A DNA stretch of 38,091 nt from a virus (lineage: Duplodnaviria > Caudoviricetes). This document shows, piece after piece, positions 1 to 38,091 of the stretch. The stretch lies in IMG/VR virus record IMGVR_UViG_3300032373_000050, positions 1-38,091 of that record. One strand, 5' to 3'. Numbering within the stretch: the stretch's first letter is position 1; every line of letters begins with the position of its first letter. The notes beneath the pieces are model-generated. The model ran no database searches. It was not told where the DNA came from and saw nothing but the letters and a program-made list of their open reading frames with translations. The position numbers and the translations under genes are program-made.

Positions 1-295
1 TGACGGTTGCCCACTCTGCGGCGCGCAGTGAGACAACTGTGCCGCTGTGCCCCATCGTGACGTTGCCCCATTGACTGCCAACTATCTTGAGCGAGTCAGT
101 ATCACCGGGCTCGTCGTAGGTGACCCTGAACTTTATATCTGGTACAGACTCTGAGACATCACCGTCCTCAGTCGCCTGCTCCAGACACTCGATCGCACCA
201 ACGTCGTTGTATATATCAGTAAGGTGCGCCACGTCGCGGGCGATCACTATGTCTGGTCCGACCTGCCAGAGTCTCATATCTGTCGTGTATTCCAT
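1..295 (-). CDS. Hypothetical protein spanning the circular junction, N-terminal part (~109 aa in total)
   Basis: ATG at 295 after AAGGA; MEYTTDMRLWQVGPDIVIAR... stays open to base 1 and, after circularisation, ends ...PAGILSSSEH* at 37930; not in the ORF track. Confidence 0.7.
   Translation of the reverse strand, partial: MEYTTDMRLWQVGPDIVIARDVAHLTDIYNDVGAIECLEQATEDGDVSESVPDIKFRVTYDEPGDTDSLKIVGSQWGNVTMGHSGTVVSLRAAEWATV
2..127. repeat. Terminal direct repeat (copy 1), circular-assembly overlap
   Basis: 2-127 is identical to 37966-38091 (126 bp); the preceding base differs (T at 1, C at 37965). Confidence 0.95.
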
Positions 296-597
296 ATCTC
301 TATCCTTGGGTTGGGGTGTCTCGCTGGGGGTAGGGTGTTGGAGGCTTTGAGCGCCTTGAGCTGTATCTCAAGGACATGGGCGGATTCCCTCATCTGAGAG
401 CACCGTCCAGACCTAGAATGGATCGCAGATATGCACGACTCTGCATCAGAGTACGTCGAGCAAGGTCTGACCGTGTGCCAGTCACCATCTCGGCCTTTCT
501 CTTGCAGGTGGATCTCGTGACCTGCTGCTACCAGCCTGTAGGGTACAGAGGATGGATCGGGGTGCCACTGCTGGCCGTCTGGTAGTCCCCGGCTCAT
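274..597 (-). CDS. Hypothetical protein
   Basis: 107-aa ORF with ATGA coupling to the upstream gene. Confidence 0.6.
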   Translation of the reverse strand: MSRGLPDGQQWHPDPSSVPYRLVAAGHEIHLQEKGRDGDWHTVRPCSTYSDAESCISAIHSRSGRCSQMRESAHVLEIQLKALKASNTLPPARHPNPRIEIWNTRQI

Positions 598-878
598 TTG
601 GACGGCTCATGCCAGCGCCGCATCAGCAGTTCGCTCCTGACCTTTTTACCGTGCTCTGTCAGCGTGAAGGAGGCATAGTGCCTATTGTGGGTCTCGCTGG
701 CAAGCCCAAGGCCGCACAGTTCCCTCCAGATCCGGCGCTCCCAACTGTGTTGATCGGGCAGCTTCCCACGCCCATACACGGCTGAGGTTCTCCGCATGAT
801 CTCCACCTGCTGAGTCTCCGTCATGCGCTCCACAGCGCTTGTGACAGTGGGCTCTTCCGGGGTGTCGTCAGGGCTCAT
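594..878 (-). CDS. Small winged-helix-like protein
   Basis: Start moved to ATG 878 (ATGA overlap with the 875 stop); MTETQQ...WRELCGLGLA...FTLTEHGKKVR resembles a wHTH wing motif. Confidence 0.6.
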   Translation of the reverse strand: MSPDDTPEEPTVTSAVERMTETQQVEIMRRTSAVYGRGKLPDQHSWERRIWRELCGLGLASETHNRHYASFTLTEHGKKVRSELLMRRWHEPSK

Positions 879-1066
879 GCTGCACCGCCTTCGGGCCACT
901 CGTCCTCGTCGCCACACCGGCAACAGTGGGCGCATTCCCTGCAGTCGCCGCAGGACCAACCCACATCTTCAAGCAGGGAGTCACATTCTGGGCAGCGGTC
1001 GCCGTCCTCGTCGTGCGCGCGCTTAGGCCCACCCGCTTGGGTGTTGGTATCGTTCATTGATTTCAT
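875..1066 (-). CDS. Small Cys-rich zinc-binding protein
   Basis: CPEC...CGDCRECAHCCRC; GAGG upstream; ends GGAA coupled to the next gene. Confidence 0.6.
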   Translation of the reverse strand: MKSMNDTNTQAGGPKRAHDEDGDRCPECDSLLEDVGWSCGDCRECAHCCRCGDEDEWPEGGAA

Positions 1067-1080
1067 CCTTCGCCTCTTCT

Positions 1081-1146
1081 TCCGCGCTCCCCCTCGGCTC
1101 GGCTTGCAATCCTTGCCGAGGGGTGCTCTGGATAGAGCTACGCGGA
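1081..1146 (-). ncRNA. Candidate structured RNA or leader (three-way junction)
   Basis: Stems TCCGCG/CGCGGA, GCTCT/AGAGC and CCCCTCGGC/GCCGAGGGG in an intergenic region. Confidence 0.35.
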
Positions 1147-1188
1147 CGAAATGACTACAATCACACTAACTCGTATTATGGATTAGGC

Positions 1189-1223
1189 AAAAAGAAACCC
1201 CCACCCGTGAGGATGAGGGCTCT
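1189..1223 (-). terminator. Rho-independent terminator
   Basis: Minus strand GAGCCCTCATCC-TCAC-GGGTGGGGGTTT followed by CTTTTT, downstream of 1303-1563. Confidence 0.6.
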
Positions 1224-1302
1224 CCCTTCAACGATAGACAACTGCGCGGCATGTGCTATTCGGGTTGCACCCCACACAAGCCGCTGGAGCTACGTGAGCA
1301 GT

Positions 1303-1563
1303 CTACCCGAGAGAGGGAGGGTAGACAAGGTGAGCTGTGAAGCGGTGCGCGATGATGCGCTTCCCTGTCTTGTGGTGATGCAGGTGGGGGCTGTCTGGGG
1401 CTCGGACGTTGCGCTCCTCTACGATCAGTGGATCGATGCGCTTGAAGTCCATACTCAGGTAGGCGCGACCATGTGTGCACAGGTCTCTGCCGATGTGCTT
1501 TTGGGCCTTGCCTCCCGCTCTCAGGACGGGGGTGGATGGGTTGACTGTGTGTTGACTGTTCAT
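1303..1563 (-). CDS. Hypothetical protein
   Basis: 86-aa ORF with AGAGGT-ACAAC-ATG ribosome-binding site, followed by a terminator. Confidence 0.55.
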   Translation of the reverse strand: MNSQHTVNPSTPVLRAGGKAQKHIGRDLCTHGRAYLSMDFKRIDPLIVEERNVRAPDSPHLHHHKTGKRIIAHRFTAHLVYPPSLG

Positions 1564-1642
1564 GTTGTACCTCTATGTATGCTTGGCGTGAGTGCCAAGA
1601 CTTGTGATGAGAAAAGCACCGTTTATTATGTACGGTGGACTG

Positions 1643-2023
1643 TCAGGATTGGACGGTGGGGTCTTGGGTGTTGATCTCATCGACCACAGGGCCGATGTCG
1701 AGCTCGTTCAAGTCTTCGAGGGTGGTGCATACCGAGGCCCACTCTGCAGCTTCCTGCGCTGGGATGATCCATGATGCAGTCCTGCCGAGTCGTCTCCACG
1801 GGTCACCATCTATGCTGATCGCTGCACAGACCATATGGCCCCCTGCTCGGACACCACCGGACACAGTAAAGCGGCCAATGCGGACCTCTCCGAATGGGGT
1901 GGAGATCATCCTGAACATGACCTCTTGGTTTGCGATCCAGTCACCGGTGCGGCTGTGCTTCTCGGTGTCAGACGGTAGAGAGCGCCACAGGGCTCGACGC
2001 TGCTCTATTTCAGGGGTGCCCAT
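1643..2023 (-). CDS. Hypothetical protein
   Basis: Start moved to ATG 2023 (MGTPEIEQ...), AGAGG SD just after the upstream stop. Confidence 0.6.
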   Translation of the reverse strand: MGTPEIEQRRALWRSLPSDTEKHSRTGDWIANQEVMFRMISTPFGEVRIGRFTVSGGVRAGGHMVCAAISIDGDPWRRLGRTASWIIPAQEAAEWASVCTTLEDLNELDIGPVVDEINTQDPTVQS

Positions 2024-2036
2024 GGTGAGCCTCTGT

Positions 2037-2789
2037 TTAGGTGTGATCCGCTGGAGGGGTGCGGGTGAAGATGGGTCGGTCGTCACTCCAGGGGCTCATA
2101 TCTGCGTTGATCTCGCAACCAAATTCCGTCTCGCACCTCGTCACAGCCTTCAGGTTGTCGCCGCCGGGGACGCTCCTCACGTCGCACACTGCACCAGAAG
2201 GGAACCAATCATGCCAAGCGTGTTCGCCTACCTCGTCCACCCACACTACGTCGCCCTCCTTGAGCGGCTCCTCTTCAGGCTCAGGGGTGGGCCCCTCTGG
2301 GTGAGGCAGGGCCACAGGGACACGGATCTGGGTGGCCTCCAACTTGTCGAGGCGATCGTCTGTTTGGATGAGGTGAGAGAAAGCCATCGCTGCCTCTTCT
2401 GCTTGCAGGGCCTCAAGGGCTACAAGGCGCTTGTTGAGTTTCTCGATCCGCTCAGTGTTGAGGGCTGCGAGACCCTTGGCCGCCTCTCCTGCGATGCGTG
2501 CTTTCTCTGCGCGCTCTCCGATCTCGCCAAGACCCGGCAGATCCTTAGTGGGCTCGATGCGCCCAGAGAGCAGCTCAATGGCGACAGGGAGCAGGGCTGC
2601 ACATTTCTGGATGCGCCCAAACTCCAGATCATCCCGGCATACGATCAGCAAGCCAAGGAGATCGCCCGCGTCCATCCCTTCGAGCACTTTAGGGGCCTCG
2701 GTGAGGCAAGCGTCAGCCTCTACGATCCTTGAGTGGCAGAGGTGGTTCTGCGCTGTGATGCAGAGTAGGCGTGCGGCTTTGTAGGTCAT
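2037..2789 (-). CDS. Hypothetical protein with coiled coil and possible C-terminal SH3/KOW-like domain
   Basis: 250 aa; heptad-rich middle, Pro/Glu linker, then PLKEGDVVWV; ATGA-coupled to rusA. Confidence 0.65.
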   Translation of the reverse strand: MTYKAARLLCITAQNHLCHSRIVEADACLTEAPKVLEGMDAGDLLGLLIVCRDDLEFGRIQKCAALLPVAIELLSGRIEPTKDLPGLGEIGERAEKARIAGEAAKGLAALNTERIEKLNKRLVALEALQAEEAAMAFSHLIQTDDRLDKLEATQIRVPVALPHPEGPTPEPEEEPLKEGDVVWVDEVGEHAWHDWFPSGAVCDVRSVPGGDNLKAVTRCETEFGCEINADMSPWSDDRPIFTRTPPADHT

Positions 2790-3226
2790 TGTGTGATCCT
2801 TGTGATCGTGACGGTTGTGTGTGGCTGCTCGCCAATGGCGGCGTAGTATTTGGGGTTTGATCCATCGCAGACATAGCAGTCATCTCGCCAGATCTTCGCC
2901 TGTGTGATCCCATCCATGACACCCTTGATGAGATTGTCCCGGTCGGGCGTTGGCCAATACGGGGATCGACCTGGGGGCAGCTCGTAGCGCTCACCCGTTG
3001 GGGTCTTGGTGGTGCCTGTCTCTGGGTGTGTGGGGTTCTTAGGGCGTGCGAAGATGAAGGTAGCATCGAGACGCAAGGGGACGCGCAGACCACGGATCCC
3101 GCCGCTTGCTGCTGCCGCATGCTGAGCTACCAACTTCTCCCATGCTCGTGTCGCTGGAGGGGTGCGCCCGTGCTTGTCTCTGCGCTGCCATGCGTGGGGC
3201 TTTCCGGGGATGACGAAGGTGATCAT
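2786..3226 (-). CDS. rusA: RusA-family Holliday junction resolvase
   Basis: N-terminal FVIPGKP and catalytic motif PDRDNLIKGVMDGI...WRDD. Confidence 0.9.
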   Translation of the reverse strand: MITFVIPGKPHAWQRRDKHGRTPPATRAWEKLVAQHAAAASGGIRGLRVPLRLDATFIFARPKNPTHPETGTTKTPTGERYELPPGRSPYWPTPDRDNLIKGVMDGITQAKIWRDDCYVCDGSNPKYYAAIGEQPHTTVTITRITQ

Positions 3227-3453
3227 GTCGCCTCCCAGAATGCCGCCATGTACTCCGCGAGTTCTCCGGCTTGGAATGTGTCACACCCCGCCTTGAGGGC
3301 GCTGGCCACTATGGTCCTCTCAAGGACTTCAAGGTTGTCGCCAGCCTGAGCGAAGTCGCTGACGGTGATCGTGACAGGTGGCGCACCCTTGATGGTGCAG
3401 AGCAGATCCCCGTTGTCTTGGGGCTCGATGGTTAGCCGTTCTTCGATGCTCAC
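3223..3453 (-). CDS. Hypothetical protein
   Basis: 76 aa, GTGA/ATGA coupling on both sides. Confidence 0.6.
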   Translation of the reverse strand: MSIEERLTIEPQDNGDLLCTIKGAPPVTITVSDFAQAGDNLEVLERTIVASALKAGCDTFQAGELAEYMAAFWEAT

Positions 3454-3668
3454 TGTGCACCCCCAGCCAGCTTCAGCAGAGCTAGCCGGTCCTTATCGGT
3501 CATGGCTACCGCATCCATGTATTTCGCCACGCTGATGATCCCTTGAGCGGGTGAGCGCTCTAGGTTCCGCACGGTGGACGGATCCACTTCGAGCTTGTGT
3601 GCGACATCAACCTGAGTGAGTCCTCGCCCCTTGCGTACATCCTGGATCGTATCTCGCCACTTGTTCAT
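3450..3668 (-). CDS. XRE/Cro-family helix-turn-helix regulator
   Basis: IQDVRKGRGLTQVDVAHKLEVDPSTVRNLE; AGGAGG SD; first gene of a divergent operon. Confidence 0.9.
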   Translation of the reverse strand: MNKWRDTIQDVRKGRGLTQVDVAHKLEVDPSTVRNLERSPAQGIISVAKYMDAVAMTDKDRLALLKLAGGAQ

Positions 3669-3766
3669 ATTGGCCTCCTACCGTAGCGTTAACGCGATAC
3701 TATCTAACGGCAAGTTATTTGACGCTTAGCGCTAAGGCGGGTAGGCTGCATTCAGGAGGTGAGAGA
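3669..3766. promoter_or_regulatory. Divergent promoter region with palindromic operator candidates
   Basis: Plus-strand TTGACG(3719)-17bp-TAGGCT(3742); back-to-back minus-strand TTGCCG; palindromes GCGTTAACGC (3686-3695) and CTTAGCGCTAAG (3725-3736), both overlapping TAGCGyTAA. Confidence 0.65.
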
Positions 3767-3961
3767 ATGAGTCAACAATCAAGCGGCGGCGGGATCAGTG
3801 CGGTCGGTGTCATCGGCATCGTCGTGGCGATGGGGTGCAGCTTCATGCTCAAGAACGGGCTCGGCTGGGTGCTGTTCCACGGGCTACTCGGCTGGTTCTA
3901 CCTGATCTACCTGTGCGCAGGCTTCGGCGGCGGCTTTCCTGACATTCACGGAGCGATGTAA
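3767..3961 (+). CDS. Small membrane protein
   Basis: AGGAGGT SD, ATG 3767; two hydrophobic segments. Confidence 0.7.
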   Translation: MSQQSSGGGISAVGVIGIVVAMGCSFMLKNGLGWVLFHGLLGWFYLIYLCAGFGGGFPDIHGAM

Positions 3962-4248
3962 TGACCAACACTGAAATCAGCATGGCAGCCGAGCTTGCAG
4001 GCGGGACGACAGAGTCTATGGCCAGAGCAGCAGCGTTCAACAGCCGCGACAAGCGGGCACTTATGGTCGGGCTTGACCTGATGGTGCTTGATGAGGATGT
4101 GGAGCACCTGTCAGATGGTTGGGTGCCACAGGTGACGCTGCCAGTCCTCAGCGATGACGGCGAGACAACGACCGATCGGGTCTTCGTTCGGCAGCGGGTT
4201 GGCAACGCCCTCCAGCAAGCAGTGATCTACACAGAGGAGCCAGCATGA
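3961..4248 (+). CDS. Hypothetical protein
   Basis: 95 aa, TAATG coupling. Confidence 0.65.
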   Translation: MTNTEISMAAELAGGTTESMARAAAFNSRDKRALMVGLDLMVLDEDVEHLSDGWVPQVTLPVLSDDGETTTDRVFVRQRVGNALQQAVIYTEEPA

Positions 4249-4679
4249 AGGCACCACAGGAGATCCTTGAGGGGTTGACGGATGAGCAGAGAGAGATGGT
4301 GATGGAGGGCTACAGGAAGCTCGACGGGCCAAGCAAGGAGGAGCAGGCACCGTGGACACAGATGGCCCGAAAGAAGCTGTTTTCGTCCAGTTCGCACAAG
4401 GCGGGGAGTTCTTTTTACGGGTACTGGTCGGTGACCGAATACGAGCTGACCCCGCTCGGCAACGAGGTGCGGGCCCTTATCGTCGCTGAAGAGGCTGTGA
4501 AACTGGCAGCGCTCAAGGAGAGTCTTGGCACTGTGCAGGTCCCTGCATGGATGCTGCTGTGCATCGCTGAGTGTAAGCAGGGCATAGAGTTTGAAGCTCT
4601 GGCACACCGAGCAGGGCAGACCGTCGACCACACCGAGCTGAGAGAAACGCTTGAGCGGATCGCACGAGGTGAGGCATGA
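4245..4679 (+). CDS. Hypothetical protein with winged-helix-like N-terminus
   Basis: LTDEQ...W...YELTPLGNEVR; ATGA-coupled. Confidence 0.65.
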   Translation: MKAPQEILEGLTDEQREMVMEGYRKLDGPSKEEQAPWTQMARKKLFSSSSHKAGSSFYGYWSVTEYELTPLGNEVRALIVAEEAVKLAALKESLGTVQVPAWMLLCIAECKQGIEFEALAHRAGQTVDHTELRETLERIARGEA

Positions 4680-4945
4680 AGTGGGCAACGTCACTGATTA
4701 TCGACAACTTCAAGGACATCCACCTGACGGAGCAGTTCTACCGGGTGCATGGGAGCTTGCTACAAGCTGAAGCGTTTGCACGAGGGGCCAGAGCTGCGGG
4801 TGGCCTCATCAACGAGGGCTCTCTCCTCGCTGTCGTCATCGTGAGCGAGGCGGGCGACATCAACTATGCAGGGCTCGGGTACTCGGATCGGTACATGGAT
4901 CAGATCAAAGCAACCCTAAAGAAGCTCAGAGGTGACCGATGCTGA
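4676..4945 (+). CDS. Hypothetical protein
   Basis: 89 aa, GAGG SD, ATGA-coupled. Confidence 0.65.
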   Translation: MKWATSLIIDNFKDIHLTEQFYRVHGSLLQAEAFARGARAAGGLINEGSLLAVVIVSEAGDINYAGLGYSDRYMDQIKATLKKLRGDRC

Positions 4946-5250
4946 ATAAGATCCCGCACTCTCTCAGAGGTATGCTTCTGCTGGGGCTGCTCGCTTGGGG
5001 TGTCTACATCTCACCGATGAGTCCGATCACAGCTCTGGTGATGTGTGGAGGGGCTACGGGTGGGCTGCTGTACTCTTTGTCTCTACACGCTGGGCTGTGG
5101 ACGCTTGGCTATCTCAAGGGCAAAGACTCTTCGCAGAGCGTGGCTAATGTCACAGCTGCGGTGACGGTCCACTCGATGTATGCAGCGCGGGTGGTCTGGT
5201 GGCTCACCGGTATCGCTGCTGTGGTGCTGTCGCTCAAGGCGGTGCTCTAA
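4939..5250 (+). CDS. Membrane protein (about 3 TM segments)
   Basis: 103 aa with several hydrophobic stretches; GAGGT SD. Confidence 0.65.
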   Translation: MLNKIPHSLRGMLLLGLLAWGVYISPMSPITALVMCGGATGGLLYSLSLHAGLWTLGYLKGKDSSQSVANVTAAVTVHSMYAARVVWWLTGIAAVVLSLKAVL

Positions 5251-5255
5251 TCAGG

Positions 5256-5290
5256 TTGCACGAAAACCCCAAGACAGGTAGGTTTGTATT
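5256..5290 (+). promoter_or_regulatory. Sigma70-like promoter, probably giving a leaderless mRNA
   Basis: TTGCAC-17bp-TAGGTT ending 6 nt before ATG 5291; no SD. Confidence 0.5.
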
Positions 5291-5854
5291 ATGAGATACT
5301 TAATCATCACACTAATGCTCTGTTCATGTGGAGCCTCTAAGGACACAGCGAGCAGCAGCGACAGCGCCGCACCGGAGCGAGAAGTTGAAACAGACACTGG
5401 GCAGGCCCCGCAAGACTCGGGCGCTCCTGATGACTCTGGCGCTCCACTTGACACCGGCGAGCCCCCAGAAGATACGGGGACCGCTCCCGATGACACCGGC
5501 ATGGGTGATACAGGTGAGGCCGAAGAACCGGAAGACCTCTGCGCGGATCCGCTCGGCTCTGTAGAGTGGGGCGTGGTCGAGTCGCAGTCGGGTACCGGGG
5601 TCTACAACCTGGGCAGCATCGAGGGGGACGCGGTGGTCTGCTCCATCTCATGTGTGGGCGCAGAGGGATGGCTGAGCAGCTCGGCAAGCTGCAAGGATGC
5701 TGACGGTGAGCCGCTCGTGCTCTCTCTGCCCTATGTGCTGGGTGAGCCCGTGAGCCTGTGTGTGGATGTGGGCGCAACAGGTGGCTGCGATGTCTACACA
5801 TCCGACAAGACACCATCGCCGGACGGGGTCTATTCTGTCCGGCTGGGAGGCTGA
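5291..5854 (+). CDS. Lipoprotein with DTG/DSG acidic repeats and a Cys-rich C-terminal domain
   Basis: Signal peptide MRYLIITLMLCS-C; seven DTG/DSG motifs; six Cys in the C-terminal domain. Confidence 0.8.
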   Translation: MRYLIITLMLCSCGASKDTASSSDSAAPEREVETDTGQAPQDSGAPDDSGAPLDTGEPPEDTGTAPDDTGMGDTGEAEEPEDLCADPLGSVEWGVVESQSGTGVYNLGSIEGDAVVCSISCVGAEGWLSSSASCKDADGEPLVLSLPYVLGEPVSLCVDVGATGGCDVYTSDKTPSPDGVYSVRLGG

Positions 5855-5855
5855 T

Positions 5856-6068
5856 ATGGAGCGAGCGAAACGCAGGCACGACAAGGTGTGGCACATCAAG
5901 ACATCCACAGCGGGCGTCATGCTGTGCGGTGAGTTCATCAACGCCTCCATGCTGGTCAACAGAGTCAACGACTACGGCGGGCTGCACTGCGTAAGGTGTG
6001 AGCAGGCGCACATAATCGAGGGCGACAAGCATAGAGCGCCCACAGATGTGATCCGAGGTGGACGATGA
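5856..6068 (+). CDS. Small zinc-finger-like protein
   Basis: Start ATG 5856 after GGAGG; H...C...CxxC pattern (WHI...LCG...CVRC). Confidence 0.6.
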   Translation: MERAKRRHDKVWHIKTSTAGVMLCGEFINASMLVNRVNDYGGLHCVRCEQAHIIEGDKHRAPTDVIRGGR

Positions 6069-6307
6069 GCAAGATTGAAAAAGCTAAATTCGCGGTCTGG
6101 CTGATCGTGCTCTTGGTGTGCGTGGCGAGCATTGTGCGCGGCAGACTGCTCAACATACCCTCCTACGATGGCGCGTGGACCAGACTGTCTACCGAGCAGC
6201 GTACATCCTCGGCTGGGTCCATACCAGAGGTGTACTCGGCCACGTTTGATGGGCGTAAATGCCTCGTGATGGTTGGGCCGCTGTTTGACGATCTGGAGTG
6301 TGAGTGA
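6065..6307 (+). CDS. Membrane-anchored hypothetical protein
   Basis: N-terminal hydrophobic helix; ATGA-coupled. Confidence 0.6.
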   Translation: MSKIEKAKFAVWLIVLLVCVASIVRGRLLNIPSYDGAWTRLSTEQRTSSAGSIPEVYSATFDGRKCLVMVGPLFDDLECE

Positions 6308-6777
6308 TGACTACAGGCAAAGTGGGGCCGAGAAGCAAGTACACCCCGCAGTGTCACGAGGACATTGTGGAGGCGTCAGAGCTTGGCGCATCAATGAAGG
6401 ATGCAGCTGCGTGTGGCGGCATCAGTCTCGGCACATTTATGCGCTGGCTCGCTGATGGGAGGGAGACGCCTGATAGCCGCTACCGGCAATTATATGACGA
6501 TGTGATCCGTGCGAGAGGCAAGGGCTGCCGAGACGCATTGAGACAGCTTAAAGCGCTGAGAGCATCCGACAACGAGAAGGTCAAGCTCGAAGCGGTCAAA
6601 TTCACAGTAGGCTCCGTGCATGGCTATAACAAGCAGCGTGTCGAGGTGCAGATCTCCAGCGGTGTAGACGAGATGACAGAGGTGGAAGACCTGCTCAAGC
6701 TCATCAAGATCGGCGGTGAGACAGCAGCTGCCCTTGAGGATGTTGACGACGACGAGCCAGAAGAGGGGGAAGAATGA
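6304..6777 (+). CDS. terS: Terminase small subunit (HTH type)
   Basis: GPRSKYTP...GASMKDAAACGGISLGTFMRW HTH, acidic tail, upstream of TerL. Confidence 0.75.
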   Translation: MMTTGKVGPRSKYTPQCHEDIVEASELGASMKDAAACGGISLGTFMRWLADGRETPDSRYRQLYDDVIRARGKGCRDALRQLKALRASDNEKVKLEAVKFTVGSVHGYNKQRVEVQISSGVDEMTEVEDLLKLIKIGGETAAALEDVDDDEPEEGEE

Positions 6778-7070
6778 GCACCAACAGATTGGGGAAATCC
6801 ATCATGGAAGCCTGGGATATGCGCGAGCGCTGGGGGCACGGCATCGGCACAGAGGAGAACCGAGACCAGCAAGGGGCTGAAGACATCAAGGGGATCTTTA
6901 TGGCTCGGCATAAGTCCGTGAGGGAAAGCGCAGCGTCTGACGCAGAGGCTTTCGTTGAGTGCCAGACGCTGTGCGGCGACACCCGCCCACACATCTGGGG
7001 TTGCGCCTGGGGGAAGTCCAAAGGCGAGGCTGTGCACAGGTGGGGCAGCACATGCGGGAGGCAGGTGTGA
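6774..7070 (+). CDS. Hypothetical protein
   Basis: 98 aa, ATGA-coupled to TerS. Confidence 0.5.
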   Translation: MSTNRLGKSIMEAWDMRERWGHGIGTEENRDQQGAEDIKGIFMARHKSVRESAASDAEAFVECQTLCGDTRPHIWGCAWGKSKGEAVHRWGSTCGRQV

Positions 7071-7273
7071 GCATAAGAGGAAAAAAGGTGAAGCGCGCGC
7101 CAACCCCTCCGCGCTATCCGGTGAGGACCGGGAGGATGCGTCAGTCCTTTGATACTGGTGCTTTGGTGCTCCGCTCGGGATCGGTGAAGATCATCCAGCT
7201 TGAGAAGGCTGAGTGCTCATCCTGTGGCGCTCCTGGGTACTGCGGCGCTCTCTGCGAGTACTGTGGAACATGA
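7067..7273 (+). CDS. Zinc-ribbon protein (copy 1)
   Basis: GTG 7067 overlaps the previous stop; ends ECSSCGAPGYCGALCEYCGT. Confidence 0.6.
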   Translation: MSIRGKKVKRAPTPPRYPVRTGRMRQSFDTGALVLRSGSVKIIQLEKAECSSCGAPGYCGALCEYCGT

Positions 7274-8676
7274 AACCCTCCCTCCTACAGATGGAAGCCA
7301 TACGCAAAGCTGCCGCTGCCTCTGAGCGGCTCGCTGCCCTCAAGGCAAAGTACCCGCTCGGCTTCGCACGACTCTGGCACAGGAAGCTGCCCCGCACCTC
7401 TCAGCGTAGAGCTATGCGACGCTTCACTCGTGACAAGATCATGTGCTTCATCTTGGGAGGGAACCGGACAGGTAAGTCAGAGCTTGGCGGCATGTGGACG
7501 GTGTGTCAGGCGCTCGGCAGAGATCACCCCATCGCTGCGGCGTTCATTAAGAACAACGGGCTGGATCCTCTCTGCTTCCCAGAGGGGCCGGGTGTGATGT
7601 GGGCTATCGCTCTCTCACACAAGGATAGCCGGCGCTATGTGCGGAAGAAGATCGCTACCTATCTCCCGTCTGGGTGCAAGTTCCGCAGCTGGAACGCTGA
7701 CGATGAGTGCGAAGTCACACTGCCTAATGGCGGCAGGATCGTGTGCAAGGCCGTCAAGCAGGGCGAGAGCGCATTCCAAGGCGACGATATCCGGGGTGCG
7801 TGGTTCGATGAGGAGCCCCCGAATTACAAGGTGGTCACTGAGACACTGATGAGGCTCGCGGACCAGCGCGGCAAGATGCTCTTTACGATGACCCCGCTGA
7901 AGGGTCAGACCAAGATGCTCCGCGAGTTCGTGCTCGCCAAGGTGAAAGATCCTGACGTGGTGGTGAGTTGGTTGCACGGCATGGACAATCCTCATGTCCC
8001 CGCTGACTTCCTTGAGAAACTCTACCGCAAGCAAGGGGCGCACGAGCGCAGGGCGAGACAGTACGGCGAGATTGTAGCCCTTGAAGGGCGCGTGTATGCC
8101 GAGTGGCAGCAGCAGGTGCATGTGATCGACCACTACTCAGAGATCGGCATGACCGGCAAGGACTGGGCCGCTGCTGACTCATACGGTGGGATCGACTTCG
8201 GGACGCGCAACCCGTTCTGCTACCTGCTGGCGCGTCACTGGGTGGAGAAGGACATCATCATCGTCTCGAAGGAGCACTATCAGGCAGAGTGGAGCCTCGG
8301 CAGGCACGCCAAGCGGATCCGAGAGCTTGAGAAGGGGCACGACATCCTCAACCGCTTTGCAGATCCAGCAGGCGCACAGGAGCGCGTAGATCTGGAGTGG
8401 GAGCACGACATCGAGACGGAGACAGCTATCAAGGACGTGAGAGCAGGAATCTCAGAGGTGGCCTCTCGGCTCACCATCAGCGAGGACGGCAAGGCGGGGA
8501 TCTATGTGCTCAGCGAGTGCGAGAACCTTGTCCGCGAGTGGGGCTCCTATGTGTGGGATGAGCGCACGACAAAGACAGACCAGCCCGAGGCCCCACTCAA
8601 GAAGGATGATCACGCGATGGATGTGATCAGGTACGTCTGCATGGGCGTGAGAGACAGCGGCTTTGGCTGCGGATAA
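7270..8676 (+). CDS. terL: Terminase large subunit
   Basis: Walker A GGNRTGKS, Walker B AWFDEEP, motif TMTP, nuclease motifs GIDFG, FADP, DDHAMD; start ATG 7270. Confidence 0.97.
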   Translation: MKPSLLQMEAIRKAAAASERLAALKAKYPLGFARLWHRKLPRTSQRRAMRRFTRDKIMCFILGGNRTGKSELGGMWTVCQALGRDHPIAAAFIKNNGLDPLCFPEGPGVMWAIALSHKDSRRYVRKKIATYLPSGCKFRSWNADDECEVTLPNGGRIVCKAVKQGESAFQGDDIRGAWFDEEPPNYKVVTETLMRLADQRGKMLFTMTPLKGQTKMLREFVLAKVKDPDVVVSWLHGMDNPHVPADFLEKLYRKQGAHERRARQYGEIVALEGRVYAEWQQQVHVIDHYSEIGMTGKDWAAADSYGGIDFGTRNPFCYLLARHWVEKDIIIVSKEHYQAEWSLGRHAKRIRELEKGHDILNRFADPAGAQERVDLEWEHDIETETAIKDVRAGISEVASRLTISEDGKAGIYVLSECENLVREWGSYVWDERTTKTDQPEAPLKKDDHAMDVIRYVCMGVRDSGFGCG

Positions 8677-8915
8677 TCAACAAGGATGGAAGCATGAGTT
8701 TACCTACACCGGGTCACCGGATACCGATGCCTGCCCCGCGATCCAATACTGCGCTCTTCGCGCTGATAAACGCTGCTGACCGCGTGCTTGACAACGGGGT
8801 GGCGTTCGGCCCTCTGGGGCCACACAAAGACACTGAGTGTGAGTCGTGCGGCGCTATGCGTGGCGGGGGTACTCGGTGCGATTATTGTGGGAAGTAGGCT
8901 GCGGATAATCAACAA
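8665..8915 (+). repeat. 19-bp perfect direct repeat flanking the zinc-ribbon gene
   Basis: GGCTGCGGATAATCAACAA at 8665-8683 and 8897-8915. Confidence 0.9.
8694..8897 (+). CDS. Zinc-ribbon protein (copy 2)
   Basis: Ends ECESCGAMRGGGTRCDYCGK, matching the 7067-7273 C-terminus. Confidence 0.65.
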   Translation: MSLPTPGHRIPMPAPRSNTALFALINAADRVLDNGVAFGPLGPHKDTECESCGAMRGGGTRCDYCGK

Positions 8916-9211
8916 TCTAAGAGGTGAGATATGGGTATGATCGAAGAGAAGACCTGGGAAGAGTTTACCGACGCGAAGCTGTTTTGGTGGGTCAACCGGT
9001 CGCTACACCTGCTCGGCTGGGCTCTCGTCAAGGACGTGGCTGAGGATGGCACCGTGCTCCGCGTCTTCCCTGCTCGGTGCAAGTTCAGAGGGTTCAACAG
9101 AGAGATAGAAGAAGACGGCTTCATAGGTCTCACAAAACACATAGCAGAGACGATGCCAGAATTGGTTGTAGAAGCGTCAGAATAACCAGCAATCTAAGAG
9201 GTGCGATATGG
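8905..9211 (+). repeat. 30-bp direct repeat (27/30) carrying SD and ATG, flanking the 8931 gene
   Basis: ATAATCAACAATCTAAGAGGTGAGATATGG (8905-8934) versus ATAACCAGCAATCTAAGAGGTGCGATATGG (9182-9211). Confidence 0.9.
8931..9185 (+). CDS. Phage hypothetical protein
   Basis: 84 aa, strong SD; TWEEF...LFWWVNRSLHLLGWA...FPARCKFRGF resembles a recurrent phage family (from memory). Confidence 0.75.
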   Translation: MGMIEEKTWEEFTDAKLFWWVNRSLHLLGWALVKDVAEDGTVLRVFPARCKFRGFNREIEEDGFIGLTKHIAETMPELVVEASE

Positions 9212-10014
9212 CACAGAGTGGAACATTAATACAAGGCGGGCCTATGCTCAGCGATGACATCATAGTGACTGATGGATCACACATGGACGCCAGCACGCCA
9301 GAGCTGCTGACGCTGAGCATTGGGCCCGGATCGCGCAGCCCTTGGGCTGATGGGTGCCCTATGTCTGCACATAGCGAGGGAAGCAAGCCGTGCACCTTCG
9401 GGGGCGTGGTGATCGGTGCTGATGGCCCTAAAGTTGGGTGCGACTGCGCTGTGGCCTGCGCCAATTTCCCGCACAGTGAGAAGCCGCCACTAGGCAACCA
9501 GCCCTCCAGTGTGCGCGTGATCGATGATCTCTCTATGGCTGGCTTGACCGCTGAGGACATCGAGTGCGCAGACTTGTACGCAGGAGTCAGCTTCGGCACG
9601 GTCCACCCATTTCGATACCTGCTCGCGGCCCATGTCGTTAAGCGGGATATTATCGTCATCATCGCGGAGCACTGCCAAGCAGAACGCACCCTTGAGTACC
9701 ATGCGGGCCGGATCAGGGAGATAGAAGGCGACCTGCCAGTGTTGCACAGGTTTGCGGAGCCCTGCTGGGCGCGGGGCCGCATGCTTGACAAGCACAACAT
9801 AGAGATGATCCCTGCGCCTGGGCGTGTAATGGACGGTGTGTCAGCTGTAGAGGCTCGGCTCACCGATGACCCCGGCGCGCACGCAGGGCTCTATGTGATG
9901 AGCAAATGCAAAGATCTGGTCAGTGACTGGACGAGGGGCTCAGCGTACCACGCCCCGCGCGCGGTGCATTACATCTGCGCAGGCGTTGAAAGAGTCACTT
10001 CACTGTCTCACTAA
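9208..10014 (+). CDS. Paralog of the TerL nuclease domain, predicted catalytically inactive, with a Cys/Pro-rich N-terminus
   Basis: 44/84 ungapped identities to this phage's TerL (hand count); GIDFG>GVSFG, FADP>FAEP, DDHAMD>AYHAPR. Confidence 0.85.
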   Translation: MAQSGTLIQGGPMLSDDIIVTDGSHMDASTPELLTLSIGPGSRSPWADGCPMSAHSEGSKPCTFGGVVIGADGPKVGCDCAVACANFPHSEKPPLGNQPSSVRVIDDLSMAGLTAEDIECADLYAGVSFGTVHPFRYLLAAHVVKRDIIVIIAEHCQAERTLEYHAGRIREIEGDLPVLHRFAEPCWARGRMLDKHNIEMIPAPGRVMDGVSAVEARLTDDPGAHAGLYVMSKCKDLVSDWTRGSAYHAPRAVHYICAGVERVTSLSH

Positions 10015-10072
10015 ACGGAACAGTGAACCCCTGACTGTTGCATATAGTGGAACGCTGCTGTATAGATGATCT

Positions 10073-12214
10073 ATGGGTGATCCCACTGGAATGGTTCTAC
10101 GAGAGACATGGTTCACGCGCTTCTTAGGTGCTGTGGGCCTCATTACGTCTCGTGCGCTGCCCCAAGAGCATGCTGCTGGCGCTGACTTCGCTGAAGGCAA
10201 CATTGCCGACAAGACGCTGTCGCCCATTGTATCGATGGCCACCTACGGCACGTTCCCTTGGGTGGTTGCGCCGACAGAGGCGAAGGCAAACGACCTCTCT
10301 GGATTGCCTTGGATCCTGACCACAGGACGAGGCGAGCAGAAGCGGATCCTCACAGATCACCCCTTCCTTGACCTCCTCGCGATGCCCAACTCTGAGCAGC
10401 CGGGTGTGTTGCTTGAGCGTCAGTGGTGGACCGATCACTATGTCTCAGGTGATGCCTACATTGTGGGTGTCGGTAGCGATCCTAATGGCGCGCCCACCGT
10501 CCTACTCAGGCTGCAGCCACAGCGCACGAAGGTTGAGGCGCAGACCACAGGGCTGCCAGGAAAGTATGTCTTTGAGGGTGGCTCAACCGCTGAGCGATAC
10601 GACACTGATGCAGTAGTCCATATCCGAGGCGCATCCTGGGAGGACAGCATCGCCGGCCTGTATGGGCAGGGTGCGATCAAACCGCTACTCGAAGACCTGA
10701 AGGCTGAGTATGCCGTCAAGAAGTCCTCCGTATCGAGTCTAGAGAGCGGGCAGCCCACAGGGATCCTCTCCCCTGCTGACCCGGTCAAGAAGTGGAACCC
10801 GGACATAGTCAAGAAGATCCGCGCTTCTTGGAACAAGGTCATGAAGGGCAACGGCGTCTTCATTAACGGCGGCGCGACCAAGTACGAAGCCATTGGTTGG
10901 GCCCCCCGTGACATGGAATATGGGACCCTGCTCGAGTCTGGACGAGCCGCACAGCTCGCAGTGCAGGGTGTGCCGCCTACCCGCGTGGGTCTCCCTGGAG
11001 CCAACTACGCCACCGACCGCCAGCAGAACAAGATCTATTGGGAGAACCGCATAGCAGACAGCGAGCTTGCTTGTGCGATCTGGTCGATGCGCGCCCGCCA
11101 ATGGTACCGAGATCCGACGCTCACCCTATCTAAAGACTTCTCAGGTGTCGAGGCGCTGCAGGTCAGCCGCACAGAGCGTCAGGCTCGTGTAGTCATATGG
11201 CACAACCTTGGCTTGTCTCTGAACGATGCAGCCAAGGAGGAGGGCTTCGACAGGCTGCCGGATCAGGAATTCAAACCGCCCCGCGTGAAGGCAGCGCCAT
11301 CGACAGCAACAGGCAACGCCGACGAACCAGATGAGCCTACCGATCGCTCCTTCTGGATGCTCGAAGCACCACGCGCTGAGAGTGAGGAGCTTGTAGCAGA
11401 GATCCCAGCGACCACCGAGGAAGGCAGAGCAGAGCAGTGGCGCGCATTCATCGACTCGGTACACGCACCTGTAGAGCGGGCGCTTAACATCCTGATGCGG
11501 CGCTACCTCATCGAGCAGAGCGAGCGCATTGCTCAGCGCATGGCCGACATCGACGAGGGCAGATCACACGAAGACAGTGACACTGTTCAGCGTGATATTA
11601 CAATCTCTGATATTGCTGCCATCTTTGGAGCAGAGGACGAGGCAGAGCTTCTAAGAGAGCTACTCGACTCGCCCATCGGCAACGGTGTCCGCAGGGCATT
11701 CGCTCGCACCGCGCGCCAGATGGGCACCAAGCTCACCTATGAGGAGCAGGCGTCAGCCATTCGTCAGATGGTAGCAGGGGTCAGCACGCAGGTCACTGGC
11801 ACCACAGGCAGCGCGATCACCCGCATCATCACCGAGGGCATCGAGATCGGCGCGTCAGTGGGAGACATGCAAGCGAGTATCCAGCGGGCTGCAGCCTTCT
11901 CACCGGCTCGTGCTGGTGCCATCGCTCGCACAGAGGCGACTCGCGCAGTGCAGGCGGGCTCTCAGCAGGCTTACGGCGATGCGGCCAACGCAGGCTTAGA
12001 CATCAAAGTCCAGTGGCTCACAGCACGCGACAGCCATGTCCGAGGCTCACACCGTGGGATCGATGGGCAAGAAGTAGAGCCTGGCGCACCATTCACCCTG
12101 CAAGACGGGGCGAACATCGGCGCACAAGCACAGGCACCAGGCGGGTTCAATATCCCCGGTGAAGACATCAACTGCAGGTGCACAACGCTGCCAGTGTTCC
12201 CGGAGGACACATGA
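10073..12214 (+). CDS. Portal protein (HK97-like) fused to a MuF/SPP1 gp7-like head morphogenesis domain
   Basis: Portal motifs HPFLDLLAMPN, GDAYI, VVHIR, GVPPTRVG; C-terminal IARTEA, QWLTARDSHVRGSH, EDINCRC. Confidence 0.93.
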   Translation: MGDPTGMVLRETWFTRFLGAVGLITSRALPQEHAAGADFAEGNIADKTLSPIVSMATYGTFPWVVAPTEAKANDLSGLPWILTTGRGEQKRILTDHPFLDLLAMPNSEQPGVLLERQWWTDHYVSGDAYIVGVGSDPNGAPTVLLRLQPQRTKVEAQTTGLPGKYVFEGGSTAERYDTDAVVHIRGASWEDSIAGLYGQGAIKPLLEDLKAEYAVKKSSVSSLESGQPTGILSPADPVKKWNPDIVKKIRASWNKVMKGNGVFINGGATKYEAIGWAPRDMEYGTLLESGRAAQLAVQGVPPTRVGLPGANYATDRQQNKIYWENRIADSELACAIWSMRARQWYRDPTLTLSKDFSGVEALQVSRTERQARVVIWHNLGLSLNDAAKEEGFDRLPDQEFKPPRVKAAPSTATGNADEPDEPTDRSFWMLEAPRAESEELVAEIPATTEEGRAEQWRAFIDSVHAPVERALNILMRRYLIEQSERIAQRMADIDEGRSHEDSDTVQRDITISDIAAIFGAEDEAELLRELLDSPIGNGVRRAFARTARQMGTKLTYEEQASAIRQMVAGVSTQVTGTTGSAITRIITEGIEIGASVGDMQASIQRAAAFSPARAGAIARTEATRAVQAGSQQAYGDAANAGLDIKVQWLTARDSHVRGSHRGIDGQEVEPGAPFTLQDGANIGAQAQAPGGFNIPGEDINCRCTTLPVFPEDT

Positions 12215-12969
12215 AGATCGAGCGCCTAGAAGGCACCAACGAAGCCGGCGAGGTCTCCCGTGAGTACACCATTGAGGTGCGCGCGCACGAGTCCAGAGAG
12301 AACGTGATCCGGGTGCGTGCATCAACTACCGAGCTTGACAGCTACGAGACCATCTTTGCACAGGACTGGGATACCTCAGCATTTAAGCGCAACCCCGTGA
12401 TCTTGTTCCAACACGACGCATGGGGCACGCTCCCTATTGCGCGCGGTGAGAACGTGGAAGTCGAGGGACAGGCGGGTGCTGCCGAGCTGATGCTTGACTT
12501 TGTGTTTGACACAGAGGATCCGTTCGCGTCCGAAGTGCTGCGCAAGTACAAGGCCGGCTTTATGCACGCGGTGTCTATCCGTGGCAGACCCGGCAAGGTC
12601 ACTCGGCGCGACCAGCTGCCAGAGGACCATTACGCATTCGGTGAGCGGGGCCTCTTCTACTCGAAGAACCGCCTGATCGAAGTCTCTGCCGTCATCCTTG
12701 GCGGCAACAGTGAAGCGGTCGTGACTCAGCGCCAGCAGGGACCAGCACCCACAGCAGCCAAGCAGGTCATTACACATCTGCGCAGCAAGCCAGATCTGAT
12801 GATCGAGGTACTGCGCGCTGCGCTGAAAGATCCAGAAATTCAACGAACCATCAGCTCTATCGCCCTTGCGGGACCGGTAGAGCCCGAGGCTGATCCAGAC
12901 TTCTGGATGAGCAACCTATCCGACGATACCGAGCGCGGCGATGATGCCCTGCCTTGGCTACAAAACTAA
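12211..12969 (+). CDS. HK97-family prohead protease
   Basis: NPVILFQHD, AVSIRG, LIEVSAV; GGAGG SD, ATG 12211. Confidence 0.9.
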   Translation: MKIERLEGTNEAGEVSREYTIEVRAHESRENVIRVRASTTELDSYETIFAQDWDTSAFKRNPVILFQHDAWGTLPIARGENVEVEGQAGAAELMLDFVFDTEDPFASEVLRKYKAGFMHAVSIRGRPGKVTRRDQLPEDHYAFGERGLFYSKNRLIEVSAVILGGNSEAVVTQRQQGPAPTAAKQVITHLRSKPDLMIEVLRAALKDPEIQRTISSIALAGPVEPEADPDFWMSNLSDDTERGDDALPWLQN

Positions 12970-12990
12970 AGTGACCGAGAGGGGCACACA

Positions 12991-14538
12991 ATGAGTGAAA
13001 TCACCGGGATCACAAACGACGATCTCTCAAGCCGTCCTAAGACGCTGGCAGCACTTCAGGGCCTGCAGAAAGAGATCCGCCAGATGGGCAGCGAGGCAGC
13101 ATCTGAGAACGCTGCTTTGATGGCCGACTTCAAGCGGGTCACCAAGAAGCTCACCGAGCGCGAAGCGTTCGACCACACTGCTGGCATGACCGGCGACGAG
13201 GACCACGCGCGGCACTTCGTCTTCCGCGATGCCCCAAAGGATGAAGGGGGCACCGGCGAAGACCGGATCCGCCTCTTCAACATCAAGCATGACGACGGCT
13301 ATGTTGAGCGCGGCCTGCTCAGCGGCCTACCTAAGACTGCTTGGGAAATGAAGGCGCAGGAGCTGATCGAATCCCGGTCCATGGTCCACATGGCCCGTGG
13401 CCAAAAGCGCCGGTTCAACGGCAAGCTGACCAGCCCCCTGATCGACAGCCAGATCCGCCGACACATGCGGTATGCGCCGCGCGCAGTCCGCGACGTGATG
13501 ACCCGAGAAATAGAGCGCCTGATGGATCCTAAGCGGATCTTGACCGACGCAGCCACACAGGGGCAGGAGTGGATCCCGAACCTTCACCTCCCCCTGCTTG
13601 AGCGCGAAGTAGATCTGCCCCGCAACGTTGCAGCGCTGTTCGCGAACGTGAACATGCAGACCCGAGACAGCACGGTAAATGTGCTCGACGGTCGCCTCAC
13701 ACCTCGCCTGAAGTCGCCTGGGCTGAACGACAACCCCGCAAACTTCACCCCATCCTCGCTGGTCACCAGCAACCGTTCCGTGTCGATCCCCGGCATGGTC
13801 GCGCGCACCGTGTTTGATGAGGACACATCTGAAGACACGATCATGAACAGTGTTCAGATCCTGCGCTTCGAGATCGGCTCGTGCATCACTGATGGCTGGG
13901 AGGACGCTCTGCTTAACGCAGACACCGCAGGCTCTCCTGGTGATGATTACGACAACTGGGACATCCGGGGACGCTGGGGGGTCGACACCATCGGTGGTGC
14001 TGGAGATCACCGCAAAGGCATCATCGGCCTGCGCGCTCGCGCTGTCGATGTGAGCAACACCACAGATCAGACCAGTGCGCAGACCTCCCAGGGCGCGCTT
14101 ATCGCGCTGTCCAAACTCGCGGCCCCTCGCGGCATCGGGCAAGACACTGTCTTCATTATGAGCCCAGAGTACGCAGTCAAAGTGATGTCTTTCACTGAGA
14201 CCCTGACTGTGGACAAGTTCGGCCCCCGCGCATCGATCGTCGCGGGCCACATCGCCAACCTCTTCGGCGTGCCGATCATCATCTCTGACTTCATGAGCAA
14301 CGACATGAACGCCAGCGGTCTGTACGACAACGCGACCATGACCAAGACGGGCTTCTTGACGGTCAACCGCACCCGTCACCAGATCTGGAACCTCCAGAGC
14401 CTGCGCGTCCGCATGCAGCCAGACATCAACAACGGCACCGTCAGTCTTGTGGCTGATGTCCGTCAGGACTTCTACCCACGCGGGCGCGCTCTTGAGAAGA
14501 ACGTCCACTTCTCGTACAACCTTGACGCTCTGGCATAA
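12991..14538 (+). CDS. Major capsid protein (HK97 fold) with N-terminal scaffold-like region
   Basis: 515 aa after the protease; GQEWIP, EDALLNAD, FIMSP, NLFGVPIIISDFM. Confidence 0.9.
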   Translation: MSEITGITNDDLSSRPKTLAALQGLQKEIRQMGSEAASENAALMADFKRVTKKLTEREAFDHTAGMTGDEDHARHFVFRDAPKDEGGTGEDRIRLFNIKHDDGYVERGLLSGLPKTAWEMKAQELIESRSMVHMARGQKRRFNGKLTSPLIDSQIRRHMRYAPRAVRDVMTREIERLMDPKRILTDAATQGQEWIPNLHLPLLEREVDLPRNVAALFANVNMQTRDSTVNVLDGRLTPRLKSPGLNDNPANFTPSSLVTSNRSVSIPGMVARTVFDEDTSEDTIMNSVQILRFEIGSCITDGWEDALLNADTAGSPGDDYDNWDIRGRWGVDTIGGAGDHRKGIIGLRARAVDVSNTTDQTSAQTSQGALIALSKLAAPRGIGQDTVFIMSPEYAVKVMSFTETLTVDKFGPRASIVAGHIANLFGVPIIISDFMSNDMNASGLYDNATMTKTGFLTVNRTRHQIWNLQSLRVRMQPDINNGTVSLVADVRQDFYPRGRALEKNVHFSYNLDALA

Positions 14539-14559
14539 GCCAGCCTCATCCTTTCCCTT

Positions 14560-14583
14560 GCCCTCAGCCTCACCGCTGGGGGC
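14560..14583 (+). terminator. Stem-loop after the capsid gene (weak terminator or mRNA stabiliser)
   Basis: GCCCTCAGC-CTCACC-GCTGGGGGC; no U-tract. Confidence 0.35.
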
Positions 14584-14597
14584 CTCTGGAGACACTT

Positions 14598-14975
14598 ATG
14601 TCTGAACACTCGATCATGAAGAACCGGATCAACACGATCGGCACTGATGAGGCTGTATACAGCTTCTGGCCTTTCACCAACAAGGGCAAGCTCACCTCCG
14701 TGAAGTTCATGCCCGATGCTGCGCTGACCACGAATGAGACAAACTATGTCACATTCAATCTGAAGCTCGACGGCACCACTGTTGCGTCCATCGCAACAAA
14801 CGCGGCCGGCACCGGCAGCCTTGTTGCGGGCACAGAGGTTGCTGTCACCATCACTGGCGCGGGCACTGCGCTCGAAGTCGATGAGGGTGATCAGATCGCT
14901 TTTGACTATGTCCACGCTGCATCTGGGATCGCCTCGGAAGGTGAATGGGTCTGTCTGTTTGAAGAGATCCGGTAA
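14598..14975 (+). CDS. Virion structural protein, probably capsid decoration
   Basis: 125-aa beta-rich Thr/Ala/Gly protein directly after the capsid gene. Confidence 0.6.
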   Translation: MSEHSIMKNRINTIGTDEAVYSFWPFTNKGKLTSVKFMPDAALTTNETNYVTFNLKLDGTTVASIATNAAGTGSLVAGTEVAVTITGAGTALEVDEGDQIAFDYVHAASGIASEGEWVCLFEEIR

Positions 14976-14985
14976 GGGGTGAACC

Positions 14986-15591
14986 GTGGCAGTCATCACA
15001 GCAGCAGAAGCACGGCTACTCATCCCGAGCCTGAAGGGGGCCACCGAGGATACCAACCTCGACACCTTCATCGGGCGGGCTGACGCCATTCTTGCGGACA
15101 GTGTGGGCATCCCTGCAGCGTCTGCGGTGGGCTCTGCTACGTTTGATTCTGCCACATACACCCGGTACTACGAGGGCGAGCCTGACGGCAAAACCGTTGA
15201 GCTTGGCTTCATCCCCATCACCTCTATCACCAGCGTGCATGACGATCCTGATCGGGTCTATGGCTCCAGCACGCTGGTCTCATCGGGCGACTATGACCTT
15301 GAGGGGGACACCGGCATCATCCGGCTGACCACCACAGGCACACATGGGTCGTTCTCCCAGCAGGTCCGATCGATCAAGGTGGTCTTTGTAGCTGGCTACA
15401 CAGCGACCACAGCGCCCGAGCACATCAAGCAGGCTGTAGCGATGATGGCCCGGCACCTCTGGCGGCTCCGCAAAGAGCAAGGCTCTGCCTCTCTCGGCAA
15501 AAAGGGGGAGCTTCGAGACGAGACTATCCCCGCAGCCATCAATCAGATGCTCAGCCCAGCCATCGGGATCGCGAGCGTGGCTTTTGGGTAG
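14986..15591 (+). CDS. Head-tail connector (adaptor) protein
   Basis: ITAAEAR..., PITSITSV, IKVVFVAGY, PEHIKQAV; position in the module. Confidence 0.85.
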   Translation: MAVITAAEARLLIPSLKGATEDTNLDTFIGRADAILADSVGIPAASAVGSATFDSATYTRYYEGEPDGKTVELGFIPITSITSVHDDPDRVYGSSTLVSSGDYDLEGDTGIIRLTTTGTHGSFSQQVRSIKVVFVAGYTATTAPEHIKQAVAMMARHLWRLRKEQGSASLGKKGELRDETIPAAINQMLSPAIGIASVAFG

Positions 15592-16165
15592 ACTCACCGG
15601 CGAGCAGTGGGTAGCGCAACTCCGGCGCGCGGCGTCGGGGCTCCCAGCTGCCCTACATCGCACAGCCTTGCAGATCGCTCTCATGGCCGAGGCTGCGGGC
15701 AAGCAGAACGCAACCACGCGGCTCCGCGTCCGCTCGGGTCACCTGCGCAATTCGGTGCACGGATCTGTCTCGGCTGACGGGGACACTCTGCAGATCTCCG
15801 TCGCGGCTGGTGGCCGTCAGGGCGGTGCAGATGTTCGCTATGCTCGGATCCAAGACCAGGGCGGCACCATCAGGGCTCGCGGTGGCGGCAAGCTACGCCT
15901 GCCCCTGCCTATCGCGAAGACAGCGGCAGGAGTGGACAAGCTCCCCGGCCCCCTTCGCCTCGTCGCCCCTGGGCGCTTCCACGCCCGCGAGAGCAAACGG
16001 GGCAACCTCCTGCTGTTCGACAACGCAACGGGCGCGCCTCACTACCTGCTCGTTGATTCGACCACGATCAAGGCTACACGCTTCCTTGAGGATGCAGCCC
16101 GCGACACCGCCAAGCGAGCCCCCGCGCTGGTCCTTAAAGCCATCTCCAAAGCGATGGGGGCCTGA
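15584..16165 (+). CDS. Neck/virion morphogenesis protein (HK97 gp10 or Mu gpG-like)
   Basis: VRSGHLRNSV, YARIQDQGG, IKATRFL; basic protein. Confidence 0.75.
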   Translation: MGRLTGEQWVAQLRRAASGLPAALHRTALQIALMAEAAGKQNATTRLRVRSGHLRNSVHGSVSADGDTLQISVAAGGRQGGADVRYARIQDQGGTIRARGGGKLRLPLPIAKTAAGVDKLPGPLRLVAPGRFHARESKRGNLLLFDNATGAPHYLLVDSTTIKATRFLEDAARDTAKRAPALVLKAISKAMGA

Positions 16166-16674
16166 TGACTACCGCACGCCAAGTAGAGATCACCACGCGG
16201 CTCATCGCTGCGATCCAGACGGTCAACGGTGCTGGTCAGTACACCTTCGATCTGTCCTCGGACGGCTGCGTGGTCCGCATAGGCCAGCTGATCCACCCTG
16301 ATATATCAGACGCTGTCCCCGCAGCGGTCAACGTCTTTTCGATGGGCACCGACTACGCATTCCAAGCAGGCCGGACCCCGCTAAGCCGAGCGCAAGGCAC
16401 TTACACCTACGCACTCGTGGGCGCGGTCGCTTCAGCCGATATTGTGCAAGGCACAGCGGAAGACACGGCGGCGCAGCTTCTTGAGGAGGTTGTTGCAGCC
16501 ATCTTTACCGACGCCACAAGCAGCGACCAAAGCACGCTTGCAGGCAAAACCCACGACCTCCCGACTTTTGTGGCCAGAGCATACGGCGGGGACGAGATAG
16601 ATGTAGAGGGTGCGGGTTTCTTTGAGGCTCAAGTAGTCTTCACGGTGCACAAAGATCCAAGGACGGTCGGATGA
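16165..16674 (+). CDS. Tail terminator/completion protein
   Basis: Acidic 169-aa protein in the neck module. Confidence 0.6.
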   Translation: MTTARQVEITTRLIAAIQTVNGAGQYTFDLSSDGCVVRIGQLIHPDISDAVPAAVNVFSMGTDYAFQAGRTPLSRAQGTYTYALVGAVASADIVQGTAEDTAAQLLEEVVAAIFTDATSSDQSTLAGKTHDLPTFVARAYGGDEIDVEGAGFFEAQVVFTVHKDPRTVG

Positions 16675-17447
16675 GTTGGTATGCAGAATCAGGCGAGGCG
16701 TTCCCCTTCCGTGCAGCGGTCGCGCTTGACTACGACTTAGGCGCGCTCAACTCAACCGACTTCACGATCACAGTTCCAGTAGACTTCGAGAGGTTCTGGG
16801 CCAACATCCAGGCGACCGGCAATGACATTCGGATCACCGATGCGATCGGGCTCACGAAGCTCACCTACCAGCTCCAGACCTTCACCCTCGCTACTCGCAC
16901 CTGCATCATCGAGATCCAGGGACTCACACCGTCTCAGATCAACAGCGCTACGATCGTGTTTCTGTACTGGGGAGATGCCGACGTAGCCACCGGCGCGGGC
17001 TCCTTCACAGCGAGCACTCCGCGCAGCGGCTACGTGATGGTGGGAGGGCCAGCACCAGATGCTACAACCTTCGTCGCGCGCGCGCAAAGTCCCGGCGACA
17101 CTGTGGCCGCTGAAGAGATCAGCAAGACCACAGGTGAGAGCTTCGGCTTCTGGTGGGACATCAGCCAGATCTTAAACAGCAGGCAGACGCCCTACAACGC
17201 GCGCACCATGCTTGAAGAAGTCAAGAGCATTGTGGTCGAGGTCGAGACCGGAGGTACCCCTTCCGGCGCTCTCTTCGATGTCACAAAGAGCAGGCTTGTG
17301 AGTCCTGGGCTGGTGCGTGTATGGCTGCAGGCTGGTGTGGACGCCACCGAATACATCGTAATAACCAAGATCGAGATCACCGACGGGGCGGACGACAGGA
17401 TCCGAGACCTACGGACGATCCTCAAAGTCAACGACCCAACGGAATAA
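16671..17447 (+). CDS. Virion protein with DUF2341-like N-terminal domain
   Basis: FWANIQATGNDIRITD...LTYQ...FLYWGD; C-terminal beta domain VRVWLQAG...Y. Confidence 0.6.
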   Translation: MSWYAESGEAFPFRAAVALDYDLGALNSTDFTITVPVDFERFWANIQATGNDIRITDAIGLTKLTYQLQTFTLATRTCIIEIQGLTPSQINSATIVFLYWGDADVATGAGSFTASTPRSGYVMVGGPAPDATTFVARAQSPGDTVAAEEISKTTGESFGFWWDISQILNSRQTPYNARTMLEEVKSIVVEVETGGTPSGALFDVTKSRLVSPGLVRVWLQAGVDATEYIVITKIEITDGADDRIRDLRTILKVNDPTE

Positions 17448-17462
17448 AAGGAGCCCTATCAC

Positions 17463-18419
17463 ATGGCACTCTACTCAGGCAGAAACGCATGGATCGGGCT
17501 CGGCGTCGAGTCCACCTACGGCACACCAGTCAGCCGCACCAACTATCTAAAGGTCGACAGCATCACCGCAGAGATCAACGTCGTCGCTCAAGATCGGGAC
17601 TATCTCTACCACGGGGTTGGCGGGGTCGCGCTTGACGATGCGGTCAGTTCCAAAGAGTTCGGCCTCACCATCGAGGGAGATCTCTCATACGATGGGCTCG
17701 GGATGCTGCTTCGCGCTTGCACCGGTGTGGCGACAGATGGCGCAGGCCCACCATACGCGCACAGCTACACGCTGGGCGATGCAGAGGCGTCCCTCACCAT
17801 TGAGGCCACCTACGGCGACGATGTGCAGGGCGGCACACCTCAGAGTGATGTCTTCGAGGGCTGCAAGGTTACTCGGCTGCGGATCTTCGCGACACAGGGA
17901 AGCCCGTATGTCAAGTATGAGGCGACCATCATCGCTGAAGACAAAGCCACCAGAGGCAACGCAGGCACCCCAACGTTCACCTCTCCGAACCCGGTCCTGA
18001 TGTCTCAAGGCTCCACACTCGCGTGGAACAGCCTGACGAAGTGCATGCGCTCCTTCGAGCTTACCTTAGACCGTGGGCTCACCCGCCGGAACTGCGTGGG
18101 CTCAGAACTCACCAAAGAGACATGGCGCGGCGCGCTCGCCAGTGTCGAGCTATCCGCCTCGATCGAGGTCGACGACAACGGGCTGGTCGATGGCTACCTT
18201 GCTCGCGCCGCTTCCGATGCTGTGATCACGTTTACGGGTCTGGGCAACGAGGCCGGGATCCTTGAGATCCACAACGCGAAGATCTCGGCTGACGCGATGC
18301 CTGTTTCAAGCCACGACATCAACCTGGAAGCAGTCACATTCAAGGGCTTCTCTGACGGTACAGACCTGGGCCTGCTTGTCCAGCTGACCAACGACACAGC
18401 CAGCGGGACGGCCAACTAA
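17463..18419 (+). CDS. Major tail tube protein
   Basis: IGLGVESTYGT, SLTIEA, FEGCKVTRL; AAGGAG SD; precedes the chaperone and tape measure. Confidence 0.85.
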   Translation: MALYSGRNAWIGLGVESTYGTPVSRTNYLKVDSITAEINVVAQDRDYLYHGVGGVALDDAVSSKEFGLTIEGDLSYDGLGMLLRACTGVATDGAGPPYAHSYTLGDAEASLTIEATYGDDVQGGTPQSDVFEGCKVTRLRIFATQGSPYVKYEATIIAEDKATRGNAGTPTFTSPNPVLMSQGSTLAWNSLTKCMRSFELTLDRGLTRRNCVGSELTKETWRGALASVELSASIEVDDNGLVDGYLARAASDAVITFTGLGNEAGILEIHNAKISADAMPVSSHDINLEAVTFKGFSDGTDLGLLVQLTNDTASGTAN

Positions 18420-18946
18420 TGGATCTGGATCTCACAGCACTTGAATTCTATGAAGAGGTACCCGGCAAGCTGGGCCCTCACGATGTCCTGTGGCGGGTGT
18501 CCCCGCTGCAGCCTCACCAGATCGATGACATGGCGACCACGCTGCAGATCGCAGCCGGGATCCTGACCGATCATCTTGGCGACGAGCCCCCGAAGCCTCA
18601 CGAAGCTGAGCGCATGCACCAGATGTATGCAAAACTCTCGTGCGCTGCGGTGACTGGCATGCGTGCTGCTGACTCCACCGAGTGGCAGCGGGTGTCCCTC
18701 GTGCCCACAGAGGCGCAGCACAAGCCCAAGAACGGGCGGATCTGGGTAGGCTTCCTCAACTCGATCACCCGAGGCAAGATCTTTGCCGCAGCGAGCAAGA
18801 AGAGCTTTCTGGAGGCCGCGTCTCTAATGCGTGGCCGGTTTCCATCCCCGGACGATCCAGCGCCTGAACCGGATGGCGGGCAGGTACAGGATGCCCCCGT
18901 ACCAGATACCGGGAGTGATACCGACGAGGATGAGCCCAGCGGCTAA
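18419..18946 (+). CDS. Tail assembly chaperone
   Basis: Between tail tube and tape measure; acidic low-complexity tail. Confidence 0.7.
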   Translation: MDLDLTALEFYEEVPGKLGPHDVLWRVSPLQPHQIDDMATTLQIAAGILTDHLGDEPPKPHEAERMHQMYAKLSCAAVTGMRAADSTEWQRVSLVPTEAQHKPKNGRIWVGFLNSITRGKIFAAASKKSFLEAASLMRGRFPSPDDPAPEPDGGQVQDAPVPDTGSDTDEDEPSG

Positions 18947-19076
18947 GCAGTGGGCTGAGCTTGCTATACTTGAGGCGTGCTACGAGGCGGACGTGATGCA
19001 GAGGAACGACGACATGCAGTTCGCAAACAGCCGCCCCGGAGGCGTGCAATTCGTCTTCCCGCTTGGGGGTGACTGA
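18840..19076 (+). CDS. Tail assembly chaperone C-terminal extension, probably frameshift-accessed
   Basis: +1 frame is open 18828-19076 with no clear SD; LNRMAGRYRMPPYQI; TGATG coupling to the tape measure. Confidence 0.55.
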   Translation, partial: FHPRTIQRLNRMAGRYRMPPYQIPGVIPTRMSPAAKQWAELAILEACYEADVMQRNDDMQFANSRPGGVQFVFPLGGD

Positions 19077-21298
19077 TGCCTACACAGGACGTGATCGCCT
19101 ACCTGATCGATCTGAAGGGTGCCCAGCAGGCAGCCGCAGATCTGGACAGCACGTCAAAAGCTGCCGCAGAGGCCGATGCCAACCTTGAGGGGGCCACTAA
19201 GGCAGCGGAGGAGGCAGCGGCCGCATTCGCTAAGACCGCCAAAGAGTCACGCGCAGCTGCGCGGGCAGCCAGCGCGCAAGCCAAGGCGCTGGCAGAGGCA
19301 GCAAGACAGGCGAGGGGCTTGTCTGAGACTGAGGAGGCAGCAGTAAAAGAGGCTGCACGGCTGGCCGCTGCTCTCGACAAGGTCACTGCAGCAGCCAAGG
19401 CTACAGCAGACGCAGAGAAGGTGGCGTCTAAAGAGGCTGCGCGCCTCGCTAAAGAGCTGGACAAGGCGAGCGCTGCAGCCGCAAAGGCCGATACTCACAA
19501 TAAAAGAGTAGGGGGCTCAGCCGGCTCAGCAGCCAAGAAGCTCGACAAATTCACCGACAGCGCGGGAGACGTGGATTCGATCCTGATCGGGCTGGCTGGC
19601 ACGGTCGGCCTCGTGAATAAAGATCTGGGGGCCATGCTCACCAACGTCGCAGATGTCACAGGCGGAACAGAAGCGGCAGGCAGGGCAACAAAGCTCTTTG
19701 GCGGAACACTGGCAACACTGGCGTCTGCGCTCGCAGTCGTGGCTATCGCAGCCGCAGCCGCAGCCACCTTGTATTCAGTCCTCGCCAACGAGGCAGAGAA
19801 GGCAGCGGAGGCCGGCGGGCGGGTAGAGGCGCGAGTCAAAGAGACCAGCGATCGGCTCGAAAAGTCCAGAGGTGGGATCAGGGAAACTTCTAGTGAGTGG
19901 TCCAAATTTGGGAGCGAGCAGGAGAAGATCGCAGACCGCATAAATCTCGTCACAGGCAAGGTCACCGAGCAAGAGCTTGCCATCAGGGACCAGACGCGCG
20001 CAGTCAAAGAGTCGGCCCGCTCAGGGATAGCCGCAGCAGGCCAGCAAGCAGCAGCAGCGTCGGCGGCTGTGGAGGCGCAGAAAGCGCTGATAGAACAAGG
20101 CTCTATCTTTGTCTCGAAGCGCAAAGAGATGGAGGCCCAACTCGTCAGCTTGCAGGCGGAAGAGGCCAAATCGCTCGCCCTACTTAAAGAGCGGAGAAAG
20201 GAGCTTGATGACACCGTTGGTACGATCGAGGGCCTTGTCACCGCTGAGGGTGCAATATCCGCTGCGCAAGACAAGGCGGCGGAATCGTCCAAGAAGGCGG
20301 CAGCAGCCCAGCGAGAACTGAACACAGCGCGCGAAGGGCAGACGGAGGAAGAGTTTGCCGCAGACGTGGGCGCACTCATCGACAAGCAGAGCGCGAGAGA
20401 GTCGGTCGTGCTGGAGAAGGAGGCCCAAGCGAAGTGGGAAGCGCTCGACGAGAGGCTTGAGGCGGCAGCGGTCGCCACAGAGAAGAACACAGTCACGACG
20501 CTCGCCAACACTCAGGCCGTGATGGAGGCTCGACAAGCAGCAGCAGCCACCGCACTGGGCGCAGGCTCCTCCCTCATCACGGGCAACCTCGGAGCGGTCG
20601 TTGAGCTTGTGCCCGGCGGATCGTTCATCTCTGCACTGGCTGTGCTCGGTGACAAAGGGGCCGATGCTGTGGCCGAGGAGATCCAAACATTCGCAGACAA
20701 TGTGCTCGCCGGACTAGATCAGCTGCCGATCGTGCTCAGCCAAGTCCTACCAAAGCTCATCTCAGAGACGTCGCCAAGCCTTGCAGATGCGCTCTCCAAA
20801 GAACTCCCGGAAGCGATCGTAGAGTCCCTGCCTGCGATCCTGGAGGCGCTGAAAGAGGCGAATCTCGACATCATCAAGGCTGTCGTCATTGACCTGCCCG
20901 TAGCCCTGATCAAGGCGATAGCCATCGGGCTTAAAGATCTGTTTGAGCGGCTGTTCGAGGCGATCAAAGGGCTGGTGTCCTTCGGGGCCAACGCCGATGA
21001 CGGGAGCAGTAGCACAGCAGGACGAGCAGCGCGCATCCTCGCAGCTACAGCAACCTTCGGCACCTCTGAGCTTGTACGCGGCGCGGTGAGTAGTCGGTCG
21101 GACTCATCCTCACAGGGCGCGCGCGGGATAGGGGGAACTTCAGCGAGCGGCTCTATCGGCAGATCTGGCGGTGTCACCATCATCAACAACGGGCCGCTCA
21201 TGGGTCCCTCTTCTCTGCGAGACTACACCCGCACCCTAGAGCCCGCCGTTGGTCGGTTCGGATCTTTCGCCTCCCCTCTCTTCCCTACTTCAGGCTGA
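19076..21298 (+). CDS. Tape measure protein
   Basis: 740 aa, Ala-rich helical repeats (KEAARLA..LDK twice), hydrophobic segments; position. Confidence 0.9.
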   Translation: MPTQDVIAYLIDLKGAQQAAADLDSTSKAAAEADANLEGATKAAEEAAAAFAKTAKESRAAARAASAQAKALAEAARQARGLSETEEAAVKEAARLAAALDKVTAAAKATADAEKVASKEAARLAKELDKASAAAAKADTHNKRVGGSAGSAAKKLDKFTDSAGDVDSILIGLAGTVGLVNKDLGAMLTNVADVTGGTEAAGRATKLFGGTLATLASALAVVAIAAAAAATLYSVLANEAEKAAEAGGRVEARVKETSDRLEKSRGGIRETSSEWSKFGSEQEKIADRINLVTGKVTEQELAIRDQTRAVKESARSGIAAAGQQAAAASAAVEAQKALIEQGSIFVSKRKEMEAQLVSLQAEEAKSLALLKERRKELDDTVGTIEGLVTAEGAISAAQDKAAESSKKAAAAQRELNTAREGQTEEEFAADVGALIDKQSARESVVLEKEAQAKWEALDERLEAAAVATEKNTVTTLANTQAVMEARQAAAATALGAGSSLITGNLGAVVELVPGGSFISALAVLGDKGADAVAEEIQTFADNVLAGLDQLPIVLSQVLPKLISETSPSLADALSKELPEAIVESLPAILEALKEANLDIIKAVVIDLPVALIKAIAIGLKDLFERLFEAIKGLVSFGANADDGSSSTAGRAARILAATATFGTSELVRGAVSSRSDSSSQGARGIGGTSASGSIGRSGGVTIINNGPLMGPSSLRDYTRTLEPAVGRFGSFASPLFPTSG

Positions 21299-21301
21299 TA
21301 C

Positions 21302-22108
21302 ATGCCGAACGCATCGATCTACTGGCAGCCCGCCGACGTGGGGACCGTCCGAGAGCTTGATCTCGGTGAACCGCTCACGAGCCTGACCACTCCGCGCGCC
21401 AGCATCTCCTCGTCTTCACAGGCGCTGCACAACAGCTACCAGAGCCAGCAGTATGGCTTCTACGACACCGTGCGCGTGACCCTTGAGCTATTCAATGATG
21501 TCTCCGTGTTTAGGAAGTTGGTATCCCTTGAGTCCCACTTGAGGGCGGGTCTTGCGATAGGATTAGCTGCGGATAATACAAACACAGTGGCAGGGTTCAT
21601 CAGGGCGGACTCAGCGATCGCGCGCGGCGATAAGACATTCCAGACCACAGGAACCCTGTTTGATTACACTGGCACAAGCACACTTGCTAACGGCGATATC
21701 ATCGTCATAGAGAGCCCATCCCCTAACGGCTGGCGCGAGTACAAGACAGTAGACGCTCTCACATCGACCACAATCACAGCCACGACCGGCGCGGTGTTCT
21801 CGCACGATGCGGGCATAGTGATGTTTAGGCAAGAACAGTTTTTCCCTGTGCTGCGTCTCGACATGGACAGGCACAACACAGAGCCCATCCTCACCAGCCT
21901 CAACGGCACGAGGCGGCTCTGGACTTTGGATATGACACTGAGGGTAGACATCGGCGCAGCACAGGCCGCGTACTCAGAAGACGGGCAGATCTTGTCCACG
22001 CTGACACAGATAGGTGAGAGCATAGACTCGATAGACATCAACGTCCAGACGGTCAGCACAGGCCGGCGCTCGGGTTGGGACGGCTCGGGCAAGTGGGGTG
22101 GCTCATGA
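21302..22108 (+). CDS. Distal tail / minor tail protein
   Basis: Directly follows the tape measure; beta-rich. Confidence 0.65.
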   Translation: MPNASIYWQPADVGTVRELDLGEPLTSLTTPRASISSSSQALHNSYQSQQYGFYDTVRVTLELFNDVSVFRKLVSLESHLRAGLAIGLAADNTNTVAGFIRADSAIARGDKTFQTTGTLFDYTGTSTLANGDIIVIESPSPNGWREYKTVDALTSTTITATTGAVFSHDAGIVMFRQEQFFPVLRLDMDRHNTEPILTSLNGTRRLWTLDMTLRVDIGAAQAAYSEDGQILSTLTQIGESIDSIDINVQTVSTGRRSGWDGSGKWGGS

Positions 22109-23604
22109 CCTGGAGCACCGACTTTCTTGCTCGCCTGAAGAACAACAGGCACGGGCTAATGTTCCGCTTCGTCGTCTTTGACTACACCTGGGCGGAGCTG
22201 TTCGCGGCGTCTTCCTCGCCTTCCGTCACGGGCGACACTTGGCAGATCACAGGACCTCCAGACATCGCGGCGCACAGCATCTCTGTGCCCGCCTGGAGCT
22301 ACAGCCCGCACACATTCAGCATCGGGATCCACGGCACCGAGGCGGCACGTACACTCGCCGGCGCAGCTGCGCGCGGGATGATCTGCAGGGTGTATGCGGG
22401 GTACTCGGACTGGAGCACCGTGAAGTGGCAGCCGATCGTATCGGGCTACGTGCGCCGGCTCGCGTATGGGGCTGACGGCGGGGTCGTGGAAGCGTGGGGC
22501 CTTCTCGCTGGGCTACACAGCCGAGTGAATCAGGCGTCGTCAGGGCGCAGGCTCTTCGAAACAGCAGGCAACAGCACCACACTCACAGCCGACTACACAG
22601 TGGGCGACAGCACGATCAGCGTGACGACCATCTCAGTCTTCGAGCGCCCCACAGGGCAGGCGGGCTTCGTGACGCTGGGCGGCTTCGTCCTCAGCTACAC
22701 GGGCACCAGCGGATCAGATCTGACCGGTGTGAGCGCTGCGGGCGATGTCGGGACCACGGCTGCTGATGTCACCAGCGGCGAGGTGATCGGCAACGTCGCA
22801 CGCATCAAAGCCACACCCGGCAACATCGTCACCGCGTTGCTCACCTCTCGCGTCGGCGGGCTCGGCTCGCTCGACATCATGCCAGAGACGTGGTCATGGG
22901 CTCTGGACCAGCGGCTGGTAGACAATTCCAACATCGCGCAGATCCAAGGCCGGTATCTGAGCACCACAGTCAGCACGCATCAATGGACGCTCTGGAGCTT
23001 GCTCCCTGTAGACAGCGGGATCACATGGCTCCAGAACATAGCTAATACAGCTGGTGTCTTCGTGGTGCAGAGGCAGGGCACCCTGACTATGCGGACCGCG
23101 CGCAAGCAGCCCACAGGGGCGACAGTGACGGGCACGATCACTGATGCCGACATTGTGAGCATTGGCTCCTGGGAGCTGTGGGATCCAGCGGCTGAGGCTG
23201 AGTATCGTCGGCTCTCGGTGGTTACCACATCAGGGAGCACAGGCTTCACTGCGTCGAGCATCGTGACAAGGCCGGCAGCTGAGGTCGATACCAGAGATAT
23301 GACCGATTGGATCACCAGCAACGAGAGCGCAGCGCGCACCACCATATCCAATAATATGGGTCACTGGTCCACCACCGTCGGCACCGTTGTATCACTGATC
23401 TTGCAGGGCATGGAGTGGACGGAATTTGTCCCCGGTGATCTGTTGAGTGTGACATCAGACGCCCTATGGACACCAGACACAGCCAGCATCAGCGGGGCAA
23501 GCTCGACCAAGACACTCAGCGAGCGCCGCGCACTCGTCACCAGCTCGCGCCCGCTCTGGGCAGAGGGCACCACAGAAATAACCCTACTCATCCCACCGAG
23601 GTGA
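22105..23604 (+). CDS. Tail tip / baseplate hub-like protein
   Basis: ~499 aa, Thr/Ser-rich; start ATG 22105; TTLTADYTVGDSTISV; FVPGDLLSV. Confidence 0.65.
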   Translation: MTWSTDFLARLKNNRHGLMFRFVVFDYTWAELFAASSSPSVTGDTWQITGPPDIAAHSISVPAWSYSPHTFSIGIHGTEAARTLAGAAARGMICRVYAGYSDWSTVKWQPIVSGYVRRLAYGADGGVVEAWGLLAGLHSRVNQASSGRRLFETAGNSTTLTADYTVGDSTISVTTISVFERPTGQAGFVTLGGFVLSYTGTSGSDLTGVSAAGDVGTTAADVTSGEVIGNVARIKATPGNIVTALLTSRVGGLGSLDIMPETWSWALDQRLVDNSNIAQIQGRYLSTTVSTHQWTLWSLLPVDSGITWLQNIANTAGVFVVQRQGTLTMRTARKQPTGATVTGTITDADIVSIGSWELWDPAAEAEYRRLSVVTTSGSTGFTASSIVTRPAAEVDTRDMTDWITSNESAARTTISNNMGHWSTTVGTVVSLILQGMEWTEFVPGDLLSVTSDALWTPDTASISGASSTKTLSERRALVTSSRPLWAEGTTEITLLIPPR

Positions 23605-23608
23605 ACTT

Positions 23609-23983
23609 ATGGCATCAATCAGAGAAATCCCGCTCGACTTCACCGGAACCTCTGGCGACGTCACCCTCGACATGCCCAGCCGGGGCGACTGGGAACTGGT
23701 CGGGGTGCGGTGCAACATCGCAGCAGGCACGGTCGCGAGTGCAGTGCTCCGCCTGGGCACCGCGTCCAGCTTCACCAACGGCTCCAAAGAACAGTTCTAC
23801 GAGTCCAACACAATCAGCATGGCTGCACTGCCGGTCAACAACGACGACGGCCGCGCAGTTACCGGCACCATCTTCACCCCAGACAGCAGCAGCAAAATCT
23901 ACGCACGCCTGACGCCGCTCACCACAGATACGGTTGAATCCTTCGTATCTGTCTATGCTGTGCCCTTTCGCGGCGAGAGGTGA
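23609..23983 (+). CDS. Tail-associated virion protein
   Basis: 124-aa beta-rich protein, GAGGT SD. Confidence 0.55.
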   Translation: MASIREIPLDFTGTSGDVTLDMPSRGDWELVGVRCNIAAGTVASAVLRLGTASSFTNGSKEQFYESNTISMAALPVNNDDGRAVTGTIFTPDSSSKIYARLTPLTTDTVESFVSVYAVPFRGER

Positions 23984-23987
23984 GTTT

Positions 23988-24692
23988 ATGGCGGTACAGC
24001 CCAACGATCCATTCCCAGCCGCTACGACTGCTGAGACTTGGACCTACCACAGCCCGATCGGTGCACCCAAACTCGATCCGGGTAGCATAGAGAACAACGC
24101 GCCGGTAGCTGCGGGTAACAATTTCTACCTCATCGACATCGACGCGCAGGTAGCCAAAGAAGCCCCCGCAGACATGCTCGCCTACCAGTTCGAGCTTGCT
24201 GGCGTGACGATGGATCAGGCGGCTACGATCACGATCATCGTCTGGACCCTTGAGGAGTCCGAGGTCAACCTCACGTTGGGTGCATACATCTGCGATGCGA
24301 CCAGCTCGATAGGCACCAGTAACGGCAACTGGTTCGCGCTGAGCCGAGAGACATCGGGCGTCGGTGGAAATGTCGACGGCATCTCTCGCTTGATGAACCA
24401 GAGCCGGCCCACTGTGTCTCCCGAGCCCATCCAGTACGCTGCGATCGTGCTGACCTACCACCTCAACCCGGTGACCACTGGTGGCTGGGATTCGATCTTT
24501 GGCTGCAGCAGCACAGGTGTGATCGACCCCACCGCCCACCAAGACAACCACGGCCAGCTCACAGAGGTGCTCTCTCCCGGCACCACAGGCGCACCCAAGA
24601 TGGGCTTTCTTATCGGCTGTCGTGGGGGTGGGTCTGCATCAGCCACAGCCAAGATCCGTGTAGCTACATCTGTATCCGTCTTCCCTTCATAG
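23988..24692 (+). CDS. Tail-associated protein, possible receptor binding
   Basis: Start ATG 23988 after GAGGT; beta-rich. Confidence 0.55.
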   Translation: MAVQPNDPFPAATTAETWTYHSPIGAPKLDPGSIENNAPVAAGNNFYLIDIDAQVAKEAPADMLAYQFELAGVTMDQAATITIIVWTLEESEVNLTLGAYICDATSSIGTSNGNWFALSRETSGVGGNVDGISRLMNQSRPTVSPEPIQYAAIVLTYHLNPVTTGGWDSIFGCSSTGVIDPTAHQDNHGQLTEVLSPGTTGAPKMGFLIGCRGGGSASATAKIRVATSVSVFPS

Positions 24693-24699
24693 GTGACCT

Positions 24700-25512
24700 A
24701 TGCCAAAGCAACCCTCCCCATCACCGGGCACCAGCACGCTCACCACCATCGCAGACAACGCATCATCCCTAGGCCAACATCTCCTCGCTATGCGTGCGGG
24801 GATGATCCCCGGCTGGCGTCTTGTGCTGGTCCCCGCCTTCGGAGACAACATCGTCACCGGGTCCTTGAACAGCGTGGCTGGCGACATCGGGATCACGCTC
24901 AGCTATCCGGTCGGTGATGTGGCTGTCTCTGTGGCAAGCACAAGCGCTGACGACACCCTGCTTGGCGCAGGCATGAGGACGATCTTCGCAGACACCCTAG
25001 ACTCCTCATACCAGCCCGGTACTGAGATCGTGAACATGAGCGGGCAGACCCCCGCCAACTTTGTGACCCCACTGCACAGGATCCAGGCGTTTCGCTGCAT
25101 CGCTCACGGCGGTGATCCATCAGACATGAATATGGGTCAGGTAGCCGTAGGGGCAACATCCGACACATGGACCAACGGCGCACCAGCGAACCCCTATTCC
25201 ATCATGCCGGCGGGGCACTCCATCTCGCAGTCTGGGATCTTCACCATCCCAGCAGGTGAGGAAGGCTATCTAGTGTCTGGCGCGTTCTTTGGTGAGGCGG
25301 CCAAGCCCGCTCTAGGCTCCGTCGAGTTCCGACCTGCGGGCCTCTGCTGGTTCCAAGGCATCCCCATTATCATCACCGATGGGCAGAGCGCGATCCCCAC
25401 CGACGCAGGCGAGGCTATCCCAGCAGGCTCAGACATCCGCGTTAGGGCAGTGGCAACCAGTCAGACGGTGACGACAACTGTGTTCTATGGGATCGCGCTC
25501 AGGACCCTTTAG
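24700..25512 (+). CDS. Virion-associated beta-sandwich protein
   Basis: STSADDTLLGAGMRTI...LDSSY...EIVNMSGQT resembles a motif common in environmental phage tail regions (from memory). Confidence 0.6.
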   Translation: MPKQPSPSPGTSTLTTIADNASSLGQHLLAMRAGMIPGWRLVLVPAFGDNIVTGSLNSVAGDIGITLSYPVGDVAVSVASTSADDTLLGAGMRTIFADTLDSSYQPGTEIVNMSGQTPANFVTPLHRIQAFRCIAHGGDPSDMNMGQVAVGATSDTWTNGAPANPYSIMPAGHSISQSGIFTIPAGEEGYLVSGAFFGEAAKPALGSVEFRPAGLCWFQGIPIIITDGQSAIPTDAGEAIPAGSDIRVRAVATSQTVTTTVFYGIALRTL

Positions 25513-25712
25513 AACAAGCTCTGCTGCCTCTCACACTCAGGATCAGGAAGCCCAGCAGCTGACCTGCACACGGGACAGGTGACCCGCTCAGGATCCAGAT
25601 CTACAGTGACCACGATCGGGGCTACCTGCTCCTGTGCCGCGCTCTCACACCAGAAGAAGACCGGCGGCCCTGTCATATAGTGGGTGAGCCCATCGCCGGG
25701 ATCCACACTCAA
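25509..25712 (-). CDS. Small zinc-finger-like protein ending in QQSLF
   Basis: THY...WC...VTCPVC; likely TTG start at 25712, start uncertain. Confidence 0.5.
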   Translation of the reverse strand: MSVDPGDGLTHYMTGPPVFFWCESAAQEQVAPIVVTVDLDPERVTCPVCRSAAGLPDPECERQQSLF

Positions 25713-25755
25713 AACAAGGCCTGCTTTGTCATCAGCCAAGTCGGCAGCGGTGTGC

Positions 25756-26409
25756 TCACATCCTCTTTGTACACCCTGCCCTCCAGTCGAGCGGGATCGA
25801 GACAGCGCGACCCATATGGGGCTTCTTCCGCCGCCACACACCCACGACATACTCACAAGCATCTGTCTTGCCTTTGCACTCCTCGCCGGGACGCTTGAAT
25901 GGCGGGCGAGGGGTCAACTCATAACGCACAGAGACAGGGCGATCATGCACAGCCCACTGCACCCGCTTGGCTGACGTGGTGAGCAGCCCGACCCGCACGA
26001 GCATGATGACGGTGGGCGCGATGGTCAGCGCGTGCTCTACGTGCTCGTGAGCAATACAGGTGCGCCCACCCATCTCAGAATAGGGCGGGTTCCCGATCAC
26101 GATGTCAGCATCGAAATGCAGGTGCAGTGCGTTGGCTTTCTCCAGGCTGACACCGTGCTCCTCAGCCCAAGGGATCAGCGAGTCATGCAGCACGAGATCG
26201 CTGGCGTGGATCTGAGGGCGCTCCCAGCCAAGCTCATCATAGACGATGATCAGGGCCTTGAGGAACGAGCCTTCTCCGCAATGTAGTTCCGCTATACGCA
26301 TACCGGGCCATAGTTCCCGGTCCGCTGCCAGCGCCCGCACGATAGCAAGGGCCACCTTTGGGTGTGTCTGCCAGTCTGAGGCGTACCCTTCTGGGTGTGA
26401 TTTAGTCAT
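25756..26409 (-). CDS. DNA amino-methyltransferase, probably N6-adenine
   Basis: WQTHP, SAM-binding ELHCGEGSF, catalytic IVIGNPPY. Confidence 0.9.
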   Translation of the reverse strand: MTKSHPEGYASDWQTHPKVALAIVRALAADRELWPGMRIAELHCGEGSFLKALIIVYDELGWERPQIHASDLVLHDSLIPWAEEHGVSLEKANALHLHFDADIVIGNPPYSEMGGRTCIAHEHVEHALTIAPTVIMLVRVGLLTTSAKRVQWAVHDRPVSVRYELTPRPPFKRPGEECKGKTDACEYVVGVWRRKKPHMGRAVSIPLDWRAGCTKRM

Positions 26410-26546
26410 CTTCTATTTCCTCCCCATGTGTTTCCGTCGGCCCGTGCCAGATCAGCGTTGACCTGCTTGAGCCGCTTGATCTCTTTGCGCTGCTGGGCCG
26501 TCTCGATGCGCAGTTGCTCAAGCTCTCGCTGCTCAGCCGGAGTCAT
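26406..26546 (-). CDS. Small coiled-coil protein
   Basis: MTPAEQRELEQLRIETAQQRKEIKRLK; ATGA-coupled on both sides. Confidence 0.6.
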   Translation of the reverse strand: MTPAEQRELEQLRIETAQQRKEIKRLKQVNADLARADGNTWGGNRR

Positions 26547-26776
26547 CGCTTCACCTGCTCTTCTTCCGCCCGCATCTCCTGCCAGCGGGTCAAGGCTACG
26601 ATCGCCTCGTCGATGTCCTTGGGTGCATCCTTGGCGCCTCGCCCGCCAGCGCACAAGATCTTCTTTACAGCGTGCTGGAGACAGGGATCGCTGACCTCGA
26701 AGAGCTGGAGGACCCGATAGATGTCCACCGACTCATAGGGGCAGAGCTTGAAGTAGTGGCTGAATTCCCTCTTCAT
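26543..26776 (-). CDS. DUF3310-like (T7 gp1.7 nucleotide kinase-related) protein
   Basis: SHY...QHAVKKILCAGGRGAKD..KDIDEA pattern; GGAGGT SD. Confidence 0.6.
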   Translation of the reverse strand: MKREFSHYFKLCPYESVDIYRVLQLFEVSDPCLQHAVKKILCAGGRGAKDAPKDIDEAIVALTRWQEMRAEEEQVKR

Positions 26777-27138
26777 CGCTCACCTCCGTCTCTGGCCTGC
26801 TCTGTGTGGATCACCCGCGACGCCTCTTCGCTCGCGCTGTCCACGATGCGACCGAGCTTCTCTTTCGCGGTCAGCTGACGACGAGTCCGCTTAGGTGCCC
26901 CATGCGTGACCTTGCAGGGTCCGACCAAACGGATCTTGGCAAGCGCTGCATTCAAGATCTCCTGCCTGCTTGGGCCTCGCTCTTTGATGAGCTTGTCTTG
27001 GTAGTCCCAGCCGTCTTCCCACGCTGCTTGGGACTCTGGATCTGTCGTGTGTGGGTGTCGGTGTCGAGGGCAGCCCATGCGCCGAGCCCGCGCCCCGTTG
27101 CCGTACCTGACCGAGTATTGCCGCCGTGTAAGGCTCAT
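26773..27138 (-). CDS. Protein with Rmf/CrpP-like N-terminal domain
   Basis: YGNGARARRMG...HPH...AAWEDGW; start ATG 27138. Confidence 0.6.
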   Translation of the reverse strand: MSLTRRQYSVRYGNGARARRMGCPRHRHPHTTDPESQAAWEDGWDYQDKLIKERGPSRQEILNAALAKIRLVGPCKVTHGAPKRTRRQLTAKEKLGRIVDSASEEASRVIHTEQARDGGER

Positions 27139-27374
27139 GCTGTCTCCCCTGCTCTCTTGAGGTTGGCTTTCCGGTCTCGCTCGCCTGTGTTGGCTGTACG
27201 CTTGTTGTCGGCCTTGGCTTGCTTGCGCCCAGCCTCGCGCCCCTTCTCGTAGACTTCTTCGACGATGGAGAACACCTCCTGCTCCAGCTGGTAGAAGTCC
27301 GCCGCTTCGATACCACCCGACACGTTCACGATGTCGAGGATCTTGCTTGTGGTGTCTCGCAGATCTGCACTCAT
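27135..27374 (-). CDS. Hypothetical protein
   Basis: 79 aa, GAGGAG SD, ATGA-coupled. Confidence 0.65.
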   Translation of the reverse strand: MSADLRDTTSKILDIVNVSGGIEAADFYQLEQEVFSIVEEVYEKGREAGRKQAKADNKRTANTGERDRKANLKRAGETA

Positions 27375-27721
27375 GGTGTCTCCTCAAGCTCGTCAAGCTC
27401 ACTCTGAGCCTGATCTCTTAGTGATCGTAGAATCTCAGCCTGCCCAGCGGCGCGGCCTCTCCCGAATGCCTGCTCATGCTGGTACAGCGAGTCAGCAGCC
27501 AGCTTGAAGACCTTGCTTGCTGTAGGGCTCTGGAGAAGCCAGATCAGCTCTCTCCGTGTCTCCAGAGTCATCGCTGAGGGTCTTGGTAGTCCAGCAGCCT
27601 CACAGAGCCGCTCAAGCTCCTTCTGCCTGCCCGTGCCCTTGTTCCACCCGAGCCGCCCAGCATCGGAGTAGAACCGCACCTGTTCTTTGCGGGTGAAGCT
27701 GGGGTGATGTCCGTCTTTCAT
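27371..27721 (-). CDS. Hypothetical protein
   Basis: Start moved to ATG 27721 (MKDGHHPSF...), ATGA-coupled. Confidence 0.6.
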   Translation of the reverse strand: MKDGHHPSFTRKEQVRFYSDAGRLGWNKGTGRQKELERLCEAAGLPRPSAMTLETRRELIWLLQSPTASKVFKLAADSLYQHEQAFGRGRAAGQAEILRSLRDQAQSELDELEETP

Positions 27722-27822
27722 GCTGGCCCCACGATCCACCACAGTGTGATGACAGAGAAGAGGAACATAGCAGCCAAGAGTGTCAGGACCGCATCCCAGA
27801 GCCATCGGATCGCGGCCCTCAT
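27718..27822 (-). CDS. 34-aa single-pass membrane peptide
   Basis: MRAAIRWLWDAVLTLLAAMFLFSVITLWWIVGPA; GAGGT SD; ATGA overlaps at both ends; below the ORF-track cutoff. Confidence 0.6.
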   Translation of the reverse strand: MRAAIRWLWDAVLTLLAAMFLFSVITLWWIVGPA

Positions 27823-28043
27823 GCTGCACCTCGCGCCATGGATAGGAACCGGTGCATGCCGACTCTGCCTGCCCACGCCTCAGCCAACTCGAAGCCGACC
27901 TCATACGAGCGGAACCTCTCCGTCTCCGCGAACGGTGGCCACTGCTGTCGGCTACTGGTGTGCTTAAGGTAGGCATCCCAGCCTTCGCGCTCTGCGGTGC
28001 TGAGTGCATCGCGGTCTGTCAGCAGTGCCGCAAGTGCGCTCAT
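27819..28043 (-). CDS. Small protein, weakly Rmf/CrpP-like
   Basis: AEREGWDAY...PPF...SYEVGF; GAGGT SD. Confidence 0.6.
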   Translation of the reverse strand: MSALAALLTDRDALSTAEREGWDAYLKHTSSRQQWPPFAETERFRSYEVGFELAEAWAGRVGMHRFLSMARGAA

Positions 28044-28243
28044 GCTGCCACCTCGTGACGAGATGCGAATTCACGGTTCCACTTCCGGTCCGCTGCTGCC
28101 TGCTTCACGAAACGGATCTTCAGCTTCTCTTCTGCTGTGGTTGCCTGCTGGCTGAGGAGGCTGTCACACGCTTCGACAACAAGGTCTACGCCTGCATCAG
28201 TGTCTGCGAGTTGGTTGAGTAGCCGCTGTAGAATGTCGGTCAT
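28040..28243 (-). CDS. Hypothetical protein
   Basis: 67 aa, GGAG SD, ATGA-coupled. Confidence 0.65.
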   Translation of the reverse strand: MTDILQRLLNQLADTDAGVDLVVEACDSLLSQQATTAEEKLKIRFVKQAAADRKWNREFASRHEVAA

Positions 28244-28422
28244 TTGGTCTCCAGATCAATCGTAGGGTGGTAGGTGGTCAAGTACAGCGTGATCGCCTTC
28301 TCTGTGATGTCTGCCTTAGACACCGACTTACCGGGGCTGCTCTCTGCTGTGACAGCCTCCAGCACTGCATACTGGAGCGCCTCCGTGAGTCTCGTCCCGT
28401 ACTGTTTCCGCTTGCTCTTCAT
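28240..28422 (-). CDS. Ribbon-helix-helix (Arc/CopG-like) regulator
   Basis: RKQYGTRL...SKADITEKAITLYL; GAGGT SD before ATG 28422; first gene of a divergent operon. Confidence 0.7.
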   Translation of the reverse strand: MKSKRKQYGTRLTEALQYAVLEAVTAESSPGKSVSKADITEKAITLYLTTYHPTIDLETK

Positions 28423-28448
28423 GTCGTTCACCTCGTTTGTATACATAT

Positions 28449-28518
28449 CTAATAACGTCTATCTGTATCAACGCAAGAACAATATTATTCTTGCACTATG
28501 ACAAAGAGCAGTTATTAG
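28449..28518. promoter_or_regulatory. Dyad-symmetric divergent promoter/operator
   Basis: GCAAGAA(28473)/TTCTTGC(28488) and CTAATAAC(28449)/GTTATTAG(28511) share one symmetry axis; AT-rich. Confidence 0.7.
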
Positions 28519-28548
28519 TATTGTGTAAGCAAACAACGGAGCGACACC

Positions 28549-28755
28549 ATGACCGCCAGCGAAAAAGCCCACCGCGCAGACATGGAACTCGATGCAGAGG
28601 GCCTTGCAGTCTACGACCACAGCAGCGATACGGTGCCCTTCCGTGAGCCGCTTGCAGACCTTCACTTGGGCGCAGGCTGGGCCACCAAAGAAGACTGCGA
28701 CACCTGCAATCATCGCGTCGGCGGCACCTTCTGCTACGACCACGCACCCTTCTAA
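28549..28755 (+). CDS. Small Cys/His-containing hypothetical protein
   Basis: GGAG SD; CDTC...C..H. Confidence 0.6.
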   Translation: MTASEKAHRADMELDAEGLAVYDHSSDTVPFREPLADLHLGAGWATKEDCDTCNHRVGGTFCYDHAPF

Positions 28756-28798
28756 GACCCCTTCACCCGCCCTCGGGGGCACGCATCAGAGGTAGACA

Positions 28799-28999
28799 AT
28801 GAGCATCAAGTATGCAGACATGAATATTGGTCAGGCGACGATCAAGCTGCTGATCACTGAGCACATGATCAAACAGGGGCACCTTGTTTTTGATGTCGAT
28901 TTCAATGTCACCGATGAGCGCAAGGGCGGTGGTAAGTACGTCCACAATGTATCCGCCTCGGTCACAGTGGGCGTCAAGCCTCCCCCTGCTCACAACTAA
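28799..28999 (+). CDS. Hypothetical protein
   Basis: Starts at the ATG supplied by the repeat. Confidence 0.7.
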   Translation: MSIKYADMNIGQATIKLLITEHMIKQGHLVFDVDFNVTDERKGGGKYVHNVSASVTVGVKPPPAHN

Positions 29000-29007
29000 G
29001 GCACGCC

Positions 29008-29658
29008 TTGAAGCGCATCACAATGTTTGCCCCTGGCACCAGAACGGCGCGCAACCTTGACGAGATGCGTAAATACGGGTTCAAGGTGCTAATCAGCCCT
29101 CGTTATCTGGAGGGGAACGGCTGGAAGGCTCAGTGCTGGACTGACGGCACTGTAGCCCCCTACGCAATCGACAACGGCGCATGGACTGCGTACTCTCAAG
29201 GTATCCCCTTTGAAGAGGAGTTGTTTCTACGGACGCTCGATGCAGTGGGTGACGGAGCTGAGTGGATCTGCATCCCTGATATCGTGGCTCACCCCGATAG
29301 CCTCGCCTTCTCGCTCTCGTGGATGCCGCGCATGCTTGCCCGGTATGAGCATGTGCTCCTCCCTGTTCAGAATGGGATGACACCCGCACAGATAGCCCCT
29401 CTTATCGGCCCGCGCGTCGGGATCGCTGTAGGCGGTGACGATGATTGGAAGCTGGGTACGATCTATCTCTGGGCGCAGCTCGCCCGTAAACACAACGCCC
29501 ACTGTCATGTTCTCAGGGTCAACAGCCAGAAACGGATCCGGCACTGCATGATCTGGGGCGCGCAGACCGCCGATGGCTTGTCAGCTGCAAAATTCGCACT
29601 CTCAACACCCAAGCTGGACAAGGCTGTCCAGTGGAAACAGCAAGGACTATTCATATGA
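29008..29658 (+). CDS. DpdA/TGT-like transglycosylase (candidate 7-deazaguanine DNA modification)
   Basis: TGT-fold motifs in order: YAIDNGAW, IPDIV, LPVQNG, IAVGG, HCHVLRVN, TADG. Confidence 0.7.
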   Translation: MKRITMFAPGTRTARNLDEMRKYGFKVLISPRYLEGNGWKAQCWTDGTVAPYAIDNGAWTAYSQGIPFEEELFLRTLDAVGDGAEWICIPDIVAHPDSLAFSLSWMPRMLARYEHVLLPVQNGMTPAQIAPLIGPRVGIAVGGDDDWKLGTIYLWAQLARKHNAHCHVLRVNSQKRIRHCMIWGAQTADGLSAAKFALSTPKLDKAVQWKQQGLFI

Positions 29659-29789
29659 CCAAAAAGAAAGAACAGAAGATCCCGGCCTGTATCAAACGGG
29701 TCACCCCGAGTTGCTTCGGCTTTCACAAGGCTGGACGAGGATCTATCCCGACGACCAAAGCCCAGCCGATCAAGAAGTGGCACCTATAG
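29655..29789 (+). CDS. Small basic protein (44 aa)
   Basis: ATGA overlap with the DpdA-like stop, AAGGA SD; MTKKKEQKIPACIKR... Confidence 0.4.
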   Translation: MTKKKEQKIPACIKRVTPSCFGFHKAGRGSIPTTKAQPIKKWHL

Positions 29790-29844
29790 AGCTCTTCTAA
29801 GACCCCTTCCCCCTGCCCTCCGGGGCACACATCAGAGGTAGACA

Positions 29845-30102
29845 ATGGTACACCGCACAACCAATTCCACGGTGCTGTTTGAGGAGTTGATGTTGATGGC
29901 TTCAGCAGGGAACGCTGTAGGCGCGACCCTTGGCGCTCAGGCCATCGATCGCGGGCTCTGCTCCGGTGAGCTTGAGATTGACCCTATGGCGATGGCCTTC
30001 ACACGCTTAGGCACAGTCGGCTTCACAAAGAAGCACCCGTCCCTAGCGATGGTGTCTGTGAGCCTGAACAAGATCGCAGACAAGCATTACCCCGACCACT
30101 AA
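29845..30102 (+). CDS. Hypothetical protein
   Basis: Starts at the repeat ATG. Confidence 0.7.
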   Translation: MVHRTTNSTVLFEELMLMASAGNAVGATLGAQAIDRGLCSGELEIDPMAMAFTRLGTVGFTKKHPSLAMVSVSLNKIADKHYPDH

Positions 30103-30125
30103 ACCAGCACATCAGAGGTAGACAA

Positions 30126-30350
30126 ATGTGGTTGCGATACGAGACAAAACGGCTAACAAACGGCACCTTCACCGACACGCTCGGGCGAGTGCACAGCAAG
30201 ACAACGGGACAGGTTTTCAGCCGCCACCGATCACTAAAGGCCGCGCGCAGAAAGCTGGCAAGCCTGCGTCACAACAAGGTCAACATAGACTACAGCTTCG
30301 CTATCTGGGACACGCACGCAGGGTGCTTCCGCGATGATGGCAAGGCGTAA
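30126..30350 (+). CDS. Small basic hypothetical protein
   Basis: Follows a repeat copy; FSRHRSLKAARR. Confidence 0.7.
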   Translation: MWLRYETKRLTNGTFTDTLGRVHSKTTGQVFSRHRSLKAARRKLASLRHNKVNIDYSFAIWDTHAGCFRDDGKA

Positions 30351-30371
30351 ACAACACATCAGAGGTAGACA

Positions 30372-30746
30372 ATGAGCATCCCAAACCTTGCCGGACACCC
30401 CAGCGCTACTGCTGCCTGCTCTGCCGAGCTTCTTTCGGCAGGCATCACGCTCCACACGGTAGACCCCGGAACCAGAGAGGTGCCATCCGCAATGGGCGGC
30501 ACTCTGGGAGACTGGAGTTTCCGCCGCGCTTGGCGCTACTGGATCGCCTACATCGACGGCCCCGGCATCCCTCGTGACAAGGCTATCGCGTTCAATAAGC
30601 TATGGGGCTCAGAGGTGCGCGTCGGTGGCTACGCTGGCGGAACATCTGTCCAGCATGCCTACGGCTCCGCATCGCACGTCGGCTCATACCACATCAACAC
30701 AGCGGCAGGGCTCAAGGCTTTCGCTGAGCTCCTCCGCAGTCTGTAA
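30372..30746 (+). CDS. Phage hypothetical protein
   Basis: Follows a repeat copy; WSFRRAWRYW...VRVGGYAGG...YHINTAAGLKAF resembles a recurrent phage family (from memory). Confidence 0.75.
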   Translation: MSIPNLAGHPSATAACSAELLSAGITLHTVDPGTREVPSAMGGTLGDWSFRRAWRYWIAYIDGPGIPRDKAIAFNKLWGSEVRVGGYAGGTSVQHAYGSASHVGSYHINTAAGLKAFAELLRSL

Positions 30747-30806
30747 GCGCCCTGTAATAGCCAACTGGGATAGAGTCCCCCTTGTACCTGCAATAGAGGT
30801 CTGCAC

Positions 30807-31163
30807 ATGGGGGACAATTATTCAAGGGTGGCCAGCATCTATGCCGCGCTGAGCTTGAAGAGAACTGATACGAAAGATCTTGAGATCTACATCTCAGCCC
30901 TGAACCCTGAAGATCCCGAGGATGCCAAGCGTCTCGGGATCGCTCTGTGTGCAGCGATACAGAATCAGATCAGCGTGCACATGCTGGCGCTCGATGCGCA
31001 GGTGATCAGGCGAGCTTTGCTTTCAAGCTCTTCACCGCCTCATAGTAGTGCGTCTTCTCTGTGCTGCTTAGCGTGTCCCACCAGTCCTGCACCGCCTGCG
31101 AGGGGTCGGCCTGCATCTCTGTGTCAAAGAGTGCTGCTGTGGTTATGGCACCGAGCACCTTGA
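30807..31163 (+). CDS. Hypothetical protein, 3' end doubtful
   Basis: AGAGGT SD; first ~70 aa look protein-like; the rest overlaps the opposite-strand gene. Confidence 0.45.
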   Translation: MGDNYSRVASIYAALSLKRTDTKDLEIYISALNPEDPEDAKRLGIALCAAIQNQISVHMLALDAQVIRRALLSSSSPPHSSASSLCCLACPTSPAPPARGRPASLCQRVLLWLWHRAP

Positions 31164-31308
31164 GCCGGGCTGTGCCGTCCCCGCTGGTAACCACAGGCAC
31201 CGGGTCATGCCGAGTCGTTCCGGTCTTTATCCCCACCACATGCTCCCATCGGGGTGAGCCCCCATTCCAGACCCACATAGGGCCCTCGTTCACGGTGTTG
31301 TTTCCCAA
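31006..31308 (-). CDS. Hypothetical protein
   Basis: Likely TTG start at 31308 right after the upstream stop; last gene of the lysis operon. Confidence 0.55.
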   Translation of the reverse strand: MGNNTVNEGPMWVWNGGSPRWEHVVGIKTGTTRHDPVPVVTSGDGTARLKVLGAITTAALFDTEMQADPSQAVQDWWDTLSSTEKTHYYEAVKSLKAKLA

Positions 31309-31309
31309 T

Positions 31310-31501
31310 TCAGTGCACCTTTTCAGCAGGCATGTCCTCCGAGGATTCATCCCCCGAAGCAGCCCGCCGCGCGATGAGCCTATCAAGACCCTTTCGGCGG
31401 TGCCGCGGCTTTGTGCGCTCCTCTATCTTGCGCAGCTCGGCAAGCTCCTCTTCTGACAGGCTGGTCTGCACCGCTGCGATCGCTCTGGATAGGATGCTCA
31501 T
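31310..31501 (-). CDS. Small helical hypothetical protein
   Basis: LAELRKIEE...RRKGLDRLI; ATGA-coupled. Confidence 0.6.
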   Translation of the reverse strand: MSILSRAIAAVQTSLSEEELAELRKIEERTKPRHRRKGLDRLIARRAASGDESSEDMPAEKVH

Positions 31502-31752
31502 TTCTTGCCCTTCTCGTCTAGGTAGGTGACCAGCTTGAGCATGCCCTCTTGCTCGGCGCGTGCGGCAACCACCTCGGCGCGCAGGTCATTGAACGCAGCT
31601 GCGGCCACGAGTAGAGCCTTGGCTATGCCGCCGAGCCCAGCTGTGACCGCACCTATCAGAGCCGCCCACACCGCCCACTCTGGGTAGCTATCGGGGGCAG
31701 GTGGAAGCTCATCCCCAGCGAGAGCTATGCCGATGAGCCAGATCCAGATCAT
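31498..31752 (-). CDS. Membrane protein, holin candidate
   Basis: Short signal-like MIWIWLIGIALA, TM segment, coiled coil, basic C-terminus; same operon as the amidase. Confidence 0.55.
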   Translation of the reverse strand: MIWIWLIGIALAGDELPPAPDSYPEWAVWAALIGAVTAGLGGIAKALLVAAAAFNDLRAEVVAARAEQEGMLKLVTYLDEKGKK

Positions 31753-32042
31753 TCGCGCACCAAAGAGAACACGGCCTCAAAAGACCGGGCCTCCTCAACA
31801 TAGATTCCGCCACCTTCCAGCAGAAGGACATACTGGTCCACCCCAGCGCGGCAGACGCCCTCGTGGTTCTCTATCCGCAACTGATTGCACAGCGGCTTGT
31901 CTTTCAGAGGCTCTAAGGACACAGCGCCAGCCTCGTATGCAGCGCGCAGCCAGTCGGGCCACAACTGGGGCGACACGGCGAACCCGTAGCTCCAACGCAC
32001 CGCCTGGACTTCGAGAGGTTTTCGGCGGTAGGTTCCCATCAA
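31749..32042 (-). CDS. KKP/PGDYG-like phage protein
   Basis: YRRKPLEVQAVRW...IENHEG...DQYVL...GGIY...FEAVF. Confidence 0.65.
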   Translation of the reverse strand: MMGTYRRKPLEVQAVRWSYGFAVSPQLWPDWLRAAYEAGAVSLEPLKDKPLCNQLRIENHEGVCRAGVDQYVLLLEGGGIYVEEARSFEAVFSLVRE

Positions 32043-32335
32043 TCCTCACTCAGATCATCGAGAGTCATGCTCATACCGGTCTTGGCATTGAACCAGTCGA
32101 GGCCCAATTCTAAGATCCCGTCCTTGCCATCAATGACCAGATCGACCACGAAGCGGAAGACCCGATCGCTGATGAACTCTGCGATCCGCACTTGGATCCG
32201 TGGGCCTGTGAAAGAGATCTCTTCGTCGAGATAGTCAACCACCTGCTGGGCGGGGTCGTCTGGCCCACTAATGAGCAGCTCGCCCACGTTGCGTATGATG
32301 GCCTTGGGCTCACTCTGTGTCTTGATCTTGAGCAT
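32039..32335 (-). CDS. Hypothetical acidic protein
   Basis: 98 aa, AAGGT SD. Confidence 0.65.
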   Translation of the reverse strand: MLKIKTQSEPKAIIRNVGELLISGPDDPAQQVVDYLDEEISFTGPRIQVRIAEFISDRVFRFVVDLVIDGKDGILELGLDWFNAKTGMSMTLDDLSED

Positions 32336-32353
32336 AGCTATTTGTACCTTGAT

Positions 32354-32626
32354 TTAGTGTTTGGGTAAAGTGCCCACCCTGTCATATCTGCCGGTGTTCA
32401 AAGGCTGCAGACTCCCCCGCAGCGGGTGGCAGATACGACAGGGCAGGTCATAGAGAAACCAGCGCAGCCGATGTGATCCCACACCCCATGGGCTGCGACA
32501 CAATTCACGGTAGCAGCCTCCCGGAAGCTCCGATCGTTGCTCTGGCGGTAAAAGATGACGCACCCCACCACAAGACAGATATTGTCCTAGAAGTGACTGC
32601 CTATAGCGGAGTGCGTCAGTGATCAT
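32354..32626 (-). CDS. Hypothetical protein
   Basis: ATGA-coupled to the amidase. Confidence 0.45.
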   Translation of the reverse strand: MITDALRYRQSLLGQYLSCGGVRHLLPPEQRSELPGGCYRELCRSPWGVGSHRLRWFLYDLPCRICHPLRGSLQPLNTGRYDRVGTLPKH

Positions 32627-33045
32627 TGTGTAGGTCGCAGGTCTTCGCGGAGCTTCTCGACGCTGTAGCCTGGGCAGGCTGTGGCCGTGCTCCCGACCTG
32701 TCCGTGTCCGTAGATGTCATCGACTGTCAGGTCGTACCGCTGCATCATCAGACGACAGATGGTGAGCAGGTGCTTCCACATGTCCTCGGCGGGCTCGCCC
32801 TTGGTGTAATCACCAGCAAGACAGATACCTATCGAGCCATCGTTAGAGCCCTTGGCGTGCGCACCCATGATCTCCACGGGTCGCCCTATGGTGGTGTGAG
32901 GGCCGTAGTGAGGCACGCGGCATATGTAGTAATGGTAGCCGATCTGCGAGAATCCCCGGTCCTTGTGCCACCGCTCGATGGTCTCACGAGATGTATACTC
33001 AGGGCTCGCGCTGTGGTGCACGACGATGCTTGTGATCTTCCTCAT
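32623..33045 (-). CDS. N-acetylmuramoyl-L-alanine amidase endolysin (Amidase_2, T7 lysozyme-like)
   Basis: IVVHHSA, IGYHY, GRP...GAHAKGSN, SIGICLAG, GH, TACPG; start ATG 33045. Confidence 0.95.
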   Translation of the reverse strand: MRKITSIVVHHSASPEYTSRETIERWHKDRGFSQIGYHYYICRVPHYGPHTTIGRPVEIMGAHAKGSNDGSIGICLAGDYTKGEPAEDMWKHLLTICRLMMQRYDLTVDDIYGHGQVGSTATACPGYSVEKLREDLRPTQ

Positions 33046-33407
33046 CGTTTCCCGCCTCTCGGATTGTTCCTGAAGCGCTGCCGCTTGGGGTTGGCCTCGG
33101 CATAGCATGGGGTGCAGGTCCCGCTCTGGCGCGTGGTGATCCGGGTGCAGGTCTCGGTCTTGCAGGTGACGCAGGCGATGATCTCAGCCCTGTCCGCCTC
33201 GTCTGTGATGACCTCACCCCACGCCTCAAGCTCTGCCTCTGTCGCTGAGCTATCCATGTGAGAGGATCGCCGCGCCTTCACCCCGTACCGGACTAACACA
33301 AGGTACTTGTAGCGAAGCTCATCCCCTCCGCCCTTGTCCGTGCTCGACATCACCAGCCGGTAGCCTGCGCATCCTCTGGATCTGTATAGGGTGTGTGGTG
33401 CGATCAT
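33042..33407 (-). CDS. Hypothetical protein with CxxC...CxxC motif
   Basis: AGAGGT SD; CVTC...CTPC. Confidence 0.6.
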   Translation of the reverse strand: MIAPHTLYRSRGCAGYRLVMSSTDKGGGDELRYKYLVLVRYGVKARRSSHMDSSATEAELEAWGEVITDEADRAEIIACVTCKTETCTRITTRQSGTCTPCYAEANPKRQRFRNNPRGGKR

Positions 33408-33429
33408 GTGACCTCTGCTGTATGCTTAG

Positions 33430-33476
33430 ATGCTATGTCAGATTGACATACCCGTCAAGCGGAATAGATCATCTCT
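33430..33476. promoter_or_regulatory. Overlapping divergent promoters with inverted repeats
   Basis: Minus TTGACG(33458)-17bp-TAGCAT; plus TTGACA at 33443; inverted repeats ATGTCA-GAT-TGACAT and TTGAC-N6-GTCAA. Confidence 0.65.
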
Positions 33477-33740
33477 ATGAGACTCGCGCCTATCATCGCA
33501 CCCGAGATACTAGAGCACGCCGACAAGAGAGCGCGTCTGCTGGGCTTCACTTCACGCCCTGCATACATCGCGCATCTACTCGCTGTGCCTGCTCCTCTGC
33601 CAGATCTGCCCCCTGTGTGCTCTCTCGGCAAGCAGGTGACTCTGCGGGTGTCTGATGACTTGGGCGAGGCCCTCACCACCGCTGCGTCCAGTGCCGGGAT
33701 GACGCTGAGGGACTTCCTTTCTCGGCTACTGATGAGGTGA
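33477..33740 (+). CDS. Tandem ribbon-helix-helix DNA-binding protein
   Basis: Two RHH-like units (…GFTSRPAYIAHLL; KQVTLRVSDDL…GMTLRDFLSRLL); no SD, likely leaderless. Confidence 0.7.
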   Translation: MRLAPIIAPEILEHADKRARLLGFTSRPAYIAHLLAVPAPLPDLPPVCSLGKQVTLRVSDDLGEALTTAASSAGMTLRDFLSRLLMR

Positions 33741-34087
33741 ATATGAGCTACGATATTGATTACTGCACGGAAGACGATCAAGAACAGTTTGAAGGGATGT
33801 GCTCGGTCACATGGAACCTCGGCCCGATCTTCCGCGCCGCCATCGGGGCCTCCGGGATGCCGGACGGCCTGTCGGGTGGGATCAACGCATTCAACGGGCT
33901 CACAGGCAAAAAGTCAGAGCCATATCTATCTAAGGCAGTCGCGTGGATGGATGATCCAGCAAACACCGAGACGGTCGATGGTATGCTTCCCGAGAACGGA
34001 TGGGGCACACTGGACGGTGCGCGGCGCACGCTGTGTAGGATGCTTCGCTGGGGCCGCGCTGTCCCCGATGGTACTTACTACATTTAA
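33737..34087 (+). CDS. Phage hypothetical protein
   Basis: MSYDI...VTWNLGPIF...PENGWGTLDGA resembles a recurrent phage family; start may be ATG 33743. Confidence 0.7.
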   Translation: MNMSYDIDYCTEDDQEQFEGMCSVTWNLGPIFRAAIGASGMPDGLSGGINAFNGLTGKKSEPYLSKAVAWMDDPANTETVDGMLPENGWGTLDGARRTLCRMLRWGRAVPDGTYYI

Positions 34088-34116
34088 GATGGCCCCTAAA
34101 GAGCAGGCCCCCTGAG

Positions 34117-34482
34117 CTACGCTGTCCAGCGCTTCCATTTGCCGTGAACCACTACTCTGATGCCCTTGCTTTTAGCGTACTCTGCGCAGTCCCATGTGCC
34201 CTTGCTCGACTGCGTAGGAAAGGCCAGCACCAGGTCGGGCTTCTCGCTGTCGATCATTTCGTGGTTGCGCAGCGGGCCCGCTCTCCTTCCGTGTAAATTC
34301 CAGTCGGCATAATAGACCGCCGCTGGTCCGTCGCGGTGAGCCTTCCACCACTCGCGCGCGTGCAGATCCGCGCCCGTGGGGCAGTCCCCCACCCCTAAGA
34401 TCGAGGGCTGGAGCGCGTCGAGTAGCATCCACACTGCAGCCCAGTGCTCCCACCTGCGTGAGCCTGTGACGACGATCCTCAT
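34117..34482 (-). CDS. SLOG-family protein (YspA/DUF2493-like)
   Basis: MRIVVTGSR, GDCPTGAD, ADWNLHGRRAGPLRNHEM, LVLAFP, SKGT; start ATG 34482. Confidence 0.9.
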   Translation of the reverse strand: MRIVVTGSRRWEHWAAVWMLLDALQPSILGVGDCPTGADLHAREWWKAHRDGPAAVYYADWNLHGRRAGPLRNHEMIDSEKPDLVLAFPTQSSKGTWDCAEYAKSKGIRVVVHGKWKRWTA

Positions 34483-37073
34483 GCCTGCCATCGATCTTCG
34501 AGCAAGGTGCAGGTCCACGCCTTCTTTCCGCTGCGCTTCTTCTGGATCCCCAGCTTCTTCTCGTTGCGCTTGAGCCCCTGAGAGAAGCCTTTGGATCCGA
34601 GCGGTCTGCACCCGTTCTCCATGCACCACGATCGATAGTCCTTGTACAGCGGTGTGCTCTGCGTCTCGCCACCGACAGAGATCCGCTCTCGTGCCCAGCG
34701 CAGCACAGGATCCTCAGACAGCCGCCAATGAGATAGCTCCTCGTGTACATCAGTCGGGATCGTGTAGCCTGCATCTGTCATCTGACTGGCGAACCAGATC
34801 GCCACGGCAGCCAGACCAGCAGCCTCGGAGCGCAGCCGATCGGCAACCCCCAGATCTTGGGAGCCCTCCTCCGTGAATGAGCGATGGAAGCGCACCGGCA
34901 GCCACCGCCGCCAGAAGCCATTAGAGCGATCTCGTGTGGGCGGCAGCTCGTTCCCGCTGAACATATGCGCCGCGCGGGGTGTGATCAGGTATGCCGCTTT
35001 GTGCTTGGGCTCGACGCTGATCCGGTCGCCGGACACAGCCATCTTGAAGTTTCCAGCGGTGACAATCTCCTTATCTGGAATGTCACTGTATACATTCAGC
35101 CGAGCATTAGACAGGGCCACTGTAGCGAAGCGCTCACCCATGTCTGCGGGAGCCAAGCAGCACAGGGAGGAGTCAGGGAACGCGGCCTGTATGCCTGAGA
35201 ATAGAGTGCTCTTTCCATCGCCACCACTGCCGACACAGAAGAGAACCTTCTCGTGCTTGGTTGCTGTGCCGAGCAGTGCCGCCCCGATGAATTGCAAGAT
35301 CAGCTCTGCTTTCTTGCAGCCCTCCTCTGCACCGTCCGGCTGGAACACCTCGGAGAAGAACCGCGCCCACTGTGGGATCCGCTCCAGCCAAGGCCCCTTG
35401 AGAGGTCTGTACTTGATGTCAAGCACATCCCCTTCGAGCAGTCGGTGCTGCGGCCCGTTGGGCTCCGCGTAGCCGTCAGGTCGGACCAGAGCATCAAGGA
35501 ACCCGCAGCCCTGGGCACGCTTCTCGAAGAACCCCGGCTGGTCAAGGATCGCGGCAGCCTGCTTGCATATGCCCTGGATCTTGCCGTCGCTGAGGAGCAG
35601 TGCGCGGGTCTTGACCTCATCATCTTTACGGCTGGTGAAAACCCGTGCCCCGTCGTAGCTCTGGATCATGCGCATCGCTTGGCGGTCTTTGATCTCAACC
35701 CATGCGCCGCGCGATGGTTTCCAGCGGTAGAAGCTCTCTCTATCGAAGACAGCGTGATCACCCATGCAGTCGAGCACGAACGCGCGGGCGACCTCGACAT
35801 CGGAGCCGCGCGCGAAATGAGCCTCCTCCCAAGGCCCGCGCTTGTCGAGCTTCTCCAGATCTACGCCAGAGGGGAAAGGGGGAAGCTCTAAGGGCTCAGT
35901 CTTCGATTCTGCTGGCTTCTGCACCGGCTTATGACTCAGCACAGCAGCACGCTTCTTGAAGGGTTGGGAGAGCCCGTTGCACAGTTCGACGCCGAACCAG
36001 CCGATCAGCCTGCCGATGTTGAGCATCTGGTGCCCGCTGTGGTGGCACACTGCTGTAGGGATCTCCCCACCGCCGCCCTCTTTTACGAACACGGTGGCGC
36101 GGGATCCGTGGTCTTCTTTCCATGGGCAGGTCGCGCGGAACCCTCCCGCGCAGTCCTTCAAGAACAGACCAGCGCCCTCAAATAGAGAGCGGATATTGAT
36201 CGTGCTCACATCGCCGGTGTAGCCCTCGGGCAAATTCAGGGACCCGCCCTTGCTCCCGCTCGACGGTGGGGGCGCTTGGCGCGGTGCAGGAACTGCTCGT
36301 GGCACCGGCTTGCTGTAGTCGTATCTGCGCAGGGTCAGCACGGTGGCGCAGCGGGCCAACTCACGCACGACCCGAGGGGCAGCCCCTTTCAGGTTGACGC
36401 TCCCGATCTCCCTGAGCAGCCGAGTGCCGCAGTCGTGCACGGCAGGATCGAGCAGATCGAACCCTGCCGAGTCGTTCAGCGCCATGACCGCGCGGCGGTT
36501 GAGCGCTCGCGCTGCATCGGCTGAGATCTGAGCGTGTGGGGTGTCGGTGCGTCCCTCATCAGAGGGCAGATGGTACACGGCGTGCACGCCATATCCTGAG
36601 CAGGTCAGGACTGTGGGGGTCGCATTGTAGAAGCGTTTTAGCCGAGTCACAATGATGCCAGCCAGCTCGGTGACGAGGTGGTCAAGCCGGTCGTGATCCA
36701 TCCGATAGAGAGCAGCCTTGACGGCCTTCTTCTGCCGCTCGTGGTCGGTCTTGGCTTTCGCCATCGCGAGAACCACTAGAGCGGGGGCTTTGGCGATCGC
36801 CTTCTGTACCTGCTCCGGTGTGAGCTTCTCCGCGATCATGAAGTCCACAAGATCCGCGTCATGCACAAGGCATGCGACCCGCCCGAGGTGCTCCGCGCTG
36901 GCGTCCGGTGCGTCTTTGCTCCACTCACCTGTCGCGAGATAGGTCTGCTCGACCCACTCACCTGTCAGGGCGTGCTTGCTGCGGATCACCCGCTCGACGT
37001 GCACACCGCCTGCGGTGATGGGGGGCAGCAGTGACACCGCTGGACGCACTGATCTGATTATGTTAGTAGCCAT
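34479..37073 (-). CDS. Primase-helicase: RepB-like primase, Zn finger, D5/P4-family SF3 helicase, C-terminal winged helix
   Basis: HDAD, SGYGVHAVY, RLLREIGSVNLK; CPW..DH...CHH; Walker A GSGGDGKST; NELP..DRSNGFWRR; LYKDYRSWC. Confidence 0.93.
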   Translation of the reverse strand: MATNIIRSVRPAVSLLPPITAGGVHVERVIRSKHALTGEWVEQTYLATGEWSKDAPDASAEHLGRVACLVHDADLVDFMIAEKLTPEQVQKAIAKAPALVVLAMAKAKTDHERQKKAVKAALYRMDHDRLDHLVTELAGIIVTRLKRFYNATPTVLTCSGYGVHAVYHLPSDEGRTDTPHAQISADAARALNRRAVMALNDSAGFDLLDPAVHDCGTRLLREIGSVNLKGAAPRVVRELARCATVLTLRRYDYSKPVPRAVPAPRQAPPPSSGSKGGSLNLPEGYTGDVSTINIRSLFEGAGLFLKDCAGGFRATCPWKEDHGSRATVFVKEGGGGEIPTAVCHHSGHQMLNIGRLIGWFGVELCNGLSQPFKKRAAVLSHKPVQKPAESKTEPLELPPFPSGVDLEKLDKRGPWEEAHFARGSDVEVARAFVLDCMGDHAVFDRESFYRWKPSRGAWVEIKDRQAMRMIQSYDGARVFTSRKDDEVKTRALLLSDGKIQGICKQAAAILDQPGFFEKRAQGCGFLDALVRPDGYAEPNGPQHRLLEGDVLDIKYRPLKGPWLERIPQWARFFSEVFQPDGAEEGCKKAELILQFIGAALLGTATKHEKVLFCVGSGGDGKSTLFSGIQAAFPDSSLCCLAPADMGERFATVALSNARLNVYSDIPDKEIVTAGNFKMAVSGDRISVEPKHKAAYLITPRAAHMFSGNELPPTRDRSNGFWRRWLPVRFHRSFTEEGSQDLGVADRLRSEAAGLAAVAIWFASQMTDAGYTIPTDVHEELSHWRLSEDPVLRWARERISVGGETQSTPLYKDYRSWCMENGCRPLGSKGFSQGLKRNEKKLGIQKKRSGKKAWTCTLLEDRWQA

Positions 37074-37095
37074 TTATATCACCTCTGAAGTTTCT

Positions 37096-37128
37096 AATCC
37101 CCGGCGCGTTACAACCGTTCCGGGGATT
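37096..37128 (-). promoter_or_regulatory. Stem-loop upstream of the primase ribosome-binding site
   Basis: 9-bp inverted repeat AATCCCCGG / CCGGGGATT. Confidence 0.45.
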
Positions 37129-37134
37129 CCTTTA

Positions 37135-37509
37135 TCACACCGCCAGACTTTTACTCAGCTTCAACCGCTCAGGGATGACCACCGAGCACGTCCATTCCTT
37201 TGAGCCGCTCTTGCGCTTGACGATACCTGTACCTGCTACTGCAGCCCTGAGCGCCTGAGAGAATGACTTGACCCCGAGCGGGGGTAGAGCGGCGCGGCTG
37301 CACCAGTCCGCGTAGTGCGCGTGAAGCGTGGTTGTCTGTGACAGACCTCCGGTGCGAACGAACGCAGCGACCCACAGCGTGAAGGTGCTGTGCTGATCGC
37401 CTTCCGTGTTCGCGGCCTTGCCGAGCAGCTCCTTGATCTTCTCTTGGTGGTACTGGATCCGGCGAGTAGAGGACATCATCCGGTACTCGTCTGGGTAGGT
37501 GTGCTTCAT
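37135..37509 (-). CDS. Stand-alone paralog of the primase-helicase C-terminal winged-helix domain
   Basis: 26/63 ungapped identities to the primase C-terminus (hand count); AAGGAG SD, ATG 37509. Confidence 0.85.
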   Translation of the reverse strand: MKHTYPDEYRMMSSTRRIQYHQEKIKELLGKAANTEGDQHSTFTLWVAAFVRTGGLSQTTTLHAHYADWCSRAALPPLGVKSFSQALRAAVAGTGIVKRKSGSKEWTCSVVIPERLKLSKSLAV

Positions 37510-37539
37510 TTCTTCTCCTTGCACATGTACCGTAACCGT

Positions 37540-37860
37540 CGCGACACTTGCGCGCAACTTGAAGCCGATAAGTTAAGCATCTGCCCTCATGTGCTACTTC
37601 GCACCCACTTTGAACCCTACTTCAAAAACATACAAGGTGTTGTTTTAACTGTTGATATACCACTTGCTATACTTGCTACACTTCATATTTAAAGTATATA
37701 TATGGAGCTGATGCATCCACACTTAGGGGTGTATAGATTCTTGCAGTATGGAAACTTTTTGTTTCCAAGTGTCCAAGTAGCACAAAGCCTACAAAGCCCA
37801 GAGAAGCCGCGCACATAGGCCCGTTCTCAAGTGGATCTGAAGTAGCACCAAGTGTACAGC
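37540..37860. other. Putative replication origin with inverted iterons around an AT-rich core
   Basis: ACTT-core repeats on the left (GTGCTACTT 37591; ACTTGCTA tandem 37662-37678), AAGT-core repeats on the right (AAGTAGCAC 37775, 37840; CCAAGTGT 37765, 37848), AT tract near 37685-37703. Confidence 0.65.
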
Positions 37861-37865
37861 GCAAA

Positions 37866-37890
37866 GAAAAACCCCTCACAGTGGAGGGGT
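37866..37890 (-). terminator. Rho-independent terminator
   Basis: Minus strand ACCCCTC-CACTGT-GAGGGGT followed by TTTTCTTT, after the junction-spanning gene. Confidence 0.7.
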
Positions 37891-37929
37891 AGTGTAGCCT
37901 AAAATGTCAGTCGGGGCGGCAAGGTGTGA

Positions 37930-38091
37930 TCAATGTTCGGAGCTACTCAGGATCCCTGCTGGGGCGACGGTTGCCCACTCTGCGGCGCGCAGTGAGACAA
38001 CTGTGCCGCTGTGCCCCATCGTGACGTTGCCCCATTGACTGCCAACTATCTTGAGCGAGTCAGTATCACCGGGCTCGTCGTAGGTGACCCT
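37930..38091 (-). CDS. C-terminal part of the junction-spanning hypothetical protein
   Basis: In frame with 1-295; stop TGA at 37930-37932. Confidence 0.65.
   Translation of the reverse strand, partial: RVTYDEPGDTDSLKIVGSQWGNVTMGHSGTVVSLRAAEWATVAPAGILSSSEH
37966..38091. repeat. Terminal direct repeat (copy 2)
   Basis: Identical to 2-127. Confidence 0.95.

Follow-up and report, generated by a model that had tools for sequence, protein, structure and literature searches.

The window analysed here, meaning the whole stretch of 38,091 nucleotides, is a 38-kb tailed-phage genome with a terminal overlap of 126 nt. In each of two microbial-mat runs, the phage was assembled as a 37,994-nt contig closing into a circle, which contradicts the catalogue entry of the phage record as linear and 38% complete. 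Over positions 5500-13500, the sequence was identical in both runs, with zero differing letters at a depth of 32-37; both runs may be the source sample. As the two runs gave the same sequence at this depth, an assembly chimera was ruled out. The gene order of the 5′ part is a terS-like gene (6304-6777), two small ORFs, terL, ORF 8694-8897, ORF 8931-9185, and ORF 9208-10014, the subject of this analysis. The portal gene follows at 10073-12214 on the + strand, fused to a Mu F-like head morphogenesis domain, and 3′ of this fusion lie a protease gene, a capsid-like gene, and the head-tail and tail genes. Such a portal fusion is common to many related loci. Elsewhere in the window, 28749-30380 carries a 27-bp leader (an SD-like site and a start codon) four times ahead of a row of small genes; two of the four leaders share a longer upstream part, and the arrangement resembles an early-gene cassette array. 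Positions 5291-5854 encode a protein of 187 aa whose N-terminus is lipoprotein-like and in which DTG/DSG motifs recur; repeats of this kind are known from Myxococcota proteins and might hint at the host.

The terL gene (7270-8676, + strand), the intact parent gene, encodes 468 aa matching Terminase_6N and phrog_2, with every catalytic acid present, and the nearest prophage-like TerLs are merely ~39% identical to it. On the same strand, it is followed by a 67-aa ORF (8694-8897) with a C-terminal CxxC..CxxC motif and by an 84-aa ORF (8931-9185) of lower GC content (53%), which matches phrog_16397 and, at 38%, a hypothetical protein of Brevibacillus phage Sundance. The 67-aa ORF resembles the end of ORF 7136-7273, which lies immediately 5′ of terL and overlaps its start codon. 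Two small ORFs with similar CxxC..CxxC ends flank terL in this way; the ends were identical at 11 of 19 positions, a value reached by none of 1000 shuffles.

The ORF at 9208-10014 had been described preliminarily as intact, preceded by a strong SD, and located between terL and the portal gene. The frame was found to run for 268 codons on the + strand with zero internal stops, and AGAGGTG lies at 9197-9203, 4 nt 5′ of the ATG, the same motif being present ahead of other phage genes. The position was also correct, but ORFs 8694-8897 and 8931-9185 separate the frame from terL. The SD-like motif is part of a leader at 9182-9211 (+ strand), a 30-bp repeat, 90% identical, of the leader of ORF 8931 (8905-8934). 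Public gene callers begin the protein at M13 (256 aa). A promoter and terminator scan near the ORF returned none above chance; a TTGCAT-N17-TATAGA arrangement, absent from the promoter scan list, was seen by eye at 10039-10067, just 5′ of the portal gene. The N-terminal 99 aa (9208-9504, + strand), for which no homologue was found, are predicted to be mostly disordered and contain 5 Cys and 11 Pro, as expected from the Cys/Pro-rich N-terminus noted earlier, and codon use in this leader weakly favours the ORF frame. No similarity to the TerL ATPase was detected in aa 1-99 at the protein or DNA level in any frame, and no frameshifted ATPase remnant was found. Pfam, PHROG, NCBIfam, and PADLOC gave no match for the ORF. 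A lead from Atlas features to terminase clusters (0.89-0.90) was at chance level and was rejected.

Behind this unrelated leader, aa 100-260 (9505-9987, + strand) form a TerL-nuclease-like domain with a predicted RNase H-like fold and a replaced active site. BLASTP aligned ORF 100-260 with TerL 281-460 at 73/180 identical residues (41%, E 2e-36), and the gapless block of 44 identities in 84 positions reported before was recovered at ORF 102-185, together with the motif changes GIDFG>GVSFG, FADP>FAEP, and DDHAMD>AYHAPR. When conservation was computed over 119 TerL-family nuclease domains, S128 (9589-9591, + strand) was found in place of D309, which is conserved in 97% of the members, and E184 (9757-9759, + strand) in place of D365, which is conserved in 119/119. 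Y247-H248-A-P-R251 (9946-9960, + strand) stands in place of D447-H448-A-M-D451, of which D447 is 94% and D451 99% conserved. The claimed loss of three catalytic positions therefore stands for D309>S128 and D451>R251 but not for D365>E184, a conservative change in which the acid is kept. The active site is nevertheless more altered than the preliminary description had it, since D447 has also become Y247, with H448 kept. Two deletions, both in frame, had been missed. Five codons (9931-9945, + strand; borders ambiguous) replace the 22 of TerL aa 425-446, a 17-codon deletion, and two further codons are lost at TerL 373-374. By its position, the 17-codon region would be the terminase-specific β-hairpin, as located in the available parts of PMC3074133 and PMC5389553. 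Among the conserved basic residues, substitutions affect R313, K388, R391, and R454, K444 has been deleted, and R372 and R400 persist; the tail after the last helix differs completely from that of TerL. By motif position, D309, D365, and D451 match D294, D347, and D429 of G20c, each of which is indispensable for cutting (PMC5389553, available part). Judged by these residues, the protein likely works as a TerL-family pseudo-nuclease, with the residues needed for cutting gone and nuclease activity predicted to be lost.

AF2 with the TerL alignment gave pLDDT values of 86-97 over aa 101-268, with one block at 74, and mostly <50 in the leader. The superposition on TerL nuclease domains proposed earlier was carried out, and the predicted model matched them with Z 12.7-15.9, led by D6E TerL (Z 15.9, rmsd 2.6 Å over 150 residues) and followed by P22, SPP1, and G20c, so that the fold appears to be retained. 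The AF2 model leans on the TerL alignment, and single-sequence AF2 of the ORF gave an uninformative pLDDT of 42; the Atlas model, a useful second view, reached a TM of ~0.8 to TerL nuclease domains. Thus, by predicted models only, the ORF shares the RNase H-like nuclease fold of TerL. The N-terminal ASCE ATPase domain, the three catalytic aspartates, and the β-hairpin before the last helix are missing, and the AF2 model contains no strands between helices 235-243 and 251-267. Co-folding of aa 96-268 with the phage's own TerL gave a score of 0.29 (mark 0.32).

Among 119 family domains, the best match of the ORF was its own TerL at 121 bits, the next reaching 70. The two were sisters in a 27-row tree (bootstrap/SH-aLRT 99/97), with branch lengths of 1.76, flagged as long, for the ORF and 0.36 for TerL, and they were again sisters in a quick tree of 121 rows (SH-aLRT 95). 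Moreover, 17 family-rare residues are common to the ORF and its own TerL, compared with 8 for the best other member (58 such columns). Recent gene conversion of the best-kept stretch was ruled out because at least half of its identical codons differ synonymously. When the differences between ORF and TerL were polarised, 30 of 40 fell on the ORF side, and 42 more were unpolarised; from statistics and models, the ORF protein is estimated to evolve ~4-5 times faster than TerL. Judged from these alignments and trees, the nuclease-like domain is derived from this phage's own terL lineage.

The junction between terL and the ORF is marked by repeats. A 19-bp sequence across the terL stop (8665-8683, + strand) is repeated exactly at 8897-8915, around ORF 8694, and both small genes between terL and the ORF are bracketed by direct repeats, which contain either the terL stop or a ribosome site and give the genes the look of inserted cassettes. 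No deletion variant at these junction repeats was seen in the two mat runs. One reading would have the two small genes inserted later, with the ORF leader once directly 3′ of the terL stop. Another reading would be an old tandem duplication of a small zinc-ribbon gene together with terL, given the similarity of ORF 8694 to the gene immediately 5′ of terL.

In a search of 5.8 billion proteins, the ORF itself stood alone among 768 candidates (lengths 147-469). A search of 1.84 billion representatives gave 14 matches, namely, the ORF itself, its TerL, and 12 TerL-like proteins, of which the four inspected all keep the catalytic motifs. No homologue was found in the viral contigs searched, 50,697 phage records gave one weak match to a full TerL and no other match, and a search for shorter homologues gave one short TerL piece on an 846-bp contig. 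One 939-aa TerL-like match (P0131) appears by eye to contain two intein-like insertions. Of 318 terL loci fetched, 313 had a nuclease-domain match and none of these had a second nuclease copy; the loci overlap between collections and have limited flanks, 2 kb downstream being present in 179 of 235 loci with a match. In loci with this portal type, the distance from terL to portal ranged from -10 to ~1,860 bp, and the gap held varied small genes. Of 48 gap genes listed, 30 were scanned and 6 matched PHROG families (three methyltransferases, RusA, a repressor, and one unknown), none of them terminase-like. Since a second copy is absent from all 313 related loci and the genes in the gap vary, the terL-portal gap is an accessory hot-spot and the ORF one of its optional passengers. 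At six related loci (L104, L166, L102, L192, L185, and L186), the portal match is on the strand opposite to terL.

The ORF was compared with described systems, using the available parts of the papers cited. Nuclease domains of large terminases are represented by D6E (5oe8), P22 (4dkw), SPP1 G2P (2wbn), and G20c (5m1q) and by Pfam Terminase_3C and Terminase_6C. Similar to these, the ORF has the predicted fold and topology, the hydrophobic core, and the histidine of the last motif. Unlike large terminases, it is a stand-alone protein in which the catalytic aspartates have become Ser, Glu, and Arg, the hairpin region, conserved basic residues, and C-terminal tail are lost, and an unrelated 99-aa leader is present; it also scores below Pfam, PHROG, and NCBIfam detection. 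Having no ATPase and no catalytic triad, it is not a large terminase. The nearest described precedent is the vestigial C-terminal nuclease domain of phi29 gp16, in which a terminase-type nuclease fold is likewise kept after loss of activity (PMC7672431). The gp16 domain lies within the sole essential motor protein and keeps DNA binding (PMC7672431), whereas the ORF stands free and is optional, duplicates a domain of a terL that is still intact, and has lost conserved basic residues. It is a stand-alone gene, not a dead domain fused to a motor ATPase and required for packaging. Terminase, the parent protein of the ORF, is bound by the Avs1-3 and Upx sensors, and the ORF has been proposed as a counter-measure. 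The known anti-Avs3 proteins are ORF55 and ORF83 (10.1101/2025.06.06.658234); the anti-Avs proteins covered there comprise a ligase and a DprA/Smf-like protein and, unlike the ORF, do not resemble the trigger (10.1101/2025.06.06.658234). In the main texts covered, mostly from outside subscription journals and including the accessible parts of 10.1101/2025.06.06.658234, PMC12803255, and PMC7824862, no stand-alone dead terminase domain or trigger-derived terminase decoy was found described.

Over 155 aligned codons, the comparison of the ORF with TerL gave a dS of 1.41, a dN of 0.51, and an omega of 0.37 (bootstrap 0.15-0.59), a test of moderate strength that rests on one sequence pair from one genome. 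When 80% of dN and half of dS were assigned to the ORF branch, the branch omega was ~0.59 (0.24-0.95), which is a rough figure. At positions conserved in ≥70% of the family, hydrophobic, Gly, and Pro residues were kept at 15 of 21 and polar residues at 6 of 19 (Fisher p 0.025), and this contrast weakens to p 0.066 at 80% and p 0.34 at 90% conservation. Conserved polar residues (6/19 kept) were lost about equally often as variable ones (16/49 kept). As they were lost no faster, the loss of the active site reads as released constraint and not as targeted inactivation. Stops, frameshifts, a uniform loss of conserved residues, and an omega near 1, which would mark a pseudogene remnant, were not found. 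The earlier view that this is not a decaying pseudogene is therefore supported by the open frame, the omega, and the kept hydrophobic positions, at moderate strength and from one pair. From statistics and models, the fold is probably under selection, and the ORF is likely to be a selected, fast-evolving pseudo-nuclease whose product is likely to act as a non-cutting binder.

Alternatively, the ORF might be a remnant left after terL was duplicated or displaced, a rear half on which selection is weak or absent and which, though decaying, has stayed open by chance. Its singleton status in one genome, the long branch on which 30 of the 40 polarised changes fall, the upper end of the branch omega interval (0.95), five new prolines, and a codon bias weaker than that of TerL (GC3 0.69 vs 0.79) are consistent with this, and the ORF was picked for being intact, which biases the no-stop test. 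However, under a neutral nucleotide model the absence of a stop in 155 codons has a chance of 1-12%, so biased, and a hydrophobic/polar gap this large arose in 0.3-1.3% of draws; both deletions are in frame, and 99 further open codons lie behind a strong SD. We regard decay as unlikely. A scaffold re-used for an unrelated job, for instance contact with a host protein or nucleic acid via the Cys-containing leader, or residual nuclease activity through E184/H248, would suit the new leader without a homologue and the persistence of these two residues. This reading is very unlikely, as G20c cannot dispense with any of the residues equivalent to D309, D365, and D451 (PMC5389553, available part), two of them are now Ser and Arg, and conserved basic residues are gone.

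Two further readings assign the selected binder to terminases or their partners. As an accessory packaging factor, the dead domain would bind one of the phage's own packaging proteins (TerL, TerS, or portal) and in this way damp or time cutting or motor docking. The ORF belongs to the terS-terL-portal operon, the nuclease half is oriented towards the portal in HK97, in phi29, and, by FRET, in T4 (PMC7617512 and PMC10359639, in the parts available), and the phi29 motor retains a catalytically dead nuclease domain (PMC7672431). Moreover, the surface stretch corresponding to TerL 335-354 keeps 9 of 12 polar residues compared with 16 of 60 elsewhere and would be the best candidate for a binding face, but this patch was not significant after scan correction (permutation p 0.06). 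The portal-contact tail proposed in D6E/T4 (available part of PMC5727402) is entirely different in the ORF, and the hairpin region, R313, K388, R391, K444, and R454 are gone. A protein working with the phage's own conserved motor would not be expected to evolve at 4-5 times the rate of TerL, and the second copy is absent from the 313 related loci. The motor-regulator idea of the preliminary description is thus weakened, and a packaging role is improbable. In a phage-phage conflict, the protein could poison the motors of co-infecting relatives or soak up terminase-binding proteins of satellites or prophages. An optional, fast-evolving gene in an accessory hot-spot would fit this use, and a kept fold whose surface drifts from that of the phage's own TerL could spare its own motor. 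We consider the conflict reading quite unlikely.

Of the readings considered, we rank first, though with less than even confidence, that the selected binder targets a host sensor and that the ORF is a putative decoy. The nuclease domain would have been duplicated from the phage's own terL, would have lost its catalytic and conserved basic residues while likely still folding, and would be expressed late, together with TerL, from the packaging operon. Acting by binding, the protein would tie up a host sensor that recognises the terminase fold and would not set it off, to the benefit of the phage during infection. Retaining the fold while the surface changes quickly would suit a protein that evades sensors reading the fold, but any free nuclease domain must lose catalysis to spare phage DNA, and the loss alone is no pointer to a decoy. 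In the accessible parts of PMC13601566 and 10.64898/2026.08.25.746987, SeAvs3 binds the natively folded nuclease domain and fires only when both domains are present; thus, a lone domain could in principle block it. SeAvs3 also recognises terminase active-site residues (PMC13601566; 10.64898/2026.08.25.746987), so that the earlier caveat on Avs3 holds, and residues of this kind are replaced in the ORF, one by Arg. Most characterised terminase sensors read the ATPase half; it is this domain that activates EcAvs2, Vibrio Avs2 (Avs2-trypsin), and Upx (PMC13601566). KpAvs2 is activated by the lone nuclease domain of three of five terminases (PMC13601566); accordingly, a free copy might trigger instead of block, which would be a liability. 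For KpAvs2, one paper suggests that some factor may shield a terminase during infection (PMC11564622). Among the features read by sensors, the ORF keeps the predicted fold, and the ATPase domain and active-site acids are absent. Because the ATPase half is what most characterised sensors read, Avs3 recognises active-site residues, and a lone nuclease domain can fire KpAvs2, the decoy reading is weaker than first presented. It is doubtful that phages repeatedly duplicate one terminase half, rid it of its catalytic residues, and co-express it with the packaging genes so as to jam receptors that read the fold. If they did, the ORF would represent an independent, lineage-specific origin, and the receptors would be Avs1/Avs3-like or other sensors of the nuclease half, which is similarly doubtful.

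As a trigger of the NLR-like immunity of bacteria, the terminase is close to immutable, and a free non-cutting copy of one of its domains is the simplest imaginable counter-measure or packaging modulator. A single uncultured genome without relatives is a poorer experimental handle than conserved examples. If the decoy reading is true, the ORF would stand for a class of anti-defence genes missed by annotation, having no Pfam, PHROG, or NCBIfam match, and it may reveal sensors of the terminase nuclease half. If the protein instead acts on the motor, it would be a new accessory part of a well-studied packaging machine.
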